64,000 bases of DNA, taken from contig NZ_JXXK01000003.1 of assembly GCF_000949455.1 (NCBI RefSeq), positions 70,831 to 134,830 on the forward strand, in the 5' to 3' direction. The position numbers and the translations under genes were made by a program. Below, one piece after another: positions 1 to 64,000 of the stretch. Within the stretch, counting starts at the first letter, position 1; the number at the start of each line of letters is the position of its first letter. The stretch is from Ruthenibacterium lactatiformans (GTDB lineage Bacteria; Bacillota; Clostridia; Oscillospirales; Ruminococcaceae). Below the pieces are notes generated by a model that ran no database searches, was not told where the DNA came from, and was given only the letters and a program-made list of their open reading frames with translations.

Positions 1-84
1 AATACCGCAGCAAAATGGGGGAGCTTGGCTCCCCCATTTTATAAGTAAGCAAAAGAAAAAGGAAAGGAAGGGACCGCAGCCGCT

Positions 85-936
85 ATGGAAAAGACGCTCA
101 AAAAATATTTCCCGCTGTTTGTGCTGCCGACGCTGGCCGCGTTCATCATCGGGTTCATCGTCCCCTTTGCAGAGGGCATCTATCTCTCCTTCTGCAAATT
201 CACCACGGTGGGCAACGCCTCTTGGGTGGGCGTTTCCAATTATGTCAAAGCGTTTTCGGACGCCACGTTCCGCAGCGCGTTCTGGTTCACACTGGGCTTC
301 ACAGCCGTGTCCACCATTCTCATCAACGTGCTGGCCTTTGCCATCGCGCTGCTGCTCACGCGGGGCATCAAGGGCACCAATGTATTCCGCACCGTGTTCT
401 TTATGCCGAATCTCATCGGCGGCATCGTGCTGGGCTACATCTGGCAGATCCTCATCAACTGCGTGCTGTCGCTGGTCAAACAGCCGCTGCTGCAGCTCAA
501 CACGGCGGCCGGCTACTGGGGGCTCATCATCCTGATGTGCTGGCAGCAGGTGGGTTATATGATGATCATTTATATCGCCGGGCTTCAGAACGTGCCCGGG
601 GACCTTATCGAGGCTGCGCAGATCGACGGCGCGAACCCCTGGCAGGCGCTGGTGCGCATCAAGCTGCCGATGGTCATGTCCTCCGTCACCATATGCCTGT
701 TCCTGTCGCTGACGAACTCATTCAAGCTGTTCGACCAGAACCTTTCGCTGACAGGCGGCGAACCCAATCACGCCTCCGAGATGCTGGCCCTGAACATCTA
801 TAACACGTTCTATACCCGCTCCGGCCCGCAGTGGAAGGGCATCGGCCAGGCAAAGGCCGTCATTTTCTTCGTGCTCGTGGTAGCCATAGCCCTTGTTCAG
901 CTCAGGGCAACACGTTCCAGGGAGGTGCAGCAGTAA
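85..936 (+). CDS. carbohydrate ABC transporter permease (MalF/UgpA-like, CUT1 family)
   Basis: 283 aa, 6 TM segments, EAA-loop-like motif; RBS AAGGAAGGGA 8 nt upstream of ATG; stop overlaps next permease start. Confidence 0.8.
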   Translation: MEKTLKKYFPLFVLPTLAAFIIGFIVPFAEGIYLSFCKFTTVGNASWVGVSNYVKAFSDATFRSAFWFTLGFTAVSTILINVLAFAIALLLTRGIKGTNVFRTVFFMPNLIGGIVLGYIWQILINCVLSLVKQPLLQLNTAAGYWGLIILMCWQQVGYMMIIYIAGLQNVPGDLIEAAQIDGANPWQALVRIKLPMVMSSVTICLFLSLTNSFKLFDQNLSLTGGEPNHASEMLALNIYNTFYTRSGPQWKGIGQAKAVIFFVLVVAIALVQLRATRSREVQQ

Positions 937-1778
937 TGGTCAAGGCAAAAAAAGGCTTCAATCTGTTCTGGACGGTGCTGCTCTCCGTAGCATCTGTCCT
1001 GTATGTGTACCCAATCCTCATGATACTGCTGAACTCCTTTAAAAAGGAGACCTCCATCAGTACTTCTACGGCGTTCCTGCCGCCCACGGCAGATACCTTT
1101 GCCGGCGCGGCAAACTACGTCAACGCCATTTCTTCCAAGGGCTTTTTACAGAGTTTCTGGTACAGCACGCTCATCACCGTCACCAGCGTGGCACTCATCC
1201 TGCTGTGCTGTTCCATGTGCGCGTGGTACATCACCCGCGTCAATTCTCTGATGAGCAAGGCCATGTACTATCTGTGTGTGTTCAGCATGGTGGTGCCGTT
1301 CCAGATGGTGATGTTTACACTTTCCCAGACGGCGGACAGTCTGGGCCTGAACAAGCCCTCCAACATTGCCATCATCTACCTGGGCTTCGGCGCGGGGCTG
1401 GCGGTGTTCATGTTCTGCGGTTTTGTCAAAAGCATCCCGCTGGAGATCGAAGAGGCTGCCATGATCGACGGCTGCAACCCCATCCAGACGTATTTCCGCA
1501 TCGTATTTCCCATTTTCAAGCCCACCATGATCTCCGTCGCCATTCTGGAGGCCATGTGGGTGTGGAACGACTATCTGCTGCCCACGCTGGTGCTGGACAT
1601 CAAAAAATACCGCACCATCCCCATGCTCATCCAGTACTTCCGCGGCAGCTACGGCCGCGTGGAGATGGGCCCCATGATGGCCTGCATCATGCTCACGGTG
1701 CTGCCCATCATCATTCTGTACCTGGCGTGCCAGAAGTATATCATTGAGGGCGTCGTGGCCGGGGCGGTGAAAGGCTGA
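936..1778 (+). CDS. carbohydrate ABC transporter permease (MalG/UgpE-like)
   Basis: ATG at 936 overlaps TAA of upstream permease (TAATG); in frame with ORF 831..1778; polytopic membrane protein with permease signature; stop overlaps malQ start (TGATG). Confidence 0.8.
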   Translation: MVKAKKGFNLFWTVLLSVASVLYVYPILMILLNSFKKETSISTSTAFLPPTADTFAGAANYVNAISSKGFLQSFWYSTLITVTSVALILLCCSMCAWYITRVNSLMSKAMYYLCVFSMVVPFQMVMFTLSQTADSLGLNKPSNIAIIYLGFGAGLAVFMFCGFVKSIPLEIEEAAMIDGCNPIQTYFRIVFPIFKPTMISVAILEAMWVWNDYLLPTLVLDIKKYRTIPMLIQYFRGSYGRVEMGPMMACIMLTVLPIIILYLACQKYIIEGVVAGAVKG

Positions 1779-3253
1779 TGCGCACCAGCGGCATCCTGAT
1801 GCCTGTCTCCTCTCTGCCCTCGCCCTACGGCATCGGCAGCCTGGGGGCGGAAGCCTACCGTTTTGTGGATTTTCTGGCGGCGGCCGGGCAGCGGTACTGG
1901 CAGATCCTGCCCATCGGGCCCACGGGCTACGGCGACAGCCCGTACCAGAGCTTTTCGGCCTTTGCGGCCAACCCCTATTTCATCGACCTCGACGCGCTGG
2001 AGCAGCGCGGCCTGCTGACGCACGACGAGATCGCACGCTTTGATTTCGGCCCTGAAGCGCCCGAAGGCATCGACTACGGCGCCCTGTTCCGCACGCGCTT
2101 TGCCGTGCTGGAGCTGGCCGTGCGCCGCTTTGATGCCGGGGAGGACGCATTCCGCGATTTCTGCGCCGCCAACGCGTTCTGGCTGGACGATTACGCGCTG
2201 TTCATGGCTTTGAAGGCGGAAAACGGCATGCGCGCCTTTTCGCTGTGGCCCAAAGACGTACGCGCGCGCAGACCCGCGGCGCTGGCCGCAGCACGGGCGC
2301 GTCTGGCAGGGCAGGTCCGCTTCTGGCAGGTGGTGCAATACCTGTTTTACGAGCAGTGGGCCGCTCTGAAGGCCTACGCCAACGCAAAGGGCGTGGAGTT
2401 CATCGGTGACATTCCTATCTACGTTTCGCCGGATTCCTCCGACCTCTGGGCCGACCCTTCGCTGTTCCAGGTAGACGCGGACGGCGCGCTGACGGAGGTG
2501 GCGGGCTGCCCGCCGGACGCTTTCGCGGCGGACGGGCAGCTTTGGGGCAACCCGCTGTACAACTGGGATGTACACTTAAAGACCGGGTGCGCCTGGTGGA
2601 TACGACGGCTGCGCCATGCAAGCGCCGTGTACGATGTGGTCCGTATCGACCACTTTCGCGGCTTTGAAAGCTATTACGCCATTCCCGCCCGGGACAAAAC
2701 CGCAGTGAACGGCGTGTGGCGCAAGGGGCCCGGCACGGCGTTCATCGACGTCATACGCCGAAAGCTGCCGGACGTGCGCATCATTGCCGAGGATCTGGGC
2801 TATCTGACGGACGATGTAAAGGCACTGCTGCGCGCCAGCGGCTTTCCCGGTATGAAGGTGCTGCAGTTCGCCTTCGATTCCCGGGAGGAAAGCGACTATC
2901 TGCCCCACAACTACACACAGAATTCTGTTGTGTACACAGGCACCCACGACAACACCACCACGGCGGACTGGGAGCTTTCGGCTCCGGCCGGGGACGTGGC
3001 GTTCGCCAGGCGTTATCTGGATGTGGACGGCGGCGCCGATTTCACGCGGCGTTTTATCCGCGCAGCGCTGGCAAGCGTTTCGGTCACCGCCGTTATTCCC
3101 ATGCCGGACTGGCTGGGCCTTGGCGCCGAGGCGCGCATCAACACGCCCTCCACGCTGGGCGGCAACTGGCTGTGGCGCATGGACCCCGCCGCGCTGACGG
3201 ACGCTTTGGCGGCCGATATTCTGGCTTTGACGAAGCTGTACGGCCGCTGCTGA
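1778..3253 (+). CDS. malQ: 4-alpha-glucanotransferase (amylomaltase, GH77)
   Basis: N-terminal MRTSGILMPVSSLPSPYGIGSLG... and downstream GH77 catalytic motifs; 491 aa typical length. Confidence 0.85.
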   Translation: MRTSGILMPVSSLPSPYGIGSLGAEAYRFVDFLAAAGQRYWQILPIGPTGYGDSPYQSFSAFAANPYFIDLDALEQRGLLTHDEIARFDFGPEAPEGIDYGALFRTRFAVLELAVRRFDAGEDAFRDFCAANAFWLDDYALFMALKAENGMRAFSLWPKDVRARRPAALAAARARLAGQVRFWQVVQYLFYEQWAALKAYANAKGVEFIGDIPIYVSPDSSDLWADPSLFQVDADGALTEVAGCPPDAFAADGQLWGNPLYNWDVHLKTGCAWWIRRLRHASAVYDVVRIDHFRGFESYYAIPARDKTAVNGVWRKGPGTAFIDVIRRKLPDVRIIAEDLGYLTDDVKALLRASGFPGMKVLQFAFDSREESDYLPHNYTQNSVVYTGTHDNTTTADWELSAPAGDVAFARRYLDVDGGADFTRRFIRAALASVSVTAVIPMPDWLGLGAEARINTPSTLGGNWLWRMDPAALTDALAADILALTKLYGRC

Positions 3254-3284
3254 TCCGCACCTTCCCCTTTTCCTTTTTCTTAAA

Positions 3285-3350
3285 ACGAAAGCGCGTCCCG
3301 CACGGCTGAACAGCCGGCTGGGCGCGCTTTCGCTTTGTGTTTTTCTTTTT
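3285..3350 (+). terminator. compound GC-rich hairpin followed by T-rich tract downstream of malQ
   Basis: AAAGCGCG...CAGCCGGCTG...CGCGCTTT then tgtgtttttcttttt. Confidence 0.5.
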
Positions 3351-3423
3351 CCGAATGCCTGTATACTTTTCCCTGTATTAACAGATAATAGTATCATGCA
3401 TCAGAAATTGGGAGGCAGCAATT

Positions 3424-3948
3424 ATGAAAGCAACCGGCATCGTGCGCCGTATCGACGACCTTGGGCGTGTGGTCATCCCCAAGGAAATACGCCGAACCCA
3501 GCTCATCCGCGTGGGCGACCCGCTGGAGATCTTCGTCTCCGGCGCGGGCGAGGTGATCTTCAAGAAATACAGCCCCATCGGGGAACTTTCGGCCTTTGCC
3601 GCAAGCTATGCGGAGGTGCTCTACAAAGCGGCGGGCGCGTCCGTCGCCATTGCGGACCGGGACCGCGTGGTGGCTGCGGCCGGAGCAGCGCGGGACGCCG
3701 TTGAAAGATCTCTCGCTCCCGTTTATACCCGCGCGGTAGAGCAGCGCCGTCTGTTCACGGCGGCGGACGCCGCCAGCGCCCTGCCCCTGTGCGAGGGCGT
3801 GGACACAAGCGCCACAGCCCTGATGCCCATTTTGTGCAACGGAGACCTCATCGGCAGCGTGGCGCTGACGGGCAGCATGCCCGACGAAGCCATGGTGCTG
3901 CTGGTAAAGGTAGCCGCCGCATTTCTGGGCAAGCAGATGGAAGAATAG
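3424..3948 (+). CDS. spoVT: stage V sporulation protein T (AbrB-type DNA-binding domain + GAF domain)
   Basis: MKATGIVRRIDDLGRVVIPKEIRRT...GDPLEIF...KKYSPIGEL is nearly identical to the B. subtilis SpoVT N-terminus; 174 aa; RBS GGGAGG. Confidence 0.85.
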   Translation: MKATGIVRRIDDLGRVVIPKEIRRTQLIRVGDPLEIFVSGAGEVIFKKYSPIGELSAFAASYAEVLYKAAGASVAIADRDRVVAAAGAARDAVERSLAPVYTRAVEQRRLFTAADAASALPLCEGVDTSATALMPILCNGDLIGSVALTGSMPDEAMVLLVKVAAAFLGKQMEE

Positions 3949-4019
3949 CGGACGTCCTATGCAGCCCCTGTAAGCTTCTTTCCGCCGCCTTCGTGTTTTG
4001 CGTTTTTTCACAGCGATCG

Positions 4020-5402
4020 TCAATTGAAAACTTGGACAAACGTATTTTCGCTCAGCTGCTCCGGCAGCAGGGCCGGCACATAGGCGTAGGTCACGCTCTT
4101 GTAGCCTTCCGGGTCTCCGTCGTCAAAAAAAGGCGCTTCGCCGTCCGGGCTGTCGATCAAAAAGCAGTAAACGGGCTGGATGGTATCCATCAGGCGGCTC
4201 CGGTAATAGGTGATCTCCCAATGCAGGATATTCACCGCACCGCCGTCGTAACCGCCCTGCGTGCCGCCGATCCAGGCCTCACCGGCCATCAGCGCGCCCT
4301 TTGCGTCGTCCAGCGTGCGCAGGGCATAGGTGCCCAGCACCTGTGGTTCCAGCGGGAACGTCACAGCGGTCAGGTCCCCTTCCGGCGCGGAAAGCTGGAT
4401 GCGCCGGAAGCTGTAATTGTACAGCTTTTGCGCCAGCGTGTCCGAAGCGCTCCCCGCTTCATAAAACGCACTGATGGCCGTACTGTACTCTTTGTAGATA
4501 TTATAATCGCCCGTGGATTCAAACGCAGGATTTTCCAGCGTCACAAACTTCGCGCCGAAATGATCGTAGAAATAGCGGTACAGCGCTTCGCCAGACAGCC
4601 CTTTCGGCGCAGCCAATAAGTTATCCCCCTGTTCATACCGGTAAAAACGTACCTCCTGCCCGTTTAGGGAATAGCTTACGCCGTCCGCCTTGCCGCTGGC
4701 ATAGGGGCTGTAATACGCCGTGTCCAGCGGGCCGGAGGTATCGTATGAAAACGCCTCCAGCGTGCCGCCCAGTTTGGCCGCCGTGTCCTCCAGCGCCGCG
4801 CGCATCTCTGCTTCTCCGTCCGGCACCGCATACACAGGCAGCTCTGTGGGCAGTTCCCCGGCAGGCAGGTCATAGGTGGGGTTCGCGCCCGCCAGGTCCG
4901 CATCCGTCCGGACGGTAATATCTCCCATGCCCATACCGCCGCCTTCCGCGGCGAACAGCAGCCTGCCCTCCTTGCGCGCGCCGGCCTGCGCGTCCTCCGT
5001 TGTCTCCGGCGCTGCCGCCGCAGAGCTTGCCGTGCCCGCTGTGTCCTGCGCTGCGGCGACGCGGGGCGCCTGTTCCGTCTCCTGGCCCTCGTCCGCCGCG
5101 CCCCCGGCGCTCTGCAGGCTGTACTGCGCGGGGGCGGCGCTGCCCGCCGGGCGCATCGCCACGCCCCAGAACCAGGCCGCCGGCACCGCCAGCAGCGCCA
5201 CCGCCGCCGCGACGGGCAGTGCCGCGCGGCGCAGGCGCGGATGTTTTTTGCCCGAAACGCGCAGTGCCGGCCGCCCGGCCGCGCCCGGCGCTTCCTGCTC
5301 CGCCTCGGCGGCGCGCATTTTGGCCAGCGTGTCGGTCATCCATTCCTCGCTGGGGGCCAGCTTGCCGAACGCGGAGATATAATCGTCTTTATACATCGTC
5401 AA
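4020..5402 (-). CDS. putative anti-sigma factor (single TM, large extracytoplasmic domain)
   Basis: start overlaps stop of ECF sigma gene; cytoplasmic N-terminus, one TM helix (AALPVAAAVALLAVPAAWFWGV), Ala/Gly-rich linker, ~300 aa C-terminal domain. Confidence 0.5.
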   Translation of the reverse strand: MTMYKDDYISAFGKLAPSEEWMTDTLAKMRAAEAEQEAPGAAGRPALRVSGKKHPRLRRAALPVAAAVALLAVPAAWFWGVAMRPAGSAAPAQYSLQSAGGAADEGQETEQAPRVAAAQDTAGTASSAAAAPETTEDAQAGARKEGRLLFAAEGGGMGMGDITVRTDADLAGANPTYDLPAGELPTELPVYAVPDGEAEMRAALEDTAAKLGGTLEAFSYDTSGPLDTAYYSPYASGKADGVSYSLNGQEVRFYRYEQGDNLLAAPKGLSGEALYRYFYDHFGAKFVTLENPAFESTGDYNIYKEYSTAISAFYEAGSASDTLAQKLYNYSFRRIQLSAPEGDLTAVTFPLEPQVLGTYALRTLDDAKGALMAGEAWIGGTQGGYDGGAVNILHWEITYYRSRLMDTIQPVYCFLIDSPDGEAPFFDDGDPEGYKSVTYAYVPALLPEQLSENTFVQVFN

Positions 5403-5880
5403 ACTCCCCCTTCAAAGCAGTTTTCAATAATTTGCGCGCCCGCGCAAGCTGCGAGAGCACCGTGTTCTGCGGCATTTCCAGAATGGCCGCGATCTCACCG
5501 GTGGCATAACCCTCAATATAATATAAGTAGATGACCTGCCTGTATTTTTTCGGCAGGCGGTTCACCGCCTCCACTACGGCGGTCTCGTCGGGGGTGAAGG
5601 GCGTGTCCGGGAAATCATCCTCCAGGCCGGTCGTTTTGCGCTGCCAGGCACTGCGAAAAAAGCTCTTGCAGCGGTTGATGGTCACCCGCAGCAGCCAGGC
5701 CTTTTCATGCTCGGCGCTCTCAAACGCAGGTTTTGCCTTTACATAGCTGATGAACACCTCCTGGGCGATGTCCTCCGCGTCCTCTTTGTTTTTCACCATG
5801 GCATACGCCGCGGCAAATACCGTGGCGGCGTAGCGCTCCAAAACTTCCTCGGCGCCGGCGCATACGGCAGCGTCGCTCAT
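5389..5880 (-). CDS. RNA polymerase ECF-type sigma-70 factor
   Basis: 164 aa with sigma-70 region 2 (ERYAATVFAAAYAMV...DIAQEVFI) and region 4 (YRQVIYLYYIEGYATGEIAAILEMPQNTVLSQLARARKLL); start ATG at 5878-5880 with RBS GGAAGGGG; the ORF track N-terminal extension lacks an RBS. Confidence 0.75.
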   Translation of the reverse strand: MSDAAVCAGAEEVLERYAATVFAAAYAMVKNKEDAEDIAQEVFISYVKAKPAFESAEHEKAWLLRVTINRCKSFFRSAWQRKTTGLEDDFPDTPFTPDETAVVEAVNRLPKKYRQVIYLYYIEGYATGEIAAILEMPQNTVLSQLARARKLLKTALKGEFDDV

Positions 5881-6047
5881 ACCCCTTCCCCCTTTCACCA
5901 AAGGATCCTCACATTTTTCATACGAATGAGCCGCGCGGATTATTGCACGGCTCTTTCGGTTCATTGTAACACAAAAGCATTCGAACGCAAAGAAGCGGCG
6001 GAGCCCCAACGCGCCCCGCCGCTTTATTCAAAACCCCTCCGGAATGC

Positions 6048-6617
6048 TCAGCTCTTTGAAAATGTGAAGCTCGCGGGCAGCTTTGCCGCGCGGGACACCG
6101 GCTGCCAGATCAGCAGCGCCAGGTAATAGTCCACCATGCTGTGCACCACTGTGCCCACGCCCACAAGACCCAGCACCGTGGAGACGAACGTCCCCTCCAT
6201 CGTCATGCCCGAAAACCAAAACGCCGTCACCACAACGGCTTCCAGAACGCCATGGATCACGCCCATCACCAGCCCGAACAGGAAAATACTCAGGCCGTTT
6301 TTCATCACAGCGGGTTTTTTCGCCAGCAGGAACGCGCCTATGGCCACAAACACCACCTGGCTGAGCGCCCGCAGCACCACCACGGGCGGAAAGCCCGCCA
6401 GCAGGAAGCCCAGTGTCGCGCCCAGCTCCACCGTGAGCGCCACCGCAGGCGAGATGAACATGGCAATGAAAATCGCCACATGGCTGCCCAGCGTGAAACT
6501 CATGGGCCCCAGCTGTATCTTTACAGGCGAGATCATCGGGATCAATATGGCGATGGCGCACAGCAGCGCGGCCACGCACATTCTCTGAATGCGTACAGTA
6601 TTTTTGGCTGCGGACAT
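6048..6617 (-). CDS. small polytopic membrane protein; candidate ECF-type S-component-like / NiaX-like niacin transporter
   Basis: 189 aa, 5-6 TM helices; start ATG at 6615-6617 preceded by GGAGGAAC; located two genes from the NiaR repressor; assignment by context only. Confidence 0.4.
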   Translation of the reverse strand: MSAAKNTVRIQRMCVAALLCAIAILIPMISPVKIQLGPMSFTLGSHVAIFIAMFISPAVALTVELGATLGFLLAGFPPVVVLRALSQVVFVAIGAFLLAKKPAVMKNGLSIFLFGLVMGVIHGVLEAVVVTAFWFSGMTMEGTFVSTVLGLVGVGTVVHSMVDYYLALLIWQPVSRAAKLPASFTFSKS

Positions 6618-6690
6618 AAACAGGTTCCTCCCCAACATCCACTGTGCAGACACCATGCACGACACGTGTCTTGACACATATTTTTTCTAT

Positions 6691-6719
6691 ACTATACGCG
6701 CTTGGGGCCCCTGCGTCAA
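6691..6719 (-). promoter_or_regulatory. sigma-A-like promoter for the 6048..6617 gene (-35 TTGACG, 17-bp spacer, -10 TATAGT)
   Basis: reverse complement reads TTGACG-N17-TATAGT; TSS ~65 nt upstream of the start codon; the downstream inverted repeat GTGTC-TT-GACAC (6665-6676) lies between TSS and RBS. Confidence 0.35.
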
Positions 6720-6816
6720 CCGCAGGCAGCAAATTCCCCTTTTTCCACCAAAAATAATGCCGCCGGAAACACTGTGTTTGGGCAACACGCCTTGCCGTTC
6801 CTGCGGCGGGGCGGCC

Positions 6817-7653
6817 CTATACGCCGCCCTGCGTCTGCGCGGCACACCGCGCGTGCGCGTCTAACCACCGGGCGACGCCGTCCTCGTCGTTTGCGCCGAT
6901 GACGCCCGTGGCTACGGCCTTCAGCACATCTGCGGCGTTCGCCACAGCATATGCCTCGTCGGCGGCCTCAAACAGGTCCACATCATTTTCTCCGTCCCCG
7001 AACACGACCAGCCGCCCGCATCCGAGGCTGCTTTTCAGCCACAGGGCCGCACTGGCCTTGGAGGCCGCTTTCGGCATGATCTCCAGCCACTGCTCCCGGG
7101 TGTACAGATCCACCTGGAACACACAATGATATTGCTCCCGGTATTTTTCATAAAGAGGCAGCAGCTTTTCCCTCTCGTCAATACAGGTGAAGTAAAAAAT
7201 ATCCCCCGCACGCAGTGTGCGCCGCGTTGCGACGGGGTTCGCCCTTCTGTCGTTTTTCCGCGTCTCAAGGAACGCCCGCATTCCCCGCGTACACCGGGCA
7301 GGCAGATAGGAAAACATCTCTCTGCCCCCGGCCACCGCATAGACGATGGGGAACACGCCGCACGCCTCCAGTTCGTCCAGGATCTCCGCCGCTTCCCCGC
7401 CGAAAAAATTCATCTGTAAAAACGAGCCGTCCCGGTGGTCCGCCACTGCTGCGCCGTTGTAAACGATCAGCGGTATTTCAGCTTCCAGCCCGGCCGTCAC
7501 CTTCCGCGCCGTCTGGAACGACCGCGCCGTGGCATAGGAAAACAGCATGCCTTCCCCCACCAGCCGGTTGACCGTCCGGTTGGTATACCCGGATGTCCTT
7601 TCGTCGCTGCGCAGCAGGGTACCGTCCAGATCGGATACATACAAAGTCCTCAT
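6817..7653 (-). CDS. Cof-type HAD-IIB family hydrolase
   Basis: MRTLYVSDLDGTLL (motif I DxDGT), ...VVFGDGENDVDLF (motif IV), 278 aa. Confidence 0.75.
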   Translation of the reverse strand: MRTLYVSDLDGTLLRSDERTSGYTNRTVNRLVGEGMLFSYATARSFQTARKVTAGLEAEIPLIVYNGAAVADHRDGSFLQMNFFGGEAAEILDELEACGVFPIVYAVAGGREMFSYLPARCTRGMRAFLETRKNDRRANPVATRRTLRAGDIFYFTCIDEREKLLPLYEKYREQYHCVFQVDLYTREQWLEIMPKAASKASAALWLKSSLGCGRLVVFGDGENDVDLFEAADEAYAVANAADVLKAVATGVIGANDEDGVARWLDAHARCAAQTQGGV

Positions 7654-7729
7654 CGCGTCCTCCCGTCCGAGGGCTCCCGCAAAACCGCAGGCGCGCCGGG
7701 CATCCTACCGCCCGGCGCAGCAAGCCTCG

Positions 7730-8254
7730 TCATTTTTCCAGGCCCATCAGATATCCCTTCTCCTCCAGTGCGGCCAGCACCCGCGCTTTGCGCGCCTCGT
7801 CCGGGCACACGAGCGTGTGCAGATGGATGTCTCCCGTCAGGCTGCACAGGGGCTGCGCGCCGTTTTTCTGCAGGGCATCCCAAAAAACGTCCGCATCATA
7901 ACGGCTGAATACCTGCAGCTGGCCCGAAAGCTGGCCGTACACCGGGTGCTCCACGGTCACATCCAGCACGCCGCACCCGCAGTCCGCCACGGTATACAGC
8001 TCGTCCAGCAGGCCGTCCAGGCCGTGGCGGCATGCCACGGTGCAGCGCACGCCGCCGCCCTCCTGTCCGCCGCCCAGCACATAGCCGCGCGGCGTAGCTA
8101 CAATGGGCGAGCCCGCCGCCCGCAGCAGCGCCACATCCCCCACCACGACCTGCCGGCTCACGCCAAGGCGCGCCGCCAGCGCGGCCGCGCTCACCGGGCC
8201 GGACGCCCCGGCCAATGCCTGCAATATCTCATCTCTGCGCCGGGCCGCCGTCAT
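7730..8254 (-). CDS. niaR: niacin-responsive transcriptional repressor NiaR/NadR (HTH + 3H domain)
   Basis: 174 aa; N-terminal HTH (RRRDEILQALAGASGPVSAAALAARLGVSRQVV) and C-terminal 3H-type domain with conserved His (HLHTL); start ATG at 8252-8254; the ORF track N-terminal extension was rejected. Confidence 0.7.
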   Translation of the reverse strand: MTAARRRDEILQALAGASGPVSAAALAARLGVSRQVVVGDVALLRAAGSPIVATPRGYVLGGGQEGGGVRCTVACRHGLDGLLDELYTVADCGCGVLDVTVEHPVYGQLSGQLQVFSRYDADVFWDALQKNGAQPLCSLTGDIHLHTLVCPDEARKARVLAALEEKGYLMGLEK

Positions 8255-8380
8255 GGGCCGCGCCTCCCTCCGTGCTTCTCCGCAAGGCGGCACACGCCGC
8301 CGTTTGAGGCCAGTATAGCATGTTTCCGGCAAAAAAACAAAACGAAAATGCCGGTATTCACAGCACGTTTACAAACGCGC

Positions 8381-8410
8381 TTGAATTTTGTCATATTCCG
8401 GCGTTACAAT
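8381..8410 (+). promoter_or_regulatory. candidate ftsH promoter (-35 TTGAAT, 18-bp spacer, -10 TACAAT)
   Basis: TTGAATtttgtcatattccggcgtTACAAT ~28 nt upstream of the ftsH RBS GAGGAG. Confidence 0.4.
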
Positions 8411-8437
8411 AGAAGATACAGTGAGGAGTTGAAGCAT

Positions 8438-10273
8438 ATGAACGAGCAACCCAAACCCAATAAAAAGCCATTCTTTTACTATGCGATGATCGCGATGCTC
8501 ATCCTGATGCTGCTGAACGCGTTTGTGTTCCCCAGCCTGATGACCCCGCGCGTGACGGAAGTAAGCTATGACAAGTTCCTGGACATGCTTTCGGGCGGCC
8601 AGGTGACCGTGGTGGAGCTGCAGGAAAACGAGCGTGAGCTTTATTTCAAAGCTGCAGATGAAAACGGGGCGGAACGGATCTACTCCACGGGCGTGTTCCC
8701 GGACGCGGACCTGCAAAAGCGCCTGTCCGAGAGCGGCGTCACCTTTTCCGCCGTGGCTCCGCAGGAAAACAGCACCCTGATGAATTTCCTGTTCACCTGG
8801 ATCTTCCCCACGCTCATCCTGATCCTTCCCATGGTGCTGTTGTGGCGTATGATGCAAAAGCGCATGGGCGACGGCAGCAATATGATGTCCTTCGGCATGG
8901 GCAAGAGCAACGCCAAGATGTACGTGGCCGCTCAGACGGGCAAGACCTTTGCCGACGTGGCCGGGCAGGAGGAGGCCAAGGAAGCGCTGGAGGAGATCGT
9001 GGATTTCCTGCACAATCCGGATAAATACCGCAGCGTGGGCGCCGTAATGCCCAAGGGCGTTCTGCTTGTCGGCCCTCCGGGCACCGGCAAGACGCTGCTG
9101 GCCAAGGCTGTGGCCGGCGAGGCCAATGTGCCGTTTTTCTCCATCGCGGGCAGCGAGTTTGTGGAGATGTTCGTGGGACAGGGCGCGGCCCGTGTGCGCG
9201 ACCTGTTCAAACAGGCGAAAGAAAAGGCCCCCTGCATCGTGTTCATCGACGAGATCGACACCATCGGCAAAAAGCGTGACGGCAGCGGCATCGCGGGCAA
9301 CGACGAACGCGAGCAGACGCTCAACCAGCTGCTCAGCGAGATGGACGGCTTCGACGGCTCGTCCGGCGTCGTCATTCTGGCGGCAACCAACCGTCCCGAA
9401 ACGCTGGACAAAGCGCTTCTGCGCCCCGGCCGTTTCGACCGCCGTGTGCCCGTCGAACTGCCGGACCTGCAGGGCCGCGAGGCCATTCTGCGTGTCCATG
9501 CCAAGGACGTGATGATGGCCGACGACATTGATTATAAGGCCGTGGCGCGGGCTACCTCCGGCGCGTCCGGCGCAGAGCTTGCCAACCTTATCAACGAAGC
9601 CGCGCTGCGCGCCGTCAAGTGCAACCGCCGCATCGTCACACAGGAAGACCTGACGGAATCCGTAGACGTGGTGGTGGCGGGCTACCAGCGCAAGAACGCA
9701 GTGCTTTCGCCCCATGAAAAAGAGATCGTCGCCTATCACGAAATCGGCCATGCTCTGGTTGCCGCGCTGCAGTCCAATTCCGCGCCCGTGACCAAGATCA
9801 CCATCGTGCCGCGCACCTCGGGTGCGCTGGGCTATACGATGCAGACGCCGGAGGCCGACACGGTGCTGCTCTCCAAGGAAGAGGCGCTGGCGAAGATCGC
9901 CACGCTGACGGGCGGGCGCAGCGCCGAGGAGCTGATCTTCGGCAGCGTCACCAGCGGCGCGTCCAACGACATCGAGCAGGCCACCAAGCTGGCCCGCAGC
10001 ATGGTAACGCGCCTGGGCATGAGCGAAACATTCGATATGACGGCGCTGGAGACCGTGAGCAACCAGTATCTGGGCGGCGACGCAGCCCTGGCGTGCAGTG
10101 CCGAGACCGCCACCAAGATCGACAAAGAGGTGGTGGAGATCATCCGCACAGCCCACGAAAAGGCCATCGGCATTTTGAAAGACAACATGGATAAGCTGCA
10201 CGAGCTTGCCAAATATCTGCTGGAAAAAGAGACCATCACCGGCGATGAATTCATGGCGATCCTGAATCGGTAA
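8438..10273 (+). CDS. ftsH: ATP-dependent zinc metalloprotease FtsH
   Basis: [15 protein letters not shown] start with RBS GAGGAG; N-terminal TM, Walker A GPPGTGKT, Walker [12 protein letters not shown], zinc motif HEIGHA; 611 aa; the long upstream ORF extension (7547-) is unsupported. Confidence 0.9.
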
Positions 10274-10283
10274 AAAATAAGCG

Positions 10284-10322
10284 GCAGGCCTACGTCCCAT
10301 ATGGGACGTAGGCCTGCCGTAA
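10284..10322 (+). other. 17-bp perfect stem-loop between ftsH and the MATE gene, without U-tract
   Basis: GCGGCAGGCCTACGTCCC-atat-GGGACGTAGGCCTGCCG, immediately followed by the MATE RBS AAGGAG. Confidence 0.4.
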
Positions 10323-10335
10323 GGAGTTTTGCGGC

Positions 10336-11701
10336 ATGAACAGCACTTCGGAACAGCAGGATGCACAGCACCTGCGTATGACGACCGCACCGGTGCCGGG
10401 GCTTATCCTCTCTCTCCGTCCCCAGCATCATCACCTGCATCATCACTTCGGTCTACAACATGGCCGACACGTTCTTTGTGGCGCAGCTGGGCACGGCCGC
10501 CGTAGCAGCGGTGGGCGTTGTGTTTTCCATATCCTCGGTGCTCTCTGCACTGGGCTTCTGGATGGGTACAGGCGGCAGCAGCCTTGTCAGCCTGTATCTG
10601 GGCGCACGGGAAAAGGAAAAGGCGCACTGCGCCGCCAGCACGGGCTTTTTTCTTACTTTGGGGCTGGGCGGCGTGATCGCTGCGGGCGGGCTGCTGGCGC
10701 TGCAGCCGCTGATGCGCCTGCTGGGCAGTACCGATACCATCCTGCCCGAAGCCGAGGCTTACGCCGTTCCCATCCTGCTGGCTGCGCCTTTCCAATGCTC
10801 CAGCCTGGCGCTGGCGCAGTGCCTGCGCGCCGAGGGAAAAAGCAAGGAGAGCATGGCCGGGCAGCTTGCAGGCGGGCTTTTGAACATTGTGCTGGACCCT
10901 CTGTTCATTTACACGCTGGGCATGGGCATCCGGGGTGCGGGCGCGGCCACGGCGCTCAGCCAGGTGATGGTGTGGGCCGCGCTGCTGTGGTTCTATGTGC
11001 GCGGCAAAACATCCGTGCGCATTTCGGTGCGGCAGGTGGCCCGCACCCCGCAGATGGTGAAGCTGATTTTCACCACAGGCTTTCCCAGCCTGTGCCGTCA
11101 CTGCGGCAACGCGCTGGCCACCATCGTGCTCAACCGCGCAGCGGGCGGCTTTGGAGACGCTGCCATCGCCGCGTTCAGCATCGCATCCCGCGTCTCGGGG
11201 CTGGCGCTCTCCGTGTCCATCGGCTTTGTGCAGGGGCTTCAGCCCGTGGCCGGCTACGCCCACGGCAGCAAAGACCACGCGCGGCTGAAAAGCGCGTTCC
11301 GCTTCTGCTGCGCCGCCAGTATGTCCGCTCTGACGGCGCTGGCCGTGATCATTGCCGCAGCCGCGCCATGGATCGTGCGCATGCTCAGCCCCAGCGACGG
11401 CGGCCTTGTGGAAACCGGTGCGGCCGTGCTGCGCGCCACCTGCATCGCACTGCCGTTCACCACGTTCATCAACTGCACGGGCACGCTGTTCCAGGCCATA
11501 CGGGAAAGCGCGCGCAGCAGCGCGCTGGTTCTTGGCAAACAGGTGTGCGTCTACATCCCGCTGCTGCTGGCCCTGCCCCGCGTCTGGGGCATGAACGGCC
11601 TGATGGCCGCAATGCCGCTGGCCGACGCTCTTGGCTTCGTTGCCGCGCTGTGGATGGCCCGCAGCTATTTTGCATATACAGCTACCGTTGCAGAACTATA
11701 A
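10336..11701 (+). pseudogene. MATE family efflux transporter with an apparent +1 frameshift in a (CT)4 tract at 10408-10417 (5' 24 codons in one frame, remaining 413 codons in the next)
   Basis: AAGGAG-N9-ATG at 10336 opens MNSTSEQQDAQHLRMTTAPVPGLILSL; frame +1 continues SVPSIITCIITSVYNMADTFFVAQLG... through 12 TM helices; the joined sequence gives the canonical MATE TM1 (PVPGLILSLSVPSII...SVYNMADTFFV); the downstream frame has no start codon before M at 10460, which would lack TM1. Confidence 0.55.
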
Positions 11702-11718
11702 AAGCTCTTACTAATAAA

Positions 11719-12564
11719 TTAATTATCGTTCATACCAAATTTAAAGCTCAATAACTTTCTCTTATAAAGAGTCTCCAAATCAATAATTTCATTACTCGTC
11801 AACGTTTTGGGTAAAATTTGTAAAATCGAAAACTGAAAATCCTGATACCGCTCCGGATAGCAGCAAATCAATTCTTTCATCAGCTTATTACCGCCATGCA
11901 GAGTAGATACATAGTAGGACCAGCGCCCCAACAAACCGCCTTCCCCGTACGCTGACCCGACATACTGTTTTCCCGTTGTCCGGTCTACAATTAAATAAAT
12001 CGCATTTACGGATGAAAGCGCCGTATGCCATTCGCTGTATACGGATTGGTTCTCTACAATTTCTTTTAGTTCCCTGTAAGATAAAATCAGATTTTCATAT
12101 CCCGAAAAAACCATGTTGGGCGCAGAGGAAATCGACACAATCGGTTTTTCTGTACTCCCTTTTTGATGCCACGCGCGTGCCGCCGTTCCCCAGTCGATGA
12201 CCAATCGATTTTCATACTCTGACAGAGATTCTACCCGCGATAAATCGTAATACTCATTTTCGCCCTGAAACCATTCTTTCCTCGGGAAACCATCCGGCGC
12301 GACATCCGGTGTATCCGGCACGGAATCTCCCACCCTATAACATGCATAGAATTTTGCTTTGGTCCCTTTGTCGCTGATAAATACCGCCCAATAGTCATAT
12401 CCCCGGCTGAAACCCCTTTTTTGCTGCCTGGTATATTCCAAAACCATTTTTTTATTATAACAGGCTTTAAAGCCCGGGTCAGTCAGCGCGTGACGAATCA
12501 GTTTCACCTTGGCAGGATCTAACCCCACTCGGCATAGCACGTCTGAAAAATATAAAATAGCCAT
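11719..12564 (-). CDS. GIY-YIG nuclease family protein with ~180-aa N-terminal domain of unknown function (low-GC, likely horizontally acquired)
   Basis: C-terminal AIYLIVDRTTGKQYVGSAYGEGGLLGRWSYY...ILQILPKT matches the GIY-YIG motif set; start MAILYFSD with RBS GGAGGGG; GC clearly below flanking genes. Confidence 0.6.
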   Translation of the reverse strand: MAILYFSDVLCRVGLDPAKVKLIRHALTDPGFKACYNKKMVLEYTRQQKRGFSRGYDYWAVFISDKGTKAKFYACYRVGDSVPDTPDVAPDGFPRKEWFQGENEYYDLSRVESLSEYENRLVIDWGTAARAWHQKGSTEKPIVSISSAPNMVFSGYENLILSYRELKEIVENQSVYSEWHTALSSVNAIYLIVDRTTGKQYVGSAYGEGGLLGRWSYYVSTLHGGNKLMKELICCYPERYQDFQFSILQILPKTLTSNEIIDLETLYKRKLLSFKFGMNDN

Positions 12565-12643
12565 TTTTCCCCTCCAAAAACCGCCTGTTTTCAGCACAGT
12601 GAAAGCAGGTGGTTTGTTCATTTTATTCGTGCATGCCGCAAAA

Positions 12644-13228
12644 TCATTTCGGCTGTTCCGTCGCAGCCTCTGCCGCGGTTCCCTTCTCCGGCTTCTCCTC
12701 CGCCTGTGCGGCGGCTTCGGCCTGCTCCGTCGCTTCCTCCGCGGCAGCCGCCTGCGCGGCGTCCGCGGCCTCCTCCACCGCCTGCGCGCCGGCGGCCACG
12801 GTCTCCTTTACGCGCTCCAGCAGGTCCTCCGCGCCGTCGCGCAGACGGCCCGCAACGGCGGGAGCCTCCTCAGCCACATATCCGGCAAACGCCGAGCCAG
12901 CGTCCGCCACCGCGTCGCCCGCTTCATACAGCGCGTCTCCGGCGTCGTGCAGCGCCCCTTTCAGCTCCACGGTATCCACGCCCGCTTTCTCGGCAGTGCC
13001 TGTCACCACTTCTTTTACCTTTGCGCCCGCGTCGCTCAGCACGCCGCCCGCCGCGCGGGCAATATCCTCCAGCACGCTGCCCGCGGGTACGTCCTGCGGC
13101 TCGGCCCCGGCGGCTGCCGCCGCAGCGTCGGCCACTTTGTTTTCCTCATATTTTTGGGCCACCTTCAATGCGGCGAAAGCGGCGCCCGCCGTTACGCCAA
13201 GGCCCAGCAAGCCTTTTAAAAATCCCAT
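12644..13228 (-). CDS. YtxH-like (DUF948) Ala/Glu-rich membrane-associated protein
   Basis: N-terminal MGFLKGLLGLGVTAGAAFAAL typical of YtxH family; remainder low-complexity Ala/Glu/Gly-rich; RBS AAGGAG. Confidence 0.5.
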   Translation of the reverse strand: MGFLKGLLGLGVTAGAAFAALKVAQKYEENKVADAAAAAAGAEPQDVPAGSVLEDIARAAGGVLSDAGAKVKEVVTGTAEKAGVDTVELKGALHDAGDALYEAGDAVADAGSAFAGYVAEEAPAVAGRLRDGAEDLLERVKETVAAGAQAVEEAADAAQAAAAEEATEQAEAAAQAEEKPEKGTAAEAATEQPK

Positions 13229-13405
13229 AACTCTACGCTCCTTTACAGCAAAATGGGCAACCGCCCGCCCTGCGTCACCGCCCGGCGGGCTTCCTTGCTT
13301 TCATTATAGATTCCCCGCGCCGGTTTGCCAAGCATTTCGCGGCATGTCACAAAAAGTTTGCAATTCGTTCCCGGTTTGGCCGCAAATGCGCCGTTTCGCG
13401 GCGGC

Positions 13406-13876
13406 TTATGCCTGCGTGCGCTCGATCTCCCGGATGCGCGCAAAGCCTTCGTGTACCATACCGGCTTTGTCCGGCGTCATGCCGTCGCACCAGCCGCTGT
13501 CCACAAATGCCAGTGCCATACGCCCGGCCACCGCGGGGGTCACGACTTTTTCGCCCATGGCCATCACGTTCGCGTTTGTGATGCGCCGCAGCTCGGCGGC
13601 AGTATATTCGCTTTCACAGGCCACGGCGTATACGCCGCGAAACTTGCCGGCCGTCATGCATACGCCGGCGCCGCTTCCGCACATCACAAAACCGCGCTCA
13701 TACGCGCCGCTCTGAATGGCGCGCGCCAAAAGCTCGCCCGCCTCGTAATAGCGCACGGTCTCATCCTCCCGCTGCTGGCCAACGTCCGTAACGTCGTGGC
13801 CCGCCTCCCGCAGCACCTGCTTGACATGCTCTTTCAAACGGAATCCCGACGCATCGGATGCAATGGCGATTTTCAT
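13406..13876 (-). CDS. rpiB: ribose-5-phosphate isomerase B (RpiB/LacAB family)
   Basis: MKIAIASDASGFRLKEHV... 156 aa, conserved catalytic Cys in CGSGAG context; RBS AAAGGAG. Confidence 0.8.
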   Translation of the reverse strand: MKIAIASDASGFRLKEHVKQVLREAGHDVTDVGQQREDETVRYYEAGELLARAIQSGAYERGFVMCGSGAGVCMTAGKFRGVYAVACESEYTAAELRRITNANVMAMGEKVVTPAVAGRMALAFVDSGWCDGMTPDKAGMVHEGFARIREIERTQA

Positions 13877-13942
13877 ACAAAAACTCCTTTCGACGGTGTG
13901 CCGCCGTTTGTTTTCAGCAATTTCGCACAGCCGTGCCGCTTT

Positions 13943-14932
13943 TTATCTTATCTTAAAAAACCGCATGATGCGGTAGCCGATGTAGCGGAACACATCCGCC
14001 ACCAGCCACAGCTCGATGAGCGCGTAATGGGGCAGATTGCGCCACCGGAATTTCGGCTTTTTCACTTTCGGGATGGCCCGGAACGCCTCCCGCGCGCCTT
14101 TGATGTACGGCGTCCAGAATCCCCGCAGCCCGAACACCAGAATTTTGAGCAGATAGCCCAGCGCAAGCGGGATAAAATTCAGAAGGAGCATGCCCAGCGG
14201 CATATTTTTGTAGGGCAGCAGAATGCTGTTGCGCCCGCTCTGCACGCTTTTGAATTCGTTGTACCGCACTGCGCCCGTCGTCGCACCGCAGATGTGGTAG
14301 CACTTGGCCGCCGGGCAATACAGGTTTTTATAACCCAGACTGTTGGCCCGCCAGCTGATGTCCACATCCTCGAAATAAGCAAAAAACAGCTCGTCGAACA
14401 GACCTATCTCATCCAAAATGCTTTTGCGGTACAGGCTGGCCCCTCCGCAGGCGGAAAAAATGCGCCCCGGCTTTGTATAACGCCGCCAGTACATGCCGTC
14501 GCCCCGCTTGCACGCCCACCCGAACAGCGTGACATAATCCCCCGCATCGTCACAGATGTCCCGTTCAAAATGCCGGATCATCAGGCTTTGCACCGCAAAA
14601 GCGCGCGGCTCGGCATCCGCCATGGCAATGAGCTGTGCCAGCCAGTCCGGCTGTGCAAAGGCGTCGTTGTTGAACAGCACCACATATTCGCCTTTTGCCA
14701 GGCCGATGCCCGTGTTCACCGCTGCGGAAAAGCCGGTGTTTGTCTGGTTCTCCACCAGCGTGTAGCCCGGGCGGCCCACATAGCTGCGGGCAATGGCCAG
14801 GCTCTCGTCTGTGGAGCCGTTGTCGATGATGATAAGCTCGAAGTCCTGCTCCGTCTGCGCCCAGATCGATTCAATGGAATCGCGCAGCCAGCCCGCGCCG
14901 TTCAGATTCGGTATTACAATACTTGCTTTCAA
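13943..14932 (-). CDS. family 2 glycosyltransferase
   Basis: MKASIVIPNLNGAGWL...IIIDNGSTDES (GT-A fold, DxD); TTG start at 14930-14932 supported by RBS AAAGGAGA 8 nt upstream. Confidence 0.75.
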   Translation of the reverse strand: MKASIVIPNLNGAGWLRDSIESIWAQTEQDFELIIIDNGSTDESLAIARSYVGRPGYTLVENQTNTGFSAAVNTGIGLAKGEYVVLFNNDAFAQPDWLAQLIAMADAEPRAFAVQSLMIRHFERDICDDAGDYVTLFGWACKRGDGMYWRRYTKPGRIFSACGGASLYRKSILDEIGLFDELFFAYFEDVDISWRANSLGYKNLYCPAAKCYHICGATTGAVRYNEFKSVQSGRNSILLPYKNMPLGMLLLNFIPLALGYLLKILVFGLRGFWTPYIKGAREAFRAIPKVKKPKFRWRNLPHYALIELWLVADVFRYIGYRIMRFFKIR

Positions 14933-15002
14933 AAGCGTGGTCTCCTTTGATGAAACGTGCTATACTGTTGTTGACGCATGTTTTGGGTTGTACACGCGGT
15001 GC

Positions 15003-15185
15003 ACAGCCGCAGCAGCGGCGGGCCTGAGATTATTATAACATGACGCCGCGAAGCGGCCTCGGCAAAACCGCACTTGCTGCGGTTTTGCATGTTTCAATGT
15101 CCCCAGGCCCATGCGCGCCAGCGCATCCGCGTGTGCTGCGCACACGCGCAGCCGCGGCAGCGGCGAGCCTGAGATTATTATGCCA
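15003..15185. repeat. pair of imperfect ~36-bp direct repeats (CAGCCGC[A/G]GCAGCGGCG[G/A]GCCTGAGATTATTAT...) 143 bp apart, enclosing an 11-bp-stem hairpin (GCAAAACCGCA-cttgc-TGCGGTTTTGC)
   Basis: seen directly at 15003-15040 and 15146-15185 in the divergent intergenic region between the GT2 gene and the HAD-IIA gene. Confidence 0.4.
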
Positions 15186-15248
15186 CAAGCGTCACGTTTT
15201 CGCAACGCCGAACTGCGGTTCTATTTTTATAGAAAAGGAGCCTGTCCC

Positions 15249-16028
15249 ATGTACGATGTAACGACCGCGAAGCTGTTCCTGCTGGATATGGACGGCACGT
15301 TTTATCTGGATGATACGCTGCTGCCCGGCGCGCTGGAGTTTCTGGCACTGTGCCGCGCCACCGGACGGCAGTTTGCGTTTTTAACGAACAATTCCTCCAA
15401 AAGCAAGGCAGACTATCTTGCGAAGCTCACGCGCCTGGGCGCGGACGTTACCGAACATGACATTTTCACTTCCGGTGATGCAACGCTGCTGTATTTGGCG
15501 GAAAACGGGTTTTCCAAAGATATCCTGCTCATCGGCACGCCCAGTCTGGAGGCGCAGTTCGCGGCGGAAGGCTACACAGTGCGGGCTGCGAAGCCCCGCG
15601 CCGTGGTGCTGGGCTTCGACACCACCATCACCTATGATAAACTGAGGCTGCTGTGTGACGCTGTGCGCGCCGGCCTGCCCTACATTGCGACACACCCGGA
15701 TTACAACTGCCCGGTCGCAGGAGGCTTTATCCCGGACATCGGTGCGGTGATCGCCTTTGTAAAAGCAAGCACCGGGCGGGACCCGGATGCCGTCATCGGG
15801 AAGCCAAATGCCTACATCGCCCGCGCCGCTGCACACAAATACGGCGTTTCTCTGGAAGACGTATGCATGGTGGGCGACCGCCTTTACACCGATATTGCAC
15901 TGGGCGCCTGCGGCTGCGGCACCGCGCTGGTGCTGTGCGGTGAAACAACGCCGGAGGCGCTGGCCGCAGGCAGCGTCACGCCCGGCGTCGTGTGCGCCGA
16001 TTTGGCCGCGTTGGGCAGACTGCTGTAG
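15249..16028 (+). CDS. HAD-IIA family hydrolase (NagD/UmpH-like sugar-phosphate phosphatase)
   Basis: MYDVTTAKLFLLDMDGTFYLDD (DxDGT), ...FLTNNSS..., ...GKPNAY..., ...MVGDRLYTDI; start ATG 15249 with RBS AAAGGAG; the ORF track upstream extension was rejected. Confidence 0.7.
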   Translation: MYDVTTAKLFLLDMDGTFYLDDTLLPGALEFLALCRATGRQFAFLTNNSSKSKADYLAKLTRLGADVTEHDIFTSGDATLLYLAENGFSKDILLIGTPSLEAQFAAEGYTVRAAKPRAVVLGFDTTITYDKLRLLCDAVRAGLPYIATHPDYNCPVAGGFIPDIGAVIAFVKASTGRDPDAVIGKPNAYIARAAAHKYGVSLEDVCMVGDRLYTDIALGACGCGTALVLCGETTPEALAAGSVTPGVVCADLAALGRLL

Positions 16029-16066
16029 CCGGTGCGGTCCAATATACCACCGGGAGGACTGCTGTC

Positions 16067-17656
16067 ATGGAATACGCGCAGCGCATCGGCGCACGCATCG
16101 CGCGCCTGCGCACGGAAAAGCATCTTACACAGGGACAGCTTGCCCAGGCCGCAGGCGTGCCGCGCGACGCGCTCGCCCGCTGGGAAGCCGGCGGCGGGCT
16201 GCCGGGCAGAGCTGAGCTGACGGCTCTGGCCCGGCCGCTCGGCACGACGGCGGCGGCACTTCTGAACGCGGACGAAGACGAACCGGACGAAGCGCCCGTC
16301 GGCTTCCTTACATTTCCGCGTACCGAGCAGGCATGGCGCGCCCAAGCCCGCTGTATGCGCGGCAGCGGGCCGCGCACGGCCTATGCGCTGGCGGCGCTGT
16401 GCTGTACCGTCTGCGCTGCTTTGAGCCGCGCCTGGCTGTTCGGCTCCGTGCGTATGGCCTGCACCGGCTTTTTTCTGGCCGCGGCTGCATTTTGTCTGTG
16501 GGGCTGTGCGGACGGCCCGCTGCGGCTGCGGCTGCGGGCCGCCTGCAAAGGAGATTTTGCGGCCGTTCAGGCAGCCGTATACCCCACCCACTGCCGCTGG
16601 CATCAAAACGGAGAGCCTTACCGGCTGGAGCACGCCGACTTGATGGGTGCCTGGGAACTGCCCGACGGGTTCGTGCTTCAATGGGAAGGCCCTCCCCTCT
16701 TTGTCCACCATAGCGACGCACAAGCTGTGCGGTATATCCTTTCCCGCTCCTACGGCGTGCCGTACCGCGTCCTCAGGCCCCGGCGGGAGCCGTTTTGGGC
16801 ACTGTGTGCCTGTACGGCGGGCCTGGCAATCTCCCTCTGGCTGAGCGGCGGCGGTCTGCGGCTCCTGCGGCAGAGCTTCGCCCCCTCCGCACCGCTGCCG
16901 GATGCTCCGCAGTCTGCCGCCGTACCGGATTTTTCCAGCACAAACGGCCCTTGCTTTGCCGCCGCGGACGGAGGCGTTTGGTTCACGGCGGGGCACGGCT
17001 CCGCTGTTTCGCCGGAAACGACCCGTGCTCTCTTTACCGGGGCAGGCCGCATTTTGGCCGCTGAAACCGGCTCCAAGGTGCAGGCTGTACTGTATGCGTC
17101 CGGCCCGCTGGATTGCAGTGTCCGTGTCACGCCGGACGAAGGCGTCACATGGTTCGGTCAGTCCCTCACCGCGCTGGACCGTCCTGTCGAATACGCAAAG
17201 CTGGAGTTTCTGACACCGGAGCTGGGCTTTGCAGCGGTGGGCACGCAGCATTCCCCGGGCGGCGGCGAGGAAAAATATGCTTTTTTCACCCATAACGGCG
17301 GGCAAAGCTGGACGGCATTCGGCGTCCTGCCGCACTTCGGCACCTCCCACATCCTCAGCGGTTTTTCCATGACGCCGAACGGCACGGCGTTTCTCACTCT
17401 TGCCACAGGTCCAGAGGAAAACTGGCCCCTGCTCTACTGCAGTGCAGACAGCGGAGTCTCCTGGCAGACGGCGGAGCTGCCCTGGGATGACTGCGCGCTT
17501 GCATACCTGAACCACCTGTCCCGCGCAGAGCAGCGGCCCGAGGGCTTTTATGTTCTTCTGACGCAGCTGCCGTACAGCGGCGGGAACGCCGCCTTTTTCG
17601 CCCCAACGGCGCAAGGGCCGTGGAGCTATGCCGGAGATGCCATCCCAGATGCATGA
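16067..17656 (+). CDS. membrane-anchored XRE-family HTH regulator with extracytoplasmic BNR/Asp-box repeat domain
   Basis: N-terminal HTH_XRE (IGARIARLRTEKHLTQGQLAQAAGV), 2-3 TM segments, C-terminal repeats SxDxGxxW (TPDEGVTWF, THNGGQSWT, SADSGVSWQ); start ATG 16067 with RBS GGGAGGA. Confidence 0.55.
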   Translation: MEYAQRIGARIARLRTEKHLTQGQLAQAAGVPRDALARWEAGGGLPGRAELTALARPLGTTAAALLNADEDEPDEAPVGFLTFPRTEQAWRAQARCMRGSGPRTAYALAALCCTVCAALSRAWLFGSVRMACTGFFLAAAAFCLWGCADGPLRLRLRAACKGDFAAVQAAVYPTHCRWHQNGEPYRLEHADLMGAWELPDGFVLQWEGPPLFVHHSDAQAVRYILSRSYGVPYRVLRPRREPFWALCACTAGLAISLWLSGGGLRLLRQSFAPSAPLPDAPQSAAVPDFSSTNGPCFAAADGGVWFTAGHGSAVSPETTRALFTGAGRILAAETGSKVQAVLYASGPLDCSVRVTPDEGVTWFGQSLTALDRPVEYAKLEFLTPELGFAAVGTQHSPGGGEEKYAFFTHNGGQSWTAFGVLPHFGTSHILSGFSMTPNGTAFLTLATGPEENWPLLYCSADSGVSWQTAELPWDDCALAYLNHLSRAEQRPEGFYVLLTQLPYSGGNAAFFAPTAQGPWSYAGDAIPDA

Positions 17657-17673
17657 TCCACGCCTGCAAAGGG

Positions 17674-17724
17674 ACGGGCCTCGTGCCGGATGCATCAACC
17701 GCATCAGCACGAGGCCCTTTTTTC
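17674..17724 (+). terminator. rho-independent terminator after the XRE/BNR gene
   Basis: GGGCCTCGTGC-N20-GCACGAGGCCC followed by TTTTTTC. Confidence 0.5.
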
Positions 17725-17742
17725 AGGCAATGCTCCCGCCTG

Positions 17743-18399
17743 TTATTTCAGTGTTTTTTCCAGATTGGCCATGATGTCTGCCGCACCCTCGCTCATCACA
17801 AGTACGATTTCTCCGCCGGGCAGCGTTTTGATCAGCGCGCCCTTGGCAACCTCGTACTGGTCGGCCAGATAGTTTTCAAACGACTTGCGCTGCAGCGAAA
17901 CATAGCTTTCCACCGCAGCCTGCACGGCTTCGGCCTGGCCTTCGGCAGGCTTGAACACACCGATGGCGTAGGCCCGCACATTCATCATCGACATGCTGAA
18001 GGCGTACGCGTCCAGCGTTGCGGGATCGATGCCCATGGTGTCCAGCATCATCTGGATGCTGGACGCCGCATCCTCGGCGGACACATCGTTGGGATTCACG
18101 GCCAGCATTGGCTCACCGCCCGCGTCGCCGCAGGCGATCTCGGAATACTCATTGTCCTCGGCCGGACGCGCGTCACGGATGGCATAGGCGTAGCGCTGGC
18201 CCTCGCTCATCGTGTCCCCGGCCCCGCCGGACGAAACGGACGCGGAACCCGAAACGGAACCCGAGCCGGAGGCGGCAGGCGTAGATACGGCAGAGGAACT
18301 GCCGGAATTCGTGCCCGGCAGCTTTGGCCCGCAGGCGGCAAGGGCAAGGCAGAGCGCGGCGGCAAGCGCCAGCGCGGAAATACGGTACAGTCGGTTCAT
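17743..18399 (-). CDS. lipoprotein (signal peptide + lipobox LAAC), DUF4358-like
   Basis: MNRLYRISALALAAALCLALAACG lipobox; Ser/Gly-rich linker then globular domain; RBS AAGGAGAA. Confidence 0.55.
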   Translation of the reverse strand: MNRLYRISALALAAALCLALAACGPKLPGTNSGSSSAVSTPAASGSGSVSGSASVSSGGAGDTMSEGQRYAYAIRDARPAEDNEYSEIACGDAGGEPMLAVNPNDVSAEDAASSIQMMLDTMGIDPATLDAYAFSMSMMNVRAYAIGVFKPAEGQAEAVQAAVESYVSLQRKSFENYLADQYEVAKGALIKTLPGGEIVLVMSEGAADIMANLEKTLK

Positions 18400-18516
18400 G
18401 TTTGTTTCTCCTTACAGTTTGTAATACTGGCAAAGGCGGCCGCACACCAGGCGGCCTTTGCTATGAAGTATACCCCGCAGCCCTGCCAAAAATTGCACGC
18501 GGGGCAAAATTTCTCT

Positions 18517-18549
18517 AAAAAAGGCAAAAAAGGGGCGCAAAAGCGCCCC
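18517..18549 (-). terminator. rho-independent terminator downstream of the GDPD gene
   Basis: minus strand GGGGCGC-tttt-GCGCCCC followed by TTTTTTGCCTTTTTT. Confidence 0.5.
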
Positions 18550-18573
18550 ATACCGGCCAGGCCGCGGGTTCTT

Positions 18574-19392
18574 TCACTTATACTTCGGCGCGGGGTGATA
18601 AAATTCGAAAATCACCGCGTCGTTTTCCGCTTCTTTCGCGTTTATATCGTCTTCGGGGCGCACGGTCCAGCATACGCGGATGGCGCCCATTGCCTCCGCC
18701 AGACGGGCGGTCCATGGCTTTTTGCCGGGGCCATAAGCGATAAACTGCGGGCGCGCCAGCACGTTGGTGAACAGGCAGCCCAATGCGAATGCCAGCGGCT
18801 TCGGCTCATCCCGAAACGAGGCGGGCGCGTCGGAAAGCTGTCCCCGCAGCACATCCTTCGCATTTTTCCGGAACCAGCGCACGATGCGCGGGTCAAAGCT
18901 CTCGATGCAGTAGGGGCCGTTGTACGCGCGCATCAGCGCCAGCCCCTTTTCGCAAAGCTCGTCGTTGCGCCGCCCCGTCTTGAGTTCAATGATCATGGGC
19001 GTTCTGCCGCCCATCACTTCAAACACCTCCGTCAGCAGGGGGATCGTCTCCTGTGTGCCGCACAGACGCATCCCGCGCAGCTCCTCGAATGTAAATTCGT
19101 CCACACGGCCGTGCACGCCGCACACACGGTCCAGCGTGTCGTCGTGGAACACCACGACCTGCCCGTCCCTGGAGAGCTGGATATCCAGCTCCACGCCGTA
19201 GCCGGCCTCCGCCGCCGTGCGGAACGCGGGCAGGCTGTTCTCCGGCACCGTCTTATCCTTCGTATGCAAGCCCCGGTGCGCGTGATTTACGCCGTACACC
19301 AGCTGCTTTTGCGCCTCGCCGTAGCGGCCCGGCCGCAGAAAAAGCCACAGCAGAACGATGCACACGGCCAGAACCCACAAAAATACCGCCAT
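18574..19392 (-). CDS. glycerophosphodiester phosphodiesterase family protein (N-terminal TM anchor)
   Basis: AHRGLHTKDKTVPENSLPAF...GVELDIQLSRDGQVVVFHDDTLDR GDPD motifs; N-terminal hydrophobic helix. Confidence 0.75.
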   Translation of the reverse strand: MAVFLWVLAVCIVLLWLFLRPGRYGEAQKQLVYGVNHAHRGLHTKDKTVPENSLPAFRTAAEAGYGVELDIQLSRDGQVVVFHDDTLDRVCGVHGRVDEFTFEELRGMRLCGTQETIPLLTEVFEVMGGRTPMIIELKTGRRNDELCEKGLALMRAYNGPYCIESFDPRIVRWFRKNAKDVLRGQLSDAPASFRDEPKPLAFALGCLFTNVLARPQFIAYGPGKKPWTARLAEAMGAIRVCWTVRPEDDINAKEAENDAVIFEFYHPAPKYK

Positions 19393-19625
19393 TCAAGATC
19401 ATCCCATTTCCCGGCGCATACGCGCCGCGTGATCCGGCCCTGCAGGCAGGGGCCTCCGGGGAGGCGCACCGGTCCTATCTGCCATTTTACCGCGCTCCGC
19501 CCGCGCCGTCAATCGGCAGGGACGCATGCGTAAAACATTTTCACAAATTTGACATATCGGCGCTGTAATATGCTACTATAAGAAAAACGAAAAAACCATC
19601 TGCTGCCGAAAACGAGGTGTTTGTT

Positions 19626-20318
19626 ATGGCAAAAATTTTGATCGTAGACGACGAGCCGCGCATCCGCGAGCTGATCCGCGAGCATTTGGAGCACGAAGGC
19701 TTCCAGTGCGAAGAGGCCACCGACGGCTCCGCCGCGCTGGCGGCGCTGGCCGCCTCCGGAGCGGACCTTGTGATATTGGACATCATGATGCCGTTTGTGG
19801 ACGGTATGACCTGCCTGCGCGAGATGCGCAAGCGCAAAATCGACACGCCCGTCATCATGCTGACGGCACGCGGCGAGGAATACGACAAGCTTGCGGGCCT
19901 GGAGGGCGGCGCGGACGATTATGTGGTAAAGCCGTTCAGCCCGCGGGAGCTGGTGGCCCGCGTAAAGGTGGTCCTGGCGCGCACCATGCCCAAAACGCAG
20001 GAGGGCGGCGAAAGCTTTGTATTCGGGGACCTTGTCATAGACACTGCCTCCCACAGCGTGAAGATCGCCGGGGAGGAAGCTCCCCTTACGCCCAAGGAAT
20101 TCGATCTTCTGGTGTTCCTTGTATCCAATAAGGGCTTGGCGCTTTCCCGGGAAAAGATTTTGCAAAAGGTGTGGAACTACGACTATTACGGCGAGGACCG
20201 CACCGTGGATACCCATGTCAAAATGCTGCGCAGCCACCTGGGCAAATACCGCGACAACATCGTGACGGTATGGGGCATCGGCTATAAATTTGACCCCGAT
20301 GTGAGGCCCGGAAAATGA
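19626..20318 (+). CDS. OmpR-family response regulator (REC + winged-helix)
   Basis: MAKILIVDDEPRIRELI...DLVILDIMMP...YVVKPFSPRELVARV; RBS GAGGTG; stop overlaps kinase start (ATGA). Confidence 0.85.
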   Translation: MAKILIVDDEPRIRELIREHLEHEGFQCEEATDGSAALAALAASGADLVILDIMMPFVDGMTCLREMRKRKIDTPVIMLTARGEEYDKLAGLEGGADDYVVKPFSPRELVARVKVVLARTMPKTQEGGESFVFGDLVIDTASHSVKIAGEEAPLTPKEFDLLVFLVSNKGLALSREKILQKVWNYDYYGEDRTVDTHVKMLRSHLGKYRDNIVTVWGIGYKFDPDVRPGK

Positions 20319-21853
20319 AGCAGGACAAGCGCCCCGCGGGCGCGGCCGTAAAAAAGCGGCGTTTTTTCAACAGGATCAGCCGCAAGCTGATGCTGTTTGT
20401 TGTGCTGATGAGCATGGTGCTGCTGGCGCTGGTGTGGCTGCTGAGCGTAAAGCTGCTGGAGCCCATGTACAACCGGCGCGTGCTCGCGGATCTGAACCAT
20501 GCGGCGGACGTCTATTCCGCCATCATTGAAAAATACGGCAAATTCGAGAGCTTCGACAAGAGCGGCGGCGTTCATATTCCCTCAGACATGATGGAGGAGA
20601 TCATGGACAACCGGGGGCTGCTGGCCGGAAAATGCTTTGAGGTAGCCGGAACAGACTGCAAGGTCCTGCTGCATCTTCACCAGCTGCAGTCCGACCAGTG
20701 CCTGCTGCATCCCAATCCGCTGAGCCAGCTTATGGAATATTCAGAGCCGCAGTGGAACAGCACCGCAGCCGTCAACCTGCGGGCCACGACCTTCGTACTG
20801 GGAGACCTGAACTTTACTCTGCCGGACTCCCGCATCCTGCCCGGCCTGGAAAGCACCTCCGGCACCCGGCAGATGGTGGTGTGCCGCAACATCAACAACC
20901 AGTATTCTCTCATCCTCTCCACAGACCTGGAGCGTGTGGGCCAGGCCGCCGACGTCATCAGTGCGCAAATGCCCATCATTGCCGCCGTGCTGCTCATCGT
21001 CAGTATTGCGGGTGCTTATGTATTCAGCCGCTGGTTCACAAAACCCATCTCGGCCATTTCCCGCGCCGCGCGGGAGATGGCACGCGGCAATTACAAGGTG
21101 CGCGTCACGCCCCAGGCGGATGACGAGCTGGGCGCGTTGGCCGGGGATTTCAACACCATGGCCCGGGAGGTGGGCCGCACCTCGGAGCTGCAGCGGGACC
21201 TCATCGCCAATGTCAGCCACGACCTGCGCACGCCGCTGACGCTCATCAAGGGCTATGCCGAGACGGTACGCGACCTGACGGGCGACAACAAGGAAAAGCG
21301 GGACGAACAGCTCTCGGTCATCGTGGACGAGACCGACCGCCTCTCCGGCCTTGTGAACAGCGTGATGGAGCTTTCCAAATATTCCTCCGGCACCGAAAAG
21401 CTCAATCCCGTCCAGTTCGACCTGGCACAGCTGTGCGACGAAGTGGCCTACCGCTACCAGAATATCTGTGAGCAGAGCGGCTACACCCTCACGGTAGATG
21501 CTGCCGGCCCCTGTACCGTAACGGCAGACCCGGACATGATGAGCCGTGTGGTGCACAATCTGCTGGCGAACGCCATCCATCATATCGGGCCGGACGGCTG
21601 TGTGGCGCTGCGCGTAAAATCGCAGCCGGACGCCGCCGTGCGGGTAGAGATTGAGGACCACGGCGCGGGCATTGCCCGGGAAGATCTTCCCTATATCTTT
21701 GACAAATACTACCGCTCCCGCGCGGACGCCGGCAAGGTCGGCACAGGGCTGGGGCTTTCCATCACAAAGGCCATCCTCATCAACCACGGCTTTCCCTTCG
21801 GTGTGGACAGCGAACCCGGCAAGGGCAGCATTTTCTGGTTCGTCGCTCATTGA
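20315..21853 (+). CDS. sensor histidine kinase (2 TM, HAMP, HisKA, HATPase_c)
   Basis: H-box LIANVSHDLRTPLT, N/G1/G2 boxes (HNLLANAIHH, IEDHGAGI, GTGLGLSI); 512 aa. Confidence 0.8.
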   Translation: MKQDKRPAGAAVKKRRFFNRISRKLMLFVVLMSMVLLALVWLLSVKLLEPMYNRRVLADLNHAADVYSAIIEKYGKFESFDKSGGVHIPSDMMEEIMDNRGLLAGKCFEVAGTDCKVLLHLHQLQSDQCLLHPNPLSQLMEYSEPQWNSTAAVNLRATTFVLGDLNFTLPDSRILPGLESTSGTRQMVVCRNINNQYSLILSTDLERVGQAADVISAQMPIIAAVLLIVSIAGAYVFSRWFTKPISAISRAAREMARGNYKVRVTPQADDELGALAGDFNTMAREVGRTSELQRDLIANVSHDLRTPLTLIKGYAETVRDLTGDNKEKRDEQLSVIVDETDRLSGLVNSVMELSKYSSGTEKLNPVQFDLAQLCDEVAYRYQNICEQSGYTLTVDAAGPCTVTADPDMMSRVVHNLLANAIHHIGPDGCVALRVKSQPDAAVRVEIEDHGAGIAREDLPYIFDKYYRSRADAGKVGTGLGLSITKAILINHGFPFGVDSEPGKGSIFWFVAH

Positions 21854-21873
21854 GCCGGATATTTTTCTCTGTA

Positions 21874-21914
21874 AAAAAGGGACCTCCCGCACCTGCGGGA
21901 GGTCCCTTTTATTT
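21874..21914. terminator. bidirectional rho-independent terminator
   Basis: AAAAAGGGACCTCCCGCA-cctgc-GGGAGGTCCCTTTTATTT. Confidence 0.7.
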
Positions 21915-22035
21915 GTAGAAAAACCACCGGCTATGCCGGTGGTACGGAAAAGCTTAAGCTATGAAAAGAAACTCCTTCCAGTAAAATGGCAGTGCGGTCT
22001 GGCAACTGCACGAACCAACAGAAGGAGGCCATTCA

Positions 22036-22068
22036 GTGAATGACAATAATAGTTTAGCGCATACAAAA
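22036..22068 (+). pseudogene. tnpA: 5' stub of IS200-family tnpA (GTG start, codons 1-11: VNDNNSLAHTK)
   Basis: RBS GAAGGAGG 7 nt upstream of GTG; NSLAHTK is the conserved N-terminal motif of IS200/IS1541 transposases and is continued by WNCKYHIV at 23654. Confidence 0.5.
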
Positions 22069-22124
22069 GTACAGTTTACAAGGGTCTACACAGGGTAGGT
22101 ATCTGACGGGAGGGGTTCCGCCCG

Positions 22125-22268
22125 TCAGATTTTCCATGTGATGTTCAAACTGTCGCTTGTGGCGGCTATGATGGTAATCATCAAGTCCATCACCCGCCGC
22201 TTGTCGTCAAAGGATACATTCTCCCAGGTGTCGAGGTAGCCGTAAATCTGGCTGACCTGTTCCAGCAG
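22125..22268 (-). pseudogene. 47-codon C-terminal remnant resembling the end of a large serine recombinase
   Basis: LLEQVSQIYGYLDTWENVSFDDKRRVMDLMITIIAATSDSLNITWKI*, with an in-frame stop immediately upstream; followed by a 10-bp perfect hairpin ATCTGACGGG/CCCGTCAGAT. Confidence 0.3.
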
Positions 22269-22343
22269 TTAGCGAAGAAGATGATTAAGCAGGTGGGAAA
22301 GTAATCATAAAGAGTAAAGAGAAAAAAGGAAATAAAATTCACG

Positions 22344-22372
22344 TTGTCCGCAAAAAGAGAGTGTGATATAAT
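22344..22372 (+). promoter_or_regulatory. strong sigma-A-type promoter for the methyltransferase gene (-35 TTGTCC, 17 bp, extended -10 TGtGaTATAAT)
   Basis: TTGTCCgcaaaaagagagtgtgaTATAAT ~38 nt upstream of RBS AAAGGAG. Confidence 0.6.
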
Positions 22373-22410
22373 GTGGTTAGCTAAAGATAACTATGAAAGG
22401 AGCATTGTGT

Positions 22411-23034
22411 ATGTCTTTTTTTCAAAATACTTGTAAGCCCAAAGGGATTGGCGGCAAAATTATGGTTAATATGATGAATACCGGACATTCATCTATGGCT
22501 GAATGGGGATTTACGCATATAGAAATTAGAAATAATTACATATGTCTGGATATTGGGTGTGGCGGTGGAGCAAATGTAAAAAAGCTATTGGCAAAAACTC
22601 CATACGGCAAAGTGACAGGTATTGATTATTCAGAAATTAGTGTAATAAAATCCCAAAAAATCAATAAGGCAGAAATAGAAAATAGGCGTTGCGAAATCTT
22701 GCAAGGTAATGTAATGAAACTTCCTTTCGGAAATGAAACTTTTGATATAATTACTGCGTTTGAAACAATATATTTTTGGCCTGATATTAATGAGGCATTT
22801 AAGCAAGTATATCGAGTTTTGAAAGGCAGCGGAACTTTTATGATTTGCAACGAATCAAATGGCGAAAATTCCAAAGAAGAAAAGTGGACTAAGATTATAC
22901 AAGGAATGAAAATATACAATTCTGGACAAGTCAAAAAATCTTTAGAGGGTGCTGGTTTTACAGACATAAAAATACACAAAAATGAAAAAGGCTGGCTCTG
23001 CGTAGTTTGTAAAAAAGATAAAGATGTAAATTAA
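22411..23034 (+). CDS. class I SAM-dependent methyltransferase (Methyltransf_11/25-like), low GC
   Basis: motif I LDIGCGGGANVKKLL, motif post-I VTGIDYSE, motif II FDIITAFETIYFWPD; start ATG 22411 (MSFFQ...) with RBS AAAGGAG; substrate not inferable. Confidence 0.7.
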   Translation: MSFFQNTCKPKGIGGKIMVNMMNTGHSSMAEWGFTHIEIRNNYICLDIGCGGGANVKKLLAKTPYGKVTGIDYSEISVIKSQKINKAEIENRRCEILQGNVMKLPFGNETFDIITAFETIYFWPDINEAFKQVYRVLKGSGTFMICNESNGENSKEEKWTKIIQGMKIYNSGQVKKSLEGAGFTDIKIHKNEKGWLCVVCKKDKDVN

Positions 23035-23650
23035 CTATTGTTTTCTCAATAGCAAAGACAGCCGGGAAAGCCCTAAAATGGCTTCCCGCCCATTTCAATT
23101 TTGAAAAAAGAAACGCTCCAAAATCAGAAAGAGGGCGGCCAAGTACTTCGGAGGATTGGCCGCCTTGTCCACCCATTCAGCGGGACGGTGGGCGGCGGTC
23201 AAGGCCGGGTGTAAACTCGTTCATTTCAGCCCTGACGCTTGCCCGCTGTCCTGCTACTTTTCTGGGAATGTGGCCACACTTCGGGACACTTTGTCCACAA
23301 GTCGGAGCGTAGGTCGAGGGACAGGGGCTTTCATATACGCCCTGTCTGCTGATGAAACCAGACCTGCGCTTGCGGCTCCACGCCACGCAAGCACAGCCCT
23401 GTTTTCCTGCCGCTTCAAATGCCCTTGCCCTCCCCGGCGGCAACGGCATTTTCACGGCAACGCCGACAGAGCGTATAACACACTACACTTTGCTACGCAA
23501 AGTCGTGTGCCAAAGGGGTACCCTTTGGAAACCCCAAACAACAAAACAGGCTGAATATCTCGCACTTTCCCGGTGCTTGATACTCAGCCTGTATTTGTTG
23601 TCAGCAGCCTCCGTTTCGTGGTCTGCGTGTAGTTCTTTGTAAACTGACCT

Positions 23651-24079
23651 AAATGGAATTGCAAATACCACATTGTGTTTGCGCCGAAATATCGGCGCAA
23701 ACTGTTCTACGGAGAAAATCGAAAAGAGATAGGAGGGATTTTGAGACAGCTCAGTGAATGGAAAGGAGTAAAAATAGTAGAAGCAGAAGTGTGCCCGGAT
23801 CACATCCACATGCTGGTAGAAATCCCACCGAAAATGAGTGTGGCGGGATACATAGGATTTCTCAAGGGGAAAAGCAGTTTGATGATTTTTCAACGACACG
23901 GGAATCTGAAGTACAAATATGGGAATCGATCATTCTGGTGCAGAGGGTACTACGTGGACACCGCAGGAAAGAATACGAAAAAGATCGCGGAATACATTCA
24001 AAATCAGTTGAAAGAAGATCAACTTACAGATCAGATGACGTTAAAGGAATACATGGACCCGCTTGCGGGTAACAAGTAA
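23651..24079 (+). pseudogene. tnpA: IS200-family transposase TnpA body (codons 12-152), lacking its own start because of the upstream insertion
   Basis: KWNCKYHIVFAPKYRRKLFYG...PDHIHMLVEIPPKMSVAGYIGFLKGKSSLMIF...RGYYVDTAGKN: HuH motif and catalytic Tyr of Y1 transposases; an in-frame TGA lies 2 codons upstream of K. Confidence 0.6.
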
Positions 24080-24154
24080 CAATCCTATGCAAGTGTCAGA
24101 CCGTTATGCGCCTTGAGGCGCTGCCTGTATCATAGGGCTTTGCCCGCATCTGAA

Positions 24155-24188
24155 ATACCCCCGGCTTCGCCGGGGGATATTTATTTCC
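24155..24188. terminator. bidirectional rho-independent terminator / IS right-end hairpin
   Basis: CCCCCGGC-ttc-GCCGGGGG followed by ATATTTATTTCC; T-run also present on the opposite strand. Confidence 0.6.
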
Positions 24189-24189
24189 A

Positions 24190-25425
24190 TTAAAATGCCC
24201 ATTCTCCGTTTTCAAAGATCTTCACGTTCTCTCCCGTTCTGGTGGTACCCGTAATGGTCATATCCGGCGCGCCCACCATCACGTCCTCGTGGATGATGCT
24301 GTCGTTCACACCGTGGGCCAACAGTTCCTGCTTCGTCATGGCCGTACCGCCCTTTACAGTGCCGGGGTAACCCTTACCGAAGGCGATGTGGCAGGCCGCG
24401 TTCTCGTCGAACAGCGTATTGTAGAACAAAATGCCCCGCCGGTTGATGGGGCTGGACGCCGGCACCAGCGCGATCTCGCCGATGCGGCGGGAGCCTTCAT
24501 CGGTGTCCAGCAGCTGGCCCAGCAGCGCCTCGCCGCTTTGGGCCGAATGCTCCACCACTTCGCCGTCCTTGAAGGTGACGGAAAAGCCCTCAATGAGGTT
24601 GCCGTTGTACACATAGGGCTTGGTGCCCTTTACAACGCCGTTTACGCGCAGACGGTGCGGCGCGGTGAACACTTCCTCGGTGGGGATATTTGCGATGAAT
24701 GTGTAGCCCTCGGGCGTACGGCTTTGAGCGCCCTCCCACACATGCCCGTCCGCAAGGCCGATGGTGAGGTCTGTGCCGTTGGCGCTCTGCAGCCGGATGC
24801 TGTCCAGATCCAGCGCATTCATGCGGTCGCGCCAGGCGGTCATTTTTTTCACATGCGCCTGCCACTCGGACACCACATTGCCGTTTTTCACGCGGCACAC
24901 GTCGAAGATAGCGTCCCAAAGCATTTCCTGAGCCTCATCCTCCGCCGCGCCGGGAAATACCTTTCCCGCCCACGCGGCGCTTGGGATCGCCACGATGCTC
25001 CACTGCACCTTGTCGCTCATGGTATAGCTGCGCCACTCCTCCTGCGCCTTCATAGCCGCCTGGTTTGCGCGGTCGATCTTTTCCATATCAAGCCCCTTGT
25101 AGATCTCCGGGTCCCGCGCGGAAATGGACAGCATGCACGCGCCTCCCTCACTCTCCACATAATCGAGATAGCTGCGCTGGAGCCAGGGCTTCACATCCTC
25201 CAATACCTCCACGGCGGTATTCTCCATTTTAATGCGGGACAGCTTTTCGTCCGAATAGTGCACCACCACTTCCTTCGCGCCCGCAGCGTAGGCCGCCTCG
25301 GCACAGGCCCGGGCGAAAAACGCCCCCTCGATGGGCGCACGGATGATGAGCGTCTGCCCCGGCTGGGGGTTGACGCCGATCTTTACGGCAAATTCCGCAT
25401 ACTGCTTCACCAAATTTATATCCAT
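24190..25425 (-). CDS. M29-family aminopeptidase (AmpS/PepS-like)
   Basis: MDINLVKQYAEFAVKIGVNPQPGQTLIIRAP... and conserved metal-binding His/Glu/Asp; start chosen at 25425 (RBS GGAGA 8 nt upstream); the ORF track 5' extension was rejected. Confidence 0.75.
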   Translation of the reverse strand: MDINLVKQYAEFAVKIGVNPQPGQTLIIRAPIEGAFFARACAEAAYAAGAKEVVVHYSDEKLSRIKMENTAVEVLEDVKPWLQRSYLDYVESEGGACMLSISARDPEIYKGLDMEKIDRANQAAMKAQEEWRSYTMSDKVQWSIVAIPSAAWAGKVFPGAAEDEAQEMLWDAIFDVCRVKNGNVVSEWQAHVKKMTAWRDRMNALDLDSIRLQSANGTDLTIGLADGHVWEGAQSRTPEGYTFIANIPTEEVFTAPHRLRVNGVVKGTKPYVYNGNLIEGFSVTFKDGEVVEHSAQSGEALLGQLLDTDEGSRRIGEIALVPASSPINRRGILFYNTLFDENAACHIAFGKGYPGTVKGGTAMTKQELLAHGVNDSIIHEDVMVGAPDMTITGTTRTGENVKIFENGEWAF

Positions 25426-25480
25426 TTTCATTTTCTCCAAATCATCAGGATTTCCGCGCGCCGCGCGGCGGTCTGCTTCG

Positions 25481-26914
25481 TTATATGCTTTGCTCCAGCC
25501 GGGTGAAAAATTCCACCGTCTTGGCAATCTCACGCACCGGGATACGCTCGTCGTTGTTGTGGATCAGCCCCCGCTGCTCCTTGGAGAGCGCCATGGCGCT
25601 GAACTTGTATACGTCCCGGCAGATGGCGCTGAAATGACGGCTGTCGGAGCAGGCCATCATCAGGTACGGTGAGACGATGCTGCCCTGCCATGTGTCGCCC
25701 ACTGCCTTGGCCAGCGTCTCCCAGTTCGCATCCTCCGCGGAGGCATACGGGCTGGCATTCTGAGCGTATGTTACCTTGACCTCCACCTTATCGTTGCGAA
25801 TGACGTCTTTCAGGTGCTGCGCCGCACTTTCCGGCGTATCCAGATTGACAAGCCGCAGGTTGACGCCCGCCGACGCCTCTGTGGGCAGCACGTTGATCTG
25901 CTTGGACCCCTGCGCCGTGGTGAACGCCATGGTGGTGCGCATCATCGCGCCCAGCTCGCCGCCCAGCCTGCCCGCCAGAAGCGGCAGCAGAGGCCCAAAC
26001 AGCCACAGATTCGCAAATACCAGCCGCAGGCCGAAAGGCGCATACGGCCCCACGTTTTGGAACAGCGCGCGCACGGGCGCCGTCAGATGCGCCTTGAACT
26101 GGTGTTTTTCGCAATCGGCCACGGCCCGGCACAGCATGCCCAGCGTGGAGGGCACGGCCGGCGTGCTGGCATGGCCGCCGGCGGCACGCGCCGTCAGCTC
26201 CACATTCATAAAGCCTTTTTCTCCGATGCCCACCACCGCGATGGGCTGCTTGACGCCGGGGAATACGCCGTCTACAACGGCGCCGCCTTCATCCACCACC
26301 ATTGCGGGCCTGACGCCCCGCTCCTTCAAATATTCCACGATGGCCGGTGCGCTCGGCCCGCTCACTTCCTCGTCGCCTGAGAAAGAAAAGTACACGTCGT
26401 TCCGGGGCACAAAGCCCTCGCTCATCAGCCGTTCGGCCGCCTCCAGAATGCCCAGCAGCGTGATTTTCGTGTCCAGCGTACCGCGCCCCCACAGCTCGCC
26501 GTCAAACACCTCGCCGCAGAAAGGCGGATGCTTCCACCCCGCTTCGTCTACAGGCACCACGTCATAGTGCGCCATCAGGACAACGGGAGCGGCGCTGCTT
26601 TTTCCTTTCCAGTGAAACAGCATGCCCGTATGGGCGATGCGCACGGGCGGGCACATCTCATGTACGCGGGGGTACAATTCCCGCAGCTTCTCACGGAAGC
26701 CTTCAAACTGTGTTTCATCAAACTTTTCCGCATCATAATTGGACACCGTCGGGATGCGCACCAGCTGCGCCAGGCGCTGTACAGCCCCCTCTGTGTCCAC
26801 GGCGACGGGCGTGGGCGCCGCCCCAGCCCCCGCCTCCGGTTTGAACCGGGCCGCACGGATGCACAACACGGCGCACAACGCCAGCACAGCCGCAAGTATG
26901 AGCCAGCCGATCAT
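25481..26914 (-). CDS. M20-family metallopeptidase (dipeptidase / acyl-amino acid hydrolase-like) with N-terminal TM anchor
   Basis: MAHYDVVPV...GRGTLDTK...FSGDEE... M20 metal-binding motifs; start MIGWLILAAV with RBS GGAGGAG. Confidence 0.75.
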   Translation of the reverse strand: MIGWLILAAVLALCAVLCIRAARFKPEAGAGAAPTPVAVDTEGAVQRLAQLVRIPTVSNYDAEKFDETQFEGFREKLRELYPRVHEMCPPVRIAHTGMLFHWKGKSSAAPVVLMAHYDVVPVDEAGWKHPPFCGEVFDGELWGRGTLDTKITLLGILEAAERLMSEGFVPRNDVYFSFSGDEEVSGPSAPAIVEYLKERGVRPAMVVDEGGAVVDGVFPGVKQPIAVVGIGEKGFMNVELTARAAGGHASTPAVPSTLGMLCRAVADCEKHQFKAHLTAPVRALFQNVGPYAPFGLRLVFANLWLFGPLLPLLAGRLGGELGAMMRTTMAFTTAQGSKQINVLPTEASAGVNLRLVNLDTPESAAQHLKDVIRNDKVEVKVTYAQNASPYASAEDANWETLAKAVGDTWQGSIVSPYLMMACSDSRHFSAICRDVYKFSAMALSKEQRGLIHNNDERIPVREIAKTVEFFTRLEQSI

Positions 26915-27017
26915 AAAAACTCCTCCGTTCTGTTGGATATGGCTTGTTTTCATCATACCACAAGCAGGCAAAAAAAGGAAGCGGACGCCCCCTGGGACGT
27001 CCGCTTTGCATGTGGTT

Positions 27018-28415
27018 TTAAAACTCGATCTTTTTCTCGATATAAGCGCGCAGATCCTCGATCTTCACACGCTCCTGCTGCATGGTGTCGCGGTCGCGCA
27101 CGGTCACACAGCCGTCGGCGGCCGTCTTGTCGTCGCCCACGGTCTCAAAGTCGATGGTGATGCACAGCGGCGTGCCGATCTCATCCTGGCGGCGGTAACG
27201 CTTTCCGATGGAGCCGGTCTCATCATAATCCACCATGAAATACTTCGCCAGCTCGGCGCGCACTTCCTCGGCCTTGGGGGCCAGCTTTTTCGAAAGCGGA
27301 AGCACGCACGCTTTGAAGGGCGCCAGCGCCGGATGCAGGCGCATCACCACGCGGGTGTCGTTTTTCCCGGCGTCCACCACTTCCTCGTCGTAGGCCTCGC
27401 AAAGGAACGCCAGCGCCACACGGTCCGCGCCCAGGGACGGCTCCACAACATAGGGGATATAGCGTTCATTGGTCTCCGGGTCAAAGTATTCAAGACTCTT
27501 GCCGCTGGCCTCCTGATGACGGCCCAGATCGTAATTGGTGCGGTCGGCAATGCCCCACAGCTCGCCCCAGCCAAACGGGAACAGATACTCAATGTCCGTC
27601 GTAGCCTTGGAATAGAAGGACAGCTCCTCCTTCTCATGGTCGCGCAGGCGCATGTTTTCCTCTTTCATGCCCAGGCTCAGCAGGAAGTTCTTGCAGTAAT
27701 CCTTCCAATAGTAGAACCAGTCCAGATCGGTGTCCGGCTTGCAGAAGAACTCGCACTCCATCTGCTCGAACTCCCGGATGCGGAAAATAAAGTTGCCCGG
27801 CGTGATCTCGTTGCGGAAGGATTTGCCGATCTGGCACACGCCGAACGGCAGCTTGCGGCGCGTGGTGCGCTGGATATTGGCGTAGTTGACAAAGATGCCC
27901 TGCGCCGTTTCAGGCCGCAGATAGACCTCATTCTTGGCGTCTTCGGTAACGCCCATAAACGTCTTGAACATCAGGTTGAACTTGCGGATGTCGGTAAAAT
28001 TTTTGCTGCCGCATTCCGGGCAGGCGATGCCATGCTCGCGGATATATTCCGTCATCTCGTCGAAGCTCATGCCTTCGGCGTGTCCGCCCGCGTCCTCGAT
28101 GAGCTTGTCCGCGCGGTGACGGGCATGACAGTCCCGGCAGTCCATCAGCGGGTCGGAAAAGCCGCCCACATGGCCGGAGGTGACCCAGGTCTGCGGGTTC
28201 ATCAGAATGGCGGAATCCAAGCCAACATTGTATTTGGATTCCTGCACGAACTTCTTCCACCAGGCCTTTTTGACATTGTTTTTAAACTCGACGCCAAGAG
28301 GGCCGTAATCCCAGCTGTTGGCCAGGCCGCCGTAGATCTCGCTGCCCGGATATACAAAGCCCCGGTTTTTGCACAGGGCGACGATCTGGTCCATGGTCTT
28401 TGCGCTGTTTTCCAT
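27018..28415 (-). CDS. glyQS: glycine--tRNA ligase (dimeric class II type)
   Basis: [41 protein letters not shown], class II motifs 2/3 and C-terminal anticodon-binding domain; 465 aa; RBS AAAAGGTG. Confidence 0.85.
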
Positions 28416-28464
28416 CGTGACACACCTTTTCTTATAAATGATAGGAACAATAAGACATGGGTTT

Positions 28465-28493
28465 ATTGTACGGCAGGCGGCGCGGTTCGTCAA
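28465..28493 (-). promoter_or_regulatory. candidate glyQS promoter (-35 TTGACG, 17 bp, -10 TACAAT)
   Basis: reverse complement TTGACGaaccgcgccgcctgccgTACAAT; leaves a ~45-nt leader, so no room for a T-box. Confidence 0.45.
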
Positions 28494-28502
28494 GGGTTTG
28501 GC

Positions 28503-28531
28503 TTGACTTCGCGCGCATTGTGTCATATAAT
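28503..28531 (+). promoter_or_regulatory. consensus sigma-A promoter for tRNA-Pro (-35 TTGACT, 17 bp, -10 TATAAT)
   Basis: TTGACTtcgcgcgcattgtgtcaTATAAT, ~75 nt upstream of the tRNA 5' end; divergent from the glyQS promoter. Confidence 0.55.
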
Positions 28532-28607
28532 ATTTTAGCTTGGATTCCTCGTGTAAGCGCCGTATCCGCCGCGCTGGCACGCAGACATCCGTGCCAAAAC
28601 CGCATAC

Positions 28608-28683
28608 CGGGGTGTAGCGCAGTTGGTAGCGCGCCTGCTTTGGGAGCAGGATGCCGGGAGTTCGAGTCTCCCCACTCCGACCA
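28608..28683 (+). tRNA. tRNA-Pro (anticodon TGG)
   Basis: hand-folded cloverleaf: acceptor CGGGGTG/CACTCCG with bacterial-Pro-specific C1:G72, D-arm GCGC/GCGC, anticodon stem CCTGC/GCAGG with loop TTTGGGA, T-arm GGGAG-TTCGAGT-CTCCC, discriminator A, encoded CCA. Confidence 0.85.
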
Positions 28684-28684
28684 A

Positions 28685-28720
28685 AACACCACTAAAATCA
28701 TAGATTTTAGTGGTGTTTTT
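28685..28720 (+). terminator. rho-independent terminator after tRNA-Pro
   Basis: ACACCACTAAAATC-atag-GATTTTAGTGGTGT followed by TTTTTC. Confidence 0.7.
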
Positions 28721-28798
28721 CATAAAAAAGCGCAAAAGCTTTATGGTAAGGTCAAAAAACTTGCGGCGCGCCAAAGCACGATGAAAGGAGACGAACGT

Positions 28799-30040
28799 AT
28801 GGCCTACAGCGAGCTGATCAAAAACTTTGAACGCATTCGGGACTATATGCGCGAATTCTATGTGTACGGTTTTAAAAGCCGCGATGAGTTCACGAAGAAA
28901 AGCGCCCGCTCCTATGATGACGAGCGCCGCCGCGTTGAAAGCTGGCTGGGTGATTATATGCGTTTTCGGCAGACCGCTGACGGCAAAAAGGTCTTTCTCT
29001 CCATCGACAGCCGCATTTCTCATCACAATCCGTTCTACAAGGCATGGAAAGCGAAAAGTTTTACCGATGGGGATATCACGCTTCATTTTCTGATCTTCGA
29101 TGTTTTATCCGGTCCGGATATCGCGCTGCCGCTCAACGGCATCATGGATGAAATTGACCGGCGGCTTTCGTGCTTTGACGAGCCGAAAACATTCGATGCA
29201 TCCACCGTCCGCAAAAAACTGAAGGAATACGCCGAGCAGGGCCTTATCTGTACAGATCGGTCCGCAAAAACATTGCTGTACCGCCGTGCGGCCACGGCTC
29301 AGCCTGCCTGTACAGATGCGCTTGACTTTTTTTCCGAGGTCGCCCCCTGCGGCGTGATCGGTTCTTTTTTGCTGGATAAAGCCGATTCCCATGAGGAACA
29401 CTTTGTGTTCAAGCATCACTATATCACCGGGGCGCTGGACAGTGAGATTTTGTACAGATTGTTTGAGGCGATGCACAGAAAACAGTCCGTCCAAATCGAA
29501 ACCGTCAACCGGCGCAGGGAGCGCACCGCCGCGCAGAAGGTTGTTCCCCTGCGCATTTTTATCAGTGTGCAGAACGGCCGCCAGTATCTGATGGCTTATG
29601 CTCCGCGGAACAAACGGATCGGCTCCATCCGGCTTGATAATATTCTGTCGATCCAGACGGCGGGAAATTGCGAAAGCTACGATACATACCGGCAGAAGCT
29701 TGACCAAATGCAGAAGCATATTTGGGGCGTCAGTACCGAAGGGGGATGCGCGCGGCTGGAGCAGGTGGAGTTTACCGTGCGGTATGATGACGGTGAAGCG
29801 TATATCCACCGCCGTCTGGAACGGGAAAAGCGCTGCGGACAGGTCGAGCGTGTCGACGCTCACACCAGCCGCTTTTCCGCCGACGTCTATGACGCGGGCG
29901 AGCTGGTGCCGTGGATCCGTACCTTTATCTGCCGCATTGTCAGCATTCATTTTTCCAATCAGGAGCTGGCGGCGCAGTTCAAAAGGGACATCGACGCAAT
30001 GGCTCGCTTGTACGGGCTGAACGGAGGCGATGAAGCATGA
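28799..30040 (+). CDS. WYL-domain-containing protein (putative ligand-sensing regulator), island gene 1
   Basis: WYL-like core VVPLRIFISVQNGRQYLMAYAPRNKRIGSIRLDNILSI (xYLxAY...R.FRLDxI pattern); start ATG 28799 with RBS AAAGGAG; lower GC than core genome. Confidence 0.5.
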   Translation: MAYSELIKNFERIRDYMREFYVYGFKSRDEFTKKSARSYDDERRRVESWLGDYMRFRQTADGKKVFLSIDSRISHHNPFYKAWKAKSFTDGDITLHFLIFDVLSGPDIALPLNGIMDEIDRRLSCFDEPKTFDASTVRKKLKEYAEQGLICTDRSAKTLLYRRAATAQPACTDALDFFSEVAPCGVIGSFLLDKADSHEEHFVFKHHYITGALDSEILYRLFEAMHRKQSVQIETVNRRRERTAAQKVVPLRIFISVQNGRQYLMAYAPRNKRIGSIRLDNILSIQTAGNCESYDTYRQKLDQMQKHIWGVSTEGGCARLEQVEFTVRYDDGEAYIHRRLEREKRCGQVERVDAHTSRFSADVYDAGELVPWIRTFICRIVSIHFSNQELAAQFKRDIDAMARLYGLNGGDEA

Positions 30041-30948
30041 TTTTCAGCGAGCTTTACGGCGCTTACTACAACACAGTCGCGGCCGTTCTGCGCAAAGCGG
30101 TTCAGCGCCCGCTCACGAAGGAAGATCTGCGAACGGTTATCGAGCGCTGTGCGTTTTCAGAGAGCGTTTTATCCATCGAACCGGCGCTCACGAGCGAAAA
30201 ATGGCAGCTGCTCCGGCCGGACGGCACAACGCCCCTCCTCCATCCGCCGACCATGCCGCTTACGGTGCTGCAAAAGCGGTGGCTGAAGGCGATTTCTCTT
30301 GACCCGCGCATCCGCCTGTTTGATTTTGACAGTTCCGGCCTTGAGGATGTGCCGCCGCTGTTCACGCCGGACGACATTTACATTTTTGACCGGTATGCGG
30401 ACGGCGACCCATTTGAAGATGAGGTATACATACAAATCTTCCATCGGATACTGGACGCGATCAAAAAGCGGTATCCGCTCAGTATTGATGTAAAAAACCG
30501 CCGGGAGGCCCGCACACATCTGAACGTCATGCCGGAATATCTGGAGTATTCCGAAAAGGACGACAAGTTCCGCCTGGTCGCCTCCGGCTGCCGGTACGGA
30601 AAAACCATCAATCTTGGGCGGATTTTGTCCTGTAAGCCCTTTCGGGGAGAACGGTACGGGCGCCAAAGCATCTGTGCCGCCGCAAACAAACGCGTTGTGA
30701 TCGAGCTGTATGACGGACGCAATGCCCTGGAACGGGTGCTGCTTCACTTTGCGCACTTTGAAAAAGAGGCGCAGCGGCTGGACGAAAAGCACTACCGCGT
30801 CACGATCAACTACCGGCAGGACGACGAGACAGAACTGGTGATTCGGGTGCTTTCTTTCGGCCCGTTTATTAAGGTAACTGAGCCGGAACGCTTTGTGGGA
30901 CTGATCAAAAAACGGCTGGAAATGCAAAAAAGCTGCGGACTCTTTTGA
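30037..30948 (+). CDS. WYL-domain-containing protein with C-terminal WCX-like extension, island gene 2
   Basis: FRLVASGCRYGKTINLGRILSCKPF WYL-like core; C-terminal ...FIKVTEPERFVGLIKKRLE resembles the WYL C-terminal extension; start overlaps upstream stop (ATGA). Confidence 0.5.
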   Translation: MIFSELYGAYYNTVAAVLRKAVQRPLTKEDLRTVIERCAFSESVLSIEPALTSEKWQLLRPDGTTPLLHPPTMPLTVLQKRWLKAISLDPRIRLFDFDSSGLEDVPPLFTPDDIYIFDRYADGDPFEDEVYIQIFHRILDAIKKRYPLSIDVKNRREARTHLNVMPEYLEYSEKDDKFRLVASGCRYGKTINLGRILSCKPFRGERYGRQSICAAANKRVVIELYDGRNALERVLLHFAHFEKEAQRLDEKHYRVTINYRQDDETELVIRVLSFGPFIKVTEPERFVGLIKKRLEMQKSCGLF

Positions 30949-30964
30949 GTTCGCAGCTTTTTTT
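30930..30964 (+). terminator. rho-independent terminator overlapping the stop codon of WYL gene 2
   Basis: AGCTGCGGAC-tcttttga-GTTCGCAGCT followed by TTTTTTT. Confidence 0.55.
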
Positions 30965-31440
30965 CCGTGATAAGGCAGGAAAATTTTAGTATTCTATGGA
31001 TGCAAGATGACCTTTGCGGGTGTTTGAATGTTCTTTCACCGCGGTGCGCGAGGAGGTTCCAAAGCGTATGCCGGTCAGGCTTGCGCGTGGCAGCCGCGAA
31101 AGCGGCGGGGTTCAACTCCCCTTTATATCGCAGGTTCGAATCCTGCCTTACATCCGTCAGGATGTATGCCAGTTGGTTTGGTCGCCGCGGGAAGCGGCAA
31201 GCAGGCGTACCTTCGGGTACGGATGAAAACAGGATTCGTTATCCGGCCAGAAATGCGCAGTGCATCTTTGGATGCAGCAAGCATTGCGGGCAATGCTTAC
31301 CGGGCCCTGTCTGAAAACGGATACCGTGCAAAGGGCCAAACGGCCAGGAAGCAATTCTCCGCCGGTTGGCGCCATGCGCTGAAGGGTTCAGCCGCCGGGC
31401 AGGCATGGATGACGAATCACGAATTTAGACCCGAGGAGGT
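30965..31440 (+). ncRNA. ~480-nt highly structured non-coding leader / candidate ncRNA with two tRNA T-arm-like hairpins
   Basis: no supported ORF; hairpins include GGGG-TTCAACT-CCCC, GCAGG-TTCGAAT-CCTGC (canonical T-arm), GNRA (CCGC-GAAA-GCGG) and UUCG (GTACC-TTCG-GGTAC) tetraloops, AAGCATTGC-ggg-GCAATGCTT, GCTGAA-ggg-TTCAGC; lies immediately upstream of the SPFH-rtcB operon. Confidence 0.35.
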
Positions 31441-31447
31441 TTTTTAT

Positions 31448-32554
31448 ATGAAAAAGGTTATTATCAATGAGAATCAGAAGGGTTTCCTGTTTCATAACGG
31501 ACGGTTTGTAAAGCTTCTGGGCGCAGGAAAGTATCCGTTGTTCGGCGCCCGGGAAATTGAGATCGTCTCTTTGAAGGAGCCTCTCATATCTGCAAAATGC
31601 GAACTGGACACCCTTCTCGCAAACAGCGAGGTCGCAAAACTGACCTCTGTCTGCGAAGTTGCGGACCAGCAGCTGGCGCTTCACTACACAAGCGGAAAAT
31701 TCGACGGAGTGCTCCGCCGCGGCAAATACGCCTTCTGGTCTGTGCTGGAGCGTCACGAGTACCAGCTTGTGGATATCTCCACGCCCGAGGTTGCGGAGGA
31801 TGTGCCGCAGTACATATTCGCAAAGCTTCCCACCACGGTTTATACAAAAGTGGAGGTGGCCCAGTATCAGAAAGCACGGCTGTACTTTGACCAGAAGTTG
31901 ATCCGCATTTTGGACGCCGGCACCTATTACTTCTGGAAAAACAATATCCGGGTAGACGTGAACCTTGTGGACACGCGGCTCACCCGGATGGAGATCACCG
32001 GGCAGGAGATCATGACGCAGGATAAGGTCGGCCTTCGCATCAATTTTGTGTGCAATTACCGCATCACGGATTATGTGAAGATACTCACCGAAATCGACGA
32101 CTATGCCGGGCAAATGCACGTTGCGGCGCAGCTCGCTCTTCGGGACTTTGTAGGGAAGCAGAAGCTGGACGACATTCTGGCGAATAAAGACGAGCTGTCA
32201 AGGTATGCCTTTGAGCGCCTTAAGGCAAAAGAGAACGAGTTCTTCGTGGAAATTATCGACGCGGGCGTGAAGGATATCATTCTTCCCGGCGAGATCCGCG
32301 ACATCATGAATACAGTGCTGATCGCGGAAAAGCGGGCGCAGGCCAACGTCATCACCCGCCGGGAAGAGGTCGCCTCCACCCGCTCGCTGCTCAACACCGC
32401 AAAGCTGATGGAGGAAAACCCGACGCTCTACAGGCTCAAGGAGCTGGAGCACATTGAGCGCATCTGCGAGAATGTGGGCAATATCAACTTAAACGGAAAC
32501 GGAGACGTTCTCTCTCAGCTTATGGGCCTGATGCATCCGGGAACAGCCTCCTGA
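31448..32554 (+). CDS. SPFH/Band-7 (stomatin/prohibitin-like) domain protein without TM anchor, N-terminal domain of unknown function
   Basis: C-terminal half ...IIDAGVKDIILPGEIRDIMNTVLIAEKRAQANVITRREEVASTRSL matches SPFH core; start MKKVIINENQ with RBS GAGGAGG; the ORF track upstream extension (31028-) runs through non-coding structured RNA. Confidence 0.6.
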   Translation: MKKVIINENQKGFLFHNGRFVKLLGAGKYPLFGAREIEIVSLKEPLISAKCELDTLLANSEVAKLTSVCEVADQQLALHYTSGKFDGVLRRGKYAFWSVLERHEYQLVDISTPEVAEDVPQYIFAKLPTTVYTKVEVAQYQKARLYFDQKLIRILDAGTYYFWKNNIRVDVNLVDTRLTRMEITGQEIMTQDKVGLRINFVCNYRITDYVKILTEIDDYAGQMHVAAQLALRDFVGKQKLDDILANKDELSRYAFERLKAKENEFFVEIIDAGVKDIILPGEIRDIMNTVLIAEKRAQANVITRREEVASTRSLLNTAKLMEENPTLYRLKELEHIERICENVGNINLNGNGDVLSQLMGLMHPGTAS

Positions 32555-32616
32555 TATCCGGAGCCGGAGCGGTGAAAGCCGCATGTTCCGGCCCCGTCGG
32601 AAAGGGGATCACCATT

Positions 32617-33819
32617 GTGATCGAAGTAAAGGGAAAATTCAATACCGCGCTGTGCTATACGCCGGCGCTGGACGGAAAAGCAGAGGAGCAGATCCGCCTG
32701 GTCTGCGACGAAGAAGCGTTTCGGGACAGCAAAATCCGCATCATGCCGGACGTTCACGCGGGAAAAGGCTGTACCATCGGAACGACCATGACCATTACGG
32801 ATAAGGTGGTTCCCGGTATGGTGGGTGTGGATATCGGCTGCGGCATGGAAACCGTCAGGATCGCACAACGGGAGATCGATTCTGAAAAGCTGGATGCGCT
32901 GATCCGCAGCGCGATCCCCTGCGGACGGGAAGTGCGCATGGCCTCCCACGAATACTGCTCGTCCATCGACTTGAGCGCGCTTCGCTGCGCGCCTTACGTC
33001 AATCTGGAGCGGGCGAAAAAAAGCATCGGCACGCTGGGCGGCGGCAACCATTTTATCGAGGCGGATCGTTCCGATACGGGCGATATTTATATCGTCGTTC
33101 ATTCCGGCAGCCGCCATCTGGGCGTTGAGGTCGCCGATTACTATCAGGAACAGGGCCGAATGGCATTGTGGGGCGGCGCACGCTACCAGATCGGGCAGCT
33201 CATCGAAACGCTCAAGTCGGAGGGGCGCTTTCAGGAGATCCAGCCCGCAGTAACCGCCCTCAAAAAAGAGCATAAAATCAGCATACCGAAAGACCTGGCC
33301 TATGTGGAGGGCAAGCTTTTCGAGGATTATATCCATGATATGCGCATTGTGCAGCGCTTCGCTGTGTTGAACCGCAAAGCGATGATGGATGTGATCCTTT
33401 CCGGTATGGGCTTTACAAAAGCAGACGAATTCACGACCATTCACAACTATATCGACACGGACGCGATGATCCTGCGCAAAGGCTCGGTTTCTGCCAAGAA
33501 GGGCGAAAAGCTGCTCATTCCCATCAATATGCGGGACGGCAGCCTTATCTGTATCGGAAAAGGAAACCCGGAGTGGAACTGCTCCGCCCCTCATGGGGCC
33601 GGGCGGCTCATGAGCCGGAGAGCGGCGTTTTCCACGCTTTCCATGGAACAGTACCGGGAGGAAATGAAGGGCATTTACTCCACCTGTGTTGTTCCGGATA
33701 CGTTGGATGAATCCCCTATGGCCTATAAGAGCATGGAGGAAATCATTGCGCAGATCGAACCCACGACGCAAATCGCAGAGCGTGTCAAACCTGTTTATAA
33801 CTTTAAGGCGGCAGAATGA
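32617..33819 (+). CDS. rtcB: RtcB-family RNA 3'-phosphate/2',3'-cyclic phosphate ligase
   Basis: RtcB signature motifs MPDVHAGKGCTIG, GVDIGCGM, GGGNHFIE, HNYI, RKGSV, NCSAPHGAGR; GTG start at 32617 (MIEVKGKFNTALCYT, typical RtcB N-terminus) with RBS GGAAAGGGGA. Confidence 0.85.
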   Translation: MIEVKGKFNTALCYTPALDGKAEEQIRLVCDEEAFRDSKIRIMPDVHAGKGCTIGTTMTITDKVVPGMVGVDIGCGMETVRIAQREIDSEKLDALIRSAIPCGREVRMASHEYCSSIDLSALRCAPYVNLERAKKSIGTLGGGNHFIEADRSDTGDIYIVVHSGSRHLGVEVADYYQEQGRMALWGGARYQIGQLIETLKSEGRFQEIQPAVTALKKEHKISIPKDLAYVEGKLFEDYIHDMRIVQRFAVLNRKAMMDVILSGMGFTKADEFTTIHNYIDTDAMILRKGSVSAKKGEKLLIPINMRDGSLICIGKGNPEWNCSAPHGAGRLMSRRAAFSTLSMEQYREEMKGIYSTCVVPDTLDESPMAYKSMEEIIAQIEPTTQIAERVKPVYNFKAAE

Positions 33820-33858
33820 TGAAAACACCTGTTTGTTTGACTTTCCCTGTAAAGACAG

Positions 33859-33902
33859 GCAGCCTGTAAGAAAGCGGTGCCCTGACGGTTCTTACAGGCT
33901 GC
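33859..33902. promoter_or_regulatory. perfect 14-bp inverted repeat separated by 16 bp downstream of rtcB
   Basis: GCAGCCTGTAAGAA-N16-TTCTTACAGGCTGC; no U-tract, so not a canonical terminator. Confidence 0.3.
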
Positions 33903-33926
33903 CCGAACTGTCGGGGAGTGATTTAA

Positions 33927-34169
33927 TTGAAAAGAACGCGGGCTTATTACCGGCGGCAGAGAAACCGGGCCATTGAAAGAAAGCTGGGGATCCTGCGCAG
34001 GCTTGGCGGAGAGGAGTATGTATATGCCTGGACGCGGGGTGCATACGGCCGTCTCGCCAAAGGAAAAATCCACTGTTCCTGCCCCATGTGCCGGGCAAAA
34101 TCCCGTGATGAGCACAGCCATAGGGACAAAAAGGCTTTTTTATCCGCCAAGCAGCAAATGGATGCGTGA
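33927..34169 (+). CDS. small basic Cys/His-containing protein (80 aa), possible zinc-binding nucleic-acid-binding protein
   Basis: TTG start with RBS GGGGAG 7 nt upstream; Arg/Lys-rich, HCSCPMC...HSH cluster; sits between rtcB and the nucleotidyltransferase gene. Confidence 0.35.
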   Translation: MKRTRAYYRRQRNRAIERKLGILRRLGGEEYVYAWTRGAYGRLAKGKIHCSCPMCRAKSRDEHSHRDKKAFLSAKQQMDA

Positions 34170-34196
34170 CACACACGCCGAAAGGAGGAGCACCTT

Positions 34197-34949
34197 ATGA
34201 AAGATACAATACAAAAAGAACTGGCTCAAATTGAACAAACACAAAATGTGCGGATCTTGCTGGCGGTCGAATCCGGCAGCCGGGCATGGGGCTTTGCCTC
34301 TCCGGACAGCGACTATGATGTACGGTTCATCTACGTCCGCCCGAAAGATGCGTATTTGCGGCTTCAAAAACACCGTGATGTGATCGAATTGCCGATCAAC
34401 GACGCGCTGGATATCAACGGGTGGGACCTCACCAAGACGCTGCGGCTTCTGCATAAGTCCAACCCAACGCTGTTTGAATGGGGTGCCTCCCCCATTGTAT
34501 ATTTAGAAACAGATTTTGCGGCACGGTTTAAATCTGTTATGGGGCGATATTTTTCTTCGAAGAGAGGGCTGTATCACTATATCCATATGGCGGCCGGCAA
34601 CTACCGCGAATACATCAAAGGCGATATGATAAAGGCAAAGAAATATTTTTATGTCCTGCGCCCGGTCCTCGCCTGCCGGTGGATCCTTGACAAAGGCTCC
34701 CCGCCGCCCATGCTGTTTTCCGAACTGATGGAGAGCGGGCTTGCACCGGAATTGAAACCGGAAGTCGAGCGTCTGCTCGAACTCAAGGTGAATTCCCCTG
34801 AAATCAGGATGATTCCGCAGATCAGGACGCTCAACGAATATCTCAGTTCCAGCATAGCGGAAATCGAACAAAAAATCGCGCGTCCTCCCAATGAGCGGGA
34901 AATCGGCTGGGAAGAGCTGAACGAACTGTTCCTGTCGCAGCTTATATAG
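34197..34949 (+). CDS. Pol-beta-superfamily nucleotidyltransferase (PF10127-like predicted nucleotidyltransferase)
   Basis: LLAVESGSRAWGFASPDSDYDVRFIYV = GS-x(n)-DxD minimal nucleotidyltransferase motif; RBS AAAGGAGGAG. Confidence 0.65.
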   Translation: MKDTIQKELAQIEQTQNVRILLAVESGSRAWGFASPDSDYDVRFIYVRPKDAYLRLQKHRDVIELPINDALDINGWDLTKTLRLLHKSNPTLFEWGASPIVYLETDFAARFKSVMGRYFSSKRGLYHYIHMAAGNYREYIKGDMIKAKKYFYVLRPVLACRWILDKGSPPPMLFSELMESGLAPELKPEVERLLELKVNSPEIRMIPQIRTLNEYLSSSIAEIEQKIARPPNEREIGWEELNELFLSQLI

Positions 34950-35007
34950 TTTGCAGCAGCGCTTTCTTTGGCCTAAGCCAATTTGTTTTCAATGCGGCGG
35001 GCAAAAC

Positions 35008-35047
35008 ATGTACCGTTATTCCAATTAAAACAGCGGCCGGAGCAAAA
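35008..35047. terminator. bidirectional rho-independent terminator closing the island operon
   Basis: AAACAGCGGCCGGAGC-aaaat-GCTCCGGCCGCTGTTTTT. Confidence 0.65.
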
Positions 35048-35240
35048 TGCTCCGGCCGCTGTTTTTGCAATATCAAGCAGTATTTTCCGTCATCCAACGG
35101 CCTATTCCCGGCCCTCCTGTAATGCTGGCCGTATTCGAGGCCCTGCGGGTTTGCGCCCATGCAGACGGCCATGGCCTTTTTCTTCCTGCTGACGCCGCCC
35201 GGAATTTCAAAGCATTTTTTGCTCCACCGAATGGAGCCGT

Positions 35241-37190
35241 TCAGCCTACGTTCCCTGTCTCACGGTATTCGCGCCAGACATTTTCAAAGAAATCATCATC
35301 CTTCGGAATGGGGCGGACGGGACGCCATTCAAACACACATGCGCCGTCCCGGTACAGCATCTCCTGCACCCGGCCGCCCCGGCTTCCGTCATCCAGCACA
35401 AAGGTAAAGGCGTCAGGCAGCTGTGCATAAGGCTTTTTGCCCGCAGGGTCTGTATACAGGGCGCTGCCCCGGCTTTTTCCTCCCTGCTGCATATAATCCA
35501 GCATAGCCGCCAGATAGGCATACTGGCTGATGAGCATATCGCGCAGACGGTAGACCCAGCGCAGCTCTGCGGCCTCCGAGGCCGTGACGTTCCGCTCAAA
35601 GGAGGCAAGCTGAGCCTTCACCTCCGCCAGATAAACGGCAATCGCCCCGCCGTCACGAATGGCCGCGCCGCATTCGCTCATGCGCCGGGCCGCCTGTGCC
35701 CATAATGCACGCACATTGCCCTGCGGCTGCAGGGCGCGACGCGCCAGCGCGCCCATCTGCTCCAGCGCCTGTGCCGCTGCCTGCTCGAATCCCTCTTCCG
35801 GCGCGCCGCCGCGCTTTGCGGCAATATACTGCGCCGCGCGGGTGCTTCCCACCTGGCCCGCGTTCAGCGCCGTGCCTCCGGGCCGGTACACGCCATGGCT
35901 GGCACTCGCTTCGCCCACGGCAAAAAGCCCTGCTACATTCGTCTGCCACCAGCAGTCGATGGCGAGGCCGCCGTTATTGTGTTGCGCGCACAGCGAGATC
36001 TCAAGAGGCTCACGGGCAAGGTCCACGCCTTTGTCCCGGTAAAATTCCACGGCCGGAGCGTTCATGTGGCCAAGACGCTCGACGGGCGTGCCGAAGCACG
36101 CACCCGCCCGGGTCAGATAATCGCGCGCCTCCGGCTCCAGTTCATCATAAGAAAACGCGCCGCCCACAGGGTTCCGGCGGTAATCCAGATACACCCGCCG
36201 CCCCTTGCAGCGTTCCAGATAGACCAGAACGTCGATGATGGAGCTTCCCCCCGCCACCTTCCGCACATCGAACGGCCACTGATACCCCTTCAGAAACAGT
36301 TTGCTGAGCATCTCGGCAGGTGTTTTAAAAAAGTCCATCAGGAATTCCCGCTCGTCCGAGCCGTCTTCCGCGGCGGAATAGACGCGGGGAAGCACCTGCA
36401 TGTAGGTCCCCGATACGTTCCACCGCGGCTTTACCGACGCCAGGCCATATTGCCACTCGGTCAGGTTTTTTCCTTTCACCCCGGCCTCCAGCGCAAGGCC
36501 TGTGGCCCCGTAGTGTCCGGCGGGATACACACTGTCAGCGTACATACCGGCCGGGCCTCCGGTAGCGTATACAATGTTTTTGCATTGTATCAGGACGAAA
36601 CGGTCTGTTTCCTCCCGCGCGGCGGTATCCAGGCAGAGCAGGCCGTACGCCGTATGGCCGTCGCTGAGGATGCGGATGACCTGAAGATGGTCCAGCATAG
36701 GAATCCCCTTGGCCTGCACGGCCTGCTCCAAGCACTCGGTCATCTGCCTGCTGGTGTATGGGCCTACGCTGGTGGCACGCCTGCGCGGGTCGTGATCTGT
36801 TTTGTAGCCGATGTATTCTCCGTAACGGTTGCGCGGGAACGGAACGCCCAGTTCCACAAGCTTCAGAAAGCTCTGGGCAGAAAGCGCAGCCTCGCACAAA
36901 GCGATATCGCCGTCCACACACTGCCCTGAGAACAGCGTTTCAGCCATTTCCCGCACACTGTCGCCCTCCGGGCCGGAAAGTGTAAGCTTATAATAGGTCT
37001 GCTTGTCGCTGCCTGTATTCCGACTGGTTCCGGCAAGGCGGTTCTCCGTCACAATGAGGATATCCCGCTGGCCCAGCTGCCACAGCCGGTCAGCAGCATT
37101 GTAGCCTGCGGCGCCTGTTCCCACGACGGCCGTGTTGCATCGGCAGAGCCGGGCCGAGAAGCCCCCGGCGGAAAAGCGTTCCTCCAACAT
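35241..37190 (-). CDS. FAD-dependent oxidoreductase (fumarate reductase / succinate dehydrogenase flavoprotein-like, FAD_binding_2)
   Basis: Rossmann motif AVVGTGAAGYNAADRL, 649 aa; RBS AAGGAGG. Confidence 0.65.
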   Translation of the reverse strand: MLEERFSAGGFSARLCRCNTAVVGTGAAGYNAADRLWQLGQRDILIVTENRLAGTSRNTGSDKQTYYKLTLSGPEGDSVREMAETLFSGQCVDGDIALCEAALSAQSFLKLVELGVPFPRNRYGEYIGYKTDHDPRRRATSVGPYTSRQMTECLEQAVQAKGIPMLDHLQVIRILSDGHTAYGLLCLDTAAREETDRFVLIQCKNIVYATGGPAGMYADSVYPAGHYGATGLALEAGVKGKNLTEWQYGLASVKPRWNVSGTYMQVLPRVYSAAEDGSDEREFLMDFFKTPAEMLSKLFLKGYQWPFDVRKVAGGSSIIDVLVYLERCKGRRVYLDYRRNPVGGAFSYDELEPEARDYLTRAGACFGTPVERLGHMNAPAVEFYRDKGVDLAREPLEISLCAQHNNGGLAIDCWWQTNVAGLFAVGEASASHGVYRPGGTALNAGQVGSTRAAQYIAAKRGGAPEEGFEQAAAQALEQMGALARRALQPQGNVRALWAQAARRMSECGAAIRDGGAIAVYLAEVKAQLASFERNVTASEAAELRWVYRLRDMLISQYAYLAAMLDYMQQGGKSRGSALYTDPAGKKPYAQLPDAFTFVLDDGSRGGRVQEMLYRDGACVFEWRPVRPIPKDDDFFENVWREYRETGNVG

Positions 37191-37202
37191 GGCGCATCCT
37201 CC

Positions 37203-37970
37203 TTACAGGCGTTTGATGTGAAAACCGCCGTCCACATCGATATAGTTGCCCGTTGTATACAGGAATTTATCGCTGCACAGCGCGCTCACGGCATTGGCCA
37301 CATCCTGCGGAGTGCCCCAGCGGGCGATGGGAAACATTCCGTCCCCGATCATCTTATCATATTTGTCCTGCACGGCGCTCGTCATATCGGTGGCGATGAC
37401 GCCCGGGCGCACTTCGTGTACCAGAATGCCCTCCTGTGCCAGGCGGTCGGCGTACAGGGTCGTCAGCATGGAGACGCCTGCCTTTGATACACAATACTCG
37501 CCGCGATTGACGGAGGATACCACCGAACTGCAGCTGGAGACGTTCACAATAACGCCCTTCCGGCCATCCAGCGGCGCCTGACGGATCATCTGCTTCGCTA
37601 CGGCCTGCGTCAGGAACATGTTCCCCTTGGTGTTGACGCCCAAAACATAATCAAAGCTCTCCTCCGACATTTCCAGCAGGTCCGCGCGTACACGGGGCGC
37701 CACACCGGCGTTGTTCACCAAGGCGTCCACACGGCCGAAGGCAGTGAGCGCCGCATCAAGTATCCTGAGCCTGTCGTCGTGGTCGCCGATATTCGCCTGT
37801 ACATAAGCGCAGCAGACGCCCTGTTTTTGCAGCGCATCCACGGCCGCCTGGTTTTTCTCCTGCGGGCCGGTGGCCACCATCACGATATTGTAGCCGTCCA
37901 GGCCCAGCTGCCGGGCGATTGCAAACCCGATGCCCCGGCTGGAGCCTGTCACGATCGCTGTCTTTTTCAT
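37203..37970 (-). CDS. SDR-family oxidoreductase (3-oxoacyl-ACP reductase-like)
   Basis: MKKTAIVTGSSRGIGFAIA (TGxxxGIG), NNAG, catalytic YxxxK (YCVSKAG). Confidence 0.8.
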   Translation of the reverse strand: MKKTAIVTGSSRGIGFAIARQLGLDGYNIVMVATGPQEKNQAAVDALQKQGVCCAYVQANIGDHDDRLRILDAALTAFGRVDALVNNAGVAPRVRADLLEMSEESFDYVLGVNTKGNMFLTQAVAKQMIRQAPLDGRKGVIVNVSSCSSVVSSVNRGEYCVSKAGVSMLTTLYADRLAQEGILVHEVRPGVIATDMTSAVQDKYDKMIGDGMFPIARWGTPQDVANAVSALCSDKFLYTTGNYIDVDGGFHIKRL

Positions 37971-38002
37971 CTTTTCTTCTCCTTTTCCCCTGCCCGGGCC
38001 GC

Positions 38003-39031
38003 TCACGGTTTTACAATAACCTTAATGCTGTTGCTGCCGCGGTCCAGCGCAGTATTCAACGCCTGCTGCAGCTGCTCGAGCGGGAAAGTATGTGTGACGA
38101 ATTTTTCCAAGGGCAGATCCCGCGCCGCCGCAATGGCGATGGGGAAATCCCAGCAGTAGCCCTGGGCGCCCTGAATGCGTATTTCATGCGTTACCAGGCG
38201 GCTCGCCGGGAACGTGACCTGAGGTTTTTCGTAGATTCCCACGACCGTGGCCGTACCGTTGCGCCGCAGTGTCATAATCGCCTGCAAAAAGCAGCTTTCG
38301 CGGCCCACACATTCAAAACTTTTATCCACACCTTTTCCGCCCGTCAGACGGGCCACTTCCTGCTCCAAGTCCGCTCTGCCGCTGTTTATTGCAATGGTGG
38401 CTCCCACCTGCAGGGCCATCTCCAAACGGCTGTCGGAAAAATCTGCGATGATGACTTGCGCCGCACCGCTGCGGCGGCACATTGCCGCCACCATCATGCC
38501 GATGGCGCCCGCGCCGATGATAAGCACCGTCTCCCCAAGCGCTACCTGCGCCCGGCGTACCGCGTGAGTCGCTACGGACAGCGGTTCGATCAGCGCCCCT
38601 GTCTCGTAAGTGAGATATTCGGGCAGCTCATAAACATAAGGAGCTTTTGCCACCACATAATCCGCCATCGCTCCATCGCCGTTGCGGTAGGTGAAGCTGA
38701 TATGCTCACAGTAGCCGTAGTCTCCGTGGCGGCAGGCATCGCACTTGCCGCACACAATACACGGCTCCACCGTGACACGCTGTCCCACGCGCACATTGTC
38801 CACACCGCCGCCTACGGCCGTGACGTCGCCGGAAAATTCATGCCCGATGGTCACCGGAAGCGGAGCGGAAGGATGCAGCCCTCTTGCGATGTGCAGATCG
38901 CTGCCGCAGATGGCGCTGGCACGCACTCTCACAAGCACTTCGTCATCAGCCAATGCGTGGATCTCCCGTTCCAGAAAACGCACTTTAAAGGGTTCGTAAA
39001 CCTCCCCCACTCGGTTGCGGATGGTATCCAT
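38003..39031 (-). CDS. zinc-dependent medium-chain alcohol/polyol dehydrogenase
   Basis: ICGSDLH, GHEFSG, C-x2-C-x2-C-x7-C structural zinc site, GxGxxG (IIGAGAIG); RBS GGAGGA. Confidence 0.8.
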   Translation of the reverse strand: MDTIRNRVGEVYEPFKVRFLEREIHALADDEVLVRVRASAICGSDLHIARGLHPSAPLPVTIGHEFSGDVTAVGGGVDNVRVGQRVTVEPCIVCGKCDACRHGDYGYCEHISFTYRNGDGAMADYVVAKAPYVYELPEYLTYETGALIEPLSVATHAVRRAQVALGETVLIIGAGAIGMMVAAMCRRSGAAQVIIADFSDSRLEMALQVGATIAINSGRADLEQEVARLTGGKGVDKSFECVGRESCFLQAIMTLRRNGTATVVGIYEKPQVTFPASRLVTHEIRIQGAQGYCWDFPIAIAAARDLPLEKFVTHTFPLEQLQQALNTALDRGSNSIKVIVKP

Positions 39032-39058
39032 GTCAAATCCTCCTTCAGCAGGCGGGGC

Positions 39059-40417
39059 TTATTTGCGGTGCTCGCGCGCCACTGCCTCTGCATTGTACTT
39101 CTTAAACATTGGCCCGTACAGGGCGCTGTCCTTGATGACACAGCCCGTACGGCCGTGATCCCGCATGATCTGGGTGCACATACTGCATGTAACACAGCAT
39201 TTTCCGGGGTCCATGGCCCCGGTGGTCATCAGGTCATGAGGCGCATCGGGATAGGCAAAACTTTCCCGTCCAAGCCCCACAAAGCTGCAGCTTCCGTCGG
39301 CCAGGTTGGCCGCGCCTGCATAGGGCAGGAACTGGCGCAGCCAGGTGTAGCCGTTGCCCACCACGGGCACGCTGCCCGCGGCCTGCTGGACCGTGCGGGT
39401 GAACGCAAACAGCCGCGCCATACTCTCCAGCGGATGCTCTTCCGGCGTGGGGATGCCATAGCTGGATTTGTCAAACGGCCGCGTCACCTGCGGGTAGATA
39501 TAATAAGGGTTTCCGCCGCTGTTGGACAGAAGGTCCACACCGTTTTCCACCATCATCTTCACCAACGCCACCGGCTCCGTGGGGTCGAATTTCCACATGT
39601 CCTCGCGGTCGCACCCGAAGCCATAGGGGTACGGGTGCGCGTCGAACACATTGAAGCGGCAGGCCACGATGAAGTCATCACCCACAGCTTCGCGCACAGC
39701 CCGGATGGTCTGGCGCAAAAAACGGGTGCGGTTCTCAAAGCTTCCGCCGTATTTTCCCCCGCGGGTATGGCTCGCCAGCAGTTCACTCAGCAGATAACGG
39801 TGACAGCTTTTGATGTCCACACCGTCAAAGCCGACCTCCCGTGCCAGCAGCGCGCTCTGTACATACCGCTCCGTGAGCGCGTCGAGGTACATGTCTGTGA
39901 CCACAACTTCCCCGCCTTTATCCAGAAGCGGGTCATGCTGCGGAACCAGCGGACGGGCAATGTGTCCTTCCGGGCGGCTGTAACGGCCCGAATGGGTCAG
40001 CTGCAGGATATTCACCGGCTTGTGCTCCGCACCATTCTTCTGCGCCGCCGCAGCGTTGGTCTTTTGCAGAAGCGCCGCAAACTTGCTGCGGTTGGACGCC
40101 GTGAGCATCATCTGCAGTTCGTTGGCGCGCCCCTCCGGCACCACGGCGCAGGCTTCCCACCAAAGCAGGCCCGCGCCGCCCGACGCAAAACGCAGATAGC
40201 GCCGCTCAACAAGCTCGCTTGGCGAGCCGTCGGTATTGGAATCGCAGCCTTCCATCGGCAGGACGGCCATGGAATTGGGCGCGGTGCGTCCGCCTACCTT
40301 TCTGGGCTGGAACAGCGGGCTCAGATCATCCCGGAACGAGAGGCCGGCCCCAAGTTCCTGCGCTTTGGCCTTTACCGCTTCCAGCGTTTTAAAATCAAAT
40401 TTTTCATGTGCTGCCAT
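39059..40417 (-). CDS. Old Yellow Enzyme-family NADH:flavin oxidoreductase with C-terminal Cys-rich extension
   Basis: OYE-like TIM-barrel motifs (...LQLTHSGRYS..., ...GFDGVDIKSCHRYLLSELL...); C-terminal CCVTCSMCTQ...GCV cysteine cluster. Confidence 0.7.
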   Translation of the reverse strand: MAAHEKFDFKTLEAVKAKAQELGAGLSFRDDLSPLFQPRKVGGRTAPNSMAVLPMEGCDSNTDGSPSELVERRYLRFASGGAGLLWWEACAVVPEGRANELQMMLTASNRSKFAALLQKTNAAAAQKNGAEHKPVNILQLTHSGRYSRPEGHIARPLVPQHDPLLDKGGEVVVTDMYLDALTERYVQSALLAREVGFDGVDIKSCHRYLLSELLASHTRGGKYGGSFENRTRFLRQTIRAVREAVGDDFIVACRFNVFDAHPYPYGFGCDREDMWKFDPTEPVALVKMMVENGVDLLSNSGGNPYYIYPQVTRPFDKSSYGIPTPEEHPLESMARLFAFTRTVQQAAGSVPVVGNGYTWLRQFLPYAGAANLADGSCSFVGLGRESFAYPDAPHDLMTTGAMDPGKCCVTCSMCTQIMRDHGRTGCVIKDSALYGPMFKKYNAEAVAREHRK

Positions 40418-40455
40418 ATTGTATGGTTAGCCCCTTTCACAATAGGGCGGGGCCG

Positions 40456-41304
40456 TTACAGCCCCGCCTTCGTCTTAAAAAATGCTTGCAGATAAAACAG
40501 TCCCTCCCGCGCCAATTCGTCCGGCTCCGAGTGCACCTGCACCCAACTGGAATCCAGACCGCCCAGCGCAAAGGTCTCCATCGTGATATGCCCTCCGTAG
40601 CCGTAACGCACCAACAAACCTAATAAGTCCTCCCAGGGGATTACTCCCTGTCCGGGCGCGCCGCGGTTGTTCGCGCAGGCATGAAAATGGTTCACTTTGC
40701 CCGCCTGCAGCACCTGCTCCAGCGCTGCGCAGAGGTCCCGTTCCTCCAAGCAGGCGTGATATGTGTCGAAGTGGACGCCCACATTGGGCGCGTCCACTTC
40801 TTCCACCATGCGCAGCACCTGCCCGGCAGTATTGGCAACGCTGGTGCGGTAGCGATTCAGCGGCTCAACAGAGAGTACCACGCCGTAATGTTCCGCACGG
40901 CGGGCCAATTCCCGCAGCCCATCGACAGCCAGCATCCACTCCCGTTTCTTCTCGTCGGGTGAAAGCCAGTGGCGCTTTCCGCCGCCAGTGTACAGCGGGC
41001 CCGCCAGAATGCCTGCGCCCAGCTGCCCGGCTGTTTCAAGACAGGTCGTCAGATAATCCATTGTGGATGCGCGCACGGCGGAGTCAAAGCTGGAAAGATC
41101 CCGGCCCGGGCCCAGAGCCGCACACAATGAAACAGCCAGCCCTGTGTTCCGGATCTCATCCGCCAGCGCGGACGGCACCTGTGGCTGCGTCATGGGCAGC
41201 TCCACTGCCGTAAAGCCCATGCGGGCAACCTTTTCGGGCAGACCCAGGCATTCCTCGGACAAACCTGCGCACCAGTTCCACAAATTGATTCCCAGCGGGT
41301 TCAC
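40456..41304 (-). CDS. sugar phosphate isomerase/epimerase (xylose isomerase-like TIM barrel)
   Basis: 282 aa AP-endonuclease-2/TIM-barrel family signature; GTG start supported by RBS AGGAGGA 7 nt upstream. Confidence 0.7.
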   Translation of the reverse strand: MNPLGINLWNWCAGLSEECLGLPEKVARMGFTAVELPMTQPQVPSALADEIRNTGLAVSLCAALGPGRDLSSFDSAVRASTMDYLTTCLETAGQLGAGILAGPLYTGGGKRHWLSPDEKKREWMLAVDGLRELARRAEHYGVVLSVEPLNRYRTSVANTAGQVLRMVEEVDAPNVGVHFDTYHACLEERDLCAALEQVLQAGKVNHFHACANNRGAPGQGVIPWEDLLGLLVRYGYGGHITMETFALGGLDSSWVQVHSEPDELAREGLFYLQAFFKTKAGL

Positions 41305-41316
41305 GCAAATGTCCTC

Positions 41317-42330
41317 CTATCGGGTGGAACGGCGCACAATCAGATCCACACCCAGTACATTTCGCACGGGCGGAGGCAGTTCGCCGTTCTTTTCTTTATA
41401 ACGAATCTGATGGATCAGGTTTTTTGCGGCCACAGCCCCCATGTCATACAAAGGCTGTGCTACCGTGGACAGCGGCGGTTCCACCATCGACGAAAGGCTT
41501 ACATTGTCAAAACCCAGCACCGAAACATCTTCCGGAATGCGCACTCCCATATCGTGAAGCGCATGCATCACCACAAAGGCCTTCGGGTCACTGGTGGTAA
41601 AAATGGCGTCCGGCGGCTGCGGCAGGCGCATCACTTCCTGCGTAAGACGGTAAAAACTGTCCACGCCGCTGGATTCCCGCATCACCAGAGCCTCCTCATA
41701 GGGGAGCCCTGCGTCGGAAAGCGCCTGGCAGTATCCGCGATAACGTTCACGGTAAAAATAAAGTTCTTCCCTGCCATAGGCCAAGGCAATGCGCCTGTGC
41801 CCAGTGCGTACCAGGTACTGCACCGCATCGTAGGCGGCCTGGAAACTGTCTACGGCTACAGTGTCAAGCACATTGATATCCCGCTCCTCAAAACGGTTCA
41901 CCAGTACCAGCGGGAATCCTTCGACCCGCAAAGCGCGGATGTGATCGGCCTCCCCAATGTTGGAACACACAACGAAGCCGTCGATCCAGCGTGTTTTCAT
42001 CTTGTCTATGTATGCTTTTTCCACTGCCGCATCCTCATCGGTGTTGCACAGCACCACCGTGAAACCGTTACGGCGCGCCACATCCTCCACGCCCCGGGCG
42101 ATCTCCGGAAAAATCAGGTTCTGTATTGAAGGCACCATGAGGCATATCGTATTGCTGCGGCCCATTTTCAGGCTTTTGGCCAGTACATTGGGACGGTAAT
42201 TGGTCTTTTGCACCGCCTCCATCACTTTCTGCCGGGTAGTCTCATTCACATAGCTTTTGCCATTGAGTACCCGAGACACCGTGCTGGCGGAAACTCCCGC
42301 CAATGTTGCCACATGCTTGATATTCGTCAT
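41317..42330 (-). CDS. LacI-family transcriptional regulator
   Basis: MTNIKHVATLAGVSASTVSRVLNGKSYV HTH_LacI + periplasmic-binding-protein-like sugar-binding domain; RBS AAGGAGGG. Confidence 0.85.
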   Translation of the reverse strand: MTNIKHVATLAGVSASTVSRVLNGKSYVNETTRQKVMEAVQKTNYRPNVLAKSLKMGRSNTICLMVPSIQNLIFPEIARGVEDVARRNGFTVVLCNTDEDAAVEKAYIDKMKTRWIDGFVVCSNIGEADHIRALRVEGFPLVLVNRFEERDINVLDTVAVDSFQAAYDAVQYLVRTGHRRIALAYGREELYFYRERYRGYCQALSDAGLPYEEALVMRESSGVDSFYRLTQEVMRLPQPPDAIFTTSDPKAFVVMHALHDMGVRIPEDVSVLGFDNVSLSSMVEPPLSTVAQPLYDMGAVAAKNLIHQIRYKEKNGELPPPVRNVLGVDLIVRRSTR

Positions 42331-42380
42331 AGTACGCCCTCCTTGTGGTATGCCGTGATTCCTCTATCCCGGCAGCGGAT

Positions 42381-44042
42381 TCAGTCCCGCTCCCAATACA
42401 CAGTAGCGCCGCGGTGGGCGGAGGTGCATTCCTTACGGTACAGCCTCAGCCAGCCGGTGGCGGGTTTCACCACAGGCTTCCACAGGGCCTTGCGGGCGTT
42501 GAATTCCTCGTCGCTTACTTCCACAGTCAGCGTGCGCGCCTCGATATCGATATGCACCATATCACCGTTGCGGAGCAGAGCGAGGTTCCCTCCTTCGTAG
42601 GCCTCCGGGCTGACGTGGCCGATGGCCAGGCCGCCAGTCGCACCAGAAAAACGCCCGTCGGACACAAGAGCGATCCTGCTGCCCAAGCCCTTGCCCAGCA
42701 CAGCCGCCATGAATGTCTCCATATGTGGCATGCCCGGGCTGCCTTTAGGGCCTTCGTAACGAATGACGACTACGTCACCCGCCACGATCTCATCGCGCAG
42801 GATAGCATGCCAGGCGTCGTCCTGCGAATCGTAGCACTTGGCCGGGCCGCTGAATTTCCAGGCAGCAGGGTCTACTGCGCTGAACTTTACGATGGCGCTG
42901 TCCGTACCGATGTTCCCGTGCAGGACGGCAAGGCCGCCCTGCTCGTGGATCGGGTTCTCTACCGTGTGGATAACCTCGGTATTTTTATTCTCAGCCAAAG
43001 CCGCTTTGTCGGCGATGGTGCCGAACATGCCCTTGGCAGAGGCATCAATTTTGCCGGCCTTCGCCAGCTCCTTCACCACGGCACCCAGGCCGCCTGCGGT
43101 CTCAAACTCCTCCATGGTATAGGTGGGGTGGTTCGGATAAATGGTGCTGATGACCGGCACCTGACGGCTGATGGCATCAAAGGTCTCCGGTGTGATATCA
43201 CAGCCCACCTGACGTGCCAGCGCAGGGATGTGCAGCACACTGTTGGTGCTTCCGCCCGTGGCCATCATATAGCGCACCACATTTTCAAAGCTTTCCTGCC
43301 CGATGATGTCGCTGGGGCGCACTTTATTCTTCCACGCCTCCATCACCTGACGCGCTGCAGCGCGGGCCAACTCGTGCCAACGGGGCGTCTGGCTCCGGCA
43401 GCTTGCCGTGCCATGGGGGGTAAAGCCCAGCACTTCGGCCATGGCACACATCGTGTTAGCTGTGCCCATAAAGGGGCAGGCGCCCGGTGTGGGGCAAGCG
43501 TTCCGCACGATTCCCTTATAGTCCTCTTCGCTCATATCGCCCGCAATGTAGGCGGCATATGCCTGCTTGGTGTGTGTGAGTGTGAGCATGCGGCCTTTGT
43601 AACGGCCCGCAGCCATATAACCGCCGGTAAACATCACTGTCGGGATATTGACGCGCAGCGCACCCATAAGCATACCGGGTACAACCTTGTCACAGGTGGC
43701 CATAATGACCATACCTTCCAGCATGTTCAGCTCCGCAACCGTCTCCACCTCTGTGGAGACCATGTCCCGGGCAGGCAGTGTATAGCGGTCGCCCGGGGTA
43801 TTGCTGCAGATACCGTCGCAGATACCCGTGATGGGCAGTTCCAACGCAAGACCCCCGGCCCGATAGATTTCTTCCTTCATCTCAGCGATAACGTCCTTGA
43901 ACGGAAAATGGCCGGGATTCATCTCGTTCCATGAATTCACAAGGCCGATGATGGGGCGTTTGGCGTCTTCTTCCGCTATTCCCATAGCATATAGCAGCGT
44001 ATTGCGGTGGTCCAGTGATTCTTCATTCCACTCTCGAATCAT
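42381..44042 (-). CDS. IlvD/EDD-family dehydratase (dihydroxy-acid / sugar-acid dehydratase)
   Basis: 553 aa; ...[10 protein letters not shown]..., ...[10 protein letters not shown]..., ...[11 protein letters not shown]... family motifs; context (LacI, isomerase, dehydrogenases) favours sugar-acid dehydratase over IlvD proper. Confidence 0.8.
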
Positions 44043-44090
44043 GGTAGATCCTTCCTTTATTATATCACATTGAAAAGCGTCCGTAAGGGG

Positions 44091-44453
44091 TCACTTCTGC
44101 ATTAAATGAATGGCGAAGCCGCCGATCTGCTCCTTTGCATAGATTACCAGCACCCGTCCATCCGAAAAATGCTTTATGCTCTCCTCGTCAAAGGAAAAGC
44201 CCTTTTCTTCCAGGTAGCGGCGGGCCGCGGGCAGGTCGGCCGTGGCCAGTGCAAGATGTCCGTGCTCGCCCCGCCCGGGTTTTTTCATCCATTCGATCTG
44301 TGTACCTGTAAACCGTGCATCCGCACTTTCCTTGGCCGGGTTCACAGCCAATTGAAACAAAAGCTCAAATTTGTGTGCGCATTCAGCAGCCTGTGCCTCA
44401 TCCGCACAGTTCACACCTATGTGCACCAGTTCAAAATCAGGAGTATATGCCAT
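44091..44453 (-). CDS. VOC/glyoxalase-family protein
   Basis: 120 aa, paired beta-alpha-beta-beta-beta modules (...HIGVNC..., ...HLALATAD...). Confidence 0.55.
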   Translation of the reverse strand: MAYTPDFELVHIGVNCADEAQAAECAHKFELLFQLAVNPAKESADARFTGTQIEWMKKPGRGEHGHLALATADLPAARRYLEEKGFSFDEESIKHFSDGRVLVIYAKEQIGGFAIHLMQK

Positions 44454-44456
44454 TTC

Positions 44457-45164
44457 TCAGCCTCCCAGATACGCTTTGCGCACCGCGTCCGAACGCAGGA
44501 GTTCATCGCCCGCGCCAGAGAGATTGATCTTCCCGTTCTCCAGAACATAAGCGTAATCGCAAATCCCCAGCGCCTTGCGCGCGTTCTGTTCCACCAGCAG
44601 CACTGTAATGCCTGAGTCGCGGATCTGCCGGATCAAATCGTAGATCTGGTTTACAATGATAGGCGCAAGGCCCATGGATGGCTCATCCAGCAGAAGGATC
44701 TTAGGCCGGCTCATCAAACCGCGTGCCACCGCCAGCATCTGCTGTTCGCCGCCGGAGAGCGTGCCCGCATACTGGTTTTTGCGTTCTTCCAGAATGGGAA
44801 ACAGCTTATACTGATCCTGCAGATCTTTTTCCAATTCCTTGCCTTTAAACAGATATCCGCCCACCAGCAGATTATCCCGGATGGTCAGGCCGGAAAAAGT
44901 CTTGCGGCCCTCCGGCACATGCACAATCCCTTTTGCCACGATTTTGTTCGGTTTTTTCGGCAGCGGTTCGCCCAAAAACTCCACCCTGCCGTTCAACGGC
45001 TTCACAAGGCCGGAAATGGTGCGCAGCAGCGTACTCTTTCCGGCGCCGTTCGCGCCGATGATGGAGACGATCTGCCCCTGCTCGACCTGAATGCTTACGC
45101 CGCGCAGCGCTTCCACATGCCCATAGCTAACCGAAAGGTCCGTCACTTTCAGCATCGGTTCCAT
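44457..45164 (-). CDS. ABC transporter ATP-binding protein (LivF-like)
   Basis: Walker A GANGAGKST, signature LSGGEQQML, Walker B ILLLDEPS; start moved to 45164 (MEPMLK) for RBS spacing. Confidence 0.8.
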   Translation of the reverse strand: MEPMLKVTDLSVSYGHVEALRGVSIQVEQGQIVSIIGANGAGKSTLLRTISGLVKPLNGRVEFLGEPLPKKPNKIVAKGIVHVPEGRKTFSGLTIRDNLLVGGYLFKGKELEKDLQDQYKLFPILEERKNQYAGTLSGGEQQMLAVARGLMSRPKILLLDEPSMGLAPIIVNQIYDLIRQIRDSGITVLLVEQNARKALGICDYAYVLENGKINLSGAGDELLRSDAVRKAYLGG

Positions 45165-45166
45165 TG

Positions 45167-45931
45167 TCATTCCTCCTTGCCCAGATAGGCCTCGATGACC
45201 TCGGGGTTATGCTGCACCTCGGCAGGGGTGCCCACCGCGATGGTCTTGCCGAAATTCTGCACGTGGATGATGTCTGAAATGCTCATGACCAGCTCCAGGC
45301 GGTGTTCGATCAGCAGGATACCAAAACCGATCTCCTTGGAAATGCGCTGAATAAGTTCCGTCAGCTCGCTGACTTCGGTGGGGTTCAGGCCTGCGGCGGG
45401 TTCGTCCAGAAGCAGTACCTTTGGTTCGCACATCAGCGCGCGGGCGATCTCGATCCTGCGCTGCATACCGTAGGAAAGGTTCTCTGGACGCTCGTTCAGG
45501 AAATCAGCCATACCCACAATCTCCAGATATTTTCTGCACAGCTCGCGGCCGCGCTTTTCCTCGGCGCGGCGTCTGGGCGTCGGCACAAGGCCGCCCAGAA
45601 TGGAATACCGGCTTTGCGGGTCAAAGGCGCACATCACGTTTTCCTCTACGGTCAGGCCCTTGAACAAGCGGATATTCTGGAATGTCCGGCCCATCCCCAG
45701 GCGGGTAATCTTGTACTGCTCGATCTTCGTGATGTCTTGTCCGTTCAGCGTCACAGAACCCTGGTCGGCCGGATACACGCCGGAAATCACGTTGAAGATC
45801 GTCGTCTTGCCCGCGCCGTTGGGACCGATGATGCCGTGGATCTGGCCCGCGTCCGCTGCCAGCGAGAAATCCTGAATGGCTTTCACACCGCCAAAGCTCT
45901 TATAAATGTTTTTTACTTCCAGCAGCGCCAT
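45167..45931 (-). CDS. ABC transporter ATP-binding protein (LivG-like)
   Basis: Walker A GPNGAGKTT, signature LSYGMQRRIEIA, Walker B LLLDEPAAG; RBS AAGGAGGAA. Confidence 0.8.
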   Translation of the reverse strand: MALLEVKNIYKSFGGVKAIQDFSLAADAGQIHGIIGPNGAGKTTIFNVISGVYPADQGSVTLNGQDITKIEQYKITRLGMGRTFQNIRLFKGLTVEENVMCAFDPQSRYSILGGLVPTPRRRAEEKRGRELCRKYLEIVGMADFLNERPENLSYGMQRRIEIARALMCEPKVLLLDEPAAGLNPTEVSELTELIQRISKEIGFGILLIEHRLELVMSISDIIHVQNFGKTIAVGTPAEVQHNPEVIEAYLGKEE

Positions 45932-46812
45932 CAGTTTTCCTCCTTTTTCAAGCCCAGCTTCCGTTTCAGCTTACGTGCAGAACGGGCAATGTCACGCGGG
46001 GTAAATTCCCATTCGCCCAGCAGGCCCGAGGGCTTGAAGTTGATGATAAGCAGCACCAACACCGCATAAATGACATAGCGGTAGTTCTGCAATCCGCGCA
46101 GGACCTGCGGCAACGCACTAAGGATGAACGCCCCCAGCGTGGAACCTGTAAGGCTGTTGACGCCGCCGAAAAACACCATGATGACCCAGTCGGCACTTTT
46201 TTTCCAGCCGAATCCAGTGGGATCCACATAAGACATATAAAACGCATACAGACAGCCGGAATATGCCGTCAGCGCAACACTCAGCAGGAACGCAGTCATC
46301 TTGATGCGGATGACGTTGATGCCCATAGCCTTTGCAGCCAGCTCGTCCCCTCTAAGCGCGATGCACTGTCGCCCGTATTTGCTTGATTTGAAAAAAGCCA
46401 CCAGCGCGATAGCCAAAACAGCCGACACGGCGGCTATGGTGAGTGTGGTCTTGCGCGGAATTCCCGTAAAGCCCGAAGCACCGCCTGTCAGGCTGGTCAT
46501 ACGGTTGAGCAGCGCGGCGATGGCCTCGCCGAACCCAAGCGTTACAAGCGAGATATAATCGCGGCGCAGGCGCACCACCGGGTAGCCGATGAGATATCCC
46601 ACCAGCGTGGCCAGCGCCACGGCGATGATGATAGCCGGGACAAGCGGCATATGCGCCTTGACCACCAAAAGCCCCGAAGCATAGGAGCCGATAGCCATAA
46701 AGGCTGCCTGCCCCAGGCTGAACATCCCCGTAAGGCCAGTAAGTACATAGACCCCGGCCACGGCGATAAGCGTGATGAACACCTGCGTAAGGATGTTGGA
46801 TACCAATGCCAT
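45931..46812 (-). CDS. branched-chain-amino-acid-type ABC transporter permease (LivM-like)
   Basis: 293 aa polytopic membrane protein, BPD_transp_2 pattern; translationally coupled to neighbours. Confidence 0.75.
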   Translation of the reverse strand: MALVSNILTQVFITLIAVAGVYVLTGLTGMFSLGQAAFMAIGSYASGLLVVKAHMPLVPAIIIAVALATLVGYLIGYPVVRLRRDYISLVTLGFGEAIAALLNRMTSLTGGASGFTGIPRKTTLTIAAVSAVLAIALVAFFKSSKYGRQCIALRGDELAAKAMGINVIRIKMTAFLLSVALTAYSGCLYAFYMSYVDPTGFGWKKSADWVIMVFFGGVNSLTGSTLGAFILSALPQVLRGLQNYRYVIYAVLVLLIINFKPSGLLGEWEFTPRDIARSARKLKRKLGLKKEEN

Positions 46813-46827
46813 AATCTGTTTTCCCCC

Positions 46828-47700
46828 TTACGCCTTTTCCTGGATGTTGCTGCCTGCGATGCCCTGAGGCCGCACCAGCAGAAACACAAGCATGATGGCG
46901 AATGTTGCAATCGTGGAATAGCCCGATCCCAACATACTCAAAAGTATTGTCTCAGTAAGGCCCAGCAGCACCGCGCCGATGATGGCGCCCGTCAGGCTGC
47001 CCAGACCACCGATGACCGAGGCGATGAAGCCCTTGACGACCAGGCTTCCCAGCGTGGGATACAATGTATATTTGATGCCCAGGAACACGCCTGCCACACC
47101 GGCCAACAAGCCGGAGATGACAAATGTGAGCTGGATGATCCGGGTCGAATCGATCCCCATAAGCTGAGCCGTGTCCCGGTCGAAAGAAACAGCGCGCAGT
47201 GCGCGGCCCAGACGTGTTTTCTGAATCACATAGCCAAGGATGACCAGCGCCGCCAAGCTGATGATGCACATCATGGCATCGCTGGCAGAGATGACCAGGC
47301 TGCCCACCTTGATGGTGGAATTTTTGAAAAAGCCCGGAAAGTTGTAAAAGTTTGAACCCACCTTGATGGTCACAAGGCCCTCATAGAGCGTGCCCAGCGT
47401 AATGGAGGACACAAAAAAATAAGTAGGAGAAGAATGGTTCAAAGTGATACGGCGGAACCCGAAAAATTCGCCGAAGAGCGCAATGACGGCGCCCGCGGCC
47501 GCAGCGGCAACCAGGGTAGCGGTGAGTCCCATCCCCTTGGATGATACCAGAAAATAGGCAACGAACGCTGCGGCCGTCATGGTCGCGCCGTGTGAAAAGT
47601 TGGAAAATTTCAAAACATTAAAGATGAGCGCAAAACCGGTAGCAATCAGCGCATAGACAGAGCCCGTCGCCAGGCCGTTAATCAAAATCTGCAGCGACAT
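46828..47700 (-). CDS. branched-chain-amino-acid-type ABC transporter permease (LivH-like)
   Basis: start MSLQILINGLATGSVYALIATGFALIFNV (typical LivH N-terminus) with RBS GGGGGAGG; the ORF track extension was rejected. Confidence 0.75.
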   Translation of the reverse strand: MSLQILINGLATGSVYALIATGFALIFNVLKFSNFSHGATMTAAAFVAYFLVSSKGMGLTATLVAAAAAGAVIALFGEFFGFRRITLNHSSPTYFFVSSITLGTLYEGLVTIKVGSNFYNFPGFFKNSTIKVGSLVISASDAMMCIISLAALVILGYVIQKTRLGRALRAVSFDRDTAQLMGIDSTRIIQLTFVISGLLAGVAGVFLGIKYTLYPTLGSLVVKGFIASVIGGLGSLTGAIIGAVLLGLTETILLSMLGSGYSTIATFAIMLVFLLVRPQGIAGSNIQEKA

Positions 47701-47793
47701 GTAGTAGCCTCCCCCAAAAACATGGAACGGGCCCCATCGCAGGGGATTCCGCAATGAGGGCCCGTTCCGTCAAGACCGATCCGGAACACCCGA

Positions 47794-48990
47794 TCAGCCG
47801 GCAAATTCCTCCAGCATGACCGGAGTCTGGTTGTCATAGGTGTACATAAACATACCCATGCCGTCGGGCATGTGGGTCTCGGGGTCGATGGTAACGGTAC
47901 CCGTCAGGCCCTTGAAATCCTTCACATTCTCAATTGCAGACAGCAGAGCCGCCGCGTCATCCAAGCCTGCTTCTTCGATGCACTGTTTGGCGATCATCAC
48001 AACGTCATAGCCCAGGAAATACTTGTTGACAGCGCTCACCTTATCCTCTACGGCCGCAGCCATCTCAGCCGTAGTGGGGTCATCGGTATTGATGTTGTTG
48101 ATGTAATAGATATTGGAACAGTCTCCACCGTACGTGGTGTTAAAAGAGGGTGCCGCATCAAGGCCGCAAACAATTTTGCCTTCATAGCCCAGTTCTGTCG
48201 CAGCCGTCACGATGGCCACCAGCTGCTGGGTATAGTTCGGGCAGTAGATCGCGTCCACTCCCGCCGATACAATGGGCTGCAGCAGAGTTTTGTAATCGGT
48301 GTCAGCGGCGCCGTAGGCCACGACAAGGCTGTCATCGACCGTGATGCCGTCGGCGGCGAGCTGTTCAATAAACGGATCCAGCAGAGACACGGAATAGCTG
48401 TTTTCCTGATTGTAAATGATGCCGAAAGTCTTCAGGTCATTTTTCACGGCGAAAGAAGCCATGATCTGGCCCTGGGTCGTGGCACTGGGCTGGAAGCAGA
48501 ACATATTCTTATAGGGGGTTCCGTCCTCTTTCAACTGGCAGTTGGGGTCAAGTGCAAAGCCCATAACGGGGACGTCATAATCCTCAGAGGTCTCCTTGAT
48601 GGCATTGGCGATGTTGGCGACCGGGGGACCGACGATTAACGAAACGTTGTCCACCGTGACGGCGGTGATGTATGCGTTGACCGCTTCCGTCACGTCGCCT
48701 TTGGTGTCATAGGTCTTCATCACGACCGTCTTGCCGCCAATACCGCCTGCAGCGTTAATCTCGTCAACAGCTGCCTGGGCGCCTGCCTGAACGGACATGC
48801 CGAGCGCCGAAGTGGCGCCGGTGATATCCTGCAGGCAGCCGATTACGATCTCTCCGCCCTCCGCAGCGGGTTCGGCCGCGCCGGTACCGGACGCCGGGGT
48901 GCTGGCAGGGGTACTGCTGGAGGTGCCGCCGCAGGCGACCATTGCAAAAGTCATAACGAGCGCAAGAGTAATTGCAAGGAACTTTTTCAT
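47794..48990 (-). CDS. ABC transporter substrate-binding lipoprotein (LivJ/K-like, Peripla_BP_6)
   Basis: MKKFLAITLALVMTFAMVACGG lipobox, Thr/Ser/Pro-rich linker, type I PBP fold; RBS AAAAGGAGAA. Confidence 0.75.
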   Translation of the reverse strand: MKKFLAITLALVMTFAMVACGGTSSSTPASTPASGTGAAEPAAEGGEIVIGCLQDITGATSALGMSVQAGAQAAVDEINAAGGIGGKTVVMKTYDTKGDVTEAVNAYITAVTVDNVSLIVGPPVANIANAIKETSEDYDVPVMGFALDPNCQLKEDGTPYKNMFCFQPSATTQGQIMASFAVKNDLKTFGIIYNQENSYSVSLLDPFIEQLAADGITVDDSLVVAYGAADTDYKTLLQPIVSAGVDAIYCPNYTQQLVAIVTAATELGYEGKIVCGLDAAPSFNTTYGGDCSNIYYINNINTDDPTTAEMAAAVEDKVSAVNKYFLGYDVVMIAKQCIEEAGLDDAAALLSAIENVKDFKGLTGTVTIDPETHMPDGMGMFMYTYDNQTPVMLEEFAG

Positions 48991-49416
48991 GGTGCTATTC
49001 TCCTTTTAAAATTATTTATTGCGGAACCGCAATAATGGCTGGTTCAAAAGGGTTTCCACCCGTTTCCTATTTTCTGCAATCGTTTGCAGAATTTAAAATT
49101 AAAAAAATCCAAGCAGTATGCGCAAACATAATGGCAAAACTCACTTAAATTCTGAGCATATTTTATACTTGATTTTTCACATGTGTCAATACTCTTCTGT
49201 TTTTTTCGGAAATTCGACCAAAACTAAGTATGAAAAGGTTTGCATATCGCCAAATAATATTTCAAATGGTTACAAAATTATCAAACTTATCACCCGCTTT
49301 TGGGAAGCACGCCGCGAACCAGATTCCAAGAAACGAGAGTGGTTCTGTATGCAGTGCCGCAATATTTTCAGAAACGTCCGCTCCTTTCCTGATGCGGGGA
49401 GTCTTTTCCATCCCTC

Positions 49417-49458
49417 AAAAAAACCGGGCCGTTTTTACGGCCCGGCTTAAATATTTTC
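49417..49458. terminator. bidirectional rho-independent terminator
   Basis: AAAAAAACCGGGCCG-ttttta-CGGCCCGG followed by CTTAAATATTTT. Confidence 0.6.
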
Positions 49459-49497
49459 AGCATCAAAAATCGGTCGTTCCTCCCCCCAAAAACAGCC

Positions 49498-50844
49498 CTA
49501 TGCCCCGAGGAGCGAGAGACATTGCGCCAGCGCGCACACGGCTGCCGTACAACCGAACACCCGCCACGGCATCCGTTTCTCCGGCAGCGCGCGCAGCACC
49601 AGCGCGCCCGCGGCCACCAAAGCGAAGGCAAAGAAGAAACCCGAACGCGCGCCCGACGCCCAGATGGACGGCGAAAAGCCCATGGCGCCGTAAGACGCGA
49701 ACCCCGACAGATAGACCGCAACGCCCGCGTAAGCCGCCGCCCCATGCCCCAGCGCCAGGTACAGCTCCAGCGCGCAGGCGAACAGCACAGCGCACAACAG
49801 TAAAAACGGCAGCCAGCGTTTCAGCGTCCACGCGTTGAGCGGTGTGAGCGTCCCCTTTTCCGTCACCGCATCGGCAAAAAACGATAGACGCGGCGCCAGC
49901 GCACGCAGCGGCCCGCCCAGCACACCCAGCACCAGCGCGGCACTTACCGGGAACAGGCTGAACAGCCGGTAAAGCGGCTGGCGGTACCGTGCCCAGACGG
50001 CGCACGCCAGAAGCACGAAGAATACAAAGAACAGAAGATGCGGCTCCAGCACCATCCGGGACATGGCAGCAGAGATCCCCAGCTCAAAATTCTGCCACAG
50101 GGAACGCATGCCGTAATCCTGAAACCAGGATGTCACCTCATTGCCGTACCGCAGCGCTGTGCCCGGACAGGTGAGTGCATAAACGATATTGGCCGCGCAC
50201 AGCCCAAGCTGCGCCCACGCCAGCCAATGGGGCCGCCGATGCGCCCACAGGCACCAGGCCAGGTATGCCAGCAGCAGAAGCGTCAGCAGACCCGCCAGCA
50301 GCTCCATGTTGGCGGCGTACAGGGTAAGCGGCAGCGCCGCGGCACACTGCCATGCCCGCGGCCTGTTTCCCCGCAGAGATTTCCCCAGCGGCAGCAGCGC
50401 CGCCAATGCCGCCAGCAAAGGCCACACGAACACCAGCGTGGTACACACCCAGCCTGCGCTGCTCATATCCTGCCACGGATAGCACAGCGTCAGCCCGCAA
50501 ACGGCCCAGCGGCCCGCAGGGCGGTCTTCCAACCGCGCAAGGCGCACGATGCACGCGGCGCACAGCGTGATGCACAGAGGGTCCGCCAGGCGCCACACTA
50601 TTGCGGGCAGCGCCTCCACGATGCACACCACCGCCTCGATCAGCGTCCGGGCCGACCAGGTATAGTAATGCCACAGCGAAAAATACGCCAGCGAGTATTG
50701 GTCCAGCATGGCGGCATACATAGGATCGTCACCGGTGCCCAGCGTAAATTGCAGGTGCAGTGCCAGCAATACCGCATACAGCGCCACATACGGAACGATT
50801 CGGCTGCGCACAGCGCGGCCCACCGACCGCCGAAGCATGTTCAT
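49498..50844 (-). CDS. large polytopic membrane protein of unknown function (~12 TM)
   Basis: 448 aa, almost entirely hydrophobic helices, Trp/Leu/Ala-rich; first gene of alpha-galactosidase operon tail. Confidence 0.45.
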   Translation of the reverse strand: MNMLRRSVGRAVRSRIVPYVALYAVLLALHLQFTLGTGDDPMYAAMLDQYSLAYFSLWHYYTWSARTLIEAVVCIVEALPAIVWRLADPLCITLCAACIVRLARLEDRPAGRWAVCGLTLCYPWQDMSSAGWVCTTLVFVWPLLAALAALLPLGKSLRGNRPRAWQCAAALPLTLYAANMELLAGLLTLLLLAYLAWCLWAHRRPHWLAWAQLGLCAANIVYALTCPGTALRYGNEVTSWFQDYGMRSLWQNFELGISAAMSRMVLEPHLLFFVFFVLLACAVWARYRQPLYRLFSLFPVSAALVLGVLGGPLRALAPRLSFFADAVTEKGTLTPLNAWTLKRWLPFLLLCAVLFACALELYLALGHGAAAYAGVAVYLSGFASYGAMGFSPSIWASGARSGFFFAFALVAAGALVLRALPEKRMPWRVFGCTAAVCALAQCLSLLGA

Positions 50845-51386
50845 CCCGTCACCTCCGCTGTTTTGCCCGTGGAGGCCAAAAAGTCAAAGCCGCCGACGCG
50901 GTAGGCGATACAGATCTCATATTCCGCAAGCGGATGTGCCAGCACCTTTTCCGGAACGACCGCCGTGAAACCGCCCAGGGCATAGCCGCGCCCGTCCGCC
51001 ACTGCCGCGGTGGCCGCTTCATCCGGCGTCATCTGCGTGGGAATACTGTAATAAGCGCCGTCTTCCGCATGATACAGTACCACACGGATATCCACATCTG
51101 GAAACGGCTCTCCCTCCACACAGGCCCAGCCTGTGAACACGGCGCGGCCATCCTCCCGCGACACCGCCGCTTCCCAGCGGAACCCCTCCGGCGCCGCGCC
51201 TGGATAATCCGCCGGGTCCACCGGCCTCACCGCCGTCAGCGAATGGTACAGCGCCAGACAAAAGCCCGCCATGCCCGCCAGCACCAGAACAGCCAGTGCC
51301 AGAACCACACGCGGGCGTGCGGGTACAAAGCCGTCGGGGCCCGGCGCAGGCGCACGGCATGTTTCCTTTTGCGCGTTCCCGTCCAT
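50841..51386 (-). CDS. membrane-anchored hypothetical protein
   Basis: single TM (VLALAVLVLAGMAGFCLALY) then ~120-aa extracytoplasmic domain; start overlaps upstream stop. Confidence 0.4.
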   Translation of the reverse strand: MDGNAQKETCRAPAPGPDGFVPARPRVVLALAVLVLAGMAGFCLALYHSLTAVRPVDPADYPGAAPEGFRWEAAVSREDGRAVFTGWACVEGEPFPDVDIRVVLYHAEDGAYYSIPTQMTPDEAATAAVADGRGYALGGFTAVVPEKVLAHPLAEYEICIAYRVGGFDFLASTGKTAEVTG

Positions 51387-51440
51387 CGGGACACTCCTTT
51401 TTTCACAGTATGGATGCGGCCATCCAGCCGCGCCGCCGCT

Positions 51441-51845
51441 CTATTTCCGGCCGCCGAACAGATTTTTGAAGAAATTCACCGGGCCGCCATAGCCGTTGGC
51501 CTTATCGTTTTTCAGCTTGTCCACACACTCCCAGCGCGCGGGCCTGCCGTCAAACACAAGCCCCCCCTGCCCCGCGCCCGTCAGCTGGTGCGGCACCTCG
51601 TCCCGGGCGTTGGTGACATTGCATTTTGAAAAATCCCATTGAGGCACGCCGGTATCGTCCGCGCCCGGCGCCCACAGCTTGAACACCAGGCCCGCTGCTT
51701 CGCCATAACAGAAGCGCTCGAACAGCAGGCGGCCGTCCCGGTATACCGTGACGCGGTCGCGGTAGCGCTGGTGCCCGGCGCGCTGGTACCGGAAGCCCGC
51801 GCACTTCGCGGCCTTCACATCGGCGATGATGGGTGCAAAATCCAT
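51441..51845 (-). CDS. hypothetical protein (134 aa)
   Basis: start MDFAPIIADVKAAK with RBS GGAAGGGGAAA; no recognisable motifs. Confidence 0.35.
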   Translation of the reverse strand: MDFAPIIADVKAAKCAGFRYQRAGHQRYRDRVTVYRDGRLLFERFCYGEAAGLVFKLWAPGADDTGVPQWDFSKCNVTNARDEVPHQLTGAGQGGLVFDGRPARWECVDKLKNDKANGYGGPVNFFKNLFGGRK

Positions 51846-51846
51846 A

Positions 51847-52287
51847 CTATATTTCCCCTTCCTGTTGCCGCCCCTGCGGGGGTGCGTTTTCAAAACGGCG
51901 CGTGGCTTCGCGCTCGCGCTGCAGCTCTTCCAGCAGTGCCAGCACGCTCCATGTCTTGTTGTGCTTCGTCACAACGGCTTTCAGCGGAACGTGCACGCCC
52001 GCTTCCCGCAGTGCGTCCAGCACCGCATTGAGCTGAGGGCTGGTAAAATTGCTCATGAGAAGGAGCTGCGCATCCGGCGCTTCCCCACTGTAAAGCGGAG
52101 CGGCTTTCCCGCCCAGGCCCGCCAAAGCGCCCACCGGCTGGAGCAGCTGCTCCGGCGCGATCTCCTTGGATGAAAAGCCCTGTTCCTCCAACGCCGCGCG
52201 CACGCCCCGGCCCGTTTCCGTGGATTCGGGCAGACCGTACAGCAGCGCCAGCGGCCGGGCCGCCTGTTGGTTGATGTGTGCTTTCAT
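51847..52287 (-). CDS. hypothetical protein (146 aa, DUF3783-like)
   Basis: operon position between YaiI and downstream genes; weak resemblance only. Confidence 0.3.
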   Translation of the reverse strand: MKAHINQQAARPLALLYGLPESTETGRGVRAALEEQGFSSKEIAPEQLLQPVGALAGLGGKAAPLYSGEAPDAQLLLMSNFTSPQLNAVLDALREAGVHVPLKAVVTKHNKTWSVLALLEELQREREATRRFENAPPQGRQQEGEI

Positions 52288-52727
52288 TCGTTTTTCTTCC
52301 CTTCGTCCAGCATTGCGCTCAACGCGCGGCGGAAAGCTTCGTCGTCGGCCAGCGTACGCTTTGGCACGGGCGTATAATGCCCGCGCCGCCGCGCTTTTCC
52401 GTTTTCATGCCGTGTGTATAACAGTTGTTCTATATTACCGTTTGTATAAAGAAGGCCGTTCTGATTCAAGCATCGCGCGCCGCGGCCCAGAGCCATGGCC
52501 GCCACGCCGTAGTCCTGCGTTACCACCACATCCCCGGCCCCGCACAGCGTTACAAGCTTGAAGTCCACGCTGTCCCGGCCTTTTTCCACCGTGACCACAG
52601 CGGCGTAATCCTCGCGCAGCACATGGCTCGTGTCGGTGAGCATGGTCACCGGCACGCCGCGCCGCCTGGCCTCCTCCACGATGATCCGCTTCACCGGGCA
52701 GGCGTCCGCATCCACCAGCACCGTCAC
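52284..52727 (-). CDS. YaiI/YqgV-family protein (UPF0178)
   Basis: MTVLVDADACPVKRIIVEEARRRG characteristic UPF0178 N-terminus; 147 aa. Confidence 0.7.
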   Translation of the reverse strand: MTVLVDADACPVKRIIVEEARRRGVPVTMLTDTSHVLREDYAAVVTVEKGRDSVDFKLVTLCGAGDVVVTQDYGVAAMALGRGARCLNQNGLLYTNGNIEQLLYTRHENGKARRRGHYTPVPKRTLADDEAFRRALSAMLDEGKKNE

Positions 52728-55084
52728 AGCGCGCCCTCCTCCCCGTTCGTCCGCAGCGCGGCGTCCACCCGGCGCAAATAATAAACGCGGGATGAGAAAT
52801 CCGGCATCAGGCGCACGTTTTCATTGTAGCCCGTGCCGGTGAACGCCTGCTTCTGCCGGATGCCCGCGTACATGAGCAGATCGCCGTAAGCAGCATAGCG
52901 TTCCGTCTCGCAGGGCATCATGTAGCGGTCGGCCACCGCGTGCATCAAATGGCCGCCCGCATTCACCTTCACGGGCAGTATCTGGTTGATAAGGCTGCCG
53001 AAGGTACGCACGTCGACGACCTGCGGCCGAACCTCCAGTTCGTACAGAGCATCCTGCGCAAGGCCTGCCAGCCGCAGGGGCGGCTTTTCCGCGTTGGGCC
53101 GCAGCAGACGCAGGTACTCGCCCACCACGGCCTCGCTTCCATCCGGCGCAAGCATCATCCACTCGCATTTGTTTTTTCCGAACGGCGGGCACAGCCGCAA
53201 AAAACGGCCGTACTGGAACAGGCGGCGGTGCGCCTTATAATAAGCGATCTGCGCCGCCACGGCCTTCTGCTCGGCCGGTGTGAGCCGGCCAAGATCCAGC
53301 TCATAGCCCAGCACACCGAAAGCCGCCACATTAAACCGGCTCTCGATGGGGCTGGTGCGCGCCGTCTGGTGGTTGGGCGAAGCCGAGACATGACAGCCCA
53401 TCACGCTGGGTGGGTAGCCATAACTGGTGCCCGCCTGAATGAGCTGCCGCTCGTAAGCGTCTGTATCGTCGCTGGTCCAGATCTGCGGCATATAACACAG
53501 GATGCCCAGATCGAACCGGTTGCCGCCCGAGGAGCAGCCCTCGAACAGCGCATCCGGGTTTTGCTCCACGATGCTTTGCAGCACGCGGTAAAGCCCCAGG
53601 ATATAGCTGTGGGAAAAGCGTCCCTGCTCCGCCAGAGCGGGGCTGTAATTGTCAGAGATATGACGGTTCATATCCCATTTGACATAGTCGATGGGCGCGC
53701 TTGCCAGCGTGGCGTTCACGTTCGCAATGATATAGTCCTGCACCTCGGCGCGGCACAGATCCAGCACATACTGGTTGCGGCCCGTGGCGGGAACATTGCC
53801 CGGCGTTTGGACGATCCAGTCCGGATGGGCGCGGAACAGGCCGGAATCTGCGTTCACCATCTCCGGCTCGAACCACAAACCAAACAGCAGCCCCAGAGCG
53901 TGTACCTTTTCCGCCAGGCCTGCAAGGCCGCCGGGCAGCTTTTTGCGGTTGACGGTGTAATCGCCCAGGCCCTTTGCGTCATTGTCCCGTGCGCCAAACC
54001 ATCCGTCGTCCAGCACGAACAGCTCCGCCCCCAGCTTCGCCGCGTCCTTTGCCAGTGAGAGCAGTTTGCGCTCGTTAAAATCGAAATAGGTGGCCTCCCA
54101 GTTGTTCAGCAGCACGGGGCGGTCTTTTTTTGCCCATTTGCCGCGCACGATGTGCTCCTGCACAAAAGCATGCAGGTTTGCGCTCATGCCGTTTTTGCCC
54201 GCCCGGCTGAAGGTGAGCACGGCTTCGGGCGTTTCAAACCGTTCACCGGGCGCCAGCGTCCATGCAAAGCCTTCGGGCTGAATGCCCGCGGCCACGCGCG
54301 TTTTCCCCCAGGGGCTCACCTCCACACAGCCCATATGGCTCCCGGAATAAACAAGGTTGAAGCCATATGCGTCGCCGTTGAATTCCGTCGCGTCCGGCGC
54401 GCACAGCATGAAAAACGGGTTGCAAAATGCCGACGACGCACCGGTGGTGCTGCCGAACACATGCGCTCCGGGCGTAAGCGGAACGCACGCTTCGTGGCGC
54501 TCCCGCGCCCACGCGCCCGGAAATGTGGAGAGCACATAATCGCAGCCGGGCAGGTCCAGCTGATAGCTGAGCGCCTTTTCCAGCGTGACAGGCGCGTCTG
54601 CGCCGTTTTTTATACAAAGGCGCCGCGTGATGACGTCGCAGTCCGGGTACACGGTATAAAACAACGTGACAGCCACGCCCTCCGGCGTGGAAAAGTCCAG
54701 CGCCAGCGTCTCTGCTCCGCCCCGGGCCGCAGGCATGCCCTCCGGCGGGACACTTCCCTCCAGCCTGCGGGCGCATACAAAGGAAAAATCCGCCGTACGC
54801 GCGCCGCCCGGCATCACGAGCGAAAGGCTCTGGGCACGATAATCTCCCTTTTGCAGCGGCGACAGCTCCAGACACAGATGCTCCAGCGAAAGCGGTGCGC
54901 TCTCAGCCCGGTACACCACGTCGCCACCATATCCGATATCCGTTTTTTCCCGCAGGGGCACGGAATTTTCCACGCGTACCCGCGCGCCGTAATGCAGGTT
55001 TTCCACAAGGCCACCGCGCACGCCCAGATAATAGCCCGTGTTGGCCGTTTCCAGCGCGAACCAGTCCCCGTTTACTGTGATCAT
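52724..55084 (-). CDS. alpha-galactosidase (GH36)
   Basis: 786 aa; GH36 motifs LFVLDDGWFG, KWDMNR, catalytic region CSSGGNRFD. Confidence 0.85.
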   Translation of the reverse strand: MITVNGDWFALETANTGYYLGVRGGLVENLHYGARVRVENSVPLREKTDIGYGGDVVYRAESAPLSLEHLCLELSPLQKGDYRAQSLSLVMPGGARTADFSFVCARRLEGSVPPEGMPAARGGAETLALDFSTPEGVAVTLFYTVYPDCDVITRRLCIKNGADAPVTLEKALSYQLDLPGCDYVLSTFPGAWARERHEACVPLTPGAHVFGSTTGASSAFCNPFFMLCAPDATEFNGDAYGFNLVYSGSHMGCVEVSPWGKTRVAAGIQPEGFAWTLAPGERFETPEAVLTFSRAGKNGMSANLHAFVQEHIVRGKWAKKDRPVLLNNWEATYFDFNERKLLSLAKDAAKLGAELFVLDDGWFGARDNDAKGLGDYTVNRKKLPGGLAGLAEKVHALGLLFGLWFEPEMVNADSGLFRAHPDWIVQTPGNVPATGRNQYVLDLCRAEVQDYIIANVNATLASAPIDYVKWDMNRHISDNYSPALAEQGRFSHSYILGLYRVLQSIVEQNPDALFEGCSSGGNRFDLGILCYMPQIWTSDDTDAYERQLIQAGTSYGYPPSVMGCHVSASPNHQTARTSPIESRFNVAAFGVLGYELDLGRLTPAEQKAVAAQIAYYKAHRRLFQYGRFLRLCPPFGKNKCEWMMLAPDGSEAVVGEYLRLLRPNAEKPPLRLAGLAQDALYELEVRPQVVDVRTFGSLINQILPVKVNAGGHLMHAVADRYMMPCETERYAAYGDLLMYAGIRQKQAFTGTGYNENVRLMPDFSSRVYYLRRVDAALRTNGEEGAL

Positions 55085-55274
55085 CTTCCCGCCTCCGCCG
55101 TTTATTTTGTTTCTTTTCTTTCTTATTATCTATTATGCTGGTTTTCTTTGCCTTCGTCAATGTCTATTTTGAGCGATTTGTCAATAAAGCAGCACAAAAC
55201 TCCATGCACTTTGCCAATAGAAAAACACGGTGCAAGCGGTTATAATAAAGACAGAAGGAAAGGAGTGAGTCCCA

Positions 55275-55319
55275 TGTACTCGACTGAAGAACCCGTGCAG
55301 TCGGTGCAGGGCGTGTAAC
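55275..55319 (+). CDS. 14-codon ORF (MYSTEEPVQSVQGV) with near-perfect RBS at the 5' end of an orphan plus-strand transcription unit
   Basis: AAGGAAAGGAG 7 nt upstream of ATG; TATAAT -10 element ~25 nt further upstream; unit ends at terminator 55844-55878. Confidence 0.25.
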
Positions 55320-55843
55320 TCGGACGAACCGCTAAAGTCAGATTCGATTAGATGCAGTTTGGTGCCCGGTGTTGCGGGACGAGAAACCGCAGGAGATGCG
55401 GCAGCCAAACGTTTTTAGCAAGGTTTCGTCTCAAGAGGATATGCGCCTTGCACGGATAAAAAGCACAGCCAGTGGCTTTGCGCAAAGCGGCTTTGTAAAG
55501 AAAGAGCTCTATGCAGGTTTTGAGATCCCGGCAAAAGAAACAGCAATGATCCTACGAAAGGCGCCTTTTAAAAAGACGGCATTCCGGAAGCAAAGCGAAT
55601 TCTTTCCAAGGAATACGGTTTCAACCAAGCAAACGATCTGGTAAAACAAAATAAATACGACGAAAGGTATTGGAACCAATGCACTAAGCAAGTGTTCTCG
55701 GGAACTTTTTCAAAAGTAAGAGATACAGAAGCCTGTGTTTCGGAAATACGGGAAAGGAACCAAGACCCATGCAGTTTTAAAGCGGGGTGTATACCCCAAA
55801 TGCTTCCAAAAACGTAAGTTGCATTGAGAACACAACAAAACAT

Positions 55844-55878
55844 GGAGCCGCAGCGCCTGTTGGCGCTGCGGTTTTTTC
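55844..55878. terminator. bidirectional rho-independent terminator
   Basis: GAGCCGCAGCGCC-tgtt-GGCGCTGCGG followed by TTTTTTC. Confidence 0.6.
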
Positions 55879-55906
55879 ATGCCCGGATAACGCGGGCACG
55901 GCGGCT

Positions 55907-56413
55907 CTACCGCTTTGCCCGTTTCCTTTTGGCAGCCCGCACTGCCGCACCCACCGCCATACCGGCAACCGCGCACAGCAATCCGGGCAGAAAGGCGGAC
56001 AGCTCCGGCAGATTGAATTTTTGAAACGAGGCCATATTGCTCAGGCTGAACGTCACATAAGGCCCCAGCATGCTCATCGCTCCAAAAAAGAACAGCATTG
56101 TCCGTTTGCAGCCGTCCCACGCCCGGCCGCATCCGATGAAAAAGGACAGCACCAGCGTGCTCAACGGGAGAACGGCATAAAACACCACCAGCGAGTACCC
56201 CATTGCATCCGTTCTGCCGCCCATCCAAAACGCAAGAACAGACACCCCCCAGACCACAAGATACACCGTAACCAAAACAAACCGTAAAAACGCCCGGCGG
56301 CTTTTCACCGCATCCTTGCTTTCCTCCCGGTGCGCCAGCAAAGACGCGTCGTCTCTTTCCTGTGTCTGGCCCGCCTCCAGCCGCGCGCCCTTCAGTTTCT
56401 GTGCAGGCTTCAT
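55907..56413 (-). CDS. small membrane protein (4 TM)
   Basis: 168 aa, RBS GGGAGG; hydrophobic core FLRFVLVTVYLVVWGVSVLAFW... Confidence 0.45.
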   Translation of the reverse strand: MKPAQKLKGARLEAGQTQERDDASLLAHREESKDAVKSRRAFLRFVLVTVYLVVWGVSVLAFWMGGRTDAMGYSLVVFYAVLPLSTLVLSFFIGCGRAWDGCKRTMLFFFGAMSMLGPYVTFSLSNMASFQKFNLPELSAFLPGLLCAVAGMAVGAAVRAAKRKRAKR

Positions 56414-56510
56414 TTTACCGCCTCCCTACCCCTTTTAAGGTACGGCAAAAGCATTTCAAATACAAGCAAATCCCTATTCCATTCCATCGGGACAGGTGTC
56501 AAATCCCACG

Positions 56511-57197
56511 TTACAGCAGCCTGCGCAGCACAGAATCCGCCGCCAGCGCATGCAGGCTGCACGCCACATCCTCCATGCGGTGCGCGTCCGACGAGGACAG
56601 CACCTCCAGCCCAGCGGGCAGCAGCCCTTTCTCCACCAGGCCGCCCAAACGGGAAGCGTCGTGCAGCTCAACGGCTGCAAAGGGCAGATCCTCCGGCAAA
56701 AAACCAAGTACTGAAAGCAGCGCGTAGCTGTCCTTTTCCACATGCGCGGGCACAGCAACGCCCCCAAGTGCCTCGCAGGCGGCCTTTACCTCGTAAATAT
56801 CCATCGACACCGCGCCCGTCAGCAGTTTGTCCACAGTGCGCAGCACTTCGTCGTTTTCATCCATCACCAGCTGACGGCCCCATACGGCGGGATCATACGG
56901 GAACTCCGGCAGCGCGGCATACAGCAAGCGGCCGAATTCCAGCGCTGTATCCACGGTTTTGAAGTAACACAAAACATGAATTTCTTCGGCGGTATTTACC
57001 TCGACGCCCGGCAGCAGGCGCAGGCCGTATGCGTTGCAGCAGCACTGTACCGCCGGCAGATTGTCCGCGGCGTTGTGGTCTGTCACAGCAATCAGCTCCG
57101 CGCCCGCCAGCTTGGCCAGCCCGGCGATGTTCGCGGGCGTCATATCGTCCTCGGCGCAGGGCGAAAGACAGGAATGCATATGCAGGTCATACAGCAA
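56511..57197 (-). CDS. PHP-domain phosphoesterase
   Basis: (TTG)LYDLHMHSCLSPCAEDD... PHP motif I HxH, later His clusters; TTG start inferred from frame and RBS GGGGGA. Confidence 0.65.
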   Translation of the reverse strand: MLYDLHMHSCLSPCAEDDMTPANIAGLAKLAGAELIAVTDHNAADNLPAVQCCCNAYGLRLLPGVEVNTAEEIHVLCYFKTVDTALEFGRLLYAALPEFPYDPAVWGRQLVMDENDEVLRTVDKLLTGAVSMDIYEVKAACEALGGVAVPAHVEKDSYALLSVLGFLPEDLPFAAVELHDASRLGGLVEKGLLPAGLEVLSSSDAHRMEDVACSLHALAADSVLRRLL

Positions 57198-57241
57198 AAC
57201 CCCATCCCCCGCTTTCTTTCACAGTCGGAGTAAAAGCGCTG

Positions 57242-57448
57242 TCAGCCTTCTCCGTCCTCCACGAAAAACATTCCCGCCGCCAGTGCGATCACGCCGGCCG
57301 CCACTGCCGCAATGGGCAGATGATGGACGACAAATTCACTGTATACATAGCTGATGCTCCAAAGGCGGAAAAATATCCCCACCAGGATGAGACCGATGCC
57401 CAGCAGCATCACTTTGACCGAGCGCATGCTTTTTCCTTCTTTCTTCAC
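57242..57448 (-). CDS. small membrane protein (68 aa, 2 TM)
   Basis: hydrophobic, positioned and coupled within operon. Confidence 0.3.
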   Translation of the reverse strand: MKKEGKSMRSVKVMLLGIGLILVGIFFRLWSISYVYSEFVVHHLPIAAVAAGVIALAAGMFFVEDGEG

Positions 57449-57774
57449 AGCTTCATTGCCCTGGCCAGCGCAAAGCCGGCCTCAAACTCGGGCAGATCTG
57501 TGGTGAAAATATTGATTCCCTGTTCTTCCGCCCGCGTTTTCGCCACCGCGTCCAGCGCCGCGCCATGGCATAGAACGATGCAGGCGCAGTCCGCCAGGGC
57601 AGCCACGGCAACCGCATTTACATTGCCCATCACCGTGAACCAAGCGTCGCCTTCCTTGGCCCGGCCCATCGCCCAGCTCAGCAGGTCGCCCGTAAAAATG
57701 CCCGCGATCTCCCGCGTCTCTGCCTCCACAGCGGGCGCGAAGCCGCACGCAGCGGAAAGCTCTTTTGTCGTCAT
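57445..57774 (-). CDS. DRTGG-domain protein
   Basis: 109 aa; ...GDLLSWAMGRAKEGDAWFTVMGNVNAVAVA... DRTGG-like; typical companion of hydrogenase-sensor modules. Confidence 0.55.
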   Translation of the reverse strand: MTTKELSAACGFAPAVEAETREIAGIFTGDLLSWAMGRAKEGDAWFTVMGNVNAVAVAALADCACIVLCHGAALDAVAKTRAEEQGINIFTTDLPEFEAGFALARAMKL

Positions 57775-57778
57775 CCCG

Positions 57779-59053
57779 TCACTCCCCTTTTCCCAGCGCC
57801 TTGAGCACGGCCTCCATGCGGCGGCGCATCAAAACAGTGCAGTCGTTTACGGCAGCCTTGCCCCGCACTACGTCCTCGGCCAGCGCGGCACAGGTGGGCG
57901 CCCCGCAGCTGCCGCAGTCCAGCCCCGGCAGCTCGGCCAGGATCTCCTCCATCTGGTTGTAGCGCTCAAACCGTTCGGTACGCGTACCGCCCAGCTCCAG
58001 TACGGGAGCATAGGTAAGGTCTGTGTCCCACAGCATCTCCGTGGGAATGCTGCCCGAAAGATGGTTCTTGCTCACAGGCACGTAACGCCGCAGGCGTTTG
58101 ATCTTCGCTTTTGCAATGTACGGGTTTTCCACCTGCAGCACGCCGCCCACGCAGCCGCCCGCACAGGCGTCCAGCTCTACAAAGTCCAGGTCCCGGTATT
58201 TTTCATCCTCCAGGTCCTCCAGCACGCGGATGACGTTCTCGATGCCGTCCGCCGCAAGATAGCTGTCGGTGGAGATCAGGCCCGCGGCCTCGCCGCCGCT
58301 CTCGGCCCAACCCAGGCCGATGCGTCCGGCGCTGGCCAGATAATCCATCTGCGAGATACGCTTCATGGACGCCAGCAGACGCGGGTACACCTCCTTGATG
58401 GCCACCGCGCCATCCACCTCGCTGCGGGACGAGCCGATGGGCGAATGGATGGCCGTCACCTTGGCCGGGCACGGCGTGATGAAAATGCAGCCAATGTCCT
58501 CCTTCGGCAGGCCGGTTCTGCGCACGGCCTCTTTTTTGGCCAGGCGCGCGGCCAGCTCGATGGGCGCGACCAGCGGCAGCACATGGTCGATGAGCTGTGG
58601 AAAGCGCACGCGGATGAGCCGCGTCACCGCCGGACAGGCCGAACTGATCACAGGCCGTTCGATGCTGCCTGTCTGCAGAATGCGTCGTGTGGCGTCGCTG
58701 ACAAGCTCCGCGGCCTTTGCCACCTCGTACACATCGTCGAAGCCCATATCCAAAAGTGCTGCCAGCACCACATCCTGCTCCTCCAAATTGTTATACTGTC
58801 CGTATAAACTCGGTGGAGGTAAAGCAATTGTATATTTGAAATCATCCAAAATCGTCAACGGGTCATACAGCGGCTTCTTTGCATGATGCGGACAGATGCG
58901 GATGCACTCGCCGCAGTCGATGCAGCGCTCGGCCAGGATATGCGCCTTGCCGTCGCGCACGCGGATGGCCTCGGTGGGGCAGCGCTTGATGCAGTTGATG
59001 CACCCTTTGCACAGGTCCTTGTCCAGGGTGACCGAGTGAATGAATTTTTCCAA
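57779..59053 (-). CDS. [FeFe]-hydrogenase-like protein with two 4Fe-4S ferredoxin motifs and degenerate H-cluster motifs (putative sensory/regulatory hydrogenase)
   Basis: CKGCINCIKRCP and CIDCGECIRICP ferredoxin motifs; H-domain motifs L1 SSACPA (one Cys), L2 ITPCPAK, L3 ELDACAGGCVGG; C-terminal Cys cluster DCGSCGAPTC; TTG start with RBS AAAGGAGG. Confidence 0.65.
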   Translation of the reverse strand: MEKFIHSVTLDKDLCKGCINCIKRCPTEAIRVRDGKAHILAERCIDCGECIRICPHHAKKPLYDPLTILDDFKYTIALPPPSLYGQYNNLEEQDVVLAALLDMGFDDVYEVAKAAELVSDATRRILQTGSIERPVISSACPAVTRLIRVRFPQLIDHVLPLVAPIELAARLAKKEAVRRTGLPKEDIGCIFITPCPAKVTAIHSPIGSSRSEVDGAVAIKEVYPRLLASMKRISQMDYLASAGRIGLGWAESGGEAAGLISTDSYLAADGIENVIRVLEDLEDEKYRDLDFVELDACAGGCVGGVLQVENPYIAKAKIKRLRRYVPVSKNHLSGSIPTEMLWDTDLTYAPVLELGGTRTERFERYNQMEEILAELPGLDCGSCGAPTCAALAEDVVRGKAAVNDCTVLMRRRMEAVLKALGKGE

Positions 59054-59102
59054 GCATGCCGCCTCCTTTCCTCAGATGCTCCGCCGCGCGCGGCGGCGGG
59101 CC

Positions 59103-59618
59103 TCAAATAAAATACAACGCCAGCAGCGCGGCGCCTGCCGCGGTAAGCACCACAGCCCATATGAAATCGGCACGCACAGCGTGCATCGGAGCGGCGTCTC
59201 CGTCCAGCGCATATTCGCCGGGGCGCGCAGGGTCATACAGCACCTGCACACGCTGGCCGATGCGCCACGCTCCTTCCCGGCTGCCTCCGGTGGCGATCCA
59301 TTCAGTCTCCCCGCCGTTCACGGTGAACCGGACGCAGGGGTACCAGTTCCACTGCGTCATCGCCTGCGGGATACTGAGAAAGCCATGTGCACCGTTGGCT
59401 GTAGTGCGGCCCCAGTACTGGTACGCCACTTTGGGAACATCGCCCTGCTTTTCATAACGCATCGGCAGGCGGTGGCGCACAAGGCCGCACACCACGCCCT
59501 CCGCTTTGGCCGGCGCCCGGCGGGCGCGGCGAAGCATCAGCGCCTCCACAAAGCCCCAGACGGCATTGAATATGCCAAGTACAACGCACGCGGCTCCCAA
59601 TACCATGATCCACAACAT
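59103..59618 (-). CDS. DUF3592-like membrane-anchored protein
   Basis: start MLWIMVLGAACVVLGIF with RBS AAAGGAGGA; TM + beta-rich domain + C-terminal TM. Confidence 0.45.
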   Translation of the reverse strand: MLWIMVLGAACVVLGIFNAVWGFVEALMLRRARRAPAKAEGVVCGLVRHRLPMRYEKQGDVPKVAYQYWGRTTANGAHGFLSIPQAMTQWNWYPCVRFTVNGGETEWIATGGSREGAWRIGQRVQVLYDPARPGEYALDGDAAPMHAVRADFIWAVVLTAAGAALLALYFI

Positions 59619-59811
59619 AAGGCATCCTCCTTTCGGCCGGGCCGTATCATACGGCCGTCCGCTTTGAAACGTTTCTTTCCCGCGTCTTCGCACAGAGCGC
59701 CGCATCAAGGCACGGCTGCTCCCGCAGCAGCGGCCGGCAGCACCGCAGCCCCACACACAGAATAACGCCTGGAGACACGGCTGCGTTTCACCCCGCAACG
59801 AAAAACGTCCC

Positions 59812-60234
59812 TCAGTCGATGTTCACAAGCATCTTCACCGTGGTGCCCACGCCTACGGTGGACTGGATGTCAAATTCATCTGAATATTTTTTCATATTGG
59901 GCAGGCCCATGCCCGCGCCGAAGCCGAGGCTTCGCACCTCGTCGGGCGCGGTGCTCCACCCTTCGCTCATGGCCAGGGCAATGTCCGGGATGCCTGGGCC
60001 CTGATCCGTCAGCGTCATATCCACTCTCTCATCGGTAACGGCCACGTCGATCTCGCCGCCGCCCGCGTGGATGGCCAGGTTGATCTCTCCCTCATACAGT
60101 GCGATGGCAACCTTACGCACAGCGTCCGCAGGGATCCCCAGTTTCTTCAGCCGTGCCTTCAAATCGGCGCTGGCCTCCCCCGCACGGGTGAAATCGTCCC
60201 CGGGCACGGTATAATGCAGGCGGATCGCGTCCAT
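59812..60234 (-). CDS. histidine-kinase-like ATPase (anti-sigma regulatory factor type)
   Basis: ...DERVDMTLTDQGPGIPD...GFGAGMGLPNMKKYSDEFDI... N and G boxes; start overlaps DRTGG stop (ATGA). Confidence 0.6.
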   Translation of the reverse strand: MDAIRLHYTVPGDDFTRAGEASADLKARLKKLGIPADAVRKVAIALYEGEINLAIHAGGGEIDVAVTDERVDMTLTDQGPGIPDIALAMSEGWSTAPDEVRSLGFGAGMGLPNMKKYSDEFDIQSTVGVGTTVKMLVNID

Positions 60235-60581
60235 CACGCCATCCCCCCGCGCAGCCCTTTTTCGTACAGCAGGCCGCACGCCGCGAACATGGGCAGCTTT
60301 GTAGCCAACACGGCGATGCCCCGGTCCACCGCCAGCTGCAGGATGGCGCCGTCCGGCTTTTTGCCGCGCACAAACACGATGCAGATCATGTCCATCATGT
60401 CCGCGGTGCGCACCACCTGCGGGTTGTTCAGGCCTGTGACAAGCACGGCCTGGTCTTTCACATAGGCCAGCACGTCGCTCATCATGTCGCTGCCGCAGGC
60501 CGCGTGCACCTCACGGGTGAGGTCCGCCTCCGGCGTCAGCAGCTCGGCGTCCAGCGTTTCCATTACTTGCTTGATGGTCAT
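60234..60581 (-). CDS. DRTGG-domain protein
   Basis: MTIKQVMETLDAELLTPEADL...VLVTGLNNPQVVRTADMMDMICIVFVRGKKPD. Confidence 0.6.
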   Translation of the reverse strand: MTIKQVMETLDAELLTPEADLTREVHAACGSDMMSDVLAYVKDQAVLVTGLNNPQVVRTADMMDMICIVFVRGKKPDGAILQLAVDRGIAVLATKLPMFAACGLLYEKGLRGGMA

Positions 60582-60874
60582 TGCGCTTCCACTCCATTTC
60601 TGCCCGCGCGGCTGCGCGGCGGCATAAGCAGCCCCGGTGACAGGGGCTCACCTTAAGTATACGGGAAACCCGTTCCGAAAACAAGCGCGCCGGGCCGCTT
60701 TGCCGTTGTGTTTCTGCACAGTTTTTTACGCATAAATTCTACATCTGTGCTATAAAGTAGCAGCCGCTAACTTGTCGTTTTTTTAACAAATTTCTGTTAT
60801 AATCAAATACAACTGGGCCAAAGCACGGTTTGTTTGCCCGTACCTGGCCCAACTTACAAACGGGAGGACTATAT

Positions 60875-61363
60875 ATGAGGCGCTTTTCCACTGTGCCCTT
60901 CAAGGGCACAAAAGAGCAGGAAGCCGAACTGGTGGCCTGGCTCGAGGAGCACAAAGCGACGCCCGGCGTGGCCATGCCGGCGCTGCAGAAGGCTCAGGAG
61001 ATCTATGGGTATCTACCCATCGAGGTGCAGCGTATCGTGGCCAATACGCTGGGCAAACCTCTGGCGGAAATTTATGGAATTTCCACGTTTTATTCGCAGT
61101 TCAGCCTTTGTCCGAAGGGTGAATACAAAATCAGCGTTTGCCTGGGCACGGCGTGCTATGTAAAGGGCAGCGGCAAGATCTACGAGAAGCTGCAGGAAAA
61201 ACTGCATATTTCGGGCGGCGAATGCACGGAAGACGGCAAGTTCAGCCTGGACGCATGCCGCTGCATCGGCGCGTGCGGCCTGGCCCCTGTCATGACGATC
61301 AACGACGATGTATACGGCCGCCTGACGGGCGACGAACTCGACGAGATCCTGGCAAAATATTGA
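60875..61363 (+). CDS. NuoE-like [2Fe-2S] thioredoxin-fold subunit (HydC-type, bifurcating hydrogenase)
   Basis: ...LCPKGEYKISVCLGTACYVKGSG...CRCIGACGLAPV 2Fe-2S motif; start ATG 60875 with RBS GGGAGGA. Confidence 0.8.
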   Translation: MRRFSTVPFKGTKEQEAELVAWLEEHKATPGVAMPALQKAQEIYGYLPIEVQRIVANTLGKPLAEIYGISTFYSQFSLCPKGEYKISVCLGTACYVKGSGKIYEKLQEKLHISGGECTEDGKFSLDACRCIGACGLAPVMTINDDVYGRLTGDELDEILAKY

Positions 61364-61437
61364 GCTTATACTTATGTTAGGATGAGGTAAGCACACCATT
61401 TACCGCACCACACCGGACACGAAAGGCGGGCGCCGAT

Positions 61438-61995
61438 ATGCAGGAACTTTCAATGAACGTTCTGGACGTGGCGGAAAATTCCGTCGCAGCCGGGGCTACG
61501 CTGGTCGCCATCACGCTTTCCATTGATACCGCAGCAAAACGCATGACGCTGGCCATCACGGACAACGGCAAGGGTATGCCGCCGGAGATGGCGGCCCGTG
61601 TGACAGACCCGTTCTGCACCACGCGCAAAACGCGCAAGGTCGGGCTGGGCCTGCCGCTTTTGAAAATGGCGGCCGAGATGACGGGAGGCGCGCTTTCCAT
61701 CGAAAGCACAGTTGGAAAAGGTACCTGTGTAACGGCCTGGTTCACACTGGGCCACATCGACCTTGCTCCGTTGGGCGATATGTCCGCCACGGTGGCGGGG
61801 CTCATCCAGTGCAGCCCGGACATCGACTTTGTGTACACCGTGCAGGCCGACGGCGAGCAGTTCGCCGCAGACACGCGCGAGCTGCGTGCGGTGCTGGACG
61901 GCGTGCCCCTGAGCGAGCCGTCCGTAGCGCTTTGGCTGCGGGAATATCTTGCCGAGAACACCGAACAACTTTTACAAAAGGAGAACGCTGTATGA
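61438..61995 (+). CDS. histidine-kinase-like ATPase domain protein
   Basis: MQELSMNVLDVAENSVAAGAT...ITDNGKGMPPE...GLGLPLLKMAAEMTGG. Confidence 0.6.
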   Translation: MQELSMNVLDVAENSVAAGATLVAITLSIDTAAKRMTLAITDNGKGMPPEMAARVTDPFCTTRKTRKVGLGLPLLKMAAEMTGGALSIESTVGKGTCVTAWFTLGHIDLAPLGDMSATVAGLIQCSPDIDFVYTVQADGEQFAADTRELRAVLDGVPLSEPSVALWLREYLAENTEQLLQKENAV

Positions 61996-62360
61996 AAAGC
62001 TTAGAAGAACTTGCCGCCATCCGCGACAAGATGAAACAGACCGTGAATACGCGGGAAGCGGCGCACGATTCCACGCGCGTCGTGGTCGGCATGGCCACCT
62101 GCGGCATCGCCGCAGGCGCGCGCCCTGTGCTGAACGCCTTTACCGAAGAGGTCGCCCGGCGCGACCTGCACGGCGTGCTCGTCACCCAGACGGGCTGCAT
62201 CGGCATCTGCCAGTACGAGCCGGTGGTGGAGATCACCTGCCCCGGCCAGGAAAAGGTCACCTATGTAAAAATGACGCCCGAGAAAGTCGCGCGCGTCGTG
62301 TCCGAGCATCTTGTGGGCGGGCATCCCGTCACCGAGTACACCATCGGCAACGTACGGTAA
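61992..62360 (+). CDS. thioredoxin-like [2Fe-2S] ferredoxin domain protein
   Basis: ...VVVGMATCGIAAGARPV...TGCIGICQYEP...; start ATG 61992 overlapping upstream stop (ATGA), RBS AAGGAGAA. Confidence 0.65.
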   Translation: MKSLEELAAIRDKMKQTVNTREAAHDSTRVVVGMATCGIAAGARPVLNAFTEEVARRDLHGVLVTQTGCIGICQYEPVVEITCPGQEKVTYVKMTPEKVARVVSEHLVGGHPVTEYTIGNVR

Positions 62361-62372
62361 GGAGGAGAAGCA

Positions 62373-64000
62373 ATGTTTAGAAGCCATGTAATGGTCTGCG
62401 GCGGCACCGGCTGCACCTCCTCCGGCAGCGATAAGATCGCGAAGGCCTTCGAGGACGAGATTCTTGCCACCGGCCTGGAAAATGAAGTCAAGGTCATCCG
62501 CACGGGCTGCTTCGGCCTGTGCGCGCTGGGCCCCATCGTCGTCATCTATCCCGAGGGCAGCTTTTACAGCATGGTCAAGGAAGAGGACGTCAAGGAAATC
62601 GTGGACGAGCACCTGCTGAAGGGCCGCCCCGTCACACGCCTCCTGTACGACGAGACTGTCGCTGAGGACAACACCGTCAAAAGCCTGGACGACACCGCGT
62701 TCTACAAAAAGCAGAAGCGCATCGCGCTGCGCAACTGCGGCGTTATCAACCCCGAGAACATCGACGAATACATCGCCTTCGACGGCTATCAGGCGCTGGG
62801 CAAGGTGCTCACTGAAATGACGCCGGACGACGTCATCCAGACGATCCTGGACTCCGGCCTGCGCGGCCGCGGCGGCGCAGGTTTCCCCACCGGCCGCAAA
62901 TGGCAGCTTGCCTCGGGCAACCGCGGCAATGTGCAGAAATATGTATGCTGCAACGCCGACGAGGGCGACCCCGGCGCATTTATGGACCGCAGCGTGCTGG
63001 AGGGCGACCCCCACGTTGTCATCGAAGCCATGGCCATCGCGGGCTATGCCATCGGCGCCTCGCAGGGTTATGTGTACATCCGCGCCGAGTACCCCATCGC
63101 CGTGCACCGTCTGCAGGTCGCCATCGACCAGGCGCGCGAATACGGCCTGCTGGGCAACAACATCTTTGGCACCGATTTCTGCTTTGACCTGGACATCAAG
63201 CTGGGCGCCGGCGCCTTTGTGTGCGGCGAGGAGACCGCTTTGATGACCTCCATCGAGGGCAAGCGCGGCGAGCCGCGTCCCCGTCCCCCGTTCCCGGCCG
63301 TCAAGGGCCTGTTCGGCAAGCCCACCATCCTGAACAACGTGGAGACCTATGCCAACGTGCCGCAGATCATCCTGAAGGGCGCGGACTGGTTCGCCAGCAT
63401 GGGCACCGAGAAGAGCAAGGGCACCAAGGTGTTCGCGCTGGGCGGCAAGATCAAGAATACCGGCCTTGTAGAGATTCCCATGGGCACCACGCTGCGCACC
63501 ATCGTCGAGGAGATCGGCGGCGGCATCCCGGGCGGCAAAAAGTTCAAAGCCGCGCAGACGGGCGGCCCCTCCGGCGGCTGCATCCCGGCCAGTCTCATCG
63601 ACACACCCATCGACTACGACAACCTGCTTGCCATCGGCAGCATGATGGGCTCTGGCGGCCTCATCGTCATGGACGAGGACACCTGCATGGTGGATATCGC
63701 CAAGTTCTTCCTGGAATTCACCGTAGACGAAAGCTGCGGCAAGTGCACGCCGTGCCGCGTGGGCACCAAGCGTCTGCTGGAGCTGCTGAACAAGATCACG
63801 GACGGCAAGGGCACCATGGAGGATCTGGACAAGATCACAGAGCTGGCCGAATTCATCAAATCCAACAGCCTGTGCGGCCTGGGCCAGACAGCCCCGAACC
63901 CCGTCCTCTCCACACTGCGCTACTTCCGCGACGAATATGTGGAGCACATCGTCAACAAGCGCTGCCCGGCGGGCGTGTGCAAGGCGCTGCTGAACTACAA
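62373..64000 (+). CDS. NuoF-like NADH-binding/FMN/4Fe-4S subunit (HydB-type), 3'-truncated by window end
   Basis: N-terminal thioredoxin-like 2Fe-2S domain, GRGGAGFPTGRKW FMN/NADH site, C-x2-C-x2-C-x4-C cluster near 63730; RBS GGAGGAGAAG; the antisense ORF 62001..63947 was rejected. Confidence 0.85.
   Translation, partial: MFRSHVMVCGGTGCTSSGSDKIAKAFEDEILATGLENEVKVIRTGCFGLCALGPIVVIYPEGSFYSMVKEEDVKEIVDEHLLKGRPVTRLLYDETVAEDNTVKSLDDTAFYKKQKRIALRNCGVINPENIDEYIAFDGYQALGKVLTEMTPDDVIQTILDSGLRGRGGAGFPTGRKWQLASGNRGNVQKYVCCNADEGDPGAFMDRSVLEGDPHVVIEAMAIAGYAIGASQGYVYIRAEYPIAVHRLQVAIDQAREYGLLGNNIFGTDFCFDLDIKLGAGAFVCGEETALMTSIEGKRGEPRPRPPFPAVKGLFGKPTILNNVETYANVPQIILKGADWFASMGTEKSKGTKVFALGGKIKNTGLVEIPMGTTLRTIVEEIGGGIPGGKKFKAAQTGGPSGGCIPASLIDTPIDYDNLLAIGSMMGSGGLIVMDEDTCMVDIAKFFLEFTVDESCGKCTPCRVGTKRLLELLNKITDGKGTMEDLDKITELAEFIKSNSLCGLGQTAPNPVLSTLRYFRDEYVEHIVNKRCPAGVCKALLNY

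Follow-up and report, generated by a model that had tools for sequence, protein, structure and literature searches.

What kind of sequence separates a pair of WYL-type regulator genes from the slipin gene and the RNA-repair genes that follow them in Ruthenibacterium lactatiformans? In the window (the whole stretch of DNA analysed, 64 kb in length), a gap of 483 nt (30965-31447) lies between a WYL/WCX gene, with its stop codon at 30948, and the ATG of a slipin gene at 31448. The initial annotation of this DNA had described the region upstream of the SPFH-rtcB genes as non-coding and dense in hairpins, had drawn attention to two elements resembling the T-arm of tRNA, and had considered a Y RNA-like or tRNA-mimicking RNA, a sensor or decoy, or a long regulatory leader. 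The description of the gap is borne out by its folding energy, by the lack of Pfam matches in its reading frames and by comparison with related loci: it is non-coding and strongly structured, and corresponds to one conserved RNA on the + strand.

The gene cluster around the gap

To judge from their sequences, the genes that flank the gap make up an RNA-repair cluster. Upstream are two overlapping WYL-type regulator genes (28457-30948, + strand), the first with a Pfam WYL domain and the second with a weak WCX match. The longest open reading frame for the first of these (28457-30040) encloses a tRNA-Pro gene (28608-28683), and its real start is probably near 28790, since the matches of its relatives begin at about residue 115. 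An inverted repeat followed by a U-tract (30927-30964, + strand) terminates the WYL/WCX gene, the stop codon of which falls within the loop. This terminator-like repeat and the adjoining TTTTTTTCCGTGA (together 30927-30975) are almost invariant in 41 related loci, being conserved beyond the RNA itself, and in a distant subfamily a differently spelled palindrome, AAGTTTGCAA..TTGCAAACTT, stands at the same place. We infer only that the inverted repeat could be an operator of the WYL pair, overlapping a -35 region. The alignment points to a weak promoter-like pair, GTGATA-17 nt-TATTCT (30967-30995, + strand), at whose -10 position the relatives carry TGGTAAAAT; a scan of the region for consensus promoters and terminators called no promoter, and called only T-arm 1 (see below), as a false terminator.

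Downstream, a ribosome-binding site (GAGGAGG, 31433-31439, + strand) precedes the gene for a stomatin-like slipin of the SPFH/Band-7 type (31448-32554, + strand; Pfam PF01145, 3.6e-25). No transmembrane segment was predicted in this protein (hydropathy maximum 1.15), and its relatives in the PDB are stomatins, which form 16-mer rings. Its residues 1-130 (31448-31840) have no PDB or Pfam match; a G[KT]Y.(F)(W) strand motif occurs in them three times, where stomatin would have its membrane hairpin, and they are a candidate RNA-binding or oligomerisation module. Several database entries for slipins (P0002, P0019 and P0051) run to 449-638 aa, compared with about 368, and for some of these long entries the start may have been called too far upstream, within the RNA, as with the window open reading frame 31028-32554. 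The slipin gene is followed by genes for the RNA ligase RtcB (32572-33819, + strand; Pfam PF01139, 8e-60, and NCBIfam; start at GTG 32572 or near 32617) and the nucleotidyltransferase RlaP (34197-34949, + strand; Pfam PF10127, 1e-92). In two related loci genuine tRNA genes are found some 0.4-0.5 kb past the slipin stop codon (Asp and Pro at 5533-5716 in L055; Pro at 5464-5539 in L029), and if the window tRNA-Pro gene upstream of the WYL genes is counted with them, a loose association of the gene cluster with tRNA genes is possible.

An RNA of three conserved parts

Could the gap be coding after all? The two open reading frames tested in it (30967-31314 and 31028-31447) gave no Pfam match and its conservation takes the form of paired-base compensation, by which a protein-coding reading is ruled out. 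Folding energies set against those of shuffled sequences gave z = -4.0 for the + strand and -3.4 for the - strand. ARAGORN found no tRNA gene in the gap, and Rfam 15 yielded no family match there, either at the gathering threshold or at E <= 10. The sole Rfam signal in the gap, with the models that had been suggested as a check (YrlA, tRNA and T-box) included, was a T-arm fragment to which the tRNA model RF00005 gave 14.5 bits, its gathering score being 29.

A protein-guided scan, taking one genome per species, provided 80 related loci with slipin identities of 42-87%, a range which indicates that the alignments are not artefacts of recent horizontal copies. The loci are mostly from Clostridia, and also include Paenibacillus, Treponema, a Spirochaetes metagenome-assembled genome (MAG) and a Lentisphaerae MAG; no relatives were found in viral contigs. 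In almost all 80 the gap before slipin is 450-700 nt long. Comparative folding of these regions, also proposed earlier as a check, revealed strong covariation in each of three parts, which are laid out on the + strand as a 5' element, a central permuted tRNA-like module and a 127-nt 3' domain. All three are present upstream of slipin in about 65-70 of the 80 related genomes; counted by source, they are single-copy and in constant order on the + strand in 67-69 of 81. The core of the RNA, 5' element through 3' domain, occupies 379 nt in the window (31034-31412) and 275-492 nt in relatives. A full-length MAFFT and alifold alignment, made with 41 loci, had too many gaps in its central part to be of use, and the modules there (T-arm, acceptor-like stem and D-arm, in the order T-AS-D) were located by a hairpin scan.

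The conserved 5' element (31034-31082, + strand) runs from GCGGUGC through a hairpin, H2 (31044-31069), to GUAUGCCGG, with GUAUGCC trailing H2. Model R3 scored 52 bits at this element of the window and found one match per locus at 67 loci. Covariation in H2 is marked (95.9% paired, where shuffled sequences gave 78.8% and slid controls no more than 68%), and the hairpin holds two invariant or near-invariant G-U pairs; as these would read as C-A mismatches on the other strand, the + strand is the one transcribed. Another hairpin, H1 (GCGGGTG/CACCGC, 31016-31042, + strand), was given by RNAalifold on 16 sequences, its pairs mostly invariant and showing little covariation. H2 also includes a GAGGAGG heptamer (31050-31056) identical to the slipin ribosome-binding site at 31433-31439, and GAGGA is kept in H2 across the window-type subfamily.

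Between the 5' element and the central module are two further hairpins. T-arm 1 (GGGG-UUCAACU-CCCC, 31107-31121, + strand) is abutted, in the position of a variable arm, by a V-like hairpin (GCCGC-GAAA-GCGGC, 31093-31106, + strand) that has equivalents of differing sequence in the relatives. The two T-arm-like elements noted at the outset do exist, and they alone match GGTTCRANTCC in the 64 kb (two matches, with 0.19 expected by chance), but only the second belongs to a full module: T-arm 1 stands isolated, without an acceptor hairpin or D-arm. It is missing from several relatives, while others retain an acceptor-like hairpin downstream of it, and from its sequence it may be read as a reduced tRNA-like module.

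The full module (31130-31184, + strand) consists of T-arm 2 (31130-31146), a self-complementary, loop-closed acceptor-like hairpin (UACAUCC-GUCA-GGAUGUA, 31149-31166) and a D-arm with GG in its loop (GCCA-GUUGGUU-UGGU, 31168-31182), all on the + strand, a succession that supports the earlier suggestion of a Y RNA-like or tRNA-mimicking RNA. In tRNA, the GG of the D-loop pairs with the T-loop. Model R2, built from distant loci only (window-type sequences being left out), matched the complete module at 31130-31184 with 19.3 bits and E = 0.039 over 1.29 Mb, and scored genuine tRNAs below it. Even so, the window module is a degenerate one, with only 19 bits, one linker nucleotide in place of U8-N9, and no A14. 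Covariation in the module reaches 88.5% paired; the shuffled controls gave 61%, and the slid ones no more than 48%. The related loci contain about 100 T-arms, and with few exceptions each is succeeded by a 5-9 bp hairpin of unrelated sequence and then by a D-arm, which in many loci has the canonical form UAGCUCAGCGGUAGAGCA. The acceptor hairpins of these modules (again about 100) are highly variable in sequence and always self-complementary, and a relative may have from one to four modules in tandem. A GGTTCGAATCC motif is found about 300 nt upstream of the slipin start codon in almost all 80 loci, and none of these motifs was called as a normal tRNA, save for one odd call in L012; elements of 63 nt in L055 and L061 do score 36-40 bits with the Rfam tRNA model. 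Beside the T-loop and the D-loop GG, GGAUACCG is to be named among the loops of the RNA. By analogy, the module should reproduce the elbow of tRNA, as YrlA does. A long-range helix between GCCR (following H2) and the D-loop GG, proposed by RNAalifold on 16 sequences, was rejected because the compensatory changes (CCA/UGG, CCG/CGG, CCCG/UGGG) back the local D-arm hairpin.

The module is succeeded by a variable region of local hairpins (31184-31285, + strand), including a conserved GNRA/UUCG-capped one at 31184-31198. Within this region CCGGC (31243-31247) is a possible partner of UGCCGG (31069-31074), and cases of compensatory change were seen in L025, L035, L002 and L016. The duplex energies were no better than those with shuffled targets (mean z = -0.15; p <= 0.05 in 4 of 61 loci), so a helix closing the central domain is unproven and without statistical support.

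The 3' domain (31286-31412, + strand), 127 nt long, forms a long irregular hairpin with the conserved loops gccYUGY, gGAUACCG, CUnAA and CCgc. Model R1 scored 97 bits here in the window and had one match each in 69 of 81 sources. Its pairing stands at 87.7% (53.5% for shuffled sequences and 44% at best for slid controls), and both sides have changed in 34 of 35 pairs. Compared by eye with the consensus of the kink-turn, loop E, T-loop and 11-nt tetraloop receptor, its loops fitted none of them. The domain ends 35 nt before the slipin ATG in the window, and 25-60 nt before it in most loci; neither the alignment nor a terminator scan gave any intrinsic terminator between the RNA and the slipin gene.

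How do these conserved helices compare with the short perfect hairpins listed in the initial annotation? Every one of the latter was located in the sequence: CCGC-GAAA-GCGG (31094-31105), GCCGC-gggaa-GCGGC (31184-31198), GTACC-TTCG-GGTAC (31207-31220), ATGC-gcagt-GCAT (31253-31265), GCATC-tttg-GATGC (31262-31275), AAGCATTGC/GCAATGCTT (31279-31298, in which the arms are 2 nt apart rather than separated by the spacer of 3 nt that had been claimed), GGCC-aaac-GGCC (31334-31345) and GCTGAA-ggg-TTCAGC (31378-31392). Several, however, have no place in the conserved fold. Those at 31279-31298, 31334-31345 and 31378-31392 conflict with long-range helices of the 3' domain that are backed by covariation, and for this reason they are alternative or incidental pairings inside that domain.

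With which gene is the RNA associated? RtcB was detected in 40 of the 80 related loci, many of which are on incomplete contigs. The question could also be approached from the side of the RNA, by scanning metagenome contigs for an exact pattern of conserved 3'-domain positions only. This gave 56 loci, 52 of them with at least 250 nt of downstream sequence, and in 50 of these 52 a slipin gene lies downstream on the same strand. Its start is less than 400 nt from the pattern in 41 of the 52, and at about +693 nt in nine more (L119, at 2860-3548, L084, L086, L093, L094, L095, L115, L126 and L131), in which the shift is due to an extra open reading frame inserted after the 3' domain (roughly 200 aa, or ~640 nt, with no obvious relation to other genes). 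Wherever the sequence suffices, the 5' element and the tRNA-like module are found upstream of the matched 3' domain in these metagenomic loci. In nine loci a distant RtcB gene (28-31% identical to that of the window) is located upstream on the same strand (L047, L053, L058, L061, L067, L068, L071, L074 and L075), which places the RNA between rtcB and slipin rather than at the head of the cluster; the WYL pair is divergent in L047, L053, L058, L061, L068 and L075, and no WYL match was found in L067, L071 or L074. The RNA thus tracks slipin, not rtcB.

Resemblance to YrlA, b7a-tRNA and other RNAs

The order of arms in the central module invites comparison with YrlA (RF02553), in which the arms of tRNA are circularly permuted in the order T-AS-D (Chen et al., 2014; Wang et al., 2018). 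YrlA is bound by Rsr, is modified by TruB and DusA, and is encoded on the same strand as the Ro60/Rsr gene, at a distance of about 4 kb or less. The window RNA has the same permuted T-arm, acceptor and D-arm (31130-31184), preceded by the V-like hairpin at 31093-31106, and thus shares with YrlA a V-T-AS-D order, as well as the T-loop GGUUCGAAUCC, GG in the D-loop, and the setting of an RtcB-type repair operon. In the relative L076, the Rfam model of YrlA spans the whole module (T-arm, acceptor hairpin and D-arm) with 37.4 bits, below its gathering score of 69; on the window it gave no match even at E <= 10. The putative Ro60 contact motif GNCGAAN0-1G is absent from 30965-31447, and was found, at any position in the RNA, in 12 of 61 relatives; nor did the genes on either side of the RNA (the WYL-type pair, slipin, RtcB and RlaP) show a TROVE (Ro60/Rsr) domain. 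From the sub-threshold scores, the absence of the motif and the lack of a TROVE gene in the cluster, it follows that the window RNA is not a member of the YrlA family, from which it also differs in being three to four times longer, in possessing extra 5' and 3' domains, and in having relatives with one to four tandem modules.

[quoted passage not shown] The window RNA fits the tRNA-like class of b7a-tRNA, the match being to this second-hand description: it adjoins a Band-7/SPFH gene, RtcB is encoded in the same cluster, and its sequence and structure are tRNA-like. Both are predicted non-coding, tRNA-like RNAs next to Band-7/SPFH and RtcB genes, and both have been proposed as a counterpart, for Band-7 proteins, of the Y RNA that accompanies Ro60. 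The two descriptions diverge in that b7a-tRNA is said to resemble authentic tRNA strongly, whereas the tRNA-like part of the window RNA is permuted, and in that the latter is about 380 nt long with two further conserved domains, b7a-tRNA being compared by description only.

Other comparisons are more remote. No cloverleaf, anticodon arm or two-ended acceptor stem of a true tRNA was found, in keeping with the ARAGORN and Rfam results for the gap. T-boxes are likewise long structured RNAs ahead of a gene and related to the shape of tRNA, but they bind tRNA rather than imitate it and end in a terminator/antiterminator; in the gap there was no Rfam match to a T-box, and no conserved terminator was found before the gene. 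The vault particle combines MVP, with its SPFH-like shoulder domain, the TROVE protein TEP1 and a vault RNA. The likeness here (a ring- or cage-forming SPFH-type protein with a small structured RNA) is one of analogy only, as the RNAs are unrelated in sequence or structure, and the window system is bacterial and tied to an RNA ligase.

Possible roles in RNA repair

What might such an RNA do? On balance, and with some reserve, we favour the view that it is the partner of a soluble slipin/RtcB/RlaP repair complex, a single structured RNA of ~380-450 nt belonging to the b7a-tRNA class. It would be transcribed from a promoter just past the WYL-gene terminator, continuous with the slipin-rtcB-rlaP mRNA, and would probably be released from the 5' end of the operon transcript, or be active while still attached. 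By analogy with Ro60 and Y RNA, it would serve as a dedicated partner of the soluble ring-forming slipin, and its tRNA-shaped surfaces would gather RtcB, RlaP or damaged substrates of tRNA type within a single repair particle. A scaffold role of this kind is favoured by the variable number of modules, and by the way in which the RNA stays beside slipin when rtcB moves. The 3' domain could be a binding site for slipin or the ligase, or a receptor for tRNA elbows. More tentatively, and with rather more doubt than conviction, we can imagine that the b7a element is only the centre of a larger, uncatalogued class of RNA, with a core of 275-490 nt, in which the 5' junction element and a 3' domain of ~125 nt clamp one to four elbow modules; such an RNA would be the RNA subunit of a bacterial particle, analogous to Ro-Y RNA or the vault, in which a soluble ring of the stomatin type organises repair by RtcB/RlaP.

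A cis-acting leader would account for the spacing of 25-60 nt, the lack of a terminator and the position of the RNA immediately before slipin, on its strand, no less well than a free RNA would. Such a leader would respond to a signal (for instance tRNA that is damaged or nicked, fragments of tRNA, or a protein that binds tRNA) and would control the translation or stability of the slipin-rtcB mRNA, without any role as a free RNA, and there is a precedent in the regulation of other rtc operons by tRNA damage (PMC7790460). We nevertheless regard this as rather unlikely, as the alignments contain no conserved terminator/antiterminator or pairing that would sequester the ribosome-binding site, and Rfam gave neither a T-box nor a riboswitch match. 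From one to four modules fit a multivalent scaffold better than a switch, several loci have the RNA internal to the cluster (rtcB-RNA-slipin) or an open reading frame of ~640 nt before slipin, and YrlA, the closest curated relative, works as a ribonucleoprotein cofactor. Might the modules instead act as decoys or competitive inhibitors, soaking up tRNA-targeting toxins, nucleases or other tRNA-binding enzymes during attack by phages or toxins? They mimic the T-loop/D-loop elbow and the acceptor-T stack, they occur in an operon of the conflict or repair type (RtcB, RlaP and WYL regulators), and something comparable has been suggested in the case of YrlA (PMC7790460). This seems to us distinctly improbable, though: the modules lack the anticodon arm and free acceptor ends that are the usual targets of tRNA toxins, and a decoy leaves unexplained why the 5' element and the 3' domain are conserved to the same degree, and why the RNA is strictly linked to slipin and not to rtcB.

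Least credible of all is the notion that the region has no RNA function and comprises decayed tRNA remnants or chance hairpins in a GC-rich spacer. It might seem to gain from the short T-arm matches (14.5 bits), which are all that the tRNA model finds, and from the weakness of the window module with R2. Against it stand the three-part architecture common to Clostridia, Paenibacillus, Treponema and a Lentisphaerae genome, hundreds of compensatory changes, and the permuted order, which a tRNA gene could not acquire merely by decaying. By the covariation, tRNA decay is excluded, as is protein coding.

To return to the favoured reading of the RNA as a partner of the slipin/RtcB/RlaP complex, what would it add? 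An RNA of this sort was predicted in 2016, and what is new may be a matter of scale: a 5' element and a 127-nt 3' domain, conserved like the tRNA-like part, that are not in Rfam. Covariance models of the three parts could seed an Rfam family, and would keep gene callers from stretching slipin open reading frames into the RNA. Among the organisms that carry the RNA, Oscillibacter valericigenes Sjm18-20 (locus L018) is in culture and has a complete genome. To our knowledge, the repair targets of bacterial RtcB and the means by which it finds its substrates are largely open questions, and Ro60/Y RNA is the only RNA-guided partner to have been studied so far. The interest of the present RNA would rise if it proved to be a subunit of a slipin-RtcB particle: slipin with a multi-domain, tRNA-mimicking RNA would then be a second widespread RNA-protein pair, and a tractable one in which to study tRNA mimicry in RNA repair.
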